Source: an uncultured Actinomycetes bacterium
Lineage (GTDB): Bacteria > Actinomycetota > Thermoleophilia > UBA2241
DNA length: 64,000 nt
Reading direction: 5' to 3'
Assembly (NCBI GenBank): GCA_963709345.1
Contig: CAVPVX010000001.1
Location: 1-64,000 of the forward strand
A model generated the notes under the pieces. It was not told the origin of the DNA and did not search any database. It saw only the letters and a list, made by a program, of their open reading frames with translations. Of the stretch, positions 1 to 64,000 are shown piece after piece (the first letter of the stretch is position 1; each line of letters begins with the position of its first letter). Made by a program: the position numbers and the translations under genes.

Positions 1-1007
1 AACGCGAGGCCGGCGAGCTCGGCCCCTGCCATCAGGCGTGCCTCGCTCGCCTGCAGAGCTTCCTGAGCGCGCCTGCGCTCGCTAACGTCGATGGAGACGC
101 CCGTCAGACTGTCCGGCTCGCCGGTGGGCCTGAGGTGGGGCCGAGCACGGGAAGAGATCCACCGCGCGCGGCCCACGGCGGGAAGGATGATCCGGTAGTC
201 GATGTCGACGAGCTCGCCCTCTCGCGCCGACCGCTCGACGGCCCCTCGCACGAGATCCCAGTCCTCGGGATGCACCGCCGCCCGCAGACGCTCCATCGTG
301 ATGACCTCGTCGGGCGAGAACCCGAAAAGGGCACGAGCCCTCGCCGTGGCCCAGAAGACGCCCGTGCCGTAGTCCAGGGTCCAGAGCCCGGCCTCGGCGG
401 AGTCCACCGCCAGGTCCATGCGATCCTGGCTCTCGCGCAGAGCGTCGTCGGCGCGCTGGCGAGCCAGCGCCTGGGCGAAGATCTGCGCGACCAGCTGCAA
501 GCGGTTGACCAGCGTCGCCGGCCAGTCGCGGTGCACGCGCACCGTGTTGAAAGCCACGGCCCCGATGGCCGATCCGCCTCCGACCGCGAGCGGGAGGCAC
601 AAGCTCGACTTGACGCCCCTGCGCTGCGCGTACTCGAGGTCGACGGCGGCTTCCGCCGGCAGTTCCTCCGGCGCGCGGAAAGCGACCACGCGGCCGGCCC
701 GCATCTGCTCCACCGTCCAGGGGTACTGTTCCTGGCGGGTCGGCTCGGGCACCTGCACGTCCGCCAAGGCCGGGTAGGCGTGGGTCGGCACGACGGAATC
801 CTGGGACGTGACGGACCATTGCCAGAGAACCGCGAGATCGATGCTGAGGAACTCGCAAACGCGGAGCAGCGCGTCCTCGATCTCGTCGTGAACCTCGCCA
901 TCTCGCAGGTTGACGAACCTCGAGGAGAGCTCGGAGATCAGCGTCTCGAACCCGAGACGACTCTCCGTCCGCTCCGTCGAGCCCAGTGTCTCATCGCCAT
1001 AGGTCAC
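1..1007 (-). CDS. GAF/PAS sensor histidine kinase, N-terminal part (runs off window start); paralog of 35028..37028
   Basis: Not in the ORF track. Manual translation from GTG 1007 gives VTYGDETLGSTERTESRLGFETLISELSSRFVNLRDGEVHDEIEDALLRVCEFLSIDLAVLWQW, which aligns with RLEFETLISDLSSRFINLPPEDVHGEIEDTQRRVCEVLGIDLSALWE of the 35-kb kinase. Confidence 0.85.
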   Translation of the reverse strand, partial: MTYGDETLGSTERTESRLGFETLISELSSRFVNLRDGEVHDEIEDALLRVCEFLSIDLAVLWQWSVTSQDSVVPTHAYPALADVQVPEPTRQEQYPWTVEQMRAGRVVAFRAPEELPAEAAVDLEYAQRRGVKSSLCLPLAVGGGSAIGAVAFNTVRVHRDWPATLVNRLQLVAQIFAQALARQRADDALRESQDRMDLAVDSAEAGLWTLDYGTGVFWATARARALFGFSPDEVITMERLRAAVHPEDWDLVRGAVERSAREGELVDIDYRIILPAVGRARWISSRARPHLRPTGEPDSLTGVSIDVSERRRAQEALQASEARLMAGAELAGLA

Positions 1008-1059
1008 GTTTCCACGGTACACCATCCGCCCTCTCCCTGGAGGGCCTGTGGCCCAGGCT

Positions 1060-1128
1060 CCTGGCAGTTCCCAGGCAACGAGCCCCGTACTATCCCGAGT
1101 TCACAACCCTCCCGATTCTCACTAGTCT
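1060..1128 (+). promoter_or_regulatory. Conserved promoter cassette, copy 1
   Basis: CCCCGTACTATCCCGAG-TTCACA-N17-TAGTCT, with a degenerate box 23 bp upstream; same layout as five other copies. Confidence 0.8.
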
Positions 1129-1185
1129 CTCCTCGACACGCTTGAGCACGAATCGCGGCGACCACGGCCTTGGAGGAGCGCAGTG

Positions 1186-1260
1186 ATGCACGAAGCAGGC
1201 CTCAGCTGCACTCTGCTGGCCGGTCGCCACCACGGCCTCGAACGACGGGGTCGCGTCGTG
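1186..1260 (+). pseudogene. Relic of a stand-alone receiver-domain gene
   Basis: GGAGG, then ATG 1186: MHEAGLSCTLLAGRHHGL(+1)NDGV versus MHETPPGCVLLADRHHGLTEGV at 34828; the similarity then stops. Confidence 0.7.
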
Positions 1261-1336
1261 TTCCCGGCCGCATATCAGGACGCGCAAACCCGTCGCGCGC
1301 AGACACTGTCCGCGGGGAGAACAGCGAGGACCCGAC

Positions 1337-3091
1337 ATGGCATCGAGAAGTAAGCCCAGGAGCGAAGGGCCGACGGGGCTCGCCCGGTTCATGCCCATCT
1401 TCGGCTGGCTACCGGCCTACAACAAGTCCTGGCTGAAGGCCGACCTGATCGCCGGGCTCTCGGTCTGGGCGCTGATGGTCCCGACGTCGCTCGGCTACGC
1501 GACGATCAGCGGCGTTCCGGTCCAGTACGGCCTCTACGCTGCGGCGTTCGGACTCATCGGGTTCGCTCTCTTCACGACTTCCAGGCAAGTGACCCAAGGT
1601 CCAAGCTCATCGACGGCCGCGGTGCTGGGCGCTGCCGTGCTTGCCGTTGCATCCTCCGGCTCGGACGAAGCCGTGACCCTTGCCGCTGCGATCGTGGGGG
1701 TCACGGGCGCTCTCTTCGTGATCATGTACGTCCTGAGGATGGGATGGGTCTCTGACTTCCTCGCAGCGAGTGTCCTGACGGGCTTTGTCTTCGGCGTGGG
1801 CATCAACGTTGCGGCAGGCGAGCTGTTCAAGATCACGGGAACGGAATCCGGCGGCTCGAACACCTGGCAGAAGCTCTGGACGTGGGCCACCGGCCTGTCC
1901 GACGCGAACGGCACCACGGTCGTCGTCGGCGTCGCTGCACTCGCCCTGGTGTTCGGGATCGGCATCTTTGCACCGAAGATCCCGGGAGCCCTGGTCGCGG
2001 TGGTCATGGGGATCGCGGCGACGGCAGCCTTCACCCTCGGCGATCAGGGTGTCGCGCTCATCGGCGCAGTGCCGCGCGGCCTCCCCTCCGTGGTGGTTCC
2101 GGACCTCCGCTACATCATCGACAACTTCGCAACGGTCATGGCCGCTTCCGTTGGCCTGCTCCTCGTCGGGTTCTCGGTGACGACCGCCGCGGTCCGCAAC
2201 TACGCCTCCAAGCACAACTATCGCATCGACATCGACCAGGAGCTGCTGGCTCAAGGAGTGTCCAACCTCTCGTCTGGGTTCGTTCAGGGCATCTTCATCA
2301 ACGGAAGCCTCTCGAAGAGCCCGGTGAACGACCAAGCGGGTGCCAGATCCCAGGTGTCCAACCTCTTTCAGGCGTTCCTCATCATCCTGACTCTGCTGTT
2401 CCTCGCCCCGCTGTTCTCCAAGCTCCCGGAGGCAGTGCTGGGGGCGATCATCATCGAGGCCGTGACGATGGGGATGATGGACGTGCCGGAAATGAGGCGC
2501 CTCTATCACGTCAAGCCATTCGAGTTCCTGGCGGCGGTCGCCGCTCTCCTGGGCGTGATGACGTTCGGCATCCTTCCGGGCGTCTTCATCGGCGTCGGCC
2601 TCTCGCTGCTGTGGCTCGTGGCGGTGTCCTCGCTCCCCCACATCCCGGAGCTCGGCCGGAAGAAAGACACCAAAGCCTTCTTCGATCTTGGGACACACCC
2701 CGAGGCTGAGACCTATCCAGGTCTCGCGATCGTGCGCTTCGACGGTGGTCTGTTCTTCGTCAACTCAGGCGCCCTGGGAGACCGCATGCGCGAGATTCGG
2801 GTCCGCGAAGGATCAGACCTGAAGGGAGTGATCCTGAGCATGGAGGGTGTCGACTTCATCGACACCGAAGGCGCCGACACGATCAAGGCGATGGCCAAGG
2901 CGGGCGAGCAGCGCGGCATCGATTTCCACCTTGCCCGAGTGAAAGCCCAAGTGTTCGACGTGCTCGAACGGGACGGGGTCATCGCCCTCATCGGACCGGA
3001 CCACATCCATGATGACATCGCGACTGCCGTCAAGATGCACATGGGGAACCACCCCCAAGCTGCTGCGTCGTCGCGTCCCGAGGACGACTAG
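1337..3091 (+). CDS. SulP-family anion transporter with STAS domain
   Basis: DLIAGLSVWALMVP, GLY, QELLAQG and GSLSKS motifs; C-terminal STAS domain (RFDGGLFFVN, VDFIDTEG). Confidence 0.92.
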   Translation: MASRSKPRSEGPTGLARFMPIFGWLPAYNKSWLKADLIAGLSVWALMVPTSLGYATISGVPVQYGLYAAAFGLIGFALFTTSRQVTQGPSSSTAAVLGAAVLAVASSGSDEAVTLAAAIVGVTGALFVIMYVLRMGWVSDFLAASVLTGFVFGVGINVAAGELFKITGTESGGSNTWQKLWTWATGLSDANGTTVVVGVAALALVFGIGIFAPKIPGALVAVVMGIAATAAFTLGDQGVALIGAVPRGLPSVVVPDLRYIIDNFATVMAASVGLLLVGFSVTTAAVRNYASKHNYRIDIDQELLAQGVSNLSSGFVQGIFINGSLSKSPVNDQAGARSQVSNLFQAFLIILTLLFLAPLFSKLPEAVLGAIIIEAVTMGMMDVPEMRRLYHVKPFEFLAAVAALLGVMTFGILPGVFIGVGLSLLWLVAVSSLPHIPELGRKKDTKAFFDLGTHPEAETYPGLAIVRFDGGLFFVNSGALGDRMREIRVREGSDLKGVILSMEGVDFIDTEGADTIKAMAKAGEQRGIDFHLARVKAQVFDVLERDGVIALIGPDHIHDDIATAVKMHMGNHPQAAASSRPEDD

Positions 3092-3169
3092 CGGGGGGAA
3101 GCCAGCCATGGAGGTCTCCAGGGCCGTCGTCGGGACGCATTGCCAATCGGGTAGCGGAGCTTCTGCGTT

Positions 3170-3212
3170 GCATGGGCCTGGCCCCGGTGACTGCTCGCGA
3201 CCAGGCCCATGC
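3170..3212. terminator. Inverted repeat downstream of SulP, possible terminator
   Basis: GCATGGGCCTGG ... CCAGGCCCATGC, 12-bp arms. Confidence 0.4.
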
Positions 3213-3274
3213 CGCCGGCCCCATCGTGCATGACCCCCGCGGCGCCCTCCTCAGGATGGCGCATGGCCTGGGCG

Positions 3275-3343
3275 CGTCGTGTTCACCAGGCGACGAGCCC
3301 CGTACTATCCCGAGGTCACAACCCTCCCGATTCTCACTAGTCT
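3275..3343 (+). promoter_or_regulatory. Conserved promoter cassette, copy 2
   Basis: CCCCGTACTATCCCGAG-GTCACA-N17-TAGTCT; 3286-3343 matches 1071-1128 at 56 of 58 nt; lies 30 nt before the DUF2252 ATG. Confidence 0.85.
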
Positions 3344-3372
3344 ATGCCCTACCGCGAATGAGGTGATTTGCC

Positions 3373-4830
3373 ATGACGAAGCGTGAGAAGTCCCCGCCCA
3401 GGAAGCCGGCATCTCGGAAGTCGCCGTCGCGCAAGGCGGCGGCCGTAGCGCGCACAGAGATCGCGAGCTGGGCGGCCACCGAGGAGCACCGCGACTTGGG
3501 CAGAGCCGCGCGCAGGCTGGTGCCGCGCAGCAGCCATGCCGGATGGGCTCCGCCGCACGACCGCCCCGACCCCGTGGCGCTCCTCCAGTCGCAGGACGCC
3601 ATGCGAGTGCCGGAGCTCGTGCCGATCCGGTGGGGCCGCATGTCGGCGTCGCCGTTCACGTTCTACCGCGGCGCGGCCCTGCTCATGGCCTCGGATCTCT
3701 CGGCGACCCCCGACTCAGGCCTGACCGTGCAGGCGTGCGGCGACGCCCACCTGCTCAACTTCGGGATCTTCGCCTCGCCGGAGCGGACGCTGCTCTTCGA
3801 CGTCAACGACTTCGACGAGACGTTGCCCGGCCCGTGGGAGTGGGACCTCAAGCGCCTCGTGACCAGCCTCGTCCTCGCCGGCCGCGACGCCGGTTTCAAT
3901 GCCGCCGAGACTCGCGACGCGGCGCTCGCCGCCGCGCGCTCCTACCGCGAGCGGATGGCGGGCTACGCCGAGATGGCCGACCTCGACGTCTACTACTCGA
4001 AGGTGGCGGCGGAGGAGATCGTGCGGCTGGCGAAGAAGACGGCCGGCGTGAGCAAGGGCGGGGTGGAGCAGGTCCTCGCCAAGGCCCGCACGCGCGACAG
4101 TCTCCACGCCCTGACCAAGCTCACCAACACGGTCGACGGAATGCCGCGCATCATCGACGCGCCGCCGCTCATCGCTCATCTCTCCGTAGAGCAGGCAGAC
4201 CTCGAGCAGGTCGCCCGGAAGGCGTTCGCCGACTATCGCGCCACGCTGCAGGAGGATCACCGCCAGCTCGTCGAGCGCTACCGGTTCGCGGACCTTGCGA
4301 TGAAGGTCGTGGGGGTCGGCAGCGTGGGCACGGTCTCCTTGATCGTCCTCCTGGTGGGTCGTGACGATGGTGATCCCCTGTTTCTGCAGCTCAAGGAGGC
4401 AGGACCCTCGGTGCTCGAGAGATTCGTGGGCAGGAGCCGCTACCGGAATCAGGGCCGTCGTGTCGTCGCCGGCCAGCGGCTGATGCAGGCGGCCAGTGAC
4501 ATCTTCCTTGGCTGGGTGCGCGTCGCCGGCGGGCAGCAGCGCGACTACTATTGGCGCCAGCTGCGCGACATGAAGGGTTCGTTCGCGGTCGAGGACCCGC
4601 GCCCGAACGGCCTTGCCCTGTACGGTGGCATCTGCGCCTGGGCGCTGGCACGGGCTCACGCACGCACCGGCGACCGCATCGCCATCGCCGCCTACCTCGG
4701 CAAGAGCGACCGCTTCGACCTCGCCGTCGCCGATTTCGCTGAGGGCTACGCCGATCAGGTCGAAAGGGACTACGCGGTGATCCAGAAGGCGATCAAGGAC
4801 GGCAGGATCCACGCCGAGACCGGCGTCTGA
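3373..4830 (+). CDS. DUF2252 family protein (kinase-like)
   Basis: RMSASPFTFYRG, CGDAHLLNFG, FDVNDFDE, KVVGVGSVG, LQLKEA and RQLRDMKGS motifs. Confidence 0.92.
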   Translation: MTKREKSPPRKPASRKSPSRKAAAVARTEIASWAATEEHRDLGRAARRLVPRSSHAGWAPPHDRPDPVALLQSQDAMRVPELVPIRWGRMSASPFTFYRGAALLMASDLSATPDSGLTVQACGDAHLLNFGIFASPERTLLFDVNDFDETLPGPWEWDLKRLVTSLVLAGRDAGFNAAETRDAALAAARSYRERMAGYAEMADLDVYYSKVAAEEIVRLAKKTAGVSKGGVEQVLAKARTRDSLHALTKLTNTVDGMPRIIDAPPLIAHLSVEQADLEQVARKAFADYRATLQEDHRQLVERYRFADLAMKVVGVGSVGTVSLIVLLVGRDDGDPLFLQLKEAGPSVLERFVGRSRYRNQGRRVVAGQRLMQAASDIFLGWVRVAGGQQRDYYWRQLRDMKGSFAVEDPRPNGLALYGGICAWALARAHARTGDRIAIAAYLGKSDRFDLAVADFAEGYADQVERDYAVIQKAIKDGRIHAETGV

Positions 4831-4856
4831 CCTGCTTCGGAGGCGAGAGCGCGATC

Positions 4857-5669
4857 GTGATGTCGTCTTTCCCCGCAGAATGCATCGCTCTCGGGACAAG
4901 CTTGACCCGGCGACGGCCGGAGGACTCGCGGTGGGCCATGGCGACGCCTGCCGCCCGCGAGCAGGGCGGCCTGCCAGCTTCGGCAGGGGGCAAGTCAGGT
5001 GAGCCACCATCATCGGCCGCAAGGAGGCGGGACCAGCAAGGCTCGCCGACCGGCGACCGGAAGCGGGCGCCCGCCGTGGGCGCCGAGCCGAAGGATCACC
5101 TCGCGGCGACGCCCACCGGCGTGCGCATCGGGGTCATCGCCGACAATCACGGCCACCTCGATCCGATGGTCCTCGAGATCTTCGCGGGCGTGACCCACAT
5201 CATCCACGCCGGCGACACCATGGACCCCGACATCATGGCTAGCCTCGCCGCAGTCGCCCCCGTCACGGCGGTGGCCGGCAACATGGACTCGAAACGCCCG
5301 CTGTCGGCGTTGCCGCACGAGGTTGCGGGAGAAGTGGCCGGCGTGCGCTTCGTCGTCGGCCACAAGCGCAAACGACTCCTGAAAGACCTGGCCGCCGGCA
5401 ACATCAAAGGGTTAACCAAAGGAGAGGTACCGGACCTCGTCGTCTACGGTCACGATCACATGCCCGCGGCAGCCTGGGTCGACGGCACCCTGTTCCTGAA
5501 CCCCGGCAGTGCGAGCGCACCTCATGAAGAAGACGACGGCCCGACGGTAGCCGTCGTCGAGGTGAGACCTGCCGGCCTGGCCGCCTGTTTCGTGCCTCTG
5601 ATGCGCACGTATGGCACAAGCCAGGCGGGGGCAGCCGAGCGGGCCGGCGTGAAGACCCACGAGGAGTGA
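4857..5669 (+). CDS. YfcE-like metallophosphoesterase (true start probably downstream; domain begins near 5121)
   Basis: IADNHG, IHAGD, VAGNMD, YGHDH and NPGS motifs. Confidence 0.8.
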   Translation: MMSSFPAECIALGTSLTRRRPEDSRWAMATPAAREQGGLPASAGGKSGEPPSSAARRRDQQGSPTGDRKRAPAVGAEPKDHLAATPTGVRIGVIADNHGHLDPMVLEIFAGVTHIIHAGDTMDPDIMASLAAVAPVTAVAGNMDSKRPLSALPHEVAGEVAGVRFVVGHKRKRLLKDLAAGNIKGLTKGEVPDLVVYGHDHMPAAAWVDGTLFLNPGSASAPHEEDDGPTVAVVEVRPAGLAACFVPLMRTYGTSQAGAAERAGVKTHEE

Positions 5670-5787
5670 TGGTCGCCCACAAGGACGTCGAGGCGCAGAT
5701 GACCCCGGCTGGAGAAGTAGCCCGGATCCGAGCCTGCCCCTGCAAGAGCGGGTCGGCCTGCACCACACCACACACGAAGGGATTCCC

Positions 5788-5952
5788 ACGATCGACGACA
5801 TCGAGAAGACGCTTGAAGACATCGAGGCCTTGTTCGCACAGACCGCCCGCGAGTTGACCACCGACGGCGACAAGGTGACCTTTCACGGCCTCTCGCCCGC
5901 CACCCTCTTCTTCTCCGACCGGCCCCAGTCTGTCGCGACTCGTCGCTCATGA
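5788..5952 (+). pseudogene. Truncated N-terminal gene fragment
   Basis: RBS GAAGGGA, then ACG in place of ATG: IDDIEKTLEDIEALFAQTARELTTDGDKVTFHGLSPATLFFSDRPQ. Coding-like codon use ends at about 5928, where it meets the start (MSDESRQ) of a minus-strand gene stub. Confidence 0.5.
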
Positions 5953-5994
5953 CGGCCTCCGTGTCATGTGGCGCGAAGGGGACCTTCTCGGAGT

Positions 5995-7644
5995 CTAGGC
6001 CGGCGTCGGCACCGAGCCCGGCTGTTCCTTCGGTATCCGCCCGGTGAAGAAGAGGGCGATCACGCCGATGACGGCGAGCACGGACAGGGCCGTGCGAAGA
6101 CCGTCGATCTGCGACGCCTCGTTCTGGTCGATGATCTCCTTCTGGACCTCCGCAGGGACTGCCGCCTCCGTCAGGCCGGCCTCGACCTGGGCGTTGGAGA
6201 TGAACGGAGCTCCGGCCGCCAACTGGGTGTTCGCCTCGTCCTTGACCGACTGGGGCACGTTCGGGTTGGCCTCGATGCCGGCCAGGAAGGAGGCGGTGAG
6301 CACCGCGATCAAAATCGAGCCGGCGAGAGCCGTCCCGAGCGAGGCCCCCAGCTGCGTGGCGGTGTTCTGCAAACCGCCGACCTCGGAACTCTGCTCGGTC
6401 GCCACGGCCGACACGGTCACGTTGCCCAGTTGCGACGCAAGCGCCCCGATTCCGAGCCCGATGATGATCATCGGGACGAACACGATGGATGAGTCGGCGC
6501 CGATCTCGAGGCTGCCGATCAGCACCAGGAGTCCGGCGACCAGAGCCAGCAGGCCGACGCGCACCACGCGCCGTGGGTTGGCCTTCGGGAGAAAGCGCGG
6601 GACGCCGGCGGCGGCTACGAGCAGCGCCAGGGACAGCGGCACGAGCCGCATCCCTGTCTCCATGGGCGACAGCCCGAGCACCACCGAGAGGAACAGCGGC
6701 ACGGTGAAGAAGACCCCCGCCTGGATCAGGAACAGGAACAGGAAGGTGACGAGACCGCCGGTGAGCTGCCGGTGGCTGAAGAGTGACGGCGCGATGAGCG
6801 GCTCCTTGCCGGTACGCTCGAGACGCTGCTGCCAGCGAAGGAACAGCCAGAGAAGGAAGAGGCCGGCGATGATGAACCAGATCGTCAGAGAAAGCCCGGC
6901 GAAGGACGTCGCTCCCTCCTTCGGAAGGAACCATCCCCACGTCGACGACATCAGCACGCCGAGCACGACGAGCGCAAGGCCCGCCGAGGAGACCACCACG
7001 CCGATCAGATCGAGGCGCGGGCGCTTGACGACCGGCTCGTCGGCCGCCCGCCGCGCCAGGAACAGGATGGCGATGACGATGACCACCTCCCCGACGAAGA
7101 CGTAGCGCCACGAGAAGTACGTGGTCATGAAGCCCCCGATGACGGGTCCTACGGCGATGGCGATTGCCGCTGCGGCGGCCACCAGCCCGTAGGCGCGCGG
7201 GCGTCCCTCGGGTGCGAAGTTGCTCGCCACCAGCCCGACGATCGCCGGCATGATGAGGATGGCGCCGATGCCCTCGATGAACGACCAGCCGATGATCAGC
7301 ACGGTGAGGTTCGGCGCCAGCGCGGTCGTGAGCGATCCGCAGCCGTAGACGACGCAGCCGATGGAGAACGCGCGCTTGCGCCCGATCATGCCGCCGATCT
7401 TGCCGCCGAGGATCATGAGGCTGGCCATGACCAGCGTGTACAGCGTGATCGCCGTCTGCACGCCCTGCACCGTCGTGCCGAGGTCCTCGGCGACGGTGGC
7501 GATGGAGACGTTCATGACCGACGAGTCAAGAGCCATGAGGAACTGGCCCGCCGCCAGGGTGAAGAGGATCAGTCCCGCGCCTGCCGTGGCGGCAGCCGCG
7601 ACCTTGCCGGCCCCGGCAGCGCCGGACGTCGTCTTCTTCGCCAC
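5995..7644 (-). CDS. MFS transporter, DHA2 (14-TM) type
   Basis: QFLMALDSSVMNVS and GGKIGGMIGRKR (motif A); many TM helices. Confidence 0.9.
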   Translation of the reverse strand: MAKKTTSGAAGAGKVAAAATAGAGLILFTLAAGQFLMALDSSVMNVSIATVAEDLGTTVQGVQTAITLYTLVMASLMILGGKIGGMIGRKRAFSIGCVVYGCGSLTTALAPNLTVLIIGWSFIEGIGAILIMPAIVGLVASNFAPEGRPRAYGLVAAAAAIAIAVGPVIGGFMTTYFSWRYVFVGEVVIVIAILFLARRAADEPVVKRPRLDLIGVVVSSAGLALVVLGVLMSSTWGWFLPKEGATSFAGLSLTIWFIIAGLFLLWLFLRWQQRLERTGKEPLIAPSLFSHRQLTGGLVTFLFLFLIQAGVFFTVPLFLSVVLGLSPMETGMRLVPLSLALLVAAAGVPRFLPKANPRRVVRVGLLALVAGLLVLIGSLEIGADSSIVFVPMIIIGLGIGALASQLGNVTVSAVATEQSSEVGGLQNTATQLGASLGTALAGSILIAVLTASFLAGIEANPNVPQSVKDEANTQLAAGAPFISNAQVEAGLTEAAVPAEVQKEIIDQNEASQIDGLRTALSVLAVIGVIALFFTGRIPKEQPGSVPTPA

Positions 7645-7684
7645 TTCAGTTCCCCCTCATGAGACTCTCGCCAGCCGACTCAGT

Positions 7685-7700
7685 CTGACCCAACGGTCAG
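7685..7700. promoter_or_regulatory. Putative TetR operator
   Basis: CTGACC-CAAC-GGTCAG, inside a TTGCGC-N17-CAGACT promoter upstream of the MFS gene. Confidence 0.65.
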
Positions 7701-7888
7701 GACGGCGCAATGCCGCCAATCCGAGAGTCATGCCCTCGGCGGCTCCGACGAACCCGAGGATCCCTGCGGCGAGCGGCACGAGGAGAGACACCTGAAGGGC
7801 GGACGATGGCGATGGACGCAGCATTGATCCACCGACCTTCTCTCCATCCGCGTGGAGCGGGGTCGCCACTCGAAGCGCTGATCCTCCG

Positions 7889-8542
7889 TCAGGTGGAGCG
7901 ACCCAGTACACGCCTGATGGTCCTGATCGGCAGGAGCAGGTAGACGCCGATCAGCAAGTACAGCGCCACGCCCACGTAGGGCGAGATGAGCCCGAGCGCC
8001 GTCGCCACCCCGTAGAAGACGAGGCTCGGCGCCAGCTGGTACTTCACGCGATTGTCCTCCGCGCGTTCCTCACCCTTGTCCTCGCCGAAGAGGCCTTCGC
8101 GCTCGGCGTACTTGCCGAGCACGATGAGCATCAGACTCAGGAGGAAGAGGATGATGCCGAAGAACGCCACCGCCGTACGCTCGCCGCCCGTCTCCGCGTC
8201 GGTCGTCCTGAGATATGTCTCCATCACTCTGGTCGGGAACGGCAGAAAGGCGACCAGCAAGAGGAGCAACAGGTTCAGCCGCAGGAAGCCGGCGTTGACG
8301 CGTTCCAGCGCCTCGGTCAGCGCGCTGTGCTCGATCCAGACGACGCCGATCGACATGAAGGCGATGAAGTAGGCCAGGTACACCGGCCGCTCGTGCCACA
8401 GCGCCGACAACAGACCACCGCCGCCGTGCTCCGGCACAGCGATCTCGATGACCAGGAGCGTGATGGCGATCGCGAAGACTCCGTCGCTGAACGCCTCCAG
8501 ACGGCCTTTGCTTTTCGCGCCTTTGGACGGCAACTCGTTCAT
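7889..8542 (-). CDS. TMEM175-family potassium channel
   Basis: RLEAFSDGVFAIAITLL signature; W..H and LPFPT motifs. Confidence 0.9.
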   Translation of the reverse strand: MNELPSKGAKSKGRLEAFSDGVFAIAITLLVIEIAVPEHGGGGLLSALWHERPVYLAYFIAFMSIGVVWIEHSALTEALERVNAGFLRLNLLLLLLVAFLPFPTRVMETYLRTTDAETGGERTAVAFFGIILFLLSLMLIVLGKYAEREGLFGEDKGEERAEDNRVKYQLAPSLVFYGVATALGLISPYVGVALYLLIGVYLLLPIRTIRRVLGRST

Positions 8543-8670
8543 ACCTACCTCCCGCTGGTCCGACGTTGCCCTGGCCGGGTGCCGGCGTGGCACCGGCGAC
8601 AGAACGACGGCGAGCGGGTCCCGGTCTCAGTCGCCCGCCCGCCGTCGTCACATGCTCACTTGCGTGACCT

Positions 8671-9180
8671 TCAGGCTGTCGCGTCCTTCTTGTGGTGCTT
8701 GGCGCCGAAGGCGTGCTTGAGCTCCGCTTCCTGCTCGGCCGTGAGGTTGGAGCGCACCAGCTTGGCGTTGGTGCCCTCGACGGCGGCGAGGAACTTGTCC
8801 TCCGTCAGCTGGCTGATGACGAGGAACCAGCCGGCCTTGCCCGGCGGCACCGCGTCGCCCATCTGCTGGAGGACTTCCTTGTCGATCCCGGTCTTGCCCA
8901 GCTTGCCGAACAGGGCGCCCATGCCGGCGCCGATGGCGAGACCGAGGAACGGCACGAAGAAGAGCAGGCCGAAGAGCATGCCCCAGAAGGCGCCGCCGAG
9001 GGCGCCCGCGCCGACCAGTCCATGGCCGTGCTTGACGTGCGGCTTGCCGTCGGGGTCGCGGACGACCTCGGCTGCGTCCTGCAGCTGCACGATCATGTCC
9101 TTCTGAAGCTCCGCGAGCTTGAGGCCGAAGCGGTCGGCCTCAATCTCGTTCTCGAAGCCGAGGACCATCATTTCGCTCAT
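8671..9180 (-). CDS. DUF1269 family membrane protein
   Basis: LQDAAEVVRDPDGK, GALGGAFWGMLFGLLF and GIDKE; close paralog at 52031..52531. Confidence 0.88.
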   Translation of the reverse strand: MSEMMVLGFENEIEADRFGLKLAELQKDMIVQLQDAAEVVRDPDGKPHVKHGHGLVGAGALGGAFWGMLFGLLFFVPFLGLAIGAGMGALFGKLGKTGIDKEVLQQMGDAVPPGKAGWFLVISQLTEDKFLAAVEGTNAKLVRSNLTAEQEAELKHAFGAKHHKKDATA

Positions 9181-9307
9181 ACGCCCTTCCCTTTCAATCG
9201 GGTGGTCCAAGCGGAGTCGCCAGACCGACAATATGTCACTCTTCCCAACGAGCAGTGAGTCCCCAGACCACCCTCGCGTCGACCACTAGGATGATGAGGG
9301 TCCAGAC

Positions 9308-9323
9308 CTTACCATACGGTCAG
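9308..9323. promoter_or_regulatory. Putative TetR operator
   Basis: CTTACC-ATAC-GGTCAG between the divergent DUF1269 and tetR genes; TATACT at 9330. Confidence 0.6.
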
Positions 9324-9378
9324 GGCATATATACTGCGGCGGCGCCGAGGCCGCGTCAAGCGGCCGATGGCGGCAGAT

Positions 9379-9394
9379 GTTACCAGGGGGTAAC
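9379..9394. promoter_or_regulatory. Putative TetR operator (perfect arms)
   Basis: GTTACC-AGGG-GGTAAC just upstream of tetR. Confidence 0.75.
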
Positions 9395-9430
9395 TCCCCG
9401 GTGCACAGGACCGAAACCGGACGATGACTG

Positions 9431-10096
9431 GTGGGCCCACAGGTGACGGAGAGAAAACGACCATCTCGGGGCGGTGCGACGGCGGACGGCCGACGCGCAG
9501 ACATCCTCGACACCGCGGAGAAGCTGTTCGCCGAGCGCGGCTACGACTTCGTGACCGTCAGGGACATCGCCGCGGCCGCTGGGGTCACGCACCCCCTGAT
9601 CTACTACCATTGGGGCTCGAAGCGTGGCCTGCTCGCCGCCGTGCTCGAGCGCAACCAGTCGCGCGTGCGCAGCCTCACGGCCGACCTGACCGATCCCCGC
9701 GAAGCCATCCTGAGCATCATCGAGAACTACCTGGAAGAGGGCCGGCTGTACCTGCTCATCATGGCTCGCAGCTTCCTCGGCGGGATGCCGGTACTCGATT
9801 GGCCCGGCGGCTACCCCGGTATGGAGGTGGCAGTCGACGTACTGCTCGCGGCCGGGCCGGACGACGATCCAGAGTGGGACGAGCAGGTGCGAGGGGTGGT
9901 CTCTCTCGTGACCGCGATGCTCTGCGGCTGGGTGCTCATGGGGGAGCAGATCATGGATGTCGCCGACGTCCCGCCGGCGCGGCGACCGGCGGAGCGACAG
10001 AGGCTGGTCCGGGCCGTCGACGAGCTGTTGGCAGCCACCCTCGCAACGCGCGACGGCGGGCCGCGTGACACGCGGCGGCGGCACGGGCTAGGCTAG
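9431..10096 (+). CDS. TetR/AcrR family transcriptional regulator
   Basis: N-terminal HTH: ILDTAEKLFAERGYDFVTVRDIAAAAGVTHPLIYYHWGSK. Confidence 0.92.
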   Translation: MGPQVTERKRPSRGGATADGRRADILDTAEKLFAERGYDFVTVRDIAAAAGVTHPLIYYHWGSKRGLLAAVLERNQSRVRSLTADLTDPREAILSIIENYLEEGRLYLLIMARSFLGGMPVLDWPGGYPGMEVAVDVLLAAGPDDDPEWDEQVRGVVSLVTAMLCGWVLMGEQIMDVADVPPARRPAERQRLVRAVDELLAATLATRDGGPRDTRRRHGLG

Positions 10097-10126
10097 CGCG
10101 CACAGGGAATCCGAGGGGAGGCCGGA

Positions 10127-10411
10127 GTGACCGTCGCCATCATCGCCATCATCGCCGTCCTGCTGGTGCTGGGCGTCGGCCTGCTCATCTTGACGCTCAT
10201 GCGCCGCAGCCAGACGGTCGTGCCCCGCGTCGCCGACGACGACGTCGCGAGCCGCGACAACCTAGTCGGGGTCGACGAGCAGGGTCATGAGGTCGTCGAG
10301 TCACAGGAGCCGCCGCCCGAGGCACGCGACACCGGCGCCTTCGAGGACCTGCTCAAGGACGAGATCCGCGATCAGGGCCGCGAAGAGCCGACCGCGCCGG
10401 GCGGGGACTGA
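10127..10411 (+). CDS. Hypothetical membrane-anchored acidic protein
   Basis: RBS GGAGG, N-terminal TM helix, acidic tail, high GC3. Confidence 0.7.
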   Translation: MTVAIIAIIAVLLVLGVGLLILTLMRRSQTVVPRVADDDVASRDNLVGVDEQGHEVVESQEPPPEARDTGAFEDLLKDEIRDQGREEPTAPGGD

Positions 10412-10414
10412 CGC

Positions 10415-11620
10415 GTGGGCGCCACCGAGTGGACCATCGTCGTCCTCGTTGTCGGCGGACGGCTGTTCCTCCCGCTCCTTATCCCGTACTTCCCGGTGCC
10501 CGCCCTGCTGGCGTGTCTCATCCTCGACTCCATCGACCAGAGCATCTTCCAGCAGTTCCCGGCGATCCCGCTGGACGGCTACCAGTCCTACGACAAGGCG
10601 CTCGACGTCTACTACCTCTCGGTCGCCTATCTCTCGACGCTGCGCAACTGGACCAACCAGACCGCGTTCCGCATGTCACAGTTCCTCTACTACTACCGCA
10701 TGTTCGGCGTCGTCCTCTTCGAGCTCACGCAGAACAGGACCGTCCTGTTCATCTTCCCGAACACGTTCGAGTACTTCTTCCTCTTCGTCGAGCTCGTGCG
10801 CTGGGGTTGGGACACCAAGCGCATGGGCCGCTACACGGTGATCCTCTCGGCGGCGGCCATCTGGATCTTCATCAAGCTGCCGCAGGAGTGGTGGATCCAC
10901 ATCGCCCAGCTCGACATGACCGACTTCATCAAAGAGACGCTGTTCGGCGTCCAGGCGACCGACAGCTGGAGCACAGCGGTCGCCAACCGGCCGGGAGTGC
11001 TGGTGGCGGCGATCGTCGCTGTGCTCGCGATCATCGGCATCGCCTACTGGATCATCAGGAAGAAGGCGCCGCCGTTCGACCACGGCCCGCGCATCGCCGC
11101 CGATCCGCTGCCGGCGGAGCTGCATGGCGCGGACCCCTACCGCGAGGTCCATGCCGAGACCAGCATCTGGGGCTGGGCGCTGCGCGAGAAGGTCGCGCTC
11201 ACTGCCATCGTCGCCGTCATCTTCGGCCTCATGCTCACGGGTGGAGAGGCCAGTGCGGGGCGCATCATCATCGGCGTGGCGATCTTCACGGTCATCAACG
11301 CCGGCGTGAGCCACTGGTTGGCGCTGCGCGGGCGCAGCTGGCGGCTGCTCGCCGGCGAGCTCGCGGCCATGCTCCTGGTCAACCTGGTCATCCTGCTCGT
11401 GCTCGAAGCGCTTGACCGGTTCCTCGGCATCCGAGAGGCCCGCGTCCCGTTCGGTACGACGCTGTTCTTCGCCTATCTGCTCACGCTGATCATCGTGCTC
11501 TACGACCGCTACCGCACGGTGTACAAGGCACGGCGCCTGTACCGGCGGGATGAGAAGACCGGCGCGAGCGGCGAGACGGGCGGCGTGCCGCCGCGGGGGC
11601 CCGCCGAATCGCCGGCCTGA
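10415..11620 (+). CDS. Hypothetical multi-pass membrane protein
   Basis: 401 aa, hydrophobic, high GC3; LILDSIDQ..YQSYDKALD segment. Confidence 0.8.
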   Translation: MGATEWTIVVLVVGGRLFLPLLIPYFPVPALLACLILDSIDQSIFQQFPAIPLDGYQSYDKALDVYYLSVAYLSTLRNWTNQTAFRMSQFLYYYRMFGVVLFELTQNRTVLFIFPNTFEYFFLFVELVRWGWDTKRMGRYTVILSAAAIWIFIKLPQEWWIHIAQLDMTDFIKETLFGVQATDSWSTAVANRPGVLVAAIVAVLAIIGIAYWIIRKKAPPFDHGPRIAADPLPAELHGADPYREVHAETSIWGWALREKVALTAIVAVIFGLMLTGGEASAGRIIIGVAIFTVINAGVSHWLALRGRSWRLLAGELAAMLLVNLVILLVLEALDRFLGIREARVPFGTTLFFAYLLTLIIVLYDRYRTVYKARRLYRRDEKTGASGETGGVPPRGPAESPA

Positions 11621-11670
11621 GTCGGAGGCCGGCGCGGGCGGCGCGTGGCTGACCGGAGGCCGGTGGCAGG

Positions 11671-11991
11671 GTGGATCAGTCCCTCCATTACATCGTCGAG
11701 CTCGACGAGTACCTGGCCCAGGCGGTGCAGGCGCTCGGGCCGTGGGCCTACGGCGCCATCTTCCTGACCATCTTCGCCGAGACGGGTCTGGTCGTGATGC
11801 CGTTCCTGCCCGGCGAGTCGCTGCTGCTGACCAGCGGCACGCTCGCCGGCGCCGATGTCCTCAACATCGCCGTACTGTGGCCGCTGCTCTTTCTGGCGGC
11901 GTTCCTCGGCGACGTGGTCAACTACCTCATCGGCCGATGGCTCGGCAGGCACCTCCTGAGCAAGCCCCGCAGATTTCTCAAGCCCGACAAG
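11671..11991 (+). pseudogene. DedA/VTT family protein, 3'-truncated
   Basis: IFAETGLVVMPFLPGESLL and AFLGDVVNYLIGR are present; similarity stops after about 107 aa, where promoter cassette copy 3 begins; the C-terminal RF.P motif is missing. Confidence 0.75.
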
Positions 11992-12060
11992 CCCATGCTT
12001 CCCCGAGACTCAGGCCTCGTACTATCCCGAGGTCACAGCGACCGGCTTCAGGACTATGCT
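11992..12060 (+). promoter_or_regulatory. Conserved promoter cassette, copy 3
   Basis: CCTCGTACTATCCCGAG-GTCACA-N17-TATGCT. Confidence 0.8.
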
Positions 12061-12193
12061 CTGGGAGACGGGACCATATCGCGACGCAGCCGGGCGCCCT
12101 CGTCCTGCTGGCGGCGGTCTTCACTGATGCGCCCCTCTTCCGGGCGTCCGCCGCAGCCGGTGCCGAGGAAGAAGAAGTGAGCCGTCACGACCG

Positions 12194-12209
12194 GTGACCG
12201 TTCGGTCAC
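12194..12209. promoter_or_regulatory. Putative TetR operator (perfect arms)
   Basis: GTGACC-GTTC-GGTCAC upstream of cls; TGnGACAAT -10-like box at 12224-12232. Confidence 0.65.
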
Positions 12210-12263
12210 GAGGCCGCCGGATGTGAGACAATGCTGTGCCACAACCACGGAATGGGGGGTTCG

Positions 12264-13763
12264 ATGATTGCGAGCCACGCTGGCATCCTTGTCGGCTCCT
12301 TCTTCACCCAGAACCTCTTCAGCTGGGGCTTCTGGGTGGTCGACATCATCTTGCTGCTGGCCATCGCCAGCGTTGTAATCGTGCTGGCCACCGACGACCG
12401 CGATCCGAGCACCGTGCTCGCCTGGCTGTTCGTGGTGCTCCTGCTGCCGGTCCTCGGCCTCATCGCCTATTTCTTCATCGGCCGCAACTTCCGCCGCGAC
12501 ACGCCGCGACGGCGGCGGATCATGGCGCAGATGGACGCCGTCGCCGCCGAGTCGCTGGCGCCGGTCGAGGCGGCCAACGTGGAGTTCACCGAAGATGCGG
12601 TGAACGACCTGGCCGCCACGCCCGGCGCCCGCATCGAGTCGGTAGGGCGCGTCGAGGGCGGCGTCTCCCCCCTGCCCGCCGACACCGTGGACATCTACAC
12701 GGCCGGCTCCCAGAAGTTCCCCGCTCTGCTCGCCGAGATGGCGACCGCCGAGAAGTACATCCACCTCATGTACCTCATCTGGGAGCAGGACGAGCTCACG
12801 GCCAAGGTCAAGGACGTGCTCCTCGACCGCCTCAAGGCCGGCGTCAAGGTGCACATCCTCTACGACTGGCTCAGCTGCATCAGCTACAAGAAGGACGAGC
12901 TCAAGGAGCTCGCCGCCGCCGGCGCCGTGGTCATGCCCTGCTACAAGCGCCTGCCGCAGGTCAACTACCGCAACCACATGAAGATGGTGATCATCGACGG
13001 CAAGTCGGTCTACTCCGGCGGGATGAACATGGGCCAGGAGTACATCGACGGCGGCCCCAGGTTCGCTGTGTGGCGCGACACCTCGTTCCGCCTCAGCGGA
13101 CCGGTGGTCGCGCCCTATCTCATGCTCTATGCCTCCACCTGGCTGTACAACGGCGGCAAGGAGGATCTCGCCACCGAGTTCATGCCCCCGCCCGAAGAGC
13201 ATCATCGCCACGAGGGCACGCCGGTGCAGGTGCTGCACTCCAGCGTCCAGACCAGCTTCAAGACCATCCGCGACGTGTTCATCACGGCGCTCACCAACGC
13301 GCAGCAGCGCATCTGGATCCAGTCGCCGTACTTCGTCCCGGACGAGCCGCTGATGACCGCGATGTGCACGGCGGCCACAAGCGGCATCGACGTGCGCTTC
13401 ATGATGACCGGCGTCCCGGACAAGAAGATCCCGTTCAACGCGGCGCAGGCGTACTACCCCCAGCTCCTGCGCTCAGGCGTCAAGGTCTACCAGTACAAGG
13501 CCGGATTCCTGCATGCCAAGACAGTGACCGTGGACGACCAGATCTCGATCATCGGCACGTGCAACTGGGACATCCGCAGCATCATCCTGCACGACGAGGT
13601 CGTCTCGGTCTTCTACGACAGCGGAGTCGCGAAGAGCTACGCGGAGCAATACGAGCGCGACATCGCGGACTGCGAACAGATCACCATGGACTTCCTGGCG
13701 TCGCTGACCAGAGGAGAGCGATTCCGCAACTCGGTGGCACGGCTGTTCTCGCGGCTGCTCTGA
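12264..13763 (+). CDS. cls: Cardiolipin synthase
   Basis: PLDc_N TM region and two HKD motifs (NHMKMVIID, LHAKTVTVD); IQSPYFVP. Confidence 0.92.
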   Translation: MIASHAGILVGSFFTQNLFSWGFWVVDIILLLAIASVVIVLATDDRDPSTVLAWLFVVLLLPVLGLIAYFFIGRNFRRDTPRRRRIMAQMDAVAAESLAPVEAANVEFTEDAVNDLAATPGARIESVGRVEGGVSPLPADTVDIYTAGSQKFPALLAEMATAEKYIHLMYLIWEQDELTAKVKDVLLDRLKAGVKVHILYDWLSCISYKKDELKELAAAGAVVMPCYKRLPQVNYRNHMKMVIIDGKSVYSGGMNMGQEYIDGGPRFAVWRDTSFRLSGPVVAPYLMLYASTWLYNGGKEDLATEFMPPPEEHHRHEGTPVQVLHSSVQTSFKTIRDVFITALTNAQQRIWIQSPYFVPDEPLMTAMCTAATSGIDVRFMMTGVPDKKIPFNAAQAYYPQLLRSGVKVYQYKAGFLHAKTVTVDDQISIIGTCNWDIRSIILHDEVVSVFYDSGVAKSYAEQYERDIADCEQITMDFLASLTRGERFRNSVARLFSRLL

Positions 13764-13858
13764 TCCCGGCCGGCGCCCCGGGCTGTTGACCGGGCAGGCG
13801 CGACAACATACAACCCCCACAACGGAGTCTGGGCAAGCAGAACGAGAGAGGGGCGTGG

Positions 13859-15085
13859 ATGTTCCACAAGAACGAGCACGCGCACGAACACGATGGAAGC
13901 TCCGCGAACAGGGCCGGTTCCGACGCCGGCGCGGACCCGCTGCCGCCGCCGACCGTGAATCGACCCTTTGAAGTATCCGGCGGTCTGCGCCGCGTCGGGC
14001 TGACGAGCTGGTTCTTCGTCGGAGTCGTCGTCGCCTTGGGGATCGTGCTCGCCGGCGTCGTCATCACCGCCGGCATCGTCGTGCCGCTGCTCTTCTCCTT
14101 CTACTTCGGTGCGGTCCTCTTCCCGGTCGTCGACTGGCTGGAGCGCCGCAGGGTGCCGCGCTGGGTGGCAGCGCTGCTCATGGTCCTTCTGGCCATCGCC
14201 CTGATGGTGGGCGCGGCGCTGATCGTCATCGGCGGCATCGCCGGTCAGATTCCTCAGATCAGCGCCGGGATCGACGACGGCATCAAGCAGGTGCAGTCTT
14301 GGCTGACGGCCCACAACGTCAGCACGCCGTCCACCGACCAGGTGACGGCGGACGTGAAGTCCGTCGCTTCCGGCCTCTCCGGTGGTGTGTTGTCGGCGAT
14401 CGGCAGCGGGCTCAGTTCCATCTTCCAGCTCGGCTTCGGTCTCTTCCTGGCGATCAACATCCTCTTCTGGGTCGAGAAGGACGGGCGCAAGATCGGGCGC
14501 TGGGCCGCCGGTCATGTCGGCGTGCCCGCGGAGGTCGCGCTGCCGATCCTGAAGGGCTCCGTGAAGACGTTGCAGCGGTACTTCTACGGCGTGACCTGGA
14601 TCGCCGCGCTCAATGGCGTGATCGTCGCCGGAGGCGCCGCGATACTGGGAACGCCGCTGGCGCTCGTCATCGGTCTGGTGACGTTTCTCTCGGCCTACAT
14701 CCCCTACTTCGGGGCCATCATCGGCGGCGCCTTCGCAGTGCTCATCGCTCTCGGGTCGGGTGGGACGACCGAAGCCCTGTGGATGCTGCTCATCGTGCTC
14801 CTCGCCAACATGCCCCTGCAGACTGTCGCCCAGCAGTTCATCCTCGGTGACGCGCTCAAGCTGCACCCGCTGTCGATCATCGTGATCACCACGGCGGGCG
14901 GCATGCTGGCGGGGCTCATCGGCAGTGTCTTCGCAGCGCCGTTCACGAAGATAGCCATCGACGCCTGGCACGGCGTCAAGGAGGCCGGGGTCTTCGACTA
15001 CTCAGCAGACGGAGGTAGCGCTCCAGGCGACGAGCCGGCCGCACCTGAAGCCCCGGGTCACGTGGTGGCGCCCGCCGAGACGTAG
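13859..15085 (+). CDS. AI-2E family transporter
   Basis: PVVDWLERRRVPR, AYIPYFGA and LKLHP motifs. Confidence 0.9.
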   Translation: MFHKNEHAHEHDGSSANRAGSDAGADPLPPPTVNRPFEVSGGLRRVGLTSWFFVGVVVALGIVLAGVVITAGIVVPLLFSFYFGAVLFPVVDWLERRRVPRWVAALLMVLLAIALMVGAALIVIGGIAGQIPQISAGIDDGIKQVQSWLTAHNVSTPSTDQVTADVKSVASGLSGGVLSAIGSGLSSIFQLGFGLFLAINILFWVEKDGRKIGRWAAGHVGVPAEVALPILKGSVKTLQRYFYGVTWIAALNGVIVAGGAAILGTPLALVIGLVTFLSAYIPYFGAIIGGAFAVLIALGSGGTTEALWMLLIVLLANMPLQTVAQQFILGDALKLHPLSIIVITTAGGMLAGLIGSVFAAPFTKIAIDAWHGVKEAGVFDYSADGGSAPGDEPAAPEAPGHVVAPAET

Positions 15086-15135
15086 CCGCGGCGAGGGGGC
15101 TCCGGGATGCTCGAGAGGCCCAGTTTGCGGCATCC

Positions 15136-15151
15136 CTTACCGTGTGGTCAC
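15136..15151. promoter_or_regulatory. Putative TetR operator over a -35 box
   Basis: CTTACC-GTGT-GGTCAC; TGGTCA-N17-TATAGT promoter. Confidence 0.65.
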
Positions 15152-15231
15152 ACCATGAAGGGAGGGGTATAGTCCTCCCACGAACACGCGTCGCCTCTCG
15201 AGAAGCGGCGACACGGACAAGGAGGCAGAGC

Positions 15232-15528
15232 ATGAGGATGAGAAGAAGGCCGTTGCTCGGAGCCGCAGTCGTAGGCGGCGCCGCCTATCACGTGGGCAAG
15301 AAGGGACAGCAGTCTCGCGACCAGGAGGCCGCGCAGAACCAGCAGATCCAAGAGCTCCAGCAGCAGCAGTACCAGCAGGCGCCGCCGCAGGCTGCACCGG
15401 CGCCGGCTCCGGCGAGCGACGAAGACCCGATGGCCAAGCTGACGCAACTCAAGAGCCTGCTCGACCAAGGCGTTCTGACCCAGGCTGAATTCGACTTCCA
15501 GAAGACCAAGATCCTGCAGAGCATGTAG
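15232..15528 (+). CDS. SHOCT domain protein
   Basis: RBS AAGGAGG; Q/P-rich linker; C-terminal KLTQLKSLLDQGVLTQAEFDFQKTKIL. Confidence 0.88.
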   Translation: MRMRRRPLLGAAVVGGAAYHVGKKGQQSRDQEAAQNQQIQELQQQQYQQAPPQAAPAPAPASDEDPMAKLTQLKSLLDQGVLTQAEFDFQKTKILQSM

Positions 15529-15567
15529 ACGGCCGAGACACGGCCGACTACAGAGAAGGAGACCGAT

Positions 15568-16074
15568 ATGGCTATGGGTCCAGTCCAGGTCCTGACGATC
15601 GGCTACGGCGCCGACGCGGAGTTCAAAGGCGAGGCGCTCGACGAGCTCGACAAGCTGCGTGACCAAGACGTCGTGCGGGTCATCGACCTGCTCGTGGTGC
15701 ACAAGAATGACGACGGCACGGTCGAGAAGGTCGAGTTCGCCGACAATGAAGAGCTTGCCGAACTCGGCGCGCTCGCGGGCGCGCTCATGGGGTTCGGCGC
15801 GGCCGGCGAAGAAGGCGCCGAGGTGGGCGCCGTCGTCGGCGCCGAGGCGGCTCTGGAGCAGGGCTCCGTCTACGATGAAGAAGAGGTCTGGTACCTCGCC
15901 GACGCGATTCCGCCGGGAATGACGGCGGCGGTCGTGGTGCTCGAGCACCGGTGGGCGATTCCGCTGAGGGACGCCATCATGCGCTCCGGTGGAATGGCAT
16001 TGGCCGACAGGTGGCTGCATCCCCAGGACCTGCTCGCCGCCGGCGCCGAGATCGGCATGGCGCTGGAGGAATAG
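15568..16074 (+). CDS. DUF6325/DUF1269-like acidic protein
   Basis: MGPVQVL, VRVIDLLVVHK, IPPGMTAAVVVLEHRWA. Confidence 0.85.
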   Translation: MAMGPVQVLTIGYGADAEFKGEALDELDKLRDQDVVRVIDLLVVHKNDDGTVEKVEFADNEELAELGALAGALMGFGAAGEEGAEVGAVVGAEAALEQGSVYDEEEVWYLADAIPPGMTAAVVVLEHRWAIPLRDAIMRSGGMALADRWLHPQDLLAAGAEIGMALEE

Positions 16075-16189
16075 GGCTTCCGCTCGAGACGAGTGAGCCG
16101 GCCGGCTGGCGGCCCTGCCGCCGGCCGGCCTTGTCGCGCGAGGGGCGGTCGCCACGACTACCGCCCTCACCGTTCACCCAGCACATGAG

Positions 16190-17512
16190 GTGGCGCCCGA
16201 CTGCATCGTGAACACTGAGCCTCAAGAACCCGAACCACAGCAGCCCCAGCCGCCGCCGACCAAGACTGCGGAGGCCACCCCGTATCCCCGGGGCCTCTAC
16301 ATCCACGTCGTCGTCGTCTCTCTGATCGGCGGATTCGCCGTCATGGCGTGGTTCGTGGTCTACGAAGCGCTCAACAAGCTGATCTGGAGCAACGGCTTCG
16401 TCACTGATCACGCGTGGATGTTCCCGGTTATCTGCCTGCCGTTCTCGCTGCTGGTCGGCCTCCTCGTCAAGTACGCGAAGGCGCCGAGCAACCTCGACGG
16501 CTCGATGCTCGACAGCCTCACCGGGGACGTCTCACACCTGAAGTGGAAGGACCTCCCGGCGACGGTCGCCCAGTCGCTCGCCTCGCTGTTCTCCGGCGCA
16601 GTGCTCGGCCCTGAAGGTGCGATCGGCAACATCGCCAGCAAGATCGCAGCGCTCTACTGCGACGTCTTCAAGATCCCCGCCGACTGGCGGCCGAAGCTCG
16701 TCTTCGCCAGCGTGGCGTCCGGGTACAACGGCCTGCTGGAGAATCCGGTGTTCGCCGCCGTCCTCGGCACGGAGGTTGCCGAGACGAAGAAGCAGGGTCT
16801 CTCCACACTGCCGGCCGCCCTCATCGGTGGCGGTGTCGGGTACGCGGTGTTCCTGCTGCTGCACGAGACCGGCTTCGTGAACTTCCTGCACCTGCCGGCG
16901 GTCACCGACTACCGCATCCTCGACGCGTTCATCATGGTCCCGCTCGCCCTCGTCGGCCTGGCCCTGGCGCTGCTTACGGCCGCCTTCATGAAGGCGGCCG
17001 AGGCGTTCTTCGGCCGCCTCCAGGAGCGCGTTGTCCTGCGAGCGCTCGTCGCCGGCGCGATCTTCAGCGTCGTCGGCGTGTTCGCGCCGGTCGTCATGTT
17101 CGCCGGCGAGACACAGGTGCAGGTGGTGATCGAGGGTGCTGCCGGCTACGGCATCGCGGTGCTCCTCGTGATGGCCGTCGGCAAACTCGCCCTGCTCGCC
17201 GTGGGGTTCCGCAGCGGGTTCCTCGGCGGGCCGACCTTCCCGCTCATCTTCGCCTCGGTGAGCGTCGCATTAGCACTGAACATCGTGTTTCCCGGAGTGC
17301 CGCTCGCCATTCTCGTGGCCGGCATCATGACCGGCGCCGTGTACGCCCTCTTCCGGACGCCGCTGATGGTCGTGCTCCTCACGGCGTTCATGCTCGACGC
17401 CGGCCCGACGATGATCGCGCTGATCGTGCTCGCCGTTGCGACGGTGATGATCGCCACGCCGCCGCTCCAGCAACGCATCGCCACGCGGCACGCCGAGAGG
17501 AAGTCCCCATGA
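16190..17512 (+). CDS. CLC-family chloride channel protein (start uncertain)
   Basis: GAVLGPEGA and GFLGGPTFP CLC-like motifs; many TMs. Confidence 0.85.
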   Translation: MAPDCIVNTEPQEPEPQQPQPPPTKTAEATPYPRGLYIHVVVVSLIGGFAVMAWFVVYEALNKLIWSNGFVTDHAWMFPVICLPFSLLVGLLVKYAKAPSNLDGSMLDSLTGDVSHLKWKDLPATVAQSLASLFSGAVLGPEGAIGNIASKIAALYCDVFKIPADWRPKLVFASVASGYNGLLENPVFAAVLGTEVAETKKQGLSTLPAALIGGGVGYAVFLLLHETGFVNFLHLPAVTDYRILDAFIMVPLALVGLALALLTAAFMKAAEAFFGRLQERVVLRALVAGAIFSVVGVFAPVVMFAGETQVQVVIEGAAGYGIAVLLVMAVGKLALLAVGFRSGFLGGPTFPLIFASVSVALALNIVFPGVPLAILVAGIMTGAVYALFRTPLMVVLLTAFMLDAGPTMIALIVLAVATVMIATPPLQQRIATRHAERKSP

Positions 17513-18180
17513 CTCAGGCAATCGGAGATATCCTCCCGCTGGCGATCGGCATCGCCATCAGCCCGGTGCCGATCATCGCCATCATCCTGATGCTGATCAC
17601 ACCCAAGGCGCGCAGCAACGGCCTCGCCTTCCTCGGCGGCTGGCTGCTCGGCCTCGCCGTCGTCGGCACCGTGGTGCTCATCATCGCGAACACCGCCGGA
17701 GTGGCCACCTCGAGCGGACCGTCCAAGACGGTGAGCGCCATCAAGCTCGTGCTCGGCCTGCTCCTGCTGTTCGCGGCCTGGCGACAACTGAAGAAGCGCC
17801 CTGCTCCGGGCGAAGACGCGCCGATGCCCAAGTGGATGAAGTCGCTTGACCGCTTCACGCCCGCGCGCTCAGTCGCCGTCGGCGCACTGCTCTCGGGCGT
17901 GAACCCCAAGAACCTCATCCTCAACGCAACAGCGGCGGCTGGGATCGCCCAGGCCGGCTTGTCCGGCTTCCAGCAGGCCATCGTCCTGGTCGTCCTGGTC
18001 GTCGTCGGCAGCCTTGGCGTGGCCGCTCCGGTAGCCGTCTACTTCGCGATGGGCGACCGGTCGGCGCGCGTCCTGGAAGAGTGGAAGGCCTGGCTGGCGG
18101 CGAACAACGCGACGGTCATGTCCGTGCTGCTGCTCGTCTTCGGCGTCGTGCTGATCGGCAAAGGGATCGGCGGGCTCTGA
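17509..18180 (+). CDS. GAP (Sap-like) family membrane protein
   Basis: LPLAIGIAISPVPI, PKWM, NPKNL, WLAANN. Confidence 0.9.
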   Translation: MTQAIGDILPLAIGIAISPVPIIAIILMLITPKARSNGLAFLGGWLLGLAVVGTVVLIIANTAGVATSSGPSKTVSAIKLVLGLLLLFAAWRQLKKRPAPGEDAPMPKWMKSLDRFTPARSVAVGALLSGVNPKNLILNATAAAGIAQAGLSGFQQAIVLVVLVVVGSLGVAAPVAVYFAMGDRSARVLEEWKAWLAANNATVMSVLLLVFGVVLIGKGIGGL

Positions 18181-18207
18181 GGGCTGCACCCCTCCAGCCG
18201 GGGAGCG

Positions 18208-18849
18208 TCAGCTCACCGGGGTGTCGTCGCTCCCCAGACCCGGCACGTTGCCGCTGAGCATGCCGCAGACCAGGCGCTCGAGCCCATCCTGCATCGCAGT
18301 CTCGTCCATGTCCTCGATCCCGGCCGCCGGAAGGACCCAGGAAGCGGTGGAGACCCATCCGAGCAGGAGAGCCACCGCGCCGGCGACGACGAGGCGAGGA
18401 TCGAGGTCCTTCTCGGCTCGCTCGGCCGGAGACGCCGAGGCGGCCGCGCGCTGCGCAAGCTCGATGAGCCGCTCGGTGGCCGCGAACTTGCCTGATGTCC
18501 GCTCATACGAAAGGCCGTGCAGCGCCGAGTGCGCGACGAGCCTGACATACTGGCGCTGCGTCGTAAGCGCCGCTTGAAGCATCAGGCGCGCAGCTGCGAG
18601 AAGGTCGGAATCGTCGGGCGCCGCACGCAGGATGGCGTCTTCGTTGCGCGTCAGCACGGTGCGGTAGATGTCCGCCTTGCTGCCGAGGTAGCGGTGGACC
18701 AGCGCGTGCGACACACCGGCGCGTGCCGCGATGTCGCGAACCGAGACGGCAGTGAAGCCGCGTGCGGAGAAGAGCTCCTCCGCGGCCGTCAGCATTGCCT
18801 CGATGGTCGCTTCGCGTCTGCGGCCCTGTTCTTGAGCTCTTTTCGACAT
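18208..18849 (-). CDS. TetR/AcrR family transcriptional regulator
   Basis: HTH: AAEELFSARGFTAVSVRDIAARAGVSHALVHRYLGSK. Confidence 0.92.
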   Translation of the reverse strand: MSKRAQEQGRRREATIEAMLTAAEELFSARGFTAVSVRDIAARAGVSHALVHRYLGSKADIYRTVLTRNEDAILRAAPDDSDLLAAARLMLQAALTTQRQYVRLVAHSALHGLSYERTSGKFAATERLIELAQRAAASASPAERAEKDLDPRLVVAGAVALLLGWVSTASWVLPAAGIEDMDETAMQDGLERLVCGMLSGNVPGLGSDDTPVS

Positions 18850-18919
18850 GTCCGGATCGCCCGTCCTCAACCTGATCGGCCAGTGACCACAACGATACAG
18901 CATCCGCACTGACCCTACC

Positions 18920-18935
18920 GTTACCATCTGGTAAC
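18920..18935. promoter_or_regulatory. Putative TetR operator (perfect arms)
   Basis: GTTACC-ATCT-GGTAAC upstream of the second tetR. Confidence 0.75.
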
Positions 18936-19384
18936 ATTCACCCGCGCGCAGCGGCTCCTTCGCGCTGCCGTCAAGAGCACGCAAGCCGCCCCGGTGTGCC
19001 TCAGCGTCTCAGCAGGACCGGAGAAGGCATCCAGGCACTCGCTCGGAGCGTAGAATAGCGCAGCAAGGATCACGATGAAGACCTCAGAACGCGACGACGC
19101 AGCCGTCATCGGGAATTTCACCTTCTCGTCTTGTCATGGCCAATCGGTTGTGGTGCCGTCTCGCTCCGCCTGCCGGCGAGGGCTTCGGGAAGACCTTGCG
19201 CACGGCGCTCTCCGCCCTGGCCGTCCCTGGTGTGGTATCCCTGCTCTTCACGGGACGGATACCGAAAGAGCCGCCGCCCTCGACGCCCGCGCGCACCTGA
19301 GGTAGACCCGCGTCCGGCCCGTCCCGGTCGAGGCGCTATCGCAAACAGGGCAGACGACTGCCCGCAACGAGTGGGAGTGACTAC

Positions 19385-19759
19385 ATGAACGTAGAAAGCA
19401 CGGGCGGCATTCTCTGGACCATGATCGCCTTCTTCTTCTGGATGATGGTGATCTGGATGTTCATCGCCATCTTCGCCGACATCTTCCGTCGCAACGACCT
19501 CTCCGGATGGGGCAAGGCAGGCTGGATCATCCTTGTCTTCGTCCTGCCGTTCATCGGCATCCTGATCTACGTCATCGCGCGACCCAAGATGACGGAGCAG
19601 GACAAGCAGATCATCGCGGCGGCGCAGGAGCGGGAGCGTCGTGCGGCTGGCTACTCGTCCGCCGACGAGATCGCCAAGCTCGCGGCTCTCAAGGAGCAGG
19701 GCGCCATCACCGCCGAGGAGTTCGAGACGATGAAGCAGCAGGCGCTCACGCAGGTCTGA
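19385..19759 (+). CDS. PLDc_N + SHOCT domain membrane protein
   Basis: DIFRRNDLSGWGKAGW..LPFIGILIYVIAR; ADEIAKLAALKEQGAITAEEF. Confidence 0.9.
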   Translation: MNVESTGGILWTMIAFFFWMMVIWMFIAIFADIFRRNDLSGWGKAGWIILVFVLPFIGILIYVIARPKMTEQDKQIIAAAQERERRAAGYSSADEIAKLAALKEQGAITAEEFETMKQQALTQV

Positions 19760-19797
19760 TACGGACCCGCGACGGCGCGCTGAGGACCAGGCACAGA

Positions 19798-19826
19798 GGA
19801 CGGGGCGCCGCACGGCGCCCCGCCCT
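19798..19826. terminator. Hairpin between convergent genes
   Basis: CGGGGCGCC-GCAC-GGCGCCCCG. Confidence 0.6.
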
Positions 19827-19861
19827 CCTGCTCTTTCCGCCCTCCCCGCGACGGCCGTCGG

Positions 19862-20128
19862 CTAGCGTGAGTCACGGCGCGCCTGGCGCCGCTTGTGCCG
19901 GCGCCACATCAGCGCGAACTGGCCGATCACGAAGGCCACCAGGGCGGTGATCACGAGCACGATCCAGAGCGGTGCGTCGAACGTCCAGAACAGCCAGGTG
20001 AAGGACACCGTCTCCCGGTTCTGGAGGATGAACGCCAGCAGCGCCGCCGCAAGGACTCCGCCGCCGATCAGCCACCCGCTCCCGGAACCCGAAGCCTGCG
20101 AACCGCCCTGCGCTGCGTTGTCTGCCAT
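19862..20128 (-). CDS. LapA/DUF1049 family small membrane protein
   Basis: FILQNRETVSFTWLFW..PLW pattern; basic tail. Confidence 0.85.
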   Translation of the reverse strand: MADNAAQGGSQASGSGSGWLIGGGVLAAALLAFILQNRETVSFTWLFWTFDAPLWIVLVITALVAFVIGQFALMWRRHKRRQARRDSR

Positions 20129-20319
20129 GACGTCCTCCTCGTCGGTCCGGCCGGCATGCCCGGCTCAACTCCCCGGTCGGGGTCTGTTGCCTACGGTCTT
20201 CCCGGCGCAGCGATCCGTCACTCGCCGCGATGGCCCCGTCGACCGCCTCACTGGTAACGTTGCCCGGGAGGGTCTCGATGCGCCCACGAGCGCCCCGGAC
20301 AGACGGAGAAAGGAAGACC

Positions 20320-20811
20320 GTGGCCAACGAACGACAGGGCAGCCCCAAGGCGAGGGTGGAGGACCGCATCCGGCATCGCGCCGGCAAGGCGGTCGCCAGC
20401 CGGCGCGTGTTCGGCTATCTCGCCGCCGTCACCGCAGTCGTCGGCATCGGCGCCGGGATCCTCGTAAGATTCATCGATCACAAGGACTTCGCCACCGTGG
20501 GAGACGGCATCTGGTGGGCGATCGTCACGCTGGGCACCGTAGGCTACGGCGACATCGTGCCGCACAGCGCCTGGGGACGCGTGGTGGGCTCCGTGGTCAT
20601 CGTCGTCGGCGTGACCTTCCTCTCCTTCCTCACGGCGACCGTGACCTCCATGTTCGTGTCCGCCGACCAGGACGAACGGACCGCAGAAGCAGATGCGGCG
20701 CGCGCTGCCCGCGAGGCGGACACCTGGGCGATGCTGCAACAGCTGCTGGACCGCACCGCGGCGATCGAGGCGAGGGTGGAAGCGCTCTCTCCCGACCGGA
20801 CGGAGAGCTGA
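20320..20811 (+). CDS. KcsA-type two-TM potassium channel
   Basis: WWAIVTLGTVGYGD selectivity filter. Confidence 0.92.
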   Translation: MANERQGSPKARVEDRIRHRAGKAVASRRVFGYLAAVTAVVGIGAGILVRFIDHKDFATVGDGIWWAIVTLGTVGYGDIVPHSAWGRVVGSVVIVVGVTFLSFLTATVTSMFVSADQDERTAEADAARAAREADTWAMLQQLLDRTAAIEARVEALSPDRTES

Positions 20812-20814
20812 GCT

Positions 20815-21441
20815 GTCGCCACGATCGACGCGACCAGGACCAAACGCTTCGAACGCTGGGTTCCCGGCGTACGCGTGGTTCGCACGTACGAACGGCGCTG
20901 GCTGCGCGCCGACCTCGTGGCCGGCGTGGTGCTGGCCGCGATCCTCGTCCCCCAAGGCATGGCCTACGCGGAGCTGGCCGGACTCCCTTGCGTCACCGGC
21001 CTCTACACGACCATCGCCTGCCTCGTCGGCTACGCTGTCCTCGGCCCCTCACGCGTGCTCGTCCTTGGGCCCGACTCGTCGGTCTCGCCGCTGATCTTCG
21101 CCGCCATCGTGCCCCTACTGGCCGGCGGCGACGCCGCGAAAGCCATCGCCCTCGCCGGGATGCTGGCGCTGCTCGTGGGCCTGATCGAGATGGGGCTCGG
21201 GCTCGGCAAGCTCGGCTTCGTGGCCGACCTGCTGTCGAAGGAAGTACAGGTCGGCTACATGAACGGCCTCGGCATCACCATAATCGTCGGCCAGTTGCCC
21301 AAGCTGTTCGGCTTCTCGACCGACGCCGATGGGTTCATCGACGACCTGCGGGCGTTCTTCGCCGGCATCGACCGGACCGACGAGAAGGCGCTGCACGAGC
21401 ATGAGCAGACGCAGGGCGTCGGCGCAGGAGCGGCCGGATAG
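20815..21441 (+). pseudogene. SulP transporter, N-terminal fragment
   Basis: DLVAGVVLAAILVPQGMAYAELAGLP..GLY..GPDS; ends after about 200 aa in an unrelated tail; no STAS domain. Confidence 0.8.
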
Positions 21442-21593
21442 CACGGACCAAGGCGGGCGAAAAGTGCCTCGCCAGGTGATGTGGGAGATGGCCGGGCTCA
21501 GCGCGAGAGCGCCGAAGCGGAGCCGGGTGACGACGGCCGGGAGGCCGCTACCGCAAGCGGACCCGCAGTGACGCTGGCCCACACCGCGAAGAA

Positions 21594-21627
21594 GACGGGG
21601 GGTGAGGGCGAGCCCTCACCCCCCGTC
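21594..21627 (-). terminator. Intrinsic terminator
   Basis: Perfect 16-bp inverted repeat GACGGGGGGTGAGGGC/GCCCTCACCCCCCGTC, followed by TTCTTC on the minus strand. Confidence 0.75.
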
Positions 21628-21694
21628 CAGATTCCGAGGCGCCGGTGTTGATCGCGCCGGGTCCGAGCCCGATCCACCTCGGATCAGCGGCGCG

Positions 21695-21856
21695 TCAGCG
21701 ACGGCGATCCTGCCGGTCGTCCCGGCGGTCTTCGCGCCGGTCGCTTCGCCGGCCGACCCCGTGTGACACGACGGCCACGGTGCCGACGACGGCGGCGGTG
21801 CGTGCCACCGGGCGGCCGATCACGCCTGGTCCTCTTCGTCCTGGGCCGAGGGGCAT
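21695..21856 (-). CDS. Small basic hypothetical protein (53 aa)
   Basis: RBS AAGGAG; MPLGPGRRGPGVIGRPVARTAAVVGTVAVVSHGVGRRSDRREDRRDDRQDRRR; starts 1 nt after the upstream stop. Confidence 0.75.
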   Translation of the reverse strand: MPLGPGRRGPGVIGRPVARTAAVVGTVAVVSHGVGRRSDRREDRRDDRQDRRR

Positions 21857-21857
21857 G

Positions 21858-22325
21858 TCAGGCTCCTTCCGTCTGTGCGGCGTCCACGCTCGCCTCTGCG
21901 GCGGCGATGATCGCCTGCATGGGGATGCGGCCACTCGCGACCAGCTGACCGCCGGAATGGCGGATCGACGCGGCAAGCGGCGCCGCCCACGTGTTTTCCC
22001 AGACCAGCGCGGCGGCGACGGTGCCCGGCTCGAGCGCCGCCGCGATGTGGCCGACGTCCTCTTCCGAGAGCAGCTGCGCGAACTCGGCGCCGAGCTCGCG
22101 CAGTGCTCCGGCGTCGCCGTCCTCGAACTCGTGCAGCTCGAACGCGTCGACAGCGCCGTCCGCGTCCTTGGTGATGATCAGCAGGTCGAGGACGCGCACT
22201 GTGCCGGCCTCGACCAGCGCCGTCAGTTGCTCCGCCATCGCGCCGGAGAAGTCGGCCTTGCCCTCGGGGAACTCGACGACCAGGTAGTCGACCGGCCCCA
22301 GTTCGTCCATGACTTCGTCGTTCAT
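21858..22325 (-). CDS. DUF6325 family protein
   Basis: LGPVDYLVVEFP, VRVLDLL, LVWENTWA, SGRIP. Confidence 0.88.
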   Translation of the reverse strand: MNDEVMDELGPVDYLVVEFPEGKADFSGAMAEQLTALVEAGTVRVLDLLIITKDADGAVDAFELHEFEDGDAGALRELGAEFAQLLSEEDVGHIAAALEPGTVAAALVWENTWAAPLAASIRHSGGQLVASGRIPMQAIIAAAEASVDAAQTEGA

Positions 22326-22362
22326 CGGTACTCCATTCCGAGTTGTGACCTCAGGCAGCAGA

Positions 22363-22653
22363 TCACGCCGTCTGCGAACCCGACATGCGGTTGCGGTTGC
22401 CGTAGGCCCCGCCGCTCCAGAAGGCGATGTCGGTGAAGATGGCGAGCCCGACCCAGAGCCAGTCGAACCCGTTCACCCCACCGGGCGCGACGAGCACCCA
22501 CATCATGGTCGTCCACGGCGCGACGAAGAAGCCGATCACCGGCCAGAGCCAGCTGCTGAAGGCCAGGTCCCAGCGCGCGGGATCGAGGATCCACCAGACG
22601 ACAACGCCGGCGCGCGGGCCGAGCAAGAACAGTGCGGTGAACAGGCAGCACAT
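22363..22653 (-). CDS. Hypothetical Trp-rich membrane protein
   Basis: RBS GGAG; MCCLFTALFLLGPR..PWTT; three TM segments. Confidence 0.75.
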   Translation of the reverse strand: MCCLFTALFLLGPRAGVVVWWILDPARWDLAFSSWLWPVIGFFVAPWTTMMWVLVAPGGVNGFDWLWVGLAIFTDIAFWSGGAYGNRNRMSGSQTA

Positions 22654-22739
22654 ATGCTCTCCGATCTCGAGTTGTACGGCGGGGCGACGGTCGGGCGACC
22701 TCGCCGCGTCCGTCACGCCAAGGAACGCGCACAGCGCAA

Positions 22740-22755
22740 GTTACCAGTTGGTCAT
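22740..22755. promoter_or_regulatory. Putative TetR operator over a -10 box
   Basis: GTTACC-AGTT-GGTCAT; minus-strand TTGCGA-N18-TAACTT. Confidence 0.6.
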
Positions 22756-23088
22756 CGACACTCGCAAGCAAGCCTCCCTCGCTGGACGCCGGTCTCCTCT
22801 GAGACCGGGCCATCCATCGGGGCACCACTCCTCCTTCCCTCGTCGCTTCGCGTCGACGAGCGTCCGTCCGTTACCGGCACCGTGGTCGCTGAAATGGTGG
22901 GCGAGTCGGAACAGGCCATCAGACACCGGGTGTCGGAAACGCGTCGTTCATGGATGCGTGGGCCCCTCTTCTCTCGACGTTCATGGTGCATACTCTCGGG
23001 TGAGGCTGCCGGCTTGGTCGTCGGCTTCGGCACAGGACGCGACGACCGCAGCGCAGAAGCCGTAGCACGCGGGCGGAGAGACAGAGTG

Positions 23089-24618
23089 ATGCACGAGTTC
23101 TTTCTGGGCGTAGACGTGGGCTCGTCGGGGACGAGGGGAGTCCTCGTCGACGCTGCCGGCAACCCCGTGGCCGCCGCCGGGGCGCCGCACGGCATCTTGA
23201 GACCCCGCTCCGGTTGGGCCGAGCAGGACGCCGAGCGCGACTGGTGGGCGGGTGTGGTGGACGTGTGCCGCCGTCTCGTCGACGGCCGCGCGACGCAGGT
23301 TGCCGCGGTCGGCGTCTCCGGGCTCGGGCCGTGCCTCGTCCCGGCGGACGCGGAAGGACGACCCTTGCGTCCGGCGATCCTCTACGGCATCGATACGCGG
23401 GCCACCGACCAGATCACGCGTCTGACCGCCGAGTTCGGAGCCGACGAGATCCTCGCACGCTGTGGCGCGCGATTGACAAGTCAATCGGTCGGCCCCAAGG
23501 TCAGCTGGATCGTCGACGAAGAGCCGCACGTGTGGTCGGCCACCCGATTCCTCTTCGGGGCCGCCTCTTACCTCATCTCCCGCCTCACCGGCGAGTACGT
23601 CCTCGACCACCACAGCGCCGGTCACTGGGCCCCTCTGTACGACCAGACGAACAACGCGTGGATTGAGGAGTGGGCCGAGCGCCTCGCCCCCGGAGCGAGC
23701 CTGCCGGACCTCGTGTGGCCGCAGGAGACGTGCGGAACGGTGAGCCGCGAGGCGGCTGCGGCGACGGGCCTCGCCGAAGGCACACCCGTCGCCGGCGGCA
23801 CGATCGACTCCTGGGCCGAGGTGCTCGCCTCCGGGCTGCGAGGACCCGGCGAAGGTCTGCTGGTCTACGGGACCAGCATGTTCCTGACGGAGGTCGACAG
23901 CCCCGCGCGGGTCGACCCGCGCCTCTGGCGCACCGTCGGGTTCGCGCCCGGGTCCCACAACGTCGCCGCCGGCGTAGGGTCGACGGGGGCGCTGACGGCG
24001 TGGCTGCGCGAGCTGCTCGGCGCTCCGCCCTACGAGGACCTGTTCGAGGAGGCCGGGAGCGCCGGCCCCGGCGCCGGCGGCCTCATCGCCCTGCCGTACT
24101 TCGCCGGGGAGCGCACGCCGTGGTTCGACCCCGACCTGCGCGGCGCGCTCTTCGGGCTGACCGCCGCGCACGGACGAGGCCACGTGTTCCGGGCACTGCT
24201 CGAAGCGACGGCCTTCGCCGTGCGCCAGAACCTCGAGGTGATGCGCGACGCAGGGGCGACGATCGCCAGTCTGCGCAGCAGCGGCGGCGGCGCGGCGAAC
24301 GCGCTCTGGCCGCAGATAGTCGCCGACGTGACTGGGCTCGCCCAGGACGTGCGACGAGGTCCCGACCGTGCGGGTGTCGGCGCGGCGCTGTTCGCGGCAG
24401 TCGCCGCCGGCGCCGCGACGCTCGAGACAGAGTGGGCGACGCCGAGCGCGCTGGTCGCGCCGCGTGCGTCCTTGCGGAGCCTGTACGATGGTCTGTACGG
24501 ACGGTTCTGCGAGCTCACGCTGGCGACGCTGCCCCACGCTCACGCGCTCGCCGCATGGCAACGCGACCATCAAGGACCGGCCGCGCCGGACCGCGCGGCG
24601 GCGCCCGAGCCGGCCTGA
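23089..24618 (+). CDS. FGGY family carbohydrate kinase (xylulokinase-like)
   Basis: LGVDVGSSG, WAEQD, LPYFAGERTP, SGGGA motifs. Confidence 0.9.
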   Translation: MHEFFLGVDVGSSGTRGVLVDAAGNPVAAAGAPHGILRPRSGWAEQDAERDWWAGVVDVCRRLVDGRATQVAAVGVSGLGPCLVPADAEGRPLRPAILYGIDTRATDQITRLTAEFGADEILARCGARLTSQSVGPKVSWIVDEEPHVWSATRFLFGAASYLISRLTGEYVLDHHSAGHWAPLYDQTNNAWIEEWAERLAPGASLPDLVWPQETCGTVSREAAAATGLAEGTPVAGGTIDSWAEVLASGLRGPGEGLLVYGTSMFLTEVDSPARVDPRLWRTVGFAPGSHNVAAGVGSTGALTAWLRELLGAPPYEDLFEEAGSAGPGAGGLIALPYFAGERTPWFDPDLRGALFGLTAAHGRGHVFRALLEATAFAVRQNLEVMRDAGATIASLRSSGGGAANALWPQIVADVTGLAQDVRRGPDRAGVGAALFAAVAAGAATLETEWATPSALVAPRASLRSLYDGLYGRFCELTLATLPHAHALAAWQRDHQGPAAPDRAAAPEPA

Positions 24619-24670
24619 CGGAACCAAGCGTGACGGCGGCCGGTGGACGACCGTGAGCGGAGCGCCGGGC

Positions 24671-27425
24671 TCATGCGGCGACCTCCTCGACGGGCACAGA
24701 CTGCGGCGCACCCGCCGTCCCTCGGCGCGCCACCAGCTTGCCGAGTTCCCAGAGGAAGAACAGCGCCACGGCCGGTACCAGCGCGAGCAGCCACTGCTCG
24801 CCGTTCAGCTGCTCGGTCCCGAAGATGCGGCGCATGACGTCCATCTGGGTGATGAGGACGGCGAGGACGATCTCCACCAGCGCCGTCCAGTTCAGGTGCC
24901 GGTTGTCGAACGTCTCGCCGCTGAGCGCCGTCGCCGTCACGCTCCTGGCCTGGAACGCGGAGGCCACGATGAGCAATGAGAACGCCGTGAGGCCCATCGA
25001 GGAGCCGATCGCCACGCTGTCGTAGTGCGTCGTGCCGTAGCTGATCAGCGCCAGCGTGGCGACGGCCATGAACAGGCCGACGAGGCCGGCGGTGGTGAGC
25101 AGGCCGCGCGTCATGATCGTCGCCTCGCGCGGCCGCGGCGCGCGGTCCATCAGTCCCGGTGACTGCTTGTCCATGCCCAGGGCGATGCCGAGCGGGGCGT
25201 TGACCAGGAAGTTGATGTAGAGGATCTGCGAGGCCGAGAACGGCTGCCCCGCGGCGATGTTCAGGATACTCGCGCCGAGGAACGTGATGATGTACGCGGC
25301 GAGCTCGAGCATCACGAAGCGGATGAACTTGTTGAGGTTGTCGTAGACGGCGCGACCCTTCGCGACCGCCTTGACGATGGTCGCGAAGTTGTCGTCCGAG
25401 AGGATCATGCGGCCGGCGTTCTTGGCCACCTCGGTGCCGCTGCCCATGGCGATGCCGATGTCGGCCGCCTTGATAGCCGGCGCGTCGTTCACCCCGTCGC
25501 CGGTCATCGCAACCACGTCGCCCTTCTTGCGCAGCGTCTCGACCAGAAGCACCTTGTGCTCGGGCGCCACGCGGCCGACGACGCCGATGTCGTCGATGCG
25601 CCGCAGGCGCTCCGGCTCGCTGAGCGCGGCGAACTCGGTCCCCAGCATCGCCGCGCCGGGGATGCCGAGCTGCCTGGCGATCGCGGCGCCCGTGGTGACG
25701 TCGTCGCCGGTCACCATGCGCACCCGGATGTGGGCGCGCTGCGCGTCGCGGACCGCCGCCTTGGACTCCTCGCGGGGAGGGTCGACCATGGCGACCAGAG
25801 ACGCCATCTGGAGGTCGGTCACGTAGCCGAGGAGATCGCCCTCGGCGTCGAACGAAGCGGGATCGAGGTCGCGGACGGCGGCGGCCATGACGCGATGTCC
25901 CTCGCTCGCCATGCGTGCCGAGGCGTCGTCCGCCCGCTGCTTGAGGGCGTCGTCCCAGGGCACGGTCTTTGCGCCGGCGAGGGCGCTCGAGGCCCTGTCC
26001 ATCACGGCCGGCGCCGCGCCCTTGACGAAGACCCGCACCACGCTCTTGCCTGACGCGTCCGTAGCGGAAGTGAACGCGGCCATGAGCTTGTACACGGGAT
26101 CGAACGGGAGCGTGGCCAGACGCGGGAAGCGCTCTCGGCTCGCCTCGATGTCCAGGCCCGGCCTTGTGGCCGAGCACCAGAAGCGCCCCCTCGGTGGGAT
26201 CGCCGACGACCTTGCCGTTCTCCAGCTTCGCGTCATTCGTGATGATGTACGGGAGGATGGCGTCGTCGATGGAGAGGGACGTGCCGGCGGCGTGCTGTAC
26301 CTGCCCGTCGAGGCCGTAGCCGATGCCCGAGACGGTGTAGCGGTCGACGGCGTCGAGCACCTCGACGACGGTCACCTGGTTCATCGTCAGCGTGCCGGTC
26401 TTGTCCGAGTTGATGGCCGACGTGGATCCAAGCGTCTCCACGGAGACGAGGTCCTTGACGATCGCCTTCTCCGCGGCCAGCTCCTTGGCGCCGGCGGAGA
26501 GGATCACCTGGAGGACGGTCGGCAGCGCCGTCGGGATGGCCGCGATCGCCAGGGCGATGGCCGTGATGAAGAGGCTCTCGGCGTTCTGGCCGCGCGAGAG
26601 CCCCAGCGCGAACATGACGATCATCGTCCCCAGAGCCGCTGCGCCGATCCACAAGGTCATGGTGTTCAGCTGCCTGGTGAGCGGCGTCTGCTCCTTGGCG
26701 GTCGCCGCCAGCATGCCGGCGATCTTGCCGACCTCGGCGTCGGCGCCTACGCCGGTGACGATCATCACGCCGCCGCCGTGGGTGACCGGCGTGTTCATGA
26801 ACGCCATATTGGTGCGGTCGCCGGGGCCGAGCTCGGCGTCGGCGAGTGCGTCGGTCGTCTTGGAGGCGGGCACGCTCTCGCCGGTGAGCGCCGACTCGTC
26901 GATGTCCAGCGAGCTCGCCTGGATGATCCTCCCGTCGGCGGCCACGTTGTCGCCCGCGGCGAGCAGCACGACGTCGCCGGGCACGACCTCCTCCGCCGGG
27001 ATCTCCGACTCGACGCCGTCGCGGCGCACGCGCGCCGTCAGCTTCATCAGCGACTTGAGCGCGTTCATCGCGCTCTCTGCCTTGCCCTCCTGGCGCAGGC
27101 CGGTCACGGCGTTGAACACCGTGAGGGCGATGAGGACCAGGCCGGTGCTCCACTGGCCGATGACCAGCGAGATCGCCGCGGCGATCAGCAGGATGATCTG
27201 CATGTACGCGCGGTACTGGTCGAGGAACCGCCTCCAGCCCGGCTCACCCTTCTCTTCGGGAAGAGCGTTGGGCCCGTCCTTCTGCAGCAACTCGGCGGCC
27301 TTCGCCACGGAGAGGCCGCTCGTCGGGTCCACACCGAACCTGCCGGCGACGTCCTCGGCCGAGAGCGCGTACCAGCGCTCGGTCGTCCCTGTCGCCCCCG
27401 CGGATGTCTTGTCAGTGGTTGCCAT
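24671..27425 (-). CDS. Cation-translocating P-type ATPase (type IIA-like); one +1 frameshift near 26160
   Basis: LTGES, DKTGTLT, GDPTE, KGAA, TGD and GDGVND motifs split over two frames. Confidence 0.9.
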
Positions 27426-27462
27426 CGCTGCTCTCCGTCTCGCTCGAGGCGCGCTCGCCGGC

Positions 27463-28482
27463 TCACTTCGATTTCTTGGCCTTCTTGCCCGACTTCTTCT
27501 TGGCCTTCTTCCCGTGCTTGCCCTCGGCCTTGGCCGCCTTCGCGAGCTCCTCGGCCGCGAACGGATCGGGCGCCGCGCCGTCGGGAGCCTCGGCCTCCAG
27601 CAGCCCCTTGGTCTCCATGAGCGCGTCGCGCGCCTCGGGTGTCACCTTGGGGAACTTCGGATCGATCTTGATCAGCGCATCGGCGATGACTGCCGACGCA
27701 CAGATGCGCGCGAACCACTTGTGGTCGGCGGGGATCACGTGCCAGGGCGCATGCTCGGTGCTCGTGTTGGAGAGCATCTCGGAGAACGCCTTCTGGTAGT
27801 CGTCCCAGTAGCTGCGCTCTTTGACGTCGGCGGCGGAGAACTTCCAGTTGTGGTCGGGCAGGTCGATGCGCCGGAGGAAGCGGGTGCGCTGCTCCTCCTT
27901 GGAGAGGTTCAGGAGCAGCTTCACGACGGTGAAGCCGTTGTCGGTGAGGTACTGCTCCCAGGCGTTGATGTCGCGGTAGCGCTTCTTCCAGACGTCCCGT
28001 CCGCGCGCCCGCGGCGGCAACTGCTGACCCTGGAGGATCTCGGGGTGCACGCGCACCACGAGGACCTCCTCGTAGTAGGAGCGGTTGAAGATGCCGATCT
28101 CGCCGCGGCGGGGCAGGTTGCAGGCGAAGCGCCAGAGGTAGTCGTGGTCGAGCTCCAGGGCAGAGGGAGCCTTGAACGAGTGTACGGAGACGCCCTGCGG
28201 GTTCACGCCGCTCATGACGTGGCGGATGGTGCCGTCCTTGCCGGCGGCGTCGAGCGCCTGGAGCACGACGACGACGCCGTGCGTGTCCTGCGCGGCCAGG
28301 CGCTCCTGGTACTCGGTCAGCAGTTCGACGCCGCGTGCCAGGATCTCCTCGCCCTCCTCCTTGTCCAGGAACCCGGCCTTGTACCCCGGGTCGAAGTGCT
28401 TCGCCAGCGTGACCCTGCGGCCCGGCGTGACGCGCAGCGGCTCGATGAACTCGGCGATACGCTTGGGTCTCTGGTCTGCCAT
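27463..28482 (-). CDS. ppk2: Polyphosphate kinase 2 family (class III-like)
   Basis: QALDAAGKDG Walker A, FNRSYYEEVL, VIPADHKW. Confidence 0.92.
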   Translation of the reverse strand: MADQRPKRIAEFIEPLRVTPGRRVTLAKHFDPGYKAGFLDKEEGEEILARGVELLTEYQERLAAQDTHGVVVVLQALDAAGKDGTIRHVMSGVNPQGVSVHSFKAPSALELDHDYLWRFACNLPRRGEIGIFNRSYYEEVLVVRVHPEILQGQQLPPRARGRDVWKKRYRDINAWEQYLTDNGFTVVKLLLNLSKEEQRTRFLRRIDLPDHNWKFSAADVKERSYWDDYQKAFSEMLSNTSTEHAPWHVIPADHKWFARICASAVIADALIKIDPKFPKVTPEARDALMETKGLLEAEAPDGAAPDPFAAEELAKAAKAEGKHGKKAKKKSGKKAKKSK

Positions 28483-28520
28483 GTCGTGACTCCTCTCGCT
28501 CGGGGACGTGGTCGCTCTCT

Positions 28521-30209
28521 TCAGAGCGTCGCGAAGATCTCATGCGACAGCATGCCGCCGGCGACCGTTCGGGCGGTGAACCCGTTCTGCAGGAGGACCC
28601 GCGTCGCGTAGTAGGCGCGCTGGCCCGAGCGGCAGATCACCAGGATCTCACGGTCGCGCGGGAGCTCGTCCAGGCGTCCGCGGAGCTCGTCGATCGGAAT
28701 GTTGACCACCTCCGGCAACTGCTCGACGGCGAGCTCTTCGGGATGGCGCACGTCGAGGAGGAAGCCGTCCCCCAGAGCGTCCCAGTGGACGATGGGCATG
28801 TCGTCTCGAAGCACGTTGGCGCCGACCATGCCGGCGAAGTTGGCGGGCGACTTCGCCATGCCGAACTGGGGTGCGTAGCAGAGTTCGCACTCCTCCAGAT
28901 CGTAGACGGTGCCCCCCATCTGGATCGCCATGGCGAAAGCATCGATCCGTTTGTCGACACCCTGCCTCCCCACGGCCTGCGCCCCGAGCAGCACTCCGTC
29001 GGATCTGCGGAAGATGACCTTGACGGCGAGCAGAGTGGCGCCGGGATAGTACCCCGCATGGGAGTTGGGGTAGAGATAGATCTTCTCGAAGTCGTCGTCG
29101 CCCGCGCGCCGGAGGGTCTTCTCGTTGACGCCGGTCCAGGCGGCCGCTGCCCCGAACAGGCCGAGGATCGCCGTGCCCTGCGAACCGCGAAAGCGCGAGT
29201 CCCGGCCGGCGATCACGTCGGCCGCGATGCGACCCTGCCGGTTCGCCGGCCCCGCAAGCGCGACCAGAGACCACTCGCCGGTCATGCAGTCGACCTTCTC
29301 GACCGCGTCGCCGACGGCGAAGATGTCCGGGTCGCTCGTGCGCATCTGATCGTCGACGCGGATGCCGCCGAGCTTGCCGAGCTCGATGCCGGCCATCTCC
29401 GCGAGCGCTGTCTCGGGGCGCACGCCGATGCCGAGGATCACGATGTCCGCCGGATACACGGGGCCGGATTCCGTGAGAACCTCGAGTGACCCGTCCGCCA
29501 CCTCCCGGAACCCGGCCGCCGGGCTGTTCAGCAGTACCTGAACGCCGTGTTTGTCCAGGTGACGCTCGACGTAGCGCGCCATCTCGGGATCGAGTGGTCC
29601 CATGATCTGCTCGCCGCGTTGCAGCAGCGTGACCTCGAAGCCGAGCCCGACGAGGTTCTCGGCGGTCTCGAGACCGATGAAGCCTCCGCCGACGACGACG
29701 GCGCGCAACGCTCTCTTGCGTGTCTGGAATCCCGTGTACGAATCCATGCCCGACGACCTGCCGCGACGCTCGTCGATCCAGGCGCGGATCTGGCCGGCGT
29801 CCGGCACCGTCCTGACGCCGAAGATCCCGGGGAGGTCGATCCCCGGGAGCGGCGGGCGGATGGGAGCCGCCCCGGGTGAGATCACGAGCTTGTCGTAGTG
29901 CTCCGTGGTCACCTCTCCGGTCTTCCGGTCCTTGAGCTGCACCGTCCTCTCGCCGGCGGCGATCCCGACCACTTCACAGTCCGTCCGCGCGTCGACGGTG
30001 AACATGTCGTGGAAGGTCTCCGCCGTTGCGACCAGGAGGTCCGACTGCTGCTCGATCACGCCGCCGATGTAGTACGGCAGCCCGCAGTTCGCGTACGAGA
30101 CGTAGGGCCCGCGCTCCACCATGAGGATCTCGGCGCTCTCGTCGAGCCTGCGCAGGCGCGCCGCGCACGAGGCGCCGCCAGCGACGCCGCCAACTATGAT
30201 GACTTTCAT
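28521..30209 (-). CDS. CoA-disulfide reductase-like flavoprotein with C-terminal rhodanese domain
   Basis: GGVAGG, SYANCGLPY, GGGFIGLE, YAPQF; rhodanese loop CRSGQR. Confidence 0.92.
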   Translation of the reverse strand: MKVIIVGGVAGGASCAARLRRLDESAEILMVERGPYVSYANCGLPYYIGGVIEQQSDLLVATAETFHDMFTVDARTDCEVVGIAAGERTVQLKDRKTGEVTTEHYDKLVISPGAAPIRPPLPGIDLPGIFGVRTVPDAGQIRAWIDERRGRSSGMDSYTGFQTRKRALRAVVVGGGFIGLETAENLVGLGFEVTLLQRGEQIMGPLDPEMARYVERHLDKHGVQVLLNSPAAGFREVADGSLEVLTESGPVYPADIVILGIGVRPETALAEMAGIELGKLGGIRVDDQMRTSDPDIFAVGDAVEKVDCMTGEWSLVALAGPANRQGRIAADVIAGRDSRFRGSQGTAILGLFGAAAAWTGVNEKTLRRAGDDDFEKIYLYPNSHAGYYPGATLLAVKVIFRRSDGVLLGAQAVGRQGVDKRIDAFAMAIQMGGTVYDLEECELCYAPQFGMAKSPANFAGMVGANVLRDDMPIVHWDALGDGFLLDVRHPEELAVEQLPEVVNIPIDELRGRLDELPRDREILVICRSGQRAYYATRVLLQNGFTARTVAGGMLSHEIFATL

Positions 30210-30249
30210 TCTGCAGCCTCTCGATCGGGTTGCACGCCCGTAGGCGCGC

Positions 30250-32350
30250 TCATGCTTTCTTCGCCGGCTTGACCACGCCGAGCTGCGCGCGCTGCCGCAC
30301 CCGCTTGTCCACGTCGACGCGGCCGCGGCCGAAGGCGTCGAGCCGTCCCCAGCGGCCGGGGATGTCGAGCAACTCGAGGCGGCCGATGCCCTGCGGGCAG
30401 GGCCGGGTCGACGACGAGATGGTCACCGATCGGCTCGAGCCCGAGCATCGTGCGCAGGAACAGCAGCGGCGCGCCGGTCGACCAGGCCTGCGGGCTGCAC
30501 GACGTGGGGTACTGCACCGGGTACTTGGTCAGTTCACGCTCGTAGCCGCCGAATGCCTCCGGCAGCCGGCCGTCGAAGAACTCGGCGGCGTCGAGGATGC
30601 CGGCGGCGATACGCGCCGCCTCTTCCTTGAAGCCGTAGCGGCGCAGACCCCAGGCGATGAAGGAGTTGTCGAACGGCCAGACGGTGCCGACGTGGTAGCC
30701 GATCGGGTTGTAGCGCCCCTGGCCGCCCGGCGAGCGTGCGCACGCCCCAGCCCGAGTACATGGCCGGCGACATGAGGTGACGGGCGACGGCCTTTGCCTT
30801 CGACGCGTCGACGATGCCGCTCCAGAGCAGGTGGCCGTTGTTCGACGCCAGAGCGTTGACCTTGCTCGCCATCGGCCTCGACGGCGATGGCGTAGTACTC
30901 GCCGTCCTCGACCCAGAAGTCGCGGTTGAAGCGCCGCTTGAGCTCGGCGGCCTCCTTCTCGAGCCGGTCGGCGTAGGCCGGGTCCTTCCACACCAGGCGC
31001 GCGAGGCGCGCGCCGCGCATCTTGGCGTCGTACGCGTATCCCTGTAGCTCACAGGTCGCGCGGGGGAAGCCCGGTAGGCGTCCGTCGCGGTAGGAGATCG
31101 AGTCCCACGAGTCCTTCCAGCACTGGTTCTCGAGCCCGGTCTTCTCGTTGCGCCGCTGATAGGCGATGTAGCCGTTGCCCTGGAGGTCGGCGTAGTCGTC
31201 GATCCACGCCAGCGCCGCCCGCGCCTGCGCCCTCGAGCGCCCGCACCAGCTTGGTGTCGCCGGTCCAGCGCTCGTACTCGTCGAGCAGCACCACGTAGAG
31301 CGGCGTCGCGTCGACCGAACCGTAGTAGGGCGAGTGCGGCCGCTCCTCGAACGCGGTCATCTCGCCGAAGCGCAGCTCGTGCAGGATCCGGCCGGGGTCC
31401 TCGTCGCGGAAGTCGTCGCGGCGAGAGCCCTGCCACATGCCGAGCGCGACGAGCGTCGTCTTCGCGAGCTCCGGCGTGAACGGCAGCGCCTGCAGGCTGG
31501 TGAAGATGCTGTCGCGGCCGAACATCGTCATGAACCACGGCAGGCCGGCGGCCGGCAGATAGCTGCCCGGCAGCATGACCGGGGAGAAGCGCAGCGCCGC
31601 CAGGTCGATGAGAGTACGCCGGTACGTGTGCTTGAGCGGGTCCCAGTCGCAGTCGAGGCTCGGCGCGTCGTCGAGCCACTTCTCGAGACTGAGCTCCATG
31701 TTCGGGCGGGCCTTCTTCGCGTGACGCTCGTACTTGAGCGAACCGCTTGACAGACCCCGCACGTCCCGCCCGATCGCCACATGCAGGTCGGTCGACCACT
31801 GGTCGTGAGGCTCCACGTGGACGGCGAAGTTGAGGCCGTCCTCGTCTACTGCACACGCCTCCGTGGCCGATATCCAGGTCTCGCGCACGTAGGTCTCGCG
31901 GCGATACCCGAGCACCAGGCGCCCGTCGTCGACCCTGGTGTAGTACTCGCCCCGCTTCTCGAGCGCGTCCTTGACCTCGAAGAGGTCGGCGAAGTCGCAG
32001 GCGGCCTCGATCCGTACCTCGAGGTCGACCGCCTTCTCGTCGTGATTGAGGATCGTGAGCTCTTCGTGGAAGCCGCCGCCGACGGCGCGCTGGCGGATGA
32101 CCGACAGCTTGGCGTCGATGTAGACGGTGCCCGTCCCGGGCACGAGGAAGAAGCGCGTCTCGAAGTACTGCAGGTCGTCCACCGAGAGCGGGTTGAGGCG
32201 CTGCCCGTCGACCGTGAGGATCCACCGCGAGAGGAACCTGGTGTCGAACGAGAACAGTCCGGTCGGATCGCTCAGCGAGGCCTCGATGTCGCCGCTGTCG
32301 TCGCTGACCACGAACGTGTTGCCGTCGAGGATCTTCACGGGGCCGCTCAT
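30250..32350 (-). CDS. Amylo-alpha-1,6-glucosidase / glycogen-debranching family protein; four +1 frameshifts (about 31229, 30862, 30728, 30395)
   Basis: DTRFLS, AAGLPWFMTMFGRDS, PGRILHE, YYGSVDATPL, YHVGTVWP and PQAWS across frames; removing 4 nt gives 699 codons. Confidence 0.85.
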
Positions 32351-32730
32351 GACACGCGCTCCGCGTAGCCCGCTGCGGGCAGCCCGAGAGCGCCCGGCGA
32401 GCCGGGGAACAGACGTTGCAGCGCGGTCAGCAGGACGATCTTGCCCTGCGCCTCGAGCGCCCCGCGCAGCAGAGCAGCCATGGCGTTCGCCTTGCCGCTC
32501 AGGACCGCGTCGAACGTGGTCGCGTCTCCCGTGAGAATGCAGTCGGGCTTGTCGCCCTGGCGTGCGACGGTCACGACGCCCTTCGCGCTGGTCAGGTACC
32601 ACTCGTCGACACGATCGCCGTCCCTGACGTCGAAGCGCACCACGCCGCTGAACGCTGCGAGCGGCCGCTCCACGGACCGCTCCGCGACAGCGTCGAGCAG
32701 GCTCTGATCGAGTCTTGCCATTGTCTCCAT
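32347..32730 (-). CDS. SCP2 sterol/lipid-binding domain protein
   Basis: KPDCILT..F..VLSGKANAMAALLRGAL..QG pattern. Confidence 0.8.
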   Translation of the reverse strand: METMARLDQSLLDAVAERSVERPLAAFSGVVRFDVRDGDRVDEWYLTSAKGVVTVARQGDKPDCILTGDATTFDAVLSGKANAMAALLRGALEAQGKIVLLTALQRLFPGSPGALGLPAAGYAERVS

Positions 32731-32736
32731 CTCCTT

Positions 32737-33504
32737 CTACAGACCCTTGTTCCAGCGGGACATGCCGCCGTCGATGTAGTAGGTGCTGCCGGTGACGTAC
32801 CCTGCCTCGTCCGAGGCGAGGAAGACGGCGACGGACGCGACTTCGTCGGGCTCGCCGAGCCGGGCGGCGGGAATCACATCCTGCAGGGCGTGCAGCAGCT
32901 CGCCGTCGCCGAGGGTGCGCTTGTTGATCGGCGTGGCGATCGCGCCCGGGGCGATGTCGTTGACGGTAATGCCGTGCGGAGCCAGCTCCTGGCACACGGT
33001 GCGCGTGAACATGCGCATGCCGCCCTTGGACGTCGTGTAGGTCGTGTACTCGAGGAAGGCGACGTCCTCGTGGATCGAGGACACGTTGACGATGCGGCCG
33101 CCGTCGCCGGCGGCGATCATTAGCTTCGCAGCGGCCTGTGCGGCGAAGAACGCGCCTTTGAGGTTGACGCCGAGGACGAGGTCGTAGTGCTGTTCGCTGA
33201 CGTCAACGAACGGCTCGCGGACCTCGACGCCGGCGTTGTTCACAAGGACGTCGAGACGGCCGAGGGCGGCGTGCGCGTCGCGCACCAGGCCCTCGGCTTC
33301 CGCGGCGACGCCGACGTTCGCGCCCAGCGCGACCGACTTCCTGCCCAGGGCCTCGATCTGCGCGACCACCTCATGCGCGCTGTCGGCCTCTCTGTGGTAG
33401 TGCACCGCCACGTCGGCGCCCTCGCGGGCGAAGCGCAAGGCGATCGCCTCGCCGATGCCGCTCGAACTGCCGGTCACGAGTGCTGCTTTGCCTTCGAGTC
33501 TCAT
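32737..33504 (-). CDS. SDR oxidoreductase, glucose 1-dehydrogenase-like
   Basis: TGSSSGIG, NNAG, SSIHE, YTTSKGG, PGAIATPIN. Confidence 0.88.
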   Translation of the reverse strand: MRLEGKAALVTGSSSGIGEAIALRFAREGADVAVHYHREADSAHEVVAQIEALGRKSVALGANVGVAAEAEGLVRDAHAALGRLDVLVNNAGVEVREPFVDVSEQHYDLVLGVNLKGAFFAAQAAAKLMIAAGDGGRIVNVSSIHEDVAFLEYTTYTTSKGGMRMFTRTVCQELAPHGITVNDIAPGAIATPINKRTLGDGELLHALQDVIPAARLGEPDEVASVAVFLASDEAGYVTGSTYYIDGGMSRWNKGL

Positions 33505-33525
33505 CGTCGTTCCGCCTTTCGGTGT

Positions 33526-34407
33526 TCACCCGGCGAACGCGTCGGTCGGTAGGCCGGCCACACCGACATCGAGGCGCAGCAGCGCCCCGGCCAGAGGCTG
33601 CCGGGCCACCTCGGAGTCGCTCAGCCCATCGCGGCGCGTGGTCACGTACAGGTCGCGCAGCTCTGGTCCGCCGAAGCAGCAGCTCGTGACCCTGGCTACG
33701 GGCAATCGCACTTCGGCGAGGAGCTCGCCGTCGGACGAGTACCGGTTGAGGCCCCAGCCGCCATGAAGCGCGACCCAGACGCAGCCCTCGACGTCGACGG
33801 TCATGCCGTCCGGGACGGCCCCATCGACCTCGACGGCGGCCAGCGGCCGCCGGTTCTCGAGCGTACCCGTCGCGAGGTCGCAGTCGAAGACGTCGACGCG
33901 CCGCGTCGGGCTGTCGATGAAGTAGAAGCTCCGCCCCGACGGGCTCCAGCCGAGGCCGTTCGAGATCGTGGTCCCCGTGAGCACCGTCGTCACGCTGTAG
34001 TCCGGGTCGACGCGATAGAGCGCCGCCACAGGCGAGCGCTCGTCGAGCGCCATCGTGCCGACCCACAGCCGCCCGGCCGCGTCGCAGGCGCCGTCGTTGG
34101 TGCGCGTGTCGGCCCTCTCGGACTCGATGGCCACGAGACCGATCGAGTGCTCTCCGTTGAGGAAGTGCAGCCCGTCGGGGAGGCCGACGACCACGCCTCC
34201 GCGTCGTCGCGGCAGGGCGAGGCTGACGACGTCGGAGACCTCCCGCACGGCGTCTTCACCGCTTGCGGGGTCGTACCGATGCAGGCGCCTTGCGGGGATG
34301 TCGACCCACAGGAGGGTGTTGGAAGCACTGTCCCAGCGCGGACCCTCGCCGAGCCCGGCGGTGGGCAGCACGGCGATCTCGAAATCGGTGAAACGGGGCA
34401 CGCTCAT
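33526..34407 (-). CDS. SMP-30/gluconolactonase family protein
   Basis: LGEGPRW, RTNDG, SNGLGWS, PDGMTVD, TSCCFGG. Confidence 0.92.
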   Translation of the reverse strand: MSVPRFTDFEIAVLPTAGLGEGPRWDSASNTLLWVDIPARRLHRYDPASGEDAVREVSDVVSLALPRRRGGVVVGLPDGLHFLNGEHSIGLVAIESERADTRTNDGACDAAGRLWVGTMALDERSPVAALYRVDPDYSVTTVLTGTTISNGLGWSPSGRSFYFIDSPTRRVDVFDCDLATGTLENRRPLAAVEVDGAVPDGMTVDVEGCVWVALHGGWGLNRYSSDGELLAEVRLPVARVTSCCFGGPELRDLYVTTRRDGLSDSEVARQPLAGALLRLDVGVAGLPTDAFAG

Positions 34408-34447
34408 ACTCGCCACCTCCAGCCGCCCGGCCGGGTCACGCCCGGGC

Positions 34448-34828
34448 TCACGTCGAGCCCCCGCGAACACGCTCGACTGCGCTCAGCAGGTCGGTCGCGA
34501 TGTCTCGCTTGAGCACGAAGGCGTCGGCGCCGGCCGCGATGGCCGCCCGGCGCACACTCTGCTCGTCGTGGACGCTGACGACGATCACTTTGAGCTCGGG
34601 GCAGCGGCGACGAAGCTCCCGAAGCCAATCCAAGCCGCTCTCCTGGGCCAGAGACAGATCCACGACGGCCACTTCGGGCCGAACCCGGCAGGCTCCCTCG
34701 AGGAGCGACGCCTCATCAGCCACCATGACCACGGTCCCAAACGCCGTCTCGAGCAACCCACGCACGCCCTCCGTGAGGCCGTGATGGCGGTCCGCCAGCA
34801 GCACGCAGCCCGGAGGTGTCTCGTGCAT
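34448..34828 (-). CDS. Stand-alone response-regulator receiver domain
   Basis: VLLADRH, VVDLSL, VVSVH, FVLK; no output domain. Confidence 0.88.
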   Translation of the reverse strand: MHETPPGCVLLADRHHGLTEGVRGLLETAFGTVVMVADEASLLEGACRVRPEVAVVDLSLAQESGLDWLRELRRRCPELKVIVVSVHDEQSVRRAAIAAGADAFVLKRDIATDLLSAVERVRGGST

Positions 34829-34890
34829 CGATGCCCAGCTTTCTCCGCGACCGTGAACGCGGCGCTACCTGTCCGTGGGAGGTCCATCGC

Positions 34891-34959
34891 AGACTAGCCG
34901 GGATCGGCAGGGCTGTGACCTCGGGAAAGTACGGGGCTCGTCGCTGGGGAACTACGGGG
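34891..34959 (-). promoter_or_regulatory. Conserved promoter cassette, copy 4
   Basis: Reverse complement reads CCCCGTAGTTCCCCAG-N7-CCCCGTACTTTCCCGAG-GTCACA-N17-TAGTCT. Confidence 0.85.
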
Positions 34960-35027
34960 TCTCCGGGCGGGAGGCGGAAGGCCGGCCACTACTGCCCCGC
35001 AGCCCGCCAATGGTGTACCTTGGTCTC

Positions 35028-37028
35028 GTGAGCAGCACCGGTGAGATACCACGCTCGGCGCAGCACGAGACCGGCCGCCTCGAGTTCGAGACGCTGATCT
35101 CCGACCTCTCCTCCCGGTTCATCAATCTCCCCCCCGAAGACGTGCACGGGGAGATCGAAGACACGCAGCGCCGCGTGTGCGAGGTCCTCGGCATCGATCT
35201 CTCGGCGCTCTGGGAAGGGCCGGCCGCGGGCGGAGGCCCCCTCACGCTCACCCACTTCTACAGCTCGCAAGAGGGACTGCTGCCGCCCATGCGAGGGATG
35301 AGCGCCGCGGAGTACTTCCCCTGGCTCCAGCAGGAGATGCTGGCCGGCCGCACCGTGGCGGCCGCCGCCCTCGACGAGCTTCCGGAACCCGCCACCCTCG
35401 ACCGCGACAATCTGCGCCTGTTCGGAGTCAAATCGAATCTGACCATCCCGCTCACCGTTGGAGGGACGTCGCCGATCGGCGCCTTGGGCTTCAATACCAC
35501 GCGAGCGGAGCGCGACTGGCCCGCGACACTGGTGAAGCGGCTGCAGCTGGTCGCCCAGGTCTTCGCCAATGCGCTGGCGCGAAAGCGCACCGACGAACTG
35601 CTGCGGGAGAGCGAAGCGCGTCTCGCGATGGCGGCGGACGCCGCCGAGGCGGGGCTGTGGAGCCTGGACTACCGCACCGGGGTCTTCTGGGTCACAGACA
35701 GGACTCGGGCGATCTTCGGCTTCTCGCCGGACGAGGTCGTCACCATGGAACGGTTCGAGGCTACCGTGCATCCCGACGAGCTCGATCTTGTCCGGAGGAC
35801 CATCGAGCGGTCCGTGCAGGCGACCGACGAACCCGCGTACGCCGAGTACCGGATCCTGTCGAGCGACGGCGCCGCCCGCTGGGTGGCGTCGCGCGGGCGA
35901 CCGCGATCCACGTCCGGCGGCCCGCCGGACCGCCTGATGGGAGTGACCGTCGACATCAGCGAGCGCAGACGCGCTCAGGAGGAGCTGCGCGCGAGCGAGG
36001 CCCGTCTCGCGGCGGGAGTCGAGCTCGCCGGCCTCGGGTTCTACGAGCTGGACTACGGCGCCGGCGTCGCCTGGGCCGACGACCGGTTCCGTGACATCAT
36101 CGGCGCCCCTCCCGACGACGGCAGCGATCTCCGGATCCTGGAGTTCTGGACGGAGCACCTGCATCCCGACGACCGGCAGATCCTGCTCAGCGCACGCGAG
36201 AAGCTGCACGACGGGAGGCTGGACCTGCTCTCCGTCGAGTACCGCTTCCTCCACCCGACCCGTGGGCAGAGGTGGATCCGGCACCTCGCCCGCGTCGCCA
36301 CGCGCGACGCCGACGGACTCAGGATCAAGGTGTACGGGGTCCTCCGCGACATGACGTCACGCAAACAGGTCGAGGAAGACCTGCACGAGCTGAGCCGGCG
36401 CCTGATCGGGGCTCACGAGGAGGAGCGGGCGATGCTCGCGCGTGAGCTGCACGACGACGTGACGCAGCGGCTCGCCGTGCTGGCGATCGACGTCGGCCGC
36501 GCCGAGCTCGCGGCGCCGGATCCGGCGCAGGCCGAGGCGATGCAAGCGGTCCGCGCGGGGCTCGTGCGCCTCAGCGAGGACATCCATTCCCTGGCCTACC
36601 AGCTGCACCCCTCGGTCCTCGAGGAGCTCGGCCTCGCCGAGGCGCTGCGGGCGGAGTGCGAACGGCGGGAGCGCCAGGGTCGGCTCGACCTCGCGCTGAA
36701 CGTCGAACCGCTGCCTGCCGGTTTGGGGACGGACGCGGCGCTCTGCCTGTTCCGCGTCGCGCAGGAGGCGCTGAACAACGTGGCCCGCCACGCCGGCGTG
36801 CGCACCGCGAGCGTCACGCTGCGGCCGATGGACGGCGGGTTGCTCCTCGCCGTCTCCGACGCCGGCGCCGGCTTCGATCCGACGAGTCCCAAGGAGGGGA
36901 TGCACCTCGGACTCGCGAGCATGCGCGAGCGCGTGCGACTCGTGCACGGCACGCTCGACATCGAGAGCGCGCCCGGCCAGGGCACGACTGTCCTCGCCTG
37001 GGTGCCCACCGAAGAAGCGTCGCGATGA
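35028..37028 (+). CDS. Cytoplasmic GAF-PAS-PAS histidine kinase (HisKA_3 type)
   Basis: Two PAS/PAC domains (VHPDE, LHPDD); EERAMLARELHD, QEALNNVARHA, DAGAGFD, GLASMRER; no TM segment. Confidence 0.92.
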   Translation: MSSTGEIPRSAQHETGRLEFETLISDLSSRFINLPPEDVHGEIEDTQRRVCEVLGIDLSALWEGPAAGGGPLTLTHFYSSQEGLLPPMRGMSAAEYFPWLQQEMLAGRTVAAAALDELPEPATLDRDNLRLFGVKSNLTIPLTVGGTSPIGALGFNTTRAERDWPATLVKRLQLVAQVFANALARKRTDELLRESEARLAMAADAAEAGLWSLDYRTGVFWVTDRTRAIFGFSPDEVVTMERFEATVHPDELDLVRRTIERSVQATDEPAYAEYRILSSDGAARWVASRGRPRSTSGGPPDRLMGVTVDISERRRAQEELRASEARLAAGVELAGLGFYELDYGAGVAWADDRFRDIIGAPPDDGSDLRILEFWTEHLHPDDRQILLSAREKLHDGRLDLLSVEYRFLHPTRGQRWIRHLARVATRDADGLRIKVYGVLRDMTSRKQVEEDLHELSRRLIGAHEEERAMLARELHDDVTQRLAVLAIDVGRAELAAPDPAQAEAMQAVRAGLVRLSEDIHSLAYQLHPSVLEELGLAEALRAECERRERQGRLDLALNVEPLPAGLGTDAALCLFRVAQEALNNVARHAGVRTASVTLRPMDGGLLLAVSDAGAGFDPTSPKEGMHLGLASMRERVRLVHGTLDIESAPGQGTTVLAWVPTEEASR

Positions 37029-37676
37029 GGCCGCTGCGCCCTCCGCGGGTCCTGCTCGCCGACGACCATCTGATGGTCGCCGAGGCGCTCAAGAGCCTGC
37101 TCAGCTCCGAAGTTCGACCTGGTCGGCGTCGTCGAAGACGGGCGCGCGCTGGTCGAGGCGGCCGGGCGGCTGCACCCGGACGTCATCGTCGCCGACATCA
37201 CCATGCCCCACCTCAACGGCATCGACGCCTTGATCCGACTGAGGCAGAGCGGCGACCAGGTGCCGTTCGTGTTTCTCACGATGCACCGGGATGCGACCTT
37301 TGCCCGGCGCGCGCTGGAAGCGGGGGCTTCGGGCTTCGTACTCAAGCACTCGGCGACCGTCGAGCTGATCACCGCGCTTGACGCCGCGCTCGACGGCAAG
37401 ACGTACCTCACGCCGCAGCTCGCGGGGGAGGTCCTCGAGGCCATGCGACGGGGACCGGAGCGGCTCGAGGATCCGATCAACGCCCTCACGCCGCGGCAGC
37501 GGGAAGTCCTGCAACTCCTGGCGGAGGGGCGCTCGGCCAAGGAGATCGCCACGAGCCTCTCGATCTCCGCGCGCACGGTCGAATTCCACAAGTACCAGAT
37601 GATGGAGACGCTGGACCTGCACACCAACGCCGACCTGATCCACTTCGCCATCAAGCACGGCCTCGTCGAGCTCTGA
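37025..37676 (+). CDS. NarL/LuxR family response regulator; +1 frameshift near 37110
   Basis: VLLADDH in the first frame, then DITMP, FLTMH, FVLK and LTPRQREVLQLLAEG..KEIA..TVEFHK; ATGA overlap with the kinase. Confidence 0.9.
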
Positions 37677-37939
37677 TCGGCCGGCGCGCGGCAGGCCGGC
37701 CCGTGTCGGCGAGAACGTCCGCTGTCGCTTGCTCGCCCGAGGGTTTGAAGATGCCCGAGGCCCGGATGCGCCCGACGGCAATGACTGCGGTGGCGGTGAG
37801 CGGGGCTGGAATGCCGCCGCCGATCGGCGTCGCCGCCCTGCGCTGGACCTTCACGACGCCGGCGTCACCCCAGCCAGGTACGGTGCTCTCGTCCTCCCGA
37901 GCGCGGGGTCGCGCAGTCCAGGTCGCACCGGCTCGCAGC

Positions 37940-39243
37940 TCAACCCGGTCGCTCGCTCTTGCGCAGCCGCTCGACGTCCGCGGCCCCGAGCTGGCGCCGC
38001 CGACGCGGCATCGTCGCCGGCGCCGCTTCTGCCGCTGCCGGATGGACCTTCGCGTGGCTCTCGTACCAACGGTGGTAGGCACTCACCAGGGGCGCCGAGG
38101 TGAGGCCGTGGAGCAGGACGCTCAGGGCCACAGTGAGGACCACGGTGGTGAGCAGCGTCTGCTCCTCGGGCACGCCTCGCTCGAGCACGAGCAGGGCGAA
38201 CACCACGGAGGCGAGGCCCCGTGGGCCGAACCAGCCGATGAACGCCACAGTCGGACGTCGCATGCCTTGGCCGGCCAGGGCGATCGCCACCGGGATCATG
38301 CGCACCAGCGTGAGGCTGAGCGTCGCGTACAGCACGACCTGCCAGGTGACGTGCGGGATGGCCCAGGCGAGGGCGAAGGCGCCGAAGCCGATCCAGGTGA
38401 CGGCGGCGAGCAAGCCGCCGGTCTCCTCCGTGAGCAGCGTCACGGCCGAGCCCTGCTGGCCGCAGAAGCGGCCGAAGGCGAGGCCCCCGACGAAGGCGGC
38501 GATGAAGCCGCTGCCGCCGAGCGTCAGGGCCAAGGCATAGGCGAGCAAGGCGGCGGCCAGCACGACGATCTGCCGCCACTCGCCGCCGATCCAGCCCCGG
38601 CGGGCGGCGACACGGAGAAGCAGTGCCCCGAAGAGGCCGGCGGCCAAGCCGGCGGCGAGCCCCAACCGATCTGCTCGGCGGCGTTCGTGACCACCGCCCA
38701 GGTGACCCCTGTCGTCAGTTCGGCGTTGGCGAGGTAGAGAGCCACCAGGAAGAACGGCACGGCGAGGCCGTCGTTGAGGCCGCTCTCCACGTCGAGCGCC
38801 TGCCGCACGCGATCGGGCACCGACGGGTCGGTGACGACCTTCTGGCCGAGGGCAGCGTCGGTCGACGAGAGCATGATCGCGAGCAGGAAGACGGAGGCGA
38901 GCGCCATGCCGGGGAAGATGAGCACGCCGACGCCGGCCCCGGCCAGCATCGTCAGGGGCAGGCCGATGAGCAAGAGGCGGCTCGGCCAGCCGAGCTCGTG
39001 GCGCAGGGCGCGCAAGTCGAGGCGCGCGGCGTCGCTGAAGAGCAGCAGCACGAGGGCGATCTCGGTGACGCGCTGCGCCACCTCGCTCTCGACGGAGACT
39101 CCGAGCAGGCCGAGCACCTTCGGCCCAGCCAGGAAGCCGGCGACCACGAAGACGATCGCCGAGGTGACCCCGCGACGGTCCAGCGGCGCAGAGAACGCGC
39201 CCCAGACGATGATGACGACGGCGATGGTCGCGAGGCCCACCAT
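37940..39243 (-). CDS. NhaP-type cation:proton antiporter; -1 frameshift near 38663
   Basis: LFSDA, STDAALG, VESGLNDG, GWFGPRGLAS. Confidence 0.88.
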
Positions 39244-39247
39244 GTTC

Positions 39248-39536
39248 CTATCCCTTCTCGTGTCCCACGGCCGCGAACGGGCCGAGCAGCGCATCCTTCT
39301 GCGAACCGGCGGCGGCGACCTCTATCGTTTGACCGTCGGTCGAGAGGACCGCCACGATGGGATCATCGAGGCGCCGCAGCGCGTGAGCTTCCTCGGCGGT
39401 GAGCTCACGCAGCGCCGCGGACCGCACCCGGTCGAGGGACTCGTTCCAGCTGGACGGGCTGTCGGCGGAGCCCGCGGCCTAGCTTGCGTATCGGTCTGGC
39501 GTCCACGTAGGCCGAACCGCTGCGCCCGTCGTTCAC
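39248..39536 (-). CDS. Hypothetical protein (one +1 frameshift near 39478)
   Basis: Strong RBS GGAGGAAGG before GTG; MNDGRSGSAYVDARPIRKL/AAGSADSPSSWNESLDRVRSAALRELTAEE..GHEKG; stop 4 nt before the antiporter ATG. Confidence 0.5.
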
Positions 39537-39869
39537 GCTGCCTTCCTCCTCACGTGGACACGAAGTCCCCGCACCGGTGGTCCTGCCCTGAGGTGCGTCG
39601 TGGCGGGCAGATGGCCGAGCGCGGTCACGCCCTTGAGCGCCAAGTCGCCGGCGCCGGCGACCGTCCCGACGGATCCGTGGCGGTGTCGCAGGCCGGGCAC
39701 TCCTCCAGAGTGCTCTCGCCGAGACGCACACGGAGCGTTTTCACGCCGAGCAAGATGGCCGCGCCGCAGCGCTCCCAGGCGCGCCACCCCCAGCGCCCTT
39801 CAAGCATCTCGCTCTCTCGCCCGTCTCTGCCGCCGCGTGTCGCCACGATCCCCCCCGTCCGGTGCCTGG

Positions 39870-39938
39870 AGACTAGTCGGGATGTGGGGCGGTGTGACCT
39901 CGGAAAAGTGCGGGGCGTCTGGCTGAGAAACTACGAGG
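39870..39938 (-). promoter_or_regulatory. Conserved promoter cassette, copy 5
   Basis: Reverse complement reads CCTCGTAGTTTCTCAG-N7-CCCCGCACTTTTCCGAG-GTCACA-N17-TAGTCT. Confidence 0.8.
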
Positions 39939-39981
39939 TCGAGGGCGGCGACGCGGGCACGCCCCAGCTTACCCGGGGACC

Positions 39982-40050
39982 CCTCGTAGTTCCCGAGCCG
40001 CTCCCCTCGTAGTTTCCCGAGGTCACAACCCTCCTGATCCCGGCTAGCCT
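39982..40050 (+). promoter_or_regulatory. Conserved promoter cassette, copy 6
   Basis: CCTCGTAGTTCCCGAG-N7-CCTCGTAGTTTCCCGAG-GTCACA-N17-TAGCCT. Confidence 0.85.
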
Positions 40051-40091
40051 CCACCGTGACGCACACCGTGGAGTCACGCAAAGGAGGGCAC

Positions 40092-40481
40092 ATGCCCACG
40101 TCCGTCGCCGAGATGATCGCGGAAGCCAACGCCCAGATCGAGACCGTGTCACCGACAGACGCCGCCGCAGAGGCCGCGGCGGGCACGGCGGTGCTCCTCG
40201 ACGTCCGCGAGCCGGTGGAGTGGGAGCACCACATCGCCGGCTCGGTCCAGATCCCCAGGGGCCTGCTCGAGTTCGCCGCCGACCCCGTAAGCCCCCGCCA
40301 CAAGGCAGAGCTGGACCCGGCCGGCCGCGTGATCGTGTACTGCCGCTCCGGCGCACGCTCCGTGCTCGCCTGCGAAACGCTCAAAGCCATGGGCTACGAG
40401 AACGTGGCCAACCTCGAGGGAGGCTTCGGCGCCTGGCAGGCGGCCGGCCTGCCCAGCAACGAGCACCACGACGGTCTGTGA
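40092..40481 (+). CDS. Rhodanese-domain protein
   Basis: LDVRE..EW..HIAGS, VYCRSGARS, LEGGFGAW; RBS AAGGAGG. Confidence 0.92.
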   Translation: MPTSVAEMIAEANAQIETVSPTDAAAEAAAGTAVLLDVREPVEWEHHIAGSVQIPRGLLEFAADPVSPRHKAELDPAGRVIVYCRSGARSVLACETLKAMGYENVANLEGGFGAWQAAGLPSNEHHDGL

Positions 40482-40539
40482 GCACGAACCTCGACCGCAC
40501 TTCCGCCGCGCGAATCGACAGGCAACGAGAGAGGATCTG

Positions 40540-41709
40540 ATGATGGCAGAGCAGGAACGGGTGAGCACCACGGTACCCCTGGACTGGAACGAAGTGTGGT
40601 TCACCAACTGCCCGATGGTGTCCGCCAACAACGTCGACCAGGAGCTGGGCTGGTGCCGCGAGGAGCTCAAGAAGATCGGCGTCGAGTACGCCTACTTCCG
40701 TCACGCACCCGAGAACAACTTCTACCCCCACTACATCCACAATCTCGACAACCTCGTCCGCTTCGGCGGCCTCTACCCGCCGATCCACGTCCACGCCGAC
40801 CTGCGCCGCACAGTGCTTCTGGGCGCGACGCAGGTCCATGAGGGCGGCGTGATGATGGTGCGCGCCCGCGACGACATCTTCCGGATTGAGGAGCTCAAGG
40901 GCAAGAAGATCGGCCTCACCAAAAGCTTGAACACCATCAAGACCGACTGGTGGCGCATCCAGGAGCACGCCGGTATCGAGCTCATGTTGCGCATCCACGG
41001 CATGAGCATGGACGACATCGAGCTCGTCGAGTTTCCCTACCCCGACGACTGGTACGACAAGCCCGAGATGCTCAAGGTGCCGATGAACAACCCTTCGGAG
41101 CTGTGGCTGCGCCGAGACCACAAGCACGACATGGCCTTCCGTCCGTTGGAGAAGGCGCTCCTGGACGGCACCGTGGATGCCATCTACAACCAAAGCAAGC
41201 CCTTGCAGCAGCTCTCGGAGGCCACGGGCAAGATCAAGTCCATCGAGGACCTTTCTCGCTATCCGGACTGGACGATGCAGATGGCCAACTGCCCCGCCGT
41301 CATCACCTGCACCGACGTGATGGCCGACGAGCATCCCGAACTGGTCATCGCCTACATGAAGGCCATGATCAAAGTCGGGCGCTGGGCGAACCGCAACAAG
41401 CACGCCGCCGCCGAGATCCTCAACCGGCAGACCTTCTACCTCGACGCCGAGCACACCTACCAGGGCATCAAGCACGTTGACATGGTGCCGAGCCTGAGCG
41501 CGCAGAACAAAGAGTCGATCAAGATCGGCAAGGACTTCATGTTCAGCCACGGCTACATCAAGCGCGACTTCGACGTCGACGAGTGGGCCCGGCCGGAGTT
41601 CCTGGAGAAGGCGGCCGAGGAAGTGCTCAAGGAGGAATGGGCGGTCAGGAGCTGGAGCAAGCTTCCCCAAGGCGGCGGGCTTGAGGTGCAAGGCACGCGA
41701 CTCGGGTGA
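40540..41709 (+). CDS. DszB-like (desulfinase / SsuA-fold) protein
   Basis: FTNCP, HYIH..VRFGGLYPP and ELKGKKIG; no signal peptide. Confidence 0.75.
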   Translation: MMAEQERVSTTVPLDWNEVWFTNCPMVSANNVDQELGWCREELKKIGVEYAYFRHAPENNFYPHYIHNLDNLVRFGGLYPPIHVHADLRRTVLLGATQVHEGGVMMVRARDDIFRIEELKGKKIGLTKSLNTIKTDWWRIQEHAGIELMLRIHGMSMDDIELVEFPYPDDWYDKPEMLKVPMNNPSELWLRRDHKHDMAFRPLEKALLDGTVDAIYNQSKPLQQLSEATGKIKSIEDLSRYPDWTMQMANCPAVITCTDVMADEHPELVIAYMKAMIKVGRWANRNKHAAAEILNRQTFYLDAEHTYQGIKHVDMVPSLSAQNKESIKIGKDFMFSHGYIKRDFDVDEWARPEFLEKAAEEVLKEEWAVRSWSKLPQGGGLEVQGTRLG

Positions 41710-41743
41710 CATCGGTCACGACAACGACAATTGAGGAGACACA

Positions 41744-42118
41744 GTGAACGGCAAGTGGCAGGGTTGGGCAGCGACCGGGGGCATCCTGATGCTGGTCGTC
41801 GGCGCCTTCAGGGCGTTCTCGGGCATCATCGGCCTGTTCAACGACGAGTGGATCGTCCGCGGTTTCGACGCCTACTTCTTCATCGACATCAGCGCGCTCG
41901 CGTGGTGGTACATCCTCATCGGCGCGATCCTGATGCTCGCGGGCGCGGCCGTCCTGGGCGGCAAGGCGTGGGGCCGGTGGGTCGGCGTGGTCGCCGTCAG
42001 CATCGCGCTCTTCTCCGAACTCATGTGGATCCCGATCTATCCCTTCTGGTCGATCCTGCTCGTCGTCATGTACACCTTCATCATCGTCGGCTTCGTGCTG
42101 GCCGGCTCAGAGGAGTAG
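41744..42118 (+). CDS. Small four-TM membrane protein (DUF7144-like)
   Basis: GW..GILM, WGRWVGV, PIYPFWS. Confidence 0.8.
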   Translation: MNGKWQGWAATGGILMLVVGAFRAFSGIIGLFNDEWIVRGFDAYFFIDISALAWWYILIGAILMLAGAAVLGGKAWGRWVGVVAVSIALFSELMWIPIYPFWSILLVVMYTFIIVGFVLAGSEE

Positions 42119-42169
42119 CGGCGCCGGCCGGCGTCCCCCTTCGCCGGCGGCCCGAGACTCGCTCTGGCA

Positions 42170-42212
42170 GACCGCCTTCGTCGGCCGGGACCCCTCGCCG
42201 GCGAAGGCGGTC
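42170..42212. terminator. GC-rich hairpin
   Basis: GACCGCCTTCGTCGGC ... GCCGGCGAAGGCGGTC; TATAGT follows at 42220. Confidence 0.45.
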
Positions 42213-42296
42213 GGCCCGCTATAGTGAGTGCAGAAGCGGCCATTAAAGCGCGCACGTCGAGCCGAAACGAGTGTCCGGAAGAGAGGTCGTGCGACC

Positions 42297-43733
42297 ATGG
42301 AAGTCCAGCGGATCGAGCACCCGAGCGTCGAACAGCGTCGTGCTCGGGGCAAGGCACTGAAGAAGCAGACGCCTCCGTCCGGCCACGCGAAGTGGAAGCC
42401 CGCCGCGGACCGGCCCGACCCGGTCGCGCTCCTGGAAGAGCAGAACACGACCCGTGAGCCAGACCTGGTCCCGGTCCGGCACGGGCGCATGATGGTCTCG
42501 CCGTTCACCTTCTATCGCGGCGCGGCGAAGATCATGGCGACGGACCTCAAGGACACGCCGAGGGCCGGCCTGACAGTGCAGCTCTGCGGCGACGCTCACC
42601 TGTCCAACTTCGGCGTCTTCGCGTCGCCCGAGCGGACCCTGCTCTTCGACCTCAACGACTTCGACGAGACGCTCCCCGGCCCGTTCGAGTACGACGTCAA
42701 GCGCATGGCCGCGAGCTTCACCATCGCCGCCCGCAACAACGGCTTCAGCAAGGCCGACACGAAGAACGTGACGCTCACGTCGGTGGGCGCGTATCGGCGG
42801 GCGCTGGCCGAGTTCGCGGCGATGCGCACGATGGACATCTGGTACGCGCGCCTGTCCGAGAGCGAGCTGCTGGCCGCCGTCGGCAGCACCGCCCTCGCAC
42901 AGAAGGGCAAAGCGCAGAAACAGGCGGCCGCGGCGGCAGTCGCGCGCGCAAAGCTGATCACCGAGAAGGCCCACACCCGCGACAGCCTGCAGGCGCTCTC
43001 CAAGCTCGCGGAGGTCGTCGACGGCGCCTACCGGATCGTCAGCCGGCCGCCGATCGTCGTCCCGGCCCGCGAACTGCACGACGCCTACGGCGTGTCCGCC
43101 GACGAACTGACGCACCACGTTCACGCGGAGTTCCGTGCCTATCGGGCCACGCTGCAGAGCGACCGTCGCCACCTGCTCGAACGGTTCGAGATCGTCGACA
43201 TGGCGCGCAAGGTGGTGGGCGTCGGCAGCGTCGGCACACGGGCGTTCATCATCCTGCTCGAGGGTCGTGACGAGCAGGATCCGCTGTTCCTGCAGGTCAA
43301 GGAGGCGACGGCCTCGGTGCTCGAGGACCACCTCCCGAAGAGCCGCCACCGGCAGCCCGGTTCGCGCGTCGTCCACGGACAGCGCATGATGCAGGCCGCG
43401 AGCGACATCTACCTCGGCTACACCAAGGGCGTGCAGGCCGATCGCTACCTGTACTGGCGCCAACTGCGCGACATGAAGGGGTCCGCCGTCGTCGAGGACA
43501 TGGGGCTCCTCAGCCTTACCTTCTATGCCCGCCAGTGCGGGTGGACGCTCGCACGCGCGCACGCGCGCTCAGGTGACCCCGTGGCGATCGCCGCGTATCT
43601 GGGCAAGGGTGACGGCTTCGAGCGGTCGATCGCGGACTTCTCCAAGCGTTACGCGGATCAGAACGAGCGGGACTACAAGGCTTTCACCAAGGCAGTCAAG
43701 ACTGGGCGGCTGACGGCACTGGAGGGCGTGTGA
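42297..43733 (+). CDS. DUF2252 family protein (second paralog)
   Basis: SPFTFYRG, CGDAHLSNFG, FDLNDFDE, KVVGVGSVG. Confidence 0.92.
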   Translation: MEVQRIEHPSVEQRRARGKALKKQTPPSGHAKWKPAADRPDPVALLEEQNTTREPDLVPVRHGRMMVSPFTFYRGAAKIMATDLKDTPRAGLTVQLCGDAHLSNFGVFASPERTLLFDLNDFDETLPGPFEYDVKRMAASFTIAARNNGFSKADTKNVTLTSVGAYRRALAEFAAMRTMDIWYARLSESELLAAVGSTALAQKGKAQKQAAAAAVARAKLITEKAHTRDSLQALSKLAEVVDGAYRIVSRPPIVVPARELHDAYGVSADELTHHVHAEFRAYRATLQSDRRHLLERFEIVDMARKVVGVGSVGTRAFIILLEGRDEQDPLFLQVKEATASVLEDHLPKSRHRQPGSRVVHGQRMMQAASDIYLGYTKGVQADRYLYWRQLRDMKGSAVVEDMGLLSLTFYARQCGWTLARAHARSGDPVAIAAYLGKGDGFERSIADFSKRYADQNERDYKAFTKAVKTGRLTALEGV

Positions 43734-43913
43734 CGGCTCGGCTGCCGGAAGCAGGGTTGACGTGTACAGAAGGAACAGCGAGGCTCGGCGCCGGCGCCGG
43801 CGCCGCCCTCGACGCCCGCGCGCACCTGAGGTAGACCCGCGTCCGGCCCGTCCCGGTCGAGGCGCTATCGCAAACAGGGCAGACGACTGCCCGCAACGAG
43901 TGGGAGTGACTAC

Positions 43914-44288
43914 ATGAACGTAGAAAGCACGGGCGGCATCCTCTGGACCATGATCGCCTTCTTCTTCTGGATGATGGTGATCTGGATGTTCATCGCCATC
44001 TTCGCCGACATCTTCCGTCGCAACGACCTCTCCGGATGGGGCAAGGCAGGCTGGATCATCCTTGTCTTCGTCCTGCCGTTCATCGGCATCCTGATCTACG
44101 TCATCGCGCGACCCAAGATGACGGAGCAGGACAAGCAGATCATCGCGGCGGCGCAGGAGCGGGAGCGTCGTGCGGCTGGCTACTCGTCCGCCGACGAGAT
44201 CGCCAAGCTCGCGGCTCTCAAGGAGCAGGGCGCCATCACCGCCGAGGAGTTCGAGACGATGAAGCAGCAGGCGCTCACGCAGGTCTGA
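43914..44288 (+). CDS. PLDc_N + SHOCT domain membrane protein (duplicate)
   Basis: Protein identical to 19385..19759. Confidence 0.9.
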   Translation: MNVESTGGILWTMIAFFFWMMVIWMFIAIFADIFRRNDLSGWGKAGWIILVFVLPFIGILIYVIARPKMTEQDKQIIAAAQERERRAAGYSSADEIAKLAALKEQGAITAEEFETMKQQALTQV

Positions 44289-44389
44289 TACGGACCCGCG
44301 ACGCGCGGTGCGGCACGAGGAACAAGGACGGGGCGCCTTTCGGCGCCCCGCCGTCTTGCGCTTTCCGCCCTCCCCGCGACGGCCGTCGG

Positions 44390-44656
44390 CTAGCGTGAGT
44401 CACGGCGCGCCTGGCGCCGCTTGTGCCGGCGCCACATCAGCGCGAACTGGCCGATCACGAAGGCCACCAGGGCGGTGATCACGAGCACGATCCAGAGCGG
44501 TGCGTCGAACGTCCAGAACAGCCAGGTGAAGGACACCGTCTCCCGGTTCTGGAGGATGAACGCCAGCAGCGCCGCCGCAAGGACTCCGCCGCCGATCAGC
44601 CACCCGCTCCCGGAACCCGAAGCCTGCGAACCGCCCTGCGCTGCGTTGTCTGCCAT
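44390..44656 (-). CDS. LapA/DUF1049 family protein (duplicate)
   Basis: Protein identical to 19862..20128. Confidence 0.85.
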   Translation of the reverse strand: MADNAAQGGSQASGSGSGWLIGGGVLAAALLAFILQNRETVSFTWLFWTFDAPLWIVLVITALVAFVIGQFALMWRRHKRRQARRDSR

Positions 44657-44847
44657 GACGTCCTCCTCGTCGGTCCGGCCGGCATGCCCGGCTCAACTCC
44701 CCGGTCGGGGTCTGTTGCCTACGGTCTTCCCGGCGCAGCGATCCGTCACTCGCCGCGATGGCCCCGTCGACCGCCTCACTGGTAACGTTGCCCGGGAGGG
44801 TCTCGATGCGCCCACGAGCGCCCCGGACAGACGGAGAAAGGAAGACC

Positions 44848-45339
44848 GTGGCCAACGAACGACAGGGCAGCCCCAAGGCGAGGGTGGAGGACCGCATCCG
44901 GCATCGCGCCGGCAAGGCGGTCGCCAGCCGGCGCGTGTTCGGCTATCTCGCCGCCGTCACCGCAGTCGTCGGCATCGGCGCCGGGATCCTCGTAAGATTC
45001 ATCGATCACAAGGACTTCGCCACCGTGGGAGACGGCATCTGGTGGGCGATCGTCACGCTGGGCACCGTAGGCTACGGCGACATCGTGCCGCACAGCGCCT
45101 GGGGACGCGTGGTGGGCTCCGTGGTCATCGTCGTCGGCGTGACCTTCCTCTCCTTCCTCACGGCGACCGTGACCTCCATGTTCGTGTCCGCCGACCAGGA
45201 CGAACGGACCGCAGAAGCAGATGCGGCGCGCGCTGCCCGCGAGGCGGACACCCGGGCGATGCTGCAACAGCTGCTGGATCGCACCGCGGCGATCGAGGCG
45301 AGGGTGGAGGAACTCGCCAAGCAGACGCCGCCACGCTGA
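44848..45339 (+). CDS. KcsA-type potassium channel (duplicate)
   Basis: TVGYGD; differs from the first copy by one W/R change and the last 9 aa. Confidence 0.92.
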   Translation: MANERQGSPKARVEDRIRHRAGKAVASRRVFGYLAAVTAVVGIGAGILVRFIDHKDFATVGDGIWWAIVTLGTVGYGDIVPHSAWGRVVGSVVIVVGVTFLSFLTATVTSMFVSADQDERTAEADAARAAREADTRAMLQQLLDRTAAIEARVEELAKQTPPR

Positions 45340-45373
45340 TCGGCGAGGAGTTCGGCGTGCTCTGAGACGTTAG

Positions 45374-45406
45374 GAGGCCGGGGGCGGCAGCGCCGCCCCC
45401 GGCCTC
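45374..45406. terminator. Hairpin terminator between convergent genes
   Basis: GAGGCCGGGGGCGGC-AGC-GCCGCCCCCGGCCTC, perfect 15-bp stem. Confidence 0.75.
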
Positions 45407-45430
45407 TGTCACGTCGTGCTCGTCGCCGAC

Positions 45431-46306
45431 TCAGTACGGCGAGGAGTACTGCGAGGATCCGTCCTCGGCGGGGGCCTGCTCCGGCTGCTGGAAGGAGCCG
45501 CTCTTCATCTGCTCCATCACGCTGATGGCGGTGTTGATCGGTACGGAGAAGCCGATGCCCTCATTGCCGCCGCCCTGCGAGGCGATCTGCTCGTTGATGC
45601 CGATCACCTCTCCACTCGCGTTGATCAGCGGACCGCCGGAGTTCCCGGAGTTGATCGCCGCGTCGGTCTGGATGCCGCCGGTGATCGTCGCGCCGTTGGG
45701 CGACTGCAGTTCACGGTCGGTCGCCGAGACGACGCCCGACGAAAGCGAGAAGTCGAGGCCCAGCGGGTTGCCGATGGCGACGACCTCTTCGCCGACGGAG
45801 ACGGCCGAAGAGTCGCCGAGCGGGATGGCCTGGATGCCGGGCACCTGGCTCGGATCGATCATCACGAGGGCGACGTCGGTCGAGTCGTCCGCGCCGACGA
45901 CCGTGCCCTCGACCTGGATGCCCTCGGTGCCGTCGCCCTTGAAGATGACGGTGACTGCGCTCGCGACCTGCCCGTTCGCGCTCACAACGTGCGCGTTGGT
46001 CAGGATCGAGCCGTCGTCGGAGACCACGAATCCGGTGCCCAGGGCCTGCTGGTCGCCAGAGTACTGGCCCCACATGTCGTAGTAGCCTGGGAAGGTCGCC
46101 CGGATCTCGACGACGCTGTCGACGTGCTCCTCGTAGATCTGCTGTGGCGTCAGGCCCGAGGTCGTGAACGCGGCCGGGACGCCCTTGACCGTCTCCACGA
46201 CGGTCGACTCCGAACCGACGATGCCGGTCGCGTAGGCCCCGCCAAGCAGGAGGGCCGCCCCGGCGAATCCGGCGACCATGGTGGCGAGAAATCGTCTGAC
46301 TCTCAT
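45431..46306 (-). CDS. HtrA-like trypsin serine protease without PDZ domain
   Basis: N-terminal TM; TNAHVV, DVAL, IQTDAAINSGNSGGP. Confidence 0.9.
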   Translation of the reverse strand: MRVRRFLATMVAGFAGAALLLGGAYATGIVGSESTVVETVKGVPAAFTTSGLTPQQIYEEHVDSVVEIRATFPGYYDMWGQYSGDQQALGTGFVVSDDGSILTNAHVVSANGQVASAVTVIFKGDGTEGIQVEGTVVGADDSTDVALVMIDPSQVPGIQAIPLGDSSAVSVGEEVVAIGNPLGLDFSLSSGVVSATDRELQSPNGATITGGIQTDAAINSGNSGGPLINASGEVIGINEQIASQGGGNEGIGFSVPINTAISVMEQMKSGSFQQPEQAPAEDGSSQYSSPY

Positions 46307-46660
46307 GTCCGCTGCCTTTCTCTCTGGCGCCGACCGGCGGCCTGTGGCCGCATCCCCGGCGCCGCGATGCGTTTGCCGGCCGTCATCCGGACTGGCCGTT
46401 ACGGGGAGACCAGGCCGCTCATCCTCGCCCTCGTTGCCGAACCGGAGGCTCCGCAGGGCGCTCTCATGGCGCGTACCCGCCGTATCGGTCCGCGGCGGCG
46501 GTCTCTTGTGCACTCTTTCTACCGCCGCAGACTGGGGATTCCCTGAGAAGGCGCTGAGCGACATCTGTGATTACTTCCAGCGCGCGAACGTCATGCGATA
46601 TCTTTCGATTGCCTCTCGGCAGCCGGTCGACCGTGTCTCAAGATCTCTGGAGGAGGACTC

Positions 46661-47332
46661 GTGGGCCCAGCCATCGGCGAGATGCTCCCTCTTGCCATCG
46701 GTATCGCGATCAGCCCTCTGCCGATCATCACCGTCATCCTGATCCTCACGACACCGAGGGGCCGGAACAACGGCCTCGCCTTCCTCGGCGGCTGGCTGCT
46801 CGGACTGGCCGTGGTCGGCGGCGCCGTACTGATCGTGGCGGACGCCGCCGAGGCGGCGACCTCGAACGACACCGCGAGGATCGTGAGCGTGTTCAAGCTG
46901 GTGCTCGGCCTGCTGCTGCTGTTCCTCGCCTGGCGCACCTTCGCGAGGCGCACCAAGGCGGGTGAGGAGACGCCCCTGCCGAAGTGGCTGGGGGCGCTGG
47001 ACGGCTTATCCGCCGGCCGCTCGCTCGCCGTAGGCGTACTGTTCGCGGGCGTGAAGCCCAAGAACCTCATCCTCACCGCGGCGGCGGCGGCTGGCATCGC
47101 CCAGTCGGGCATCGGCGCCCCCCGGCAGGTCGCCGTCCTGGTCCTGCTCATGGCCGTCGCCAGCGTGGGCATCATCGCGCCGGTCGGCGTGTACTTCGCC
47201 CTGCGCAGCAGAGCGGCGCGGGTGCTCGACGGCTGGAGGGAGTGGCTGGCGGCCAACAACGCGACCGTCATGAGCGTGCTCTTCATCGTCTTCGGCGTCG
47301 TGCTCGTCGGCAAGGGCATCGGCGGACTGTGA
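46661..47332 (+). CDS. GAP family membrane protein (second paralog)
   Basis: LPLAIGIAISP, PKNL, WLAANN; close to 17509..18180. Confidence 0.9.
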   Translation: MGPAIGEMLPLAIGIAISPLPIITVILILTTPRGRNNGLAFLGGWLLGLAVVGGAVLIVADAAEAATSNDTARIVSVFKLVLGLLLLFLAWRTFARRTKAGEETPLPKWLGALDGLSAGRSLAVGVLFAGVKPKNLILTAAAAAGIAQSGIGAPRQVAVLVLLMAVASVGIIAPVGVYFALRSRAARVLDGWREWLAANNATVMSVLFIVFGVVLVGKGIGGL

Positions 47333-47480
47333 GGCCACCGAGCCGGAGTGACGCGCCCGAAGCGCAGCCTCCTGGGGCCGCGGCGGCGGAGATCGCCTCA
47401 GACCATGACGTCGGGGGATGTCGTCGTGAGAACGTGGGCACACTGACCCTGACCGCAAGCGACGAGGAGGCGAGACGATC

Positions 47481-47669
47481 GTGGATCGACCAGTCGTGGA
47501 CGAGGAGCTGTGCATAGGGTGCGGCAGTTGTGAGGAGATCTGCCCTGCCGTCTTCGAAGTGGGAGAGGACGGCATCTCGCACGTCCTCGACCCGGAGGGC
47601 TGTGAGGCCGCCGACTGCTGCGAGGAGGCGGCCGAGGAGTGCCCGGTCGACGCCATCTCCCTTGACTAG
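47481..47669 (+). CDS. Ferredoxin, single cluster
   Basis: CIGCGSC..CP..CPVDAI; RBS GAGGAGG. Confidence 0.9.
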   Translation: MDRPVVDEELCIGCGSCEEICPAVFEVGEDGISHVLDPEGCEAADCCEEAAEECPVDAISLD

Positions 47670-47726
47670 CGCTCCCCAGAAGACGTGCGATCGCCACAGC
47701 AGTGACAGCTTGAGCGAGGGCGAGTC

Positions 47727-49325
47727 GTGAGCGCGCGCACCGTCGCTCCTCAGAACGCCGCGACGGCAGGGTCCGGACCGGCACGGGCCGGGCTCGTCCT
47801 CGTGGCGCTCCTTCTGGTCGCCACGGTCGCCAATCTCAACCTCTCGGTGGCCAACGTGGCGCTGCCGTCCATCGCGGGCACCTTCGACTCGTCGCAGACG
47901 ATGCTCGACCTGATCGCCGTCGCCTTCTCACTCGGCCTCGCTGCCTCCGTGCTCTACCTCGGCGCGCTCGGCGACCGCTACGGCCGCAAGCTCATGCTCG
48001 TCCTCGGCACGGCGCTGGCGATCCCCGCGTCGCTGCTCGCCGCCTTCGCCCCAACCGACGCGGTCCTGTTTCTCGCGCGTCTCCTTGGGGGGCTCGCCGC
48101 CGGCATGGCATTCCCCACGACGCTGGCGCTGATCACCGCTCTGTGGGATGGCCCGGCCCGGACCCGATCCATCGCCCTCTGGTCCGGCGTGGGTGGGTCG
48201 ATGGCGGCCCTCGGCCCGCTGTGCGCGGGATTGCTCATGTCGGTGTTCTGGTGGGGCTCCGTCTTCTTGCTCACGCTGCCGCTCGCCGTCGTGGCGCTCG
48301 TCCTCGCCGTCAGGCTCGTTCCCTCACACGTGAACGAGACCACCGGAAAGGTCGACAACGCCGGCGGCATCCTCTCGGTCGTCTTCGTCGGCGCCGGCGT
48401 CCTCGCCATCAACCTGTTCACCGCTCCGGGGCGGGGGACGGCCGCGCTGATCCTGCTGGCCGTCGCGGTCGCGGGAGCGATCGCCTTCACCCTGCGGCAG
48501 CGGCGCGCGCGAGACGCGCTGTACGACCTCCGGGTGGCCGGGCGCAGGGTCTTCTGGGTGGCCGCCTGCGCGGGCATCATCGTCTTCGGATCGCTCATGG
48601 GTGGCGTCTTCATCGGACAGCAGTACGTGCAGAACGTGCTCGGCTACTCTTCCCTGGAGGCCGGCCTGACGGTGCTCCCCGCCGCCGTCCTCATGATCCT
48701 CGTCGCGCCGCGATCGGCAACGCTCGTCGACGCGCACGGCGCACGCTTCACGCTGCTGCTCGGGTACTTCTTCGTCTTCCTCGCCTTCCTCACCATGCTC
48801 TTGCTCTGGGACGCCGACGCCGCGGCCTGGCACGTACTTCTCGGCTTCGCGTTCATGGGCGTGGGCGTCGCCTTCGCCGGCACGCCGGCGTCACACTCGC
48901 TGACCGGGTCGGTCCCGGTGCGCCGCGCGGGCATGGCGTCGGCGACCGCCGACCTCCAGCGCGACCTGGGAGGCGCCGTACTGCAGTCGGTCTTCGGCGC
49001 TCTCCTGACCCTCGGGTACGCCTCGGCGATGGCGGCCGGTGTCGCTTCGTCCCCAGAAGCGTCAAAGGTCACGAGCGAGACGCAGGCGGCGCTCACCAAG
49101 TCCTTCGCCGGCGCCGAGTCGGTGGCGGAGCAGTACCCCAAGTACGCCGACCAGATCGTCGCCTCCGCCAAGACGGCCTTCCTCCAGGGCGACCGCTGGG
49201 CCTACGCCGCCGGCTTGTTCGCCGTCCTCGGCGGCACGGCCCTCGTCTTCTTCCTCTTCCCGAAGCATGACGAGGAGGTACGGCTGCTGCGCGCCTACAA
49301 GACGGAGGACTCCAAGCCGGCGTGA
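47727..49325 (+). CDS. MFS transporter (DHA2-like)
   Basis: ANLNLSVANVALP, GALGDRYGRK. Confidence 0.9.
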   Translation: MSARTVAPQNAATAGSGPARAGLVLVALLLVATVANLNLSVANVALPSIAGTFDSSQTMLDLIAVAFSLGLAASVLYLGALGDRYGRKLMLVLGTALAIPASLLAAFAPTDAVLFLARLLGGLAAGMAFPTTLALITALWDGPARTRSIALWSGVGGSMAALGPLCAGLLMSVFWWGSVFLLTLPLAVVALVLAVRLVPSHVNETTGKVDNAGGILSVVFVGAGVLAINLFTAPGRGTAALILLAVAVAGAIAFTLRQRRARDALYDLRVAGRRVFWVAACAGIIVFGSLMGGVFIGQQYVQNVLGYSSLEAGLTVLPAAVLMILVAPRSATLVDAHGARFTLLLGYFFVFLAFLTMLLLWDADAAAWHVLLGFAFMGVGVAFAGTPASHSLTGSVPVRRAGMASATADLQRDLGGAVLQSVFGALLTLGYASAMAAGVASSPEASKVTSETQAALTKSFAGAESVAEQYPKYADQIVASAKTAFLQGDRWAYAAGLFAVLGGTALVFFLFPKHDEEVRLLRAYKTEDSKPA

Positions 49326-49438
49326 CCCGCATCCGGGCGGCCGCGGGCCGGACCGCCCGTGAGCCGGCCTGGCCCGCGGCCGCCCGAAGCCGGGGCCGGG
49401 ACCGGGACCGGGCCGATGCGGAACGACAGACCGGCCGC

Positions 49439-50192
49439 TCAGGCGACCGGCGCCGGCACTCCCTGGAGGTGCCGGCGCCAGCCGAGCAGCAGCGCATGGG
49501 CCTGCTCGGCGCCGACGATCGGAGTCGCCGGGGCGGGTAGCGCGGCCGGATACAGCAGGAACGGCCGCGTCTGCGACCCGCCCATGCCGCCGTGGAACGA
49601 GATCAGCTCCTCGAAGGCGCAGCCCTCGTCCAGCTGCGCGTCGTAGAAGCTGTTGACCATGATATCGGCGACGTGCGCAAAGCCGTCGCTGCGCAGCAGG
49701 TGATGCGGCGCGGTGCTCGAGAAGCCAGCTAGGGGGTCCTCGCCCTCGACGCGCCCCTCGTCGAGGTAGTTGACCCCGTTCGCCCCGAGTACCAGCGCAC
49801 CATGCTCGCCCGAGCGCACCAGCAACCATCCGACGTGAGGGTGGGCGCGAAGGGCCGGGAGCAGTGCCGGATGCCGCTCCTCGATCTCCTCCATCCTGTA
49901 CCGGCGGTCCTTCTCCATCAGGTACACGAGCCCCAGGTTGCCGGAGCCGAGGACGATGACATCCTCGCCCCCGAGGTCGCTCGCGGCGGGACCCTCCTGC
50001 TCGCGGCCGGTGGCCTCACGCAAGGCCTTGGACACGGCCGAGTCGTTCTCATCGCCGGACGCGAGGCGGGCGACCGAGGCACCGCTCAGCGAACGCTTGA
50101 CCAGATCGTCCAAACCGTACCCGTTGCGCTGCTTGAAGGTCGCGCCCTGTGTCTGGCCGTGGTCGGAGAGGACGACGATCTCGTATGGCCGC
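49439..50192 (-). pseudogene. C-terminal fragment of an alkaline-phosphatase/phosphodiesterase-superfamily protein
   Basis: RPYEIVVLSDHGQ, GSGNLGLVY, AFEELISFHGGMGG; no N-terminal half and no convincing start. Confidence 0.7.
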
Positions 50193-50353
50193 GCTCGTGA
50201 CCCAGTGAACGAGCAGGCGGCGAAGGCGCATCCGGGGCCGCTCCGGCCGCCACTCCGGGACCGCCCCGTAGGCCGGATGCGCACAGCCGCCCCTGTCCCG
50301 ACCTCGTCGCTGCGGCTCCATACGAACCACCTGCCCAGCCTTCGCTCGCGGCG

Positions 50354-51908
50354 TCACTCCACCCCGTTGTCCTCGGCCTGCGGTTTGCGGAACGGCCACT
50401 CCCCGGCCACAAGGCTCAGAGCGCCCTCGAGAAGAACGGCCAACACAATGATCAGCACGATCCAGAGCCATGACCAACTGCCGAACGCCAGGAGCACGAG
50501 GCCGGCGATCAGGACCCCCCAGCGAAGCGCCTGCACGTGCCGCCACACCCAAGCCGTGAGCGGCCGTGCGGTGGTGACGTCGAAGTCGCTTCTGGAGACG
50601 ACACGCCTGCCCGTCTCCACGACGGCGACCTGCAGGTCGCGGCGCCCGGAGAACCAGGCGACCACGGCGACCACGGCGCCGATGACGACGATCCAGATGG
50701 TGATCGTGGTCAGAGGCCCGATGGCCGCGCCGACCACGTCCCTCGCCAGCCCCAGGCCACCGGCCCGTTCCAGGTCGTCGACGATCATGGCGGAACCGCG
50801 CCTGACGAGCACTCGTGTGACGATCAGCGCGATGGCAACGCCGACGCCGAGCTGGATGAGCGTGCGACGACGAGCGCGCGACAGCCAGACGGTCAGAGGC
50901 GATGAGCACGAGGGTGACGATGGGGATGACCCACGTGAGCGTGTCGAACCAGCGCACTGCCGTCTGGGCCGGCCCCAGAGAGTCCGATTTGAGCAGCGTG
51001 ACCTGGCCGAAGTCGTCCGGCAGGGGCCTGCCGGCCCATGACGAGACCTGGCCGATCGCCGTCGCCGGGTCGGTGCCGGGCTCGATCACCGGCGGGGCGA
51101 ACTTGTCGGCGAGCGCGCCCGGCAGCCTGCTGTCGAGCCACACGAGCGCCTGGCTGATGAGGGGCAGCGTGTCGAGCCTCACGTCGCTGCCCTCGATGTA
51201 GGCGTAGGTCGTGTCGCCGCGCAGCAGCGCCACGATCTTGTCGTGCGCCACCTCGTTGATCCTGAGCCACAGCTCGTACGCCTTGTCGCTGCTGAGCACT
51301 TTCTTCACGCCGTCGGTGAGGAAGTCGTCGACGGCTCCGGTGATCGGGCCGGCGAGGAACGACGCCTCTGGAGGCAGGGCATCCGCCGTCCGTCGCTGCA
51401 GGTCGGTGGCGGTCACCACCTCGCCGGCGATGTACTCGCTGAGCGCCTGGATCGCCTTCGGGTTCTTGCCGATGGGAGCGACCAGCTTCATGTAGCCGTC
51501 GGTGCTGAGGACCGAGTAGTGCGTCCAGATGGTGATGCCGCTCACCACGACGGCGAGACACGAGAGGATGACGAGGACGCCGACGAGGTAGCGGCGCCTG
51601 CGAAGACCCCCGCGACGGCCGGCAGGCTCCGCCTGCGGCTCGTCGACGGCCTTCGCAGTCGCCTCCTCGTCCGGCGCACGGGCAGCCGTCACCGCAGTCA
51701 CCGCCGTCGTCTCCGACGCAGTGGGGTCCGCAGCCGGGCGCGTTGCCTCTTCCAGGTCCGGCACGACCTCACCCGAGAGTTGCGTCCCGAGCGCCTCGTT
51801 CTCGGCCTCGAGTGCGGCGATCTTGTCGGCCAGCGCCTTCTGCTTCTTGAGGCTCGCGTTCCGCGCCTCGAGCGCCGCGAGCTGAGCGCGTAGTTCCTTC
51901 TCGTTCAT
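50354..51908 (-). CDS. Hypothetical membrane protein with N-terminal coiled coil; +1 frameshift near 50895
   Basis: Coding-like ORF from ATG 51908 that continues in the 50354..50812 frame with TM helices; span is 3n+1. Confidence 0.75.
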
Positions 51909-51972
51909 GTCGTTCGCCTCTCCCGTGCTCGCTGCCCCGTGCGCTCCCCTGTGGCCGGTCCGGCCACTTCAA

Positions 51973-52006
51973 CGCGAAGGACGGCCCCGGTGGGCCGCCC
52001 TTCGCG
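51973..52006. terminator. Hairpin downstream of the DUF1269 gene
   Basis: CGCGAAGGACGGCCC ... GGGCCGCCCTTCGCG. Confidence 0.5.
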
Positions 52007-52030
52007 AATCGATCGATGACCCGGTGACAC

Positions 52031-52531
52031 TCAGTCCTTGGCGTGCTTCTCGGTGCCGAAGGCCTTCTTGAGCTCCTCTTCCTGCTCCGTCGAGAGGTTG
52101 GAGCGTACCAGCTTGGCGTTGGTGCCCTGCACGGCGGCGAGGAACTTGTCCTCGGTCATCTGGCCGATGACGAGGAACCAGCCGGCCTTGCCCGGCGGTA
52201 CCGCGTCGCCCATCTGCTCGAGCACCTGCTTGTCGATGCCGGTCTTGCCCATCTTGCCGAAGAGGGCGCCCATGCCGGCGCCGATGGCGAGGCCGAGGAA
52301 CGGCATGAAGAAGAGCAGGCCGAAGAGCATGCCCCAGAAGGCGCCGCCGAGGGCTCCCGCGCCGACCAGCTTGGTGTCGTGCTTGACGTGCGGCTTGCCG
52401 TCCTCGTCGCGGACGACCATGGCGGCGTCCTGCAACTGCACGATCATGTCCTTCTGCAGCCCCGCCAGCGTAACGCCGAAGTCGTCGGCCGCAGCCTCGT
52501 TGTCGAATCCCAGGACCATCAGTTCGCTCAT
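52031..52531 (-). CDS. DUF1269 family membrane protein (second paralog)
   Basis: MSELMVLGF..GALGGAFWGMLFGLLF; very similar to 8671..9180. Confidence 0.88.
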   Translation of the reverse strand: MSELMVLGFDNEAAADDFGVTLAGLQKDMIVQLQDAAMVVRDEDGKPHVKHDTKLVGAGALGGAFWGMLFGLLFFMPFLGLAIGAGMGALFGKMGKTGIDKQVLEQMGDAVPPGKAGWFLVIGQMTEDKFLAAVQGTNAKLVRSNLSTEQEEELKKAFGTEKHAKD

Positions 52532-52636
52532 GTGCACTCCTTGTCGCTCTCGCCGAACACTGCATGATGCCCGTACGTCGCACGGGCCAAGCTGACCGTG
52601 ATGCTACCCCAACAGCGCGAACTGGACACCTGTGAC

Positions 52637-52652
52637 GTGACCACATGGTCAG
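52637..52652. promoter_or_regulatory. Putative TetR operator
   Basis: GTGACC-ACAT-GGTCAG upstream of the second DUF1269 gene, matching the site before the first. Confidence 0.65.
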
Positions 52653-52702
52653 CCCGGAGCACGGCGGAGCGAATGGGCCGGCCCGACCAGGCAAGGCCGG
52701 GC

Positions 52703-53680
52703 TCAGCGAAAAGCGCCGGGTGCATCCTTGACGGCCCGGCTGAGGATGCGTCTGGCGTTCACGCTCTTGATGTGCGAGCCGTCGTAGAAACCCTCCGGCG
52801 TGCCGCCGAACGACTCGATCTCCGTGTAGTCGAGCAGATGGAAGTCGTACTCGCCCTCCAGGCCGCGCAGATACGCTGCGAAGCCGTCGGCCTTGGCCTG
52901 CCAGCCCACCTCGCGGAAGGCGGCGAGCGCCGTCGGGTGATACGGCATGATCACCAGCACCGGCTCGACGCCGTGCAGGTTGAACAGGCGGAGCGTGCGC
53001 TCGAAGTAGCGCCGGGCGCGTGTCTGCGGGTAGGCCGACGGAGTCGCGGCCCTGGGCGCCATGCGCGCCAGGTAGATCCGCATGGACTTCTCGAGCCCGA
53101 CTCCCTGTTCCTCCCGCTGGTCGTAGCTGTTGCGGAGCAGGGACCCACGGCCGCTGTACTCGTGATCCCACTGCACACCCGGCATCGGCTTCGCGCCAAG
53201 GGCGCGCTGGGCCGCGATCAGCTCAGCCGGCAGAAACCGCGTGAGTCGCTCCTCGCCGAGCAGCCCGGGGTGAAGCGGCGAGTCGACGAGCGTCGTCACC
53301 TGCAGCGCCCAGACGCAGCGGAGCTTGACCTCCGGATCTCGCCAGAAGAGGTGGCGCGTGATCGCGTAGACGTCCTCCGGGCGCGAGTTCTGGAGCGCGA
53401 AGTTGAAGGCCGGTAGGCCGGTCAGCCGCTCGACCACCGAGGGCTTGAAGCGCTGCGCCCGCGAGCCGCCGTAGATGACGAGCTCCGGCGGCTCCGGCAA
53501 GAACTCCACCCGGTCGCACTTGTAGGTGCGGTCGTACAGCGGCGGCACCGCGCCGCCGCGCCGGGCGGCGCCGGCCACCGGCGTCACCGCCCAGGCGCCG
53601 AAGACGACGCTCCCCACCGCGGCGAGCGCGGCGAGCGCGATCAAACGGGCGGTGACGATGCCTGTCGCGTGCGAGTGCAT
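52703..53680 (-). CDS. Exported hypothetical protein, SGNH/DltD-like motifs
   Basis: N-terminal hydrophobic segment; YGGSRA, FNFA, FYDGSH. Confidence 0.7.
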   Translation of the reverse strand: MHSHATGIVTARLIALAALAAVGSVVFGAWAVTPVAGAARRGGAVPPLYDRTYKCDRVEFLPEPPELVIYGGSRAQRFKPSVVERLTGLPAFNFALQNSRPEDVYAITRHLFWRDPEVKLRCVWALQVTTLVDSPLHPGLLGEERLTRFLPAELIAAQRALGAKPMPGVQWDHEYSGRGSLLRNSYDQREEQGVGLEKSMRIYLARMAPRAATPSAYPQTRARRYFERTLRLFNLHGVEPVLVIMPYHPTALAAFREVGWQAKADGFAAYLRGLEGEYDFHLLDYTEIESFGGTPEGFYDGSHIKSVNARRILSRAVKDAPGAFR

Positions 53681-53788
53681 CCTTCGATGGTATGACGCCC
53701 GGCGACCCAGACAAAGCCGCGCCCAGGCACTGGCAGCCGCACCGAGGCAGGACGTAGACTGTCCGGGTACAGCGAACGGGGAGCGCGG

Positions 53789-54898
53789 GTGGCCGACGAA
53801 CAGGGGTTCACGTACAGGAAGGCGGGCGTCGACGTCGAGGCGGGCAACCGCGCCGTCGACCTGATGAAGCAGCGGCTGAGGAGCACGAAGAACCCTCTCG
53901 TGCTCGGCGGTCTCGGCGGGTTCGGCGGCGCCATGCGCCTGCCGCGCCTCAAGGATCCCGTCCTCGTCGCCGGCACCGACGGCGTCGGCACCAAGATCGA
54001 GATCGCCCGCCGCGTCGGCCGGCTGGACACCATCGGTATCGATCTCGTGGCGATGAGCGTCAACGACGTCTCCGCGTGCGGCGCCGTACCTCTCTTCTTT
54101 CTCGACTACCTCGTCGTCGGCTCCGTCGTGCCCGAAGAGGTCGCAGACATCGTCACTGGTGTCGACGAGGGATGTCTGCGCGCCCAGTGCGTCCTTCTCG
54201 GCGGCGAGACCGCCGAGCATCCGGGGCAGTTCCCCGACGGAGACTTCGACATGGCGGGCTTCGCCGTCGGCCTCGCCGAGCGCGACGACCTCTGGGGTCC
54301 TCAGTTGGTCAAGGACGGGGACGTGCTCGTCGGCATCGACTCGAGCGGTGTGCACAGCAACGGCTTCAGCCTCATCCGCCACCTGCTCGCCGAACACGCG
54401 ATCGACTTGGACAGCAACTTCATCGGCCAGGGCGGGGGCGTCGGCCTCTGCATCACGCCGAAGGAGGGGTTCGGGGCCTGCTACGACCCGCGCTCGACCG
54501 TCGGCGACGTGCTGCTCACGCCGACGGCCATCTACAGCCCCGTGCTGCACGACCTCGGGCACGCCGGCGGCATGCACGCCGCCGCGCACGTCACCGGCGG
54601 CGGCTTCCCCGACAACGTCGGCCGCGCCGTGCCGGGCGACCTGGCCGCCGTCATCGACCTCGCGAGCTGGACGCCGAGCCCGCTCTTCGGCTGGCTCCAC
54701 GGACTCGGCGTGCACCGCCCCGAGATGCTGAAGACCTTCAACTGTGGGCTCGGCATGGTCCTCGTGATGGATCCGGACCACGTGGAGAAGAACCTCATGA
54801 TCCTCGAGAAGGCCGGCCACGCCTCGCGCGTCGTCGGCGAGATCGTCCCCCGTGGCGACGGACCCGCCGTCACGTACAGCGGAGAGCTCCGCGTATGA
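53789..54898 (+). CDS. purM: Phosphoribosylformylglycinamidine cyclo-ligase (AIR synthetase)
   Basis: TYRKAGVD, GTDGVGTK, GGETAEHP, SSGVHSNGFSL, AHVTGGG, TFNCGLGM. Confidence 0.95.
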   Translation: MADEQGFTYRKAGVDVEAGNRAVDLMKQRLRSTKNPLVLGGLGGFGGAMRLPRLKDPVLVAGTDGVGTKIEIARRVGRLDTIGIDLVAMSVNDVSACGAVPLFFLDYLVVGSVVPEEVADIVTGVDEGCLRAQCVLLGGETAEHPGQFPDGDFDMAGFAVGLAERDDLWGPQLVKDGDVLVGIDSSGVHSNGFSLIRHLLAEHAIDLDSNFIGQGGGVGLCITPKEGFGACYDPRSTVGDVLLTPTAIYSPVLHDLGHAGGMHAAAHVTGGGFPDNVGRAVPGDLAAVIDLASWTPSPLFGWLHGLGVHRPEMLKTFNCGLGMVLVMDPDHVEKNLMILEKAGHASRVVGEIVPRGDGPAVTYSGELRV

Positions 54899-55902
54899 GA
54901 CCGGTCGACCTGCTCGGCTGCGGAGCGCTCAACCTCGATCTGATCTACCGCCTACCCCCCAGCTTCCCGCTCTGGGACGAACTGGGGCCGCCGGGCGGCG
55001 AGCAGTTGATGGACGAGGCGGTGCGAAGAGCGGTCGAGGAGGCGCTGGCGCACGTCGCCCCGACGCGAGCCGGGGGCGGCCAGGCGTCCAACAGCGTGTA
55101 CGCCCTGGCCCGTCTGGGATACAGGGCCGCGATGGTCGGCCGCATAGGCGACGACGACGACGGCCTCTTCCTGCTGGGCGAACTGGATCCGGCCGACGCC
55201 CGGCTGGTCCACCGGGAGGGCGAGACCGGCCGGGTCTACGTTCTCCTGGACGAGCGGGGCGAGCGCCGCAACCTGGTGTGGCCGGCGGCGAACGACGCCT
55301 TCTCGCCGGCCAACCTCCCGAGGCGCCTGCCGCGTACCCGCTGCGCCCTCTTCACCAGCTTCGTCGGAGACGCGCCGCTCGAGGCCCAGCTGGCGCTGCT
55401 CGAACGGCTCCCCGCCGGCGTCGAGGTCGGCTTCGACCCCGGCGAGATCTACGCGCGAAAAGGCGTCAAGCGCTTTCTTCCGATCCTGCAGCGCTGCGCC
55501 TACCTCTTCTCGACCGAGACCGAGCTCGAGATGCTCTGCGGCCTCTCGCTGGCCGAGTCCATCGACTTCCTCCTCAACATCGGAGTTGGCCTCGTGATCG
55601 TCAAGATGGGCAGCCGGGGTGCCCGGCTGGTCGGCCGCCGCGTTGACCTCTACGTGCCGCCTCTGCCCGCGGATGTGGTCGACGTCACCGGCGCCGGCGA
55701 CCTGTTCGCCGCCGGCTTCATCGCCGGGATGCTCGAGCAGGTCGGCCTCGAGAGCGCCGGGCGCCTGGCCTCCTGGGCGGCGAGCCACGGCATCACCGGC
55801 CTCGGTCGCAGCACCTACCCCGACGCCGAGGCCTGGGGTCTGCGCCTTGCCGAGGAGCGCGGGGACGAGCGGCCGGCCGCGAACGGGCCGGGCGGAACGT
55901 GA
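54895..55902 (+). CDS. PfkB/ribokinase-family kinase
   Basis: GALNLD, GGGQASN, VGRIGDD, FDPG, DVTGAGDLFAAGF; ATGA overlap with purM. Confidence 0.92.
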   Translation: MRPVDLLGCGALNLDLIYRLPPSFPLWDELGPPGGEQLMDEAVRRAVEEALAHVAPTRAGGGQASNSVYALARLGYRAAMVGRIGDDDDGLFLLGELDPADARLVHREGETGRVYVLLDERGERRNLVWPAANDAFSPANLPRRLPRTRCALFTSFVGDAPLEAQLALLERLPAGVEVGFDPGEIYARKGVKRFLPILQRCAYLFSTETELEMLCGLSLAESIDFLLNIGVGLVIVKMGSRGARLVGRRVDLYVPPLPADVVDVTGAGDLFAAGFIAGMLEQVGLESAGRLASWAASHGITGLGRSTYPDAEAWGLRLAEERGDERPAANGPGGT

Positions 55903-55921
55903 GCGGGGCGGAGGCGGGCAC

Positions 55922-56731
55922 GTGAGGGTCGGCTGGCTCTCCAGCGGCCGAGACCCAGCCGCCACCAATCTCCTCGCGGACGTCGTCGCGCGGGCGCAGC
56001 AGGACGGCGTCCCGCTCGAGATCGGCGCCGTCTTCAGCGACCGCGAGCGCGGCGAGGCGCCGGAGAGCGACCACTTCATCGACCTCGTCGAGCGACTCGA
56101 CCTGCCGCTCGTCACCTTATCGAGCGCCGCCAGCTGGGTCGAAGCCCAGAAGCTCGGCGTCTCCCGCTCCACGTGGCGCGAGGAGTATCACCGAGGCGTC
56201 ATGGACCTGCTGGTGCCACACCGCCTCGGCGTGCTGGTGATGGCCGGCTACATGCTCGTCGCCAGCCCGGCAATGTGCCGTAAGTTCGCCATCCTCAACC
56301 TCCACCCGGCTCTGCCAAGCGGACCCACCGGCACCTGGCAGGATGTCATCTGGCAGCTCCTCGACGACGAGGCCGACGCGACGGGCGCCATGGTCCACCT
56401 GGCGACGGCGCAACTCGACCGCGGTCCCGTCGTCAGCACCTTCCGTCTCTCCCTGCGCGGCGACGACTGGGAACCACTGTGGCGGCAGTTCCGGGAGAAG
56501 CGCGAGACAAAGAGCGTGTTGGAGATCGCCGCCGCGGAAGGCGAGACCGAGCCTCTGTTCGCCGAGATCCGCCGCCGCGGCGAGATCCGCGAAATACCGC
56601 TGCTCTACCAGACGCTGCGCCAGTTCGCCGAGGGCCGGCTCAACACCTCCAGCGGCGCCGTGTTCGCCGAGTCGGTCCGGCTGCCGCTCGACCTGACGGA
56701 GCTGGTCGACGAGGAGGTCCGGCAGCGATGA
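55922..56731 (+). CDS. Atypical PurN-like formyltransferase
   Basis: MAGYM, LNLHPALP, GAMVH and LDRGP (catalytic N/H/D present); N-terminal loop SSGRDPAA differs from SGxGSN; 269 aa with a C-terminal insertion. Confidence 0.85.
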   Translation: MRVGWLSSGRDPAATNLLADVVARAQQDGVPLEIGAVFSDRERGEAPESDHFIDLVERLDLPLVTLSSAASWVEAQKLGVSRSTWREEYHRGVMDLLVPHRLGVLVMAGYMLVASPAMCRKFAILNLHPALPSGPTGTWQDVIWQLLDDEADATGAMVHLATAQLDRGPVVSTFRLSLRGDDWEPLWRQFREKRETKSVLEIAAAEGETEPLFAEIRRRGEIREIPLLYQTLRQFAEGRLNTSSGAVFAESVRLPLDLTELVDEEVRQR

Positions 56732-57813
56732 GCGCCGGTACGGCTGCACCGGCCGGCCCGCCGGCGACCACCGGCCGCATCTACGTCACCGACTGCGAGG
56801 GGCCGCTCACCAAGAACGACAACGCCCAGGAGATCGCGGAGCGCTTCATCCCTGAGGGAGCCGAGCTCTTCGCCAGGCTCAGCCGGTACGACGACTTCCT
56901 CGCCGACGTGCGCCGCAAGCCCGGCTACAACGCCGGCGACACCCTGCGCCTGCTGCCGCCGTTCCTCAAAGCGTTCTACGTCAGCGACGAGGACGTCGAG
57001 CTCTTCAGCGCCGAGGGCGTCCTGCTGGTGCCCAAGGCGCTGGAGGCGCTCGCCGCCGTCACCGCGCTGATGCCCGCGTACATCATCTCGACATCGTACA
57101 CGCCGTACCTCAGGGCGCTGTGCGAGCTGGCGGAGTTCCCCTTCGCGCGCGTCCGCTGCACCGAGCTCAGCCTGGACGCCTGGGAGATGCCCGAGGCGGA
57201 GGCTGTGTGGCTCCGCGAAGCCGCGGAGCAGGTGCTCGCCCGACCGGTGATCGACATCCCGGAGGGGGCGGTCGGCGAAGGCGACCTCACGCCCGACGAC
57301 AACGCGACGGTGGCCGAGCTCGACGACCTCTTCTGGGCGCGAATGATCGGCCGCGTGAGCGGCGAGATGGTGGCCGCCGTCCGCCCCGTGGGTGGCGGCC
57401 AGAAGCTCGCGGCGCTCGAGACGATCGTCGCTGCCGAGGGCGTCGCCGGAACCGGCGTCATGTACGTCGGCGATTCGATCACCGACGCGCCGCCGCTGGA
57501 GGCCGTCAGGGCCTGGGGCGGCGTCTCGCTCAGCTTCAACGGCAACGCCTACGCGATCGCAGCCGCGGAGTTCGCCGCCGCGAGCCCCGACGCGGACGTA
57601 CAGGCGCGGCTGGCGCAGGCGTTTGCGGAGGGCGGCCGTGACGCCGTGACCGCGGCCGTACGCGCCTGGCCGCAGACGAAGAAGGGCGTCCGGCCGGCCG
57701 GCCGGGCTCGCGCGCGCGTCGGCGTCGTCTCCGAAGAACGCGACGCGCTCACCGAGGCATCCGCCGCCACGCGGCGCCTGGTCCGCGGCGAGCGCGTGGC
57801 CCGCCTCGGCTGA
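56728..57813 (+). CDS. EhaR-like HAD-superfamily phosphohydrolase
   Basis: VTDCEGP (motif I variant), ISTSY (II), GGGQK (III), YVGDSITD (IV), SFNGN; ATGA overlap with the formyltransferase. Confidence 0.8.
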   Translation: MSAGTAAPAGPPATTGRIYVTDCEGPLTKNDNAQEIAERFIPEGAELFARLSRYDDFLADVRRKPGYNAGDTLRLLPPFLKAFYVSDEDVELFSAEGVLLVPKALEALAAVTALMPAYIISTSYTPYLRALCELAEFPFARVRCTELSLDAWEMPEAEAVWLREAAEQVLARPVIDIPEGAVGEGDLTPDDNATVAELDDLFWARMIGRVSGEMVAAVRPVGGGQKLAALETIVAAEGVAGTGVMYVGDSITDAPPLEAVRAWGGVSLSFNGNAYAIAAAEFAAASPDADVQARLAQAFAEGGRDAVTAAVRAWPQTKKGVRPAGRARARVGVVSEERDALTEASAATRRLVRGERVARLG

Positions 57814-57875
57814 GGGAGCGGCCGCCATGCCGCCGCCGGCCGTCTTGCCGCACCCCGCCGACCCGAAAGCCCCCC

Positions 57876-58700
<825 letters not shown>

Positions 58701-58801
58701 CTTCCCGGTGGTCCACCGGCGGCCCGACCGGAAGCGTACGCCGCCGTCCGTCGTTCCACCCTTACGCGCGTACGTTGACGAGTCGGCGCCGACACCCGTA
58801 C

Positions 58802-58828
58802 CGTACTTTGTAAGCCATACAATGTACG
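58802..58828. promoter_or_regulatory. Tandem operators and -10 box of the third tetR
   Basis: CGTACTTTGTAAG and CATACAATGTACG palindromes; TACAAT at 58818. Confidence 0.6.
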
Positions 58829-58851
58829 CCCGGTTCACACAGGAGGACGCC

Positions 58852-59505
58852 ATGCCCGTCGCCGAGGAGACGACCCCGCGCCGCGCCGCCCTGACCCGCG
58901 AGCGCATCGTGGAACTCGCTCTGGAGATCATCGATGAGGACGGTCTCGAGGCCCTGAACATGCGCCGGCTCGCCGCGGGCGCCGGCGTCAGGCCCATGAG
59001 TCTGTACCACCACTTCCCCAACAAGGCGGCGATCCTGGACGCGGTGGGCGAGAGGATCGCCGCGGCGGCGCTCGGAGCCTCGCAGCGTGACCCGCGCTGG
59101 CGGAGCCGCGTGCGCCAGCTGTTCATGGGCCTGCACGCACTCACCGAGGCGCACCCACGGGCGCTGCCACTCATATCCGCGGCCGTCGTACGCACGCCCA
59201 GCGGCCGCCGCTGGATGGAGGAACTGATGGGCACACTCCTCGAGGCAGGCTTCAGCGAGAATCGCGCCGCGACCGTCTATCACGTGCTCGGCGCGTACAC
59301 GCTCGGTCTGGGCTACGCGAGGATGCTGGGCGACGAGGTGCAGACCTCGGACATCGTCGCCCAGCTCGTCGGCCACTGGGCCGACTACCCGAACATGATG
59401 CGCGTCGGCATGCGGCTCGCGGTCTGGGACCGGCCGGGCGAGTTCGAGACCGGGTTGGACGTGTTGCTCGCCCACTTCACGGACCGGCCCGGGAGGCGCG
59501 CGTGA
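58852..59505 (+). CDS. TetR family regulator (TetR_C type)
   Basis: LTRERIVELALEIIDEDGLEALNMRRLA..SLYHHFPNK; FETGLDVLL. Confidence 0.92.
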   Translation: MPVAEETTPRRAALTRERIVELALEIIDEDGLEALNMRRLAAGAGVRPMSLYHHFPNKAAILDAVGERIAAAALGASQRDPRWRSRVRQLFMGLHALTEAHPRALPLISAAVVRTPSGRRWMEELMGTLLEAGFSENRAATVYHVLGAYTLGLGYARMLGDEVQTSDIVAQLVGHWADYPNMMRVGMRLAVWDRPGEFETGLDVLLAHFTDRPGRRA

Positions 59506-61143
59506 ACGGCGAGGGTCCGGTGGAGGCGGCGCAGGCCCGCAGGGCCCCGCTGCGCCGTCCGCCGCTCGGTCGCTCTCTCCGGGTCAAGATGATCAGCCCA
59601 GCCAAGACGGCCGCCGGCAGCCGCTACTGGCGATCCATCAAGTACTCGCTGTTCCCGCCGCTCGGCCTCGCCACCCTGGCCGGATACCTGGATCCCGACG
59701 ACGAGATCGACCTGCAGGACGAGCACGTCGAGACCCTGCGCCTCGACGACGAGCCGGATCTCGTCGTCATCGAGGCCTACATCACCTCCGCCCGCCGCGC
59801 CTACCGCTACGCCGACCACTACCGCGCCAGAGGGCGCCTACGTCTGCCTCGGCGGGCTCCACCCGACGAGCCTGCCGGACGAGGCGGCCCGGCACGCCGA
59901 CAGCGTGTTCTGCGGCCCGGGAGAGGACACCTGGCCGGCGTTCCTCGCCGACTTCCGCGCCGGCCGGCCCCGGCCGCTGTACCGCTCGACTGAGCGCACC
60001 CTCGCCGGCGTCCCGCCGGCGCGCCGCGACCTCATCAAGCGCGACCGGTACCTGGTGCCCAACTCACTGGTCGTGAGCCGCGGCTGCCCGCACGTGTGCG
60101 ATTTCTGCTACAAGGAGGCGTTCTTCCGCGGCGGCAGGTCGTTCTACGTGCAGGCGGTCGAAGATGCCCTGGCCGAGATCGACCGCCTCCCCGGTCGCCA
60201 TCTCTACTTCCTCGACGACAACCTCTTCGGCAGCCCGCCGTTCGCCGAGGCGCTCTTCGACAGTCTCAAGGGGATGGGCCGCCTCTGGCAGGCGGCCGGG
60301 ACGGTAGAGGCGGTGCTCCGCCCCGGCCTCCTCGAGAAAGCGGTGGAGAGCGGGCTGCGCAGCCTGTTCATCGGCTTCGAGACGCTGAGCGAGGCGAACC
60401 TGCGCGGCGCCGGCAAGACGCAGAACCTGGCCGGCGCCGGTGTGGCCGCCGCCCGGGCGGCCGGCCGCCCGGGCGGCGGCGTCTCCGGCGCGCCGCCCTA
60501 CGACGCCGCCGTCCGCCGCCTCCACGACCTCGGCGTCATGGTCAACGGCGCCTTCGTCTTCGGCATGGACCACGACGACCCGTCGGTCTTCCCGCGCACC
60601 GTGGAGTGGGCAGTCAGCCGCGGTATCGAGACGGCCACGTTTCACATCATGACGCCGTATCCCGGCACCCGGCTCGAACGGCGGCTGGCCGCCGAGGGCC
60701 GCGTCACCAGCCGCGACTGGGACCTCTACGACACGCGACACGCCGTGTTCCGGCCCGCCGGCATGACGGCCGCGCAGTTGGAGACCGGCTACTGGGGCGC
60801 CTACCGCGACTTCTACCGCTGGAGCAGTATCTGGCGAGCCGCGTTCGCCCACGGCGACCTGCGCGAGCACGCACGCCACCTCGCCTACACGAGCGGATGG
60901 AAGAAGCTCGAGCCGATGTGGGACTGGGCCATCCGCAGCGGCCAGGTGCACCGCTTCCTGCCGCTCCTCGAGACGATCCTCGACCGGTTCGGCAGCGGCG
61001 GCGGGGCGATGCCGGGCCGGCTCAGGCTCGATGAGACCCGGCCGCCGGCCGGCGCCCCGCGGAGGGAGCCGGCCGGCCCGGCGGCACGGGAGGTCAGGCG
61101 AAGGGCTGGTCCTTCAGCGACCCTCCCCGGCCCCGCTTCTTGA
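59502..61143 (+). CDS. B12-binding-domain radical SAM protein; +1 frameshift near 59832 (start uncertain)
   Basis: PPLGLATLA, SRGCPHVCDFC, FLDDN, IGFE, TPYPGT. Confidence 0.88.
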
Positions 61144-61798
61144 ACTGGGAGCGCCACCCCCAGTTGGCCATGAAGCGATAGCCGACCTTGGGGATCGGCG
61201 GTTTGGCCATGAGTCGCACCGCCTCCTCGGGTACGGGCCGGCCGGCCGCCAGCTCTTCGGCCGTGAGGTCGAGGGCCTTGACCGCCGAGCGCATCATCCC
61301 CTGGAGCTTGCGCAGCGGCTGCCCGCCGACCATGCCACCGGCGGCCAGGATCAGGCCGCCGGCCCACTCGAACCCGGCGTCGCGGGCGAAGTTGCGGCAG
61401 ATCTCGACCGCGACCTCGTTGTGCTCGACCTCGGGGAACCCGGACTGGCAGATGGCCACGAAGGCCGGCGCGCCTGCGGCGGCCGGCGCCTCCCCACCCG
61501 CGGTGTGCGCCGCGCCGGCTCGCCCCTCGGCGATCAGTTCGAGCGCGCGGATCGCCGGCGCCGGCAGACTGTCGATGTAGAGCGGGAACGAGAGGACGAC
61601 GAGGTCGGCCGAGGCGACGGCGGCACGCAGTCCCTCCGTCGCCTCCTCAGAGCGCACGGCTTTGGCCGCTCGGATCGTCTCCGTCGCCACGCCGCGCTTC
61701 TCGAGCTCCTCGAGCAGGTAGGCGCCGAGCGACTCGGAGGTGCTCTCGCTGGGCTTGGGGCTGCCGACCAGCAGCAGGACCTTCTGCGGGGCGCTCAT
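61094..61798 (-). CDS. Flavodoxin-like NAD(P)H-dependent oxidoreductase
   Basis: LVGSPK..STS, FPLYIDSLP, QSGFPE. Confidence 0.82.
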   Translation of the reverse strand: MSAPQKVLLLVGSPKPSESTSESLGAYLLEELEKRGVATETIRAAKAVRSEEATEGLRAAVASADLVVLSFPLYIDSLPAPAIRALELIAEGRAGAAHTAGGEAPAAAGAPAFVAICQSGFPEVEHNEVAVEICRNFARDAGFEWAGGLILAAGGMVGGQPLRKLQGMMRSAVKALDLTAEELAAGRPVPEEAVRLMAKPPIPKVGYRFMANWGWRSQFKKRGRGGSLKDQPFA

Positions 61799-62436
61799 GC
61801 GACCACCGCTTCCCGGCCGGCGCCGACGGCGTCGCGCGCCGGCGTCACGCCGACCTCCGCGAGCAGCGCGTCGACGGCCACCCGGACCTCCCACTCGCTC
61901 GCGCCGCTCTCGAGCACGCCGGTGGTCCAGCGCGGCGGCTGCATATTGTACGTGTTGCGCTCGACCAGCCGCCGGAACGTCTGGGCCTCGGGCCCGTCGG
62001 CCTGACCGGCGGGAACCGTGCCGACGACCAGCAGGTCCCGCCGGCGCTCATAGCGCTGCGGATGACGCGTGTCGCCGGCCCTCCTGCGCATGAACGGCTG
62101 CAGGATCGGGATCACGTGGTCGAGCGCCTTCTTGAGCTCCGACGAGTAGCCGCCGAAGGTCACGGGCGTGAGGAAGACGACGAGATCGCTGTGCGTCCAG
62201 CGCTCGGCCACCGTGCGCCCGTCGTCGTGGTGGGCGCACACGCCCGGCGTCTGCGTCCAGCACTTGAAGCAGCCGGCGCACCAGGCGATCCTGTCGTCGC
62301 GCAGGGTCCAGTCGTCGACGGCCCAGCCGCCTGCGGCCAGGCCGTCGACCAGCGCGTCGTGAGCCAGCGCGAGAGTCGGATCGTCGTCGCGGCGCCCGTC
62401 CAGGAGCAGGGCGGCGCCGGCCGGGTTCGCGCTCAT
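61795..62436 (-). CDS. Iron-sulfur flavoprotein-like (flavodoxin family)
   Basis: CAGCFKCW..PGVC, TPVTFGGYSSELK. Confidence 0.85.
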   Translation of the reverse strand: MSANPAGAALLLDGRRDDDPTLALAHDALVDGLAAGGWAVDDWTLRDDRIAWCAGCFKCWTQTPGVCAHHDDGRTVAERWTHSDLVVFLTPVTFGGYSSELKKALDHVIPILQPFMRRRAGDTRHPQRYERRRDLLVVGTVPAGQADGPEAQTFRRLVERNTYNMQPPRWTTGVLESGASEWEVRVAVDALLAEVGVTPARDAVGAGREAVVA

Positions 62437-63041
62437 GCGTTCATCTCCGGGTGCTTGTGATGGAACGGGGTCCAGCCGTCCGCGCCGGCGCGCGGCTCCG
62501 CCGGCAACTGCTCGAGCTTGGCGATGGTCTCGTCGCACCACTCGATGTACGCCCTGCTCACGTGCTGCCCGCAGCTCACGGTCATCAGCCAGTACGGCGT
62601 CGGTGGATCGTCCTCTTGCGACATCGCTTCGTCGTACTGCGCGTACCTTTGCAGCAGAGCCTCGTGTTCGGCGCGGGTCTGCCTGACGTGCTCGATCATC
62701 ACGGCTGGACCCGTCTCCCAACCGTGGAAGAGCTTCAGGAGCATCTCTACGCGCTCGCGGATCGGGTCCGGCGGCTGCGCGAGCCAGCGGTGCAACTCCT
62801 CTCGGCCGAGGTCGGTGATGGTGTAGACGTTGCGGTCGGGCTTGCCGGTCTGGTGCTCCACCTCGCGGGTGGCGAGCCCCTCGTCATCGAGCCGCCTGAG
62901 GATCGGGTAGATGTGCCCGTAGCTCTCGCTCCAGAAGTTGCCGAGGCTATGGGCGTAGATGCGCTTCACGTCGTACCCGGACAGCGGCGCGTAGGCGAGC
63001 AGGCCGAGCACCGCGTACTTCGTCTTGTTCTCTCGAGGCAT
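62433..63041 (-). CDS. PadR family transcriptional regulator
   Basis: YAVLGLL..SGYD..FWSESYGHIYP..YTITDLG. Confidence 0.92.
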   Translation of the reverse strand: MPRENKTKYAVLGLLAYAPLSGYDVKRIYAHSLGNFWSESYGHIYPILRRLDDEGLATREVEHQTGKPDRNVYTITDLGREELHRWLAQPPDPIRERVEMLLKLFHGWETGPAVMIEHVRQTRAEHEALLQRYAQYDEAMSQEDDPPTPYWLMTVSCGQHVSRAYIEWCDETIAKLEQLPAEPRAGADGWTPFHHKHPEMNA

Positions 63042-63060
63042 CAGTCCTCCGTCGCCGAAC

Positions 63061-63094
63061 ATATGACACAAGGCACTATATCCTTATGTCATAT
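63061..63094. promoter_or_regulatory. Probable PadR operator
   Basis: AT-rich inverted repeat ATATGACACAAGG-N8-CCTTATGTCATAT (12 of 13 match), 20 nt upstream of padR. Confidence 0.65.
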
Positions 63095-63201
63095 ATACGT
63101 CAAGACTGCGCGTCACCACCCCGGGCTCTCGCGGTTCGCGGCAGCCCTTGGGTAGACTCAGATGGGTGAACAGACCGTCACGGTCGCAGCAGGAGGCGCG
63201 C

Positions 63202-63414
63202 ATGGGCTTCATGGAGAGGGCAAAGCAGATGGCGGACCAGGCCGCGGCCAAGGCGAAGGAGACCGCGGGCGAGCTCCAGCAGAAGGCCAAGCCGGCCATC
63301 CAGAAGCTGGAGCAGGAGTTCGACAGCCTCGACGAGAAGCTCCAGCCCACCTTCGACAAGGCGAAGCAGGAGGTATCCGATCTCGCCACGGAGGCCAAGG
63401 AGAAGCTGAAGTAG
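63202..63414 (+). CDS. Small helical-repeat (LEA-like) protein
   Basis: RBS AGGAGG; MGFMERAKQMADQAAAKAKE...; rich in A/K/E/Q. Confidence 0.8.
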   Translation: MGFMERAKQMADQAAAKAKETAGELQQKAKPAIQKLEQEFDSLDEKLQPTFDKAKQEVSDLATEAKEKLK

Positions 63415-63540
63415 CGGTGTCTCACGCCGGCGAGACGCGCGCCGCTCCCGGCCGCGCCGCGCGGCCGCGCTTGAGCGGCACGCTCCGGCGGTACACTCTG
63501 GGTAGATCGTGTCTGTAGTAGTACGAAGCGGGAGGTCAGC

Positions 63541-63918
63541 ATGGGATTCACCGACAAGGCCAAGCAGATGGCCGACGACGCCACCACGAAGGCCAAGCAG
63601 ATGGCCGACGACGCCAAAGAGAAGTCGGGGCCGGCGCTGGACAAGGCCAAGGCGACGGCAGCCGACCTCGGCGAGAAGGCCAAAGCGAAGGCCGACGAGC
63701 TGGGCGGGAAGGCCAAGCCGACGACGGACAAGGCGAAGGCGGAAGCGGCCGAGATCATCGAGAAGGCCAGGAAGCAGGGCACGGAGCTCATCGAGCGGGC
63801 GAAGACCCAGGGGCCGGAGCTGCTCGAAAGGGCCAAGAGGGAGGCCGCCGAGCTGCTCGAGAGGGCACAGAGAGAGGCCAACGAGCTCCTGCAGAAGGCC
63901 AAGGAGAAGCTCGGGTAG
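63541..63918 (+). CDS. 11-mer helical-repeat (LEA3/apolipoprotein-like) protein
   Basis: RBS GGAGG; KAKQMADDA twice and E(L/I)(L/I)E(R/K)A at 11-aa period. Confidence 0.82.
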   Translation: MGFTDKAKQMADDATTKAKQMADDAKEKSGPALDKAKATAADLGEKAKAKADELGGKAKPTTDKAKAEAAEIIEKARKQGTELIERAKTQGPELLERAKREAAELLERAQREANELLQKAKEKLG

Positions 63919-64000
63919 CACGGCGATGCCGGGCGATGCTCTCGCGGCGGGGCCGGACGGCCGGCCACGCTGCTTCTGGGCCGTCGGCAGCGCGCCCGAG

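What the first reader, a model, noticed from the sequence alone, without database searches (positions are those of the whole stretch)
53789..57813. purM operon with a PfkB kinase, an atypical formyltransferase and an EhaR-like phosphatase: candidate alternative purine step-3 or salvage pathway
Seen: four tightly coupled genes (ATGA overlaps at 54895 and 56728, a 19-nt gap at 55903). In the usual purM-purN arrangement PurN follows directly; here a divergent PurN-like enzyme is flanked by a ribokinase-family kinase and a HAD phosphatase. Recalled knowledge, to be verified: the Methanothermobacter eha operon ends in ehaR (this HAD family), ehaS (an Ftr-type formyltransferase paralog) and ehaT (ribokinase-like), and some archaea including Methanobacteriales lack recognisable PurN/PurT. 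Inference: phosphatase + formyltransferase + kinase is a conserved three-enzyme module in which two unrelated formyltransferase folds substitute for each other, and linkage to purM places it in purine synthesis. One possible route is GAR to glycinamide riboside, formylation, then rephosphorylation to FGAR; another is salvage of dephosphorylated intermediates. Either would give a function to the EhaR family unrelated to hydrogenase.
Basis: partly seen in the sequence, partly recalled or inferred. Interest (0 to 1): 0.85.

Follow-up and report, generated by a model that had tools for sequence, protein, structure and literature searches.

The report
Three-enzyme replacement for the GAR formyltransferase step
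Next to purM sit a sugar kinase, an odd formyltransferase and a HAD phosphatase that recur as a set in bacteria and archaea lacking the normal enzyme for the third step of purine synthesis, so they probably fill that long-missing step.

Summary
Four co-directional genes lie at 53789-57813: purM, a PfkB kinase, a divergent PurN-like formyltransferase (fT) and an EhaR/COG4030-type HAD protein. The ATGA overlaps and the 19-nt gap are as stated.

The window's genome (98% complete) has purF, purD, purLQS, purM and purH. It has no PurN or PurT above the curated cut-offs.

In 68 of 80 related loci from two domains, the HAD gene sits with a PfkB kinase and a formyl-transfer enzyme. That enzyme changes fold:
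- PurN-like in Actinomycetota and Thermodesulfobacteriota.
- An Ftr paralog in Bathyarchaeia, wedged between purF-purD and purQLS-purM.
- PurT-like in one archaeon.

Natural fusions join fT to HAD and an ATP-grasp domain to HAD.

The module and canonical PurN/PurT largely exclude each other:
- Bacterial class: 0 of 24 module genomes have PurN; 125 of 127 others do.
- Archaeal phylum: 83 of 98 HAD genomes have neither PurN nor PurT; 95 of 103 others have one.

Best reading: the trio performs GAR to FGAR. The likely route is dephosphorylation, formylation of the riboside, then rephosphorylation. That route is inferred, not shown. No description turned up in the paper library I could search, so it looks new. 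It also makes the archaeal "missing GAR formyltransferase" directly testable.

The parts
53789..54898 (+). purM (AIR synthetase, FGAM cyclo-ligase), GTG start
   Evidence: TIGR00878 scores 353.5 bits against a cut-off of 236.35, and both AIRS and AIRS_C domains are present. Its stop overlaps the next gene's start (ATGA).
54895..55902 (+). PfkB/ribokinase-family kinase, proposed (formyl)glycinamide riboside 5-kinase
   Evidence: PF00294 scores 122.9 bits. No NCBIfam equivalog is reached: ribose-1-P kinase 100.8 against 330, ribokinase 92.7 against 299.65. The nearest solved relatives are ribokinases, the MJ0406 nucleoside kinase and 1TYY. It lies next to the HAD gene in 68 of 80 related loci.
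55922..56731 (+). atypical PurN-like formyltransferase (fT), 269 aa, GTG start after a GGAGG
   Evidence: PurN TIGR00639 scores 52.8 bits against a cut-off of 150.1. Alignment to E. coli PurN keeps the NxH and LDxGP catalytic positions. The N-terminal loop reads SSGRDPAATNL and there is an insert of about 40 residues. It is the only PurN-like gene in the genome: the two other formyltransferase-fold genes are Fmt-like.
56728..57813 (+). EhaR/COG4030-type HAD protein, proposed GAR 5'-phosphatase or phosphotransferase
   Evidence: JGI names for close homologs. A profile of 96 relatives hits PDB 1Y8A (AF1437) at E 6.4e-73. The AF2 model has pLDDT 93.8 and matches 1Y8A with a TM-score of 0.92 on the target length. 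All four HAD motifs are conserved: D22xE24GP, S121, K226 and GD249SITD253. A C-terminal RxxxRG...LG tail is also conserved.

Best explanation
The four genes form one operon of de novo purine synthesis. The kinase, the atypical formyltransferase and the HAD protein together do the job that PurN or PurT does elsewhere: they turn GAR into FGAR.

Most likely route (inferred):
- The HAD enzyme removes the 5'-phosphate of GAR.
- The formyltransferase formylates the free amine of glycinamide riboside. Here the donor is probably 10-formyl-tetrahydrofolate. In archaea with an Ftr paralog it would be a formyl-methanofuran or formyl-H4MPT type donor. With the PurT-like partner it would be formate plus ATP.
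- The PfkB kinase puts the phosphate back, giving FGAR for PurL.

Shown here: the gene set, its conservation across two domains, the exchange of three unrelated formylating folds, the fusions, and its near-exclusive occurrence in genomes without canonical PurN/PurT.

Inferred: that the trio is obligatory for step 3 (I put this at about 0.75) and that the chemistry runs through ribosides (about 0.4).
For: The window's genome:
- It is 98% complete and has no PurN or PurT over the cut-offs.
- It does have purH at 606.8 bits, purD at 501.1 bits, and purS-Q-L-F.
- The two other formyltransferase-fold genes are Fmt-like.

Gene neighbourhoods:
- 68 of 80 related loci carry the HAD gene, a PfkB kinase and either fT or an Ftr-like gene on one strand within 3.2 kb.
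- In Bathyarchaeum L083 the order is purF-purD-HAD-Ftr-PfkB, facing purQ-purL-purS-purM, all verified with Pfam.
- purD is in the flank of 34 of 35 Bathyarchaeia loci.
- In G209 a PurT-like gene faces PfkB-HAD.

Fusions: P0296 joins fT to the HAD domain; P0330 and P0363 join an ATP-grasp domain to it.

Ftr copy number: genomes whose trio has an Ftr-like gene hold exactly two Ftr genes (4 of 4). G209, whose trio has the PurT-like gene, holds one.

Phyletic pattern, bacterial class sample of 151 genomes:
- The module is in 24 genomes. Of these, 22 have both HAD and fT, and G056 and G086 have one part at a contig end.
- None of the 24 has PurN over the cut-off or PurT.
- 125 of the other 127 have PurN.
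- The only two same-family genomes without the module, G002 and G014, have PurN.

Phyletic pattern, archaeal phylum sample of 201 genomes:
- 98 genomes have the HAD protein. Of these, 83 have neither PurN nor PurT and 96 have PurD.
- 95 of the 103 genomes without it have PurN or PurT.

Five further diverse genomes with the HAD protein have no PurN or PurT.

fT keeps the catalytic Asn/His/Asp positions.

The 14 archaeal genomes that have both HAD and PurN all carry a changed N-terminal PurN loop (SGRGTDL, SxSSWGGNL or SNTAGNL). All 10 sampled PurN from genomes without the HAD protein keep GxGxN.
Against: No enzyme activity was tested.

fT has an intact catalytic triad, and the genome uses 10-formyl-THF (purH is present). 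It might therefore formylate GAR directly without any help.

Fourteen of 98 archaeal genomes with the HAD protein also carry a PurN that scores over the cut-off (179-224 bits), and one carries a PurT-like gene. Exclusion is therefore not absolute.

Four of the 80 loci with enough flanking DNA lack at least one partner beside the HAD gene (L040, L043, L065, L078).

The route costs an ATP and has no obvious benefit where 10-formyl-THF is at hand.

That the PurN loop binds the GAR phosphate is recalled from the E. coli structures. No call confirmed it (searches found no usable text).

Related genomes are not independent, so the counts overstate the statistical weight.
Confidence: 0.55

Rival explanations
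1. The atypical formyltransferase (or the Ftr paralog or PurT-like enzyme elsewhere) is by itself the GAR formyltransferase. The HAD and PfkB proteins are accessory. They might form a salvage or repair pair that recycles dephosphorylated purine intermediates (ribosides) or tunes the GAR/FGAR pools.
For: The catalytic Asn/His/Asp positions of PurN are kept in fT. JGI already names the family PurN. PfkB kinases that salvage ribosides are known: the 1TYY entry is among the hits, and its identity as aminoimidazole riboside kinase is recalled. HAD-PfkB pairs also occur in 14 genomes that hold a PurN over the cut-off.
Against: A mere accessory pair should not be kept with three unrelated formylating folds in two domains, nor be fused to two of them. 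It should not be retained when the genes are scattered. It should not be almost confined to genomes without canonical PurN/PurT. The PurN genes that do co-occur with it carry altered N-terminal loops.
Confidence: 0.2
2. The trio does perform step 3, but the HAD protein does not hydrolyse anything. It acts as a GAR-binding adaptor or a phosphotransferase subunit of a formyltransferase complex, and the kinase serves another linked role such as re-priming or a side reaction.
For: fT-HAD and ATP-grasp-HAD fusions point to a physical unit. Motif I is DxE rather than the usual DxD. The conserved C-terminal tail, set apart from the core, could dock on a partner.
Against: All catalytic HAD positions are invariant or nearly so in 96 diverse sequences, which argues for real phosphoryl chemistry. 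The kinase is as conserved as the HAD protein.
Confidence: 0.15
3. The module has nothing to do with GAR. It might make or recycle a cofactor, or serve the Eha hydrogenase as its archaeal gene name suggests, and its place beside pur genes would be incidental.
For: In Methanothermobacter the three genes are co-transcribed with the eha hydrogenase genes (PMC3087415, passages). None of the 8 Thermodesulfobacteriota loci shows pur genes in the flanks.
Against: The module occurs in bacteria. No hydrogenase gene was seen among the genes I annotated near the trio in the window. It lies inside pur clusters in 31 of 34 actinomycetotal and 34 of 35 bathyarchaeial loci. Its distribution mirrors the absence of PurN/PurT. 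The partner enzyme is always a formyl-transfer enzyme.
Confidence: 0.04

Closest known systems
PurN (folate-dependent GAR transformylase, TIGR00639)
   Same: fT has the same fold family (Formyl_trans_N). It keeps the Asn/His/Asp catalytic positions and a similar C-terminal helix. The pathway step proposed is the same.
   Different: It scores 52.8 bits against a cut-off of 150.1. The N-terminal GxGSN loop is replaced by S(S/T)GRDxAA, and there is an insert of about 40 residues. It is always accompanied by a HAD protein and a PfkB kinase, and is once fused to the HAD domain.
PurT (formate- and ATP-dependent GAR transformylase)
   Same: It is the known case of non-homologous replacement of PurN at step 3 at the cost of one ATP. 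A PurT-like gene sits beside PfkB-HAD in G209 (344 bits).
   Different: PurT works alone on GAR. Here ATP would be spent by a separate kinase after a phosphatase step. The window's genome has no PurT.
EhaR-EhaS-EhaT, the last genes of the Methanothermobacter eha operon
   Same: The same three families in the order HAD, formyltransferase, ribokinase-like. This rests on EhaS being annotated as Ftr and EhaT as ribokinase (PMC3087415, passages), on JGI names for P0004 homologs, and on the same order in Bathyarchaeia.
   Different: Here the formyltransferase is PurN-like rather than Ftr-like. The genes follow purM, and none of the neighbouring genes I annotated is a hydrogenase gene. The Methanothermobacter proteins themselves were not compared.
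AF1437 of Archaeoglobus fulgidus (PDB 1Y8A), a structural-genomics protein without assigned function
   Same: Same family and fold: profile E 6.4e-73 and a TM-score of 0.92 on the target length. Its host is one of the archaea reported to lack purN and purT (PMC3261824).
   Different: 29% identity. No function is recorded for it, and my searches found no paper on it.
Riboside kinases of the PfkB family that feed purine intermediates back into the pathway (aminoimidazole riboside kinase; adenosine kinase acting on AICA riboside)
   Same: A PfkB kinase phosphorylates the 5-OH of a purine-intermediate riboside. 1TYY is among the nearest solved relatives (E 1.3e-13). Its function is recalled, not taken from a call.
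   Different: Those are salvage side-roads. Here the kinase would be an obligatory step of the main pathway.

Membership tests
PurN, GAR transformylase (TIGR00639) | Score at or above the curated equivalog cut-off | tested here: not met
   52.8 bits against 150.1; 52.7 bits in the genome search.
PurN, GAR transformylase (TIGR00639) | Catalytic Asn106/His108/Asp144 (E. coli numbering; His108 and Asp144 are named in PMC3261824) | tested here: met
   The alignment to E. coli PurN chains pairs ILNLHP with LLNIHP and QLDRGPV with ELDGGPV. These residues are invariant in 18 family members.
PurN, GAR transformylase (TIGR00639) | N-terminal GxG(S/T)N loop (its role in binding the GAR phosphate is recalled) | tested here: not met
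   fT reads SSGRDPAATNL. The family consensus is S(S/T)GRDxAA. Canonical PurN of relative G002 reads SGSGTNL.
PurN, GAR transformylase (TIGR00639) | Formylates GAR with 10-formyl-THF | not testable with these tools
   Needs an enzyme assay.
EhaR / COG4030 HAD family | Sequence membership in the family that sources name EhaR | tested here: met
   Homologs at 71-80% identity carry the JGI name 'energy-converting hydrogenase A subunit R'. An Atlas cluster named EhaR scores 0.98. 561 family representatives were found.
EhaR / COG4030 HAD family | Direct similarity to the Methanothermobacter EhaR protein | not tested
EhaR / COG4030 HAD family | Encoded in an eha hydrogenase operon | tested here: not met
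   None of the genes I annotated next to the trio in the window is a hydrogenase gene. They are purM, an ABC ATPase, a TetR regulator and a radical SAM protein.
HAD phosphatase superfamily | Four catalytic motifs: nucleophile Asp, Ser/Thr, Lys, acidic pair | tested here: met
   D22, S121, K226 and D249/D253 are invariant or at least 90% conserved in 96 sequences. Position +2 is Glu (DxEGP) rather than Asp. The fold is confirmed.
PfkB / ribokinase family | Pfam gathering score and the GAGD motif | tested here: met
   PF00294 scores 122.9 bits against 25.8. TGAGD is visible in the translation.
Ribokinase (TIGR02152) and ribose-1-phosphate kinase (NF053626) | Equivalog cut-off | tested here: not met
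   92.7 bits against 299.65, and 100.8 against 330.
PurM (TIGR00878) | Equivalog cut-off | tested here: met
   353.5 bits against 236.35.

The most novel reading that the evidence does not exclude
The HAD protein is a phosphotransferase rather than a plain phosphatase. Held in a complex with the formyl-transfer enzyme, it takes the 5'-phosphate from GAR onto its aspartate and hands it back to the freshly formylated riboside. Formylation then happens on a transient, enzyme-held riboside at no net ATP cost, and the kinase only rescues ribosides that escape. If so, this riboside-level step would be the old archaeal answer to the missing GAR formyltransferase of Methanobacteria, Archaeoglobi, ANME-1 and Bathyarchaeia, later passed on to a few bacterial lineages.
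Probability: 0.12. Interest if true: 0.95.

Novelty: categorically new. Interest (0 to 1): 0.9.

Why it matters
De novo purine synthesis is textbook biochemistry. Yet a 2011 curation reported that Methanothermobacter, Archaeoglobus and Methanopyrus make purines without any recognisable GAR formyltransferase (PMC3261824). A 2022 paper still called the enzyme unidentified, and ANME-1 lacks it too (PMC9012536).

The data here name three concrete candidate genes for that hole. They show that the same solution exists in bacteria. They also suggest that a step normally done by one enzyme is done by three, possibly through non-phosphorylated intermediates.

If this is right:
- Three genes now labelled as hydrogenase subunits (EhaR, EhaS, EhaT) would be re-annotated.
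- The orphan structure 1Y8A would get a function.
- Metabolic models of methanogens, methane oxidisers and Bathyarchaeia would be corrected.
- A new kind of pathway variant would be added: non-homologous displacement of one enzyme within a fixed three-enzyme frame.

Tried and rejected
Complex prediction on fT (alignment A3) with HAD (alignment A1): the first try found the machine busy. The same request was sent again and returned no verdict, score 0.00. It counts neither for nor against binding.

Rfam scan of the whole window: no riboswitch or other RNA family.

Promoter and terminator scan of 53200-58200: no promoter-like site, and one terminator-like site inside purM at the level expected by chance. 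It says nothing about operon limits.

A phosphoserine-phosphatase reading of the HAD protein was considered, because SerB is the next-best fold. I rejected it: the TM-score is only about 0.45 and identity 12-15%, and it would not explain the link to three cofactor-unrelated formylating enzymes.

A ribose-1-phosphate kinase or pentose-bisphosphate role for the kinase was considered. I rejected it as the main reading: the score is 100.8 bits against a cut-off of 330.

The other PurN-like hits in the genome are Fmt-like, not PurN.

The N-terminal domain of the long fusions P0330 and P0363 is only weakly PurT/PurK-like, about 33 bits over some 35 residues. I treat it as a lead.

Literature:
- One search was spoiled by the term 'missing'.
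- Searches found no paper that gives this trio a purine function.
- Searches found no text on which PurN residues bind the GAR phosphate.
- White 1997 (PMC179124) is not held.
Subscription journals are not searched. 'Not in print' therefore means not found in these searches.

The phylum of G151 is unnamed. I infer that it includes Halobacteria only from the long PurN-containing frames.

Full report
**The sequence.** On the + strand lie four open frames: 53789-54898, 54895-55902, 55922-56731 and 56728-57813. ATGA overlaps sit at 54895 and 56728. A 19-nt spacer holding a GGAGG precedes the GTG at 55922.

**The four proteins**.
- The first is PurM (TIGR00878, 353.5 bits against a cut-off of 236.35).
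- The second is a PfkB kinase (PF00294, 122.9 bits). It reaches no equivalog model. Its best matches are ribose-1-phosphate kinase (100.8 against 330) and ribokinase (92.7 against 299.65).
- The third (fT) has the formyltransferase fold but is far from PurN (52.8 bits against 150.1).
- The fourth matches only generic HAD models, weakly.

Record titles of the closest loci (74-80% identity) name Thermoleophilia MAGs. The window therefore probably comes from that actinomycetotal class.

**The genome has a hole at step 3.**
- The assembly (3.11 Mb, 11 contigs, 98% complete) holds no PurN and no PurT above the curated cut-offs.
- The only other formyltransferase-fold genes are two Fmt-like genes.
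- The rest of the pathway is present: purH 10 kb downstream of the module (606.8 bits), purD (501.1 bits), and purS-purQ-purL-purF on contig 6.
- The presence of purH implies that 10-formyl-THF is used.

**The HAD protein belongs to the EhaR/COG4030 family.**
- JGI names homologs at 71-80% identity 'energy-converting hydrogenase A subunit R' or 'predicted HAD superfamily phosphohydrolase'.
- An Atlas cluster named EhaR is among the nearest.
- The family is large: 561 representatives at 50% clustering.
- A profile of 96 members (A1) hits one solved structure strongly: 1Y8A, the function-less AF1437 of Archaeoglobus fulgidus (E 6.4e-73).
- An AlphaFold model (pLDDT 93.8) superposes on 1Y8A with a TM-score of 0.92 on the target length. 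The next folds are phosphoserine phosphatases at about 0.45.
- All four HAD motifs are conserved. Motif I is DxEGP rather than DxDxT. A C-terminal RxxxRG...LG tail is invariant.

I could not compare the protein with the Methanothermobacter EhaR itself.

**The trio is conserved and the formylating partner changes fold.** A scan of one genome per species found 573 places that encode a relative of the HAD protein. The best 80 were kept. I searched their six-frame ORFs with the window's proteins and with those of locus L083. In 68 of the 80 loci, the HAD gene, a PfkB kinase and a formyltransferase lie on one strand within 3.2 kb.

| Group | Loci with the trio | Arrangement |
|---|---|---|
| Actinomycetota | 31 of 34 | purM-PfkB-fT-HAD, often preceded by purF/purL/purQ |
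| Thermodesulfobacteriota | 7 of 8 | PfkB-fT-HAD, no pur genes nearby |
| Bathyarchaeia | 29 of 35 | HAD-Ftr paralog-PfkB |
| Candidatus Mnemosynella locus | 1 of 1 | HAD-Ftr paralog-PfkB |

The other 12 loci break down as follows:
- Six are cut by a contig end (L022, L027, L042, L045, L062, L074).
- One is an artefact of my ORF caller (L030).
- One has the kinase on the other strand (L086).
- Four truly lack a partner nearby (L040, L043, L065, L078).

In Bathyarchaeum L083, Pfam confirms the order purF, purD, HAD, Ftr (FTR 152.7 and FTR_C 196.4 bits), PfkB. These face purQ, purL, purS and purM. The trio thus stands exactly between the genes for steps 2 and 4. purD is in the flank of 34 of 35 Bathyarchaeia loci.

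A third partner type appears in genome G209. There a PurT-like gene faces PfkB-HAD (344 bits to TIGR01142; ATP-grasp 110.6 bits; PurT_C 25.4 bits).

Genomes whose trio holds an Ftr-like gene have exactly two Ftr genes (4 of 4). G209 has one.

Natural fusions exist. P0296 (599 aa) is the same atypical fT joined to the HAD domain. P0330 and P0363 (899 and 961 aa) join a divergent ATP-grasp domain to it.

Where the HAD gene stands alone, an orthologous kinase is elsewhere in the genome (47-54% identity, 5 of 5). Three of those five genomes have two Ftr genes, one has one and one has none.

**Phyletic complementarity, bacterial class.** The sample was 151 genomes of the window's class.
- The HAD protein was found in 23 and fT in 23.
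- The two sets differ only by G056 (fT at a contig end) and G086 (HAD at a contig end). That makes 24 module genomes, all in family f1.
- None of the 24 has PurN over the cut-off or PurT.
- 125 of the remaining 127 have PurN. The exceptions are G112 and G136.
- G070 has PurN plus a 74-residue HAD-like fragment at a contig edge.
- The only two f1 genomes without the module, G002 and G014 (both 98% complete, in 1-2 contigs), have canonical PurN.

**Phyletic complementarity, archaeal phylum.** The sample was 201 genomes of the phylum that holds the Mnemosynella genome.
- 98 genomes have the HAD protein. Of these, 83 have neither PurN (E <= 1e-25) nor a PurT-like gene (E <= 1e-60), 14 have PurN and 1 has the PurT-like gene.
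- Of the 103 genomes without it, 95 have PurN or PurT and 8 have neither.
- PurD is present in 198 of the 201, including 96 of the 98 HAD genomes.

Five further diverse genomes with the HAD protein have no PurN or PurT: Mnemosynella, Bathyarchaeum, a 'Deltaproteobacteria' MAG, a Bipolaricaulota MAG and an Actinobacteria MAG. Related genomes are not independent, so these counts describe a pattern and are not a statistical test.

**The exceptions are informative.**
- In six of the 14 archaeal genomes with both HAD and PurN that I inspected, the HAD gene is followed by the kinase. No formyltransferase lies within 1.5 kb, and PurN sits on another contig or far away.
- All 14 of these PurN proteins have an altered N-terminal loop: SGRGTDL in 5, SxSSWGGNL in 7 and SNTAGNL in 2.
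- All 10 PurN sampled from genomes without the HAD protein in the same phylum keep G-x-G-x-N, as does PurN of G002.
- The window's fT family also departs here, reading S(S/T)GRDxAA.
- From memory of the E. coli PurN structures, this loop holds the 5'-phosphate of GAR. I could not confirm that from a paper.

If the recollection is right, every formyltransferase that works beside HAD-PfkB has lost the usual phosphate grip. That fits a non-phosphorylated acceptor.

**Mechanism.**

What is shown: a fixed HAD-PfkB pair, plus an exchangeable formylating enzyme of three unrelated folds, occupies the genomic and phyletic place of GAR formyltransferase.

What follows by inference:
- The common denominator of partners that use folate, methanofuran/methanopterin or formate cannot be the cofactor. 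It must be the acceptor, whose only phosphate ester and only ribose hydroxyls belong to GAR/FGAR.
- A ribokinase-type kinase (nearest solved relatives are ribokinases, a nucleoside kinase and 1TYY) and an active-looking HAD phosphatase then suggest a three-step route: GAR to glycinamide riboside, formylation, and rephosphorylation to FGAR.
- The gene order in Bathyarchaeia (purF, purD, HAD, Ftr, PfkB) follows that sequence of reactions.

I put about 0.75 on the trio being the step-3 system and about 0.4 on this particular route.

**Rivals.**
- fT alone is the GAR formyltransferase, and HAD-PfkB form an accessory salvage pair (0.2).
- The HAD protein is an adaptor or phosphotransferase in a complex (0.15).
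- The function is unrelated to purines (0.04).

The complex prediction gave no verdict and is not used.

**What is known.**
- Kaster et al. [quoted passage not shown]
- Brown et al. 2011 (PMC3261824, passages) could not find purN or purT in two Archaeoglobi, four Methanobacteria (printed as Methanomicrobiales) and M. kandleri.
- Chadwick et al. 2022 (PMC9012536, passages) still call the enzyme unidentified and note that ANME-1 lacks both genes.
- Full-text searches for ehaR/S/T, for Eha with ribokinase/formyltransferase/purine, for glycinamide riboside, COG4030, formylmethanofuran with glycinamide ribonucleotide, AF1437, 1Y8A and K14109 found no paper that assigns the trio a purine role.

Within that library the finding is new. 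Subscription journals and supplementary files were not covered.

**Verdict.** The chemistry remains to be shown at the bench.

Noticed in passing
P0296 (599 aa), P0330 (899 aa), P0363 (961 aa): These are natural fusions of the EhaR-like HAD domain. P0296 carries the atypical PurN-like formyltransferase at its N-terminus. P0330 and P0363 carry a very divergent ATP-grasp domain of about 550 residues whose only recognisable stretch resembles PurT/PurK (NEISYRPDDAG).
   Followed up: partly
L134-L143 and L124-L127 (PurN genes of archaeal genomes that also have the HAD gene), against L144-L153: PurN proteins that co-occur with HAD-PfkB have changed N-terminal loops (SGRGTDL, SxSSWGGNL or SNTAGNL). 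PurN from genomes without the HAD protein keeps GxGxN. The changes fall into three clades, so there are few independent events.
   Followed up: partly
G000 C1:188705-192055 (L002) and C2:95664-98903 (L003): The genome has two Fmt-like genes, and both score below the TIGR00460 cut-off (159.1 and 182.5 bits against 201.5). One has an N-terminal extension of about 148 residues, assuming the called start is right.
   Followed up: no
window 57876-61143: Downstream of the HAD gene, after a 62-nt gap, lie an ABC-transporter ATPase (57876-58700), a TetR regulator (about 58852-59505) and a radical SAM protein (59905-61143). There is no evidence that they belong to the purine operon.
   Followed up: no
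window 52031-52537 (-) and 52703-53737 (-): Upstream on the opposite strand lie a DUF1269 membrane protein and an ORF of about 344 aa with no Pfam match. A long ORF without any Pfam match also lies at 50049-51908 (-).
   Followed up: no
L078 (Bathyarchaeota chromosome CP070730.1), 9100-9666: Here the Ftr-like gene after the HAD gene is only 188 aa, no kinase follows within 8 kb, and purD appears split into two frames (6569-7165 and 7165-7989). This may be a decaying copy of the cluster or an assembly error.
   Followed up: no
G050 C4:42457-43665; also G209, G191, G252, G260, G291: In several genomes the HAD match comes in two pieces inside one long frame or in adjacent frames. This could be frameshifts, a variable linker that the profile skips, or broken genes. 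G209 is the genome with the PurT-like partner.
   Followed up: no
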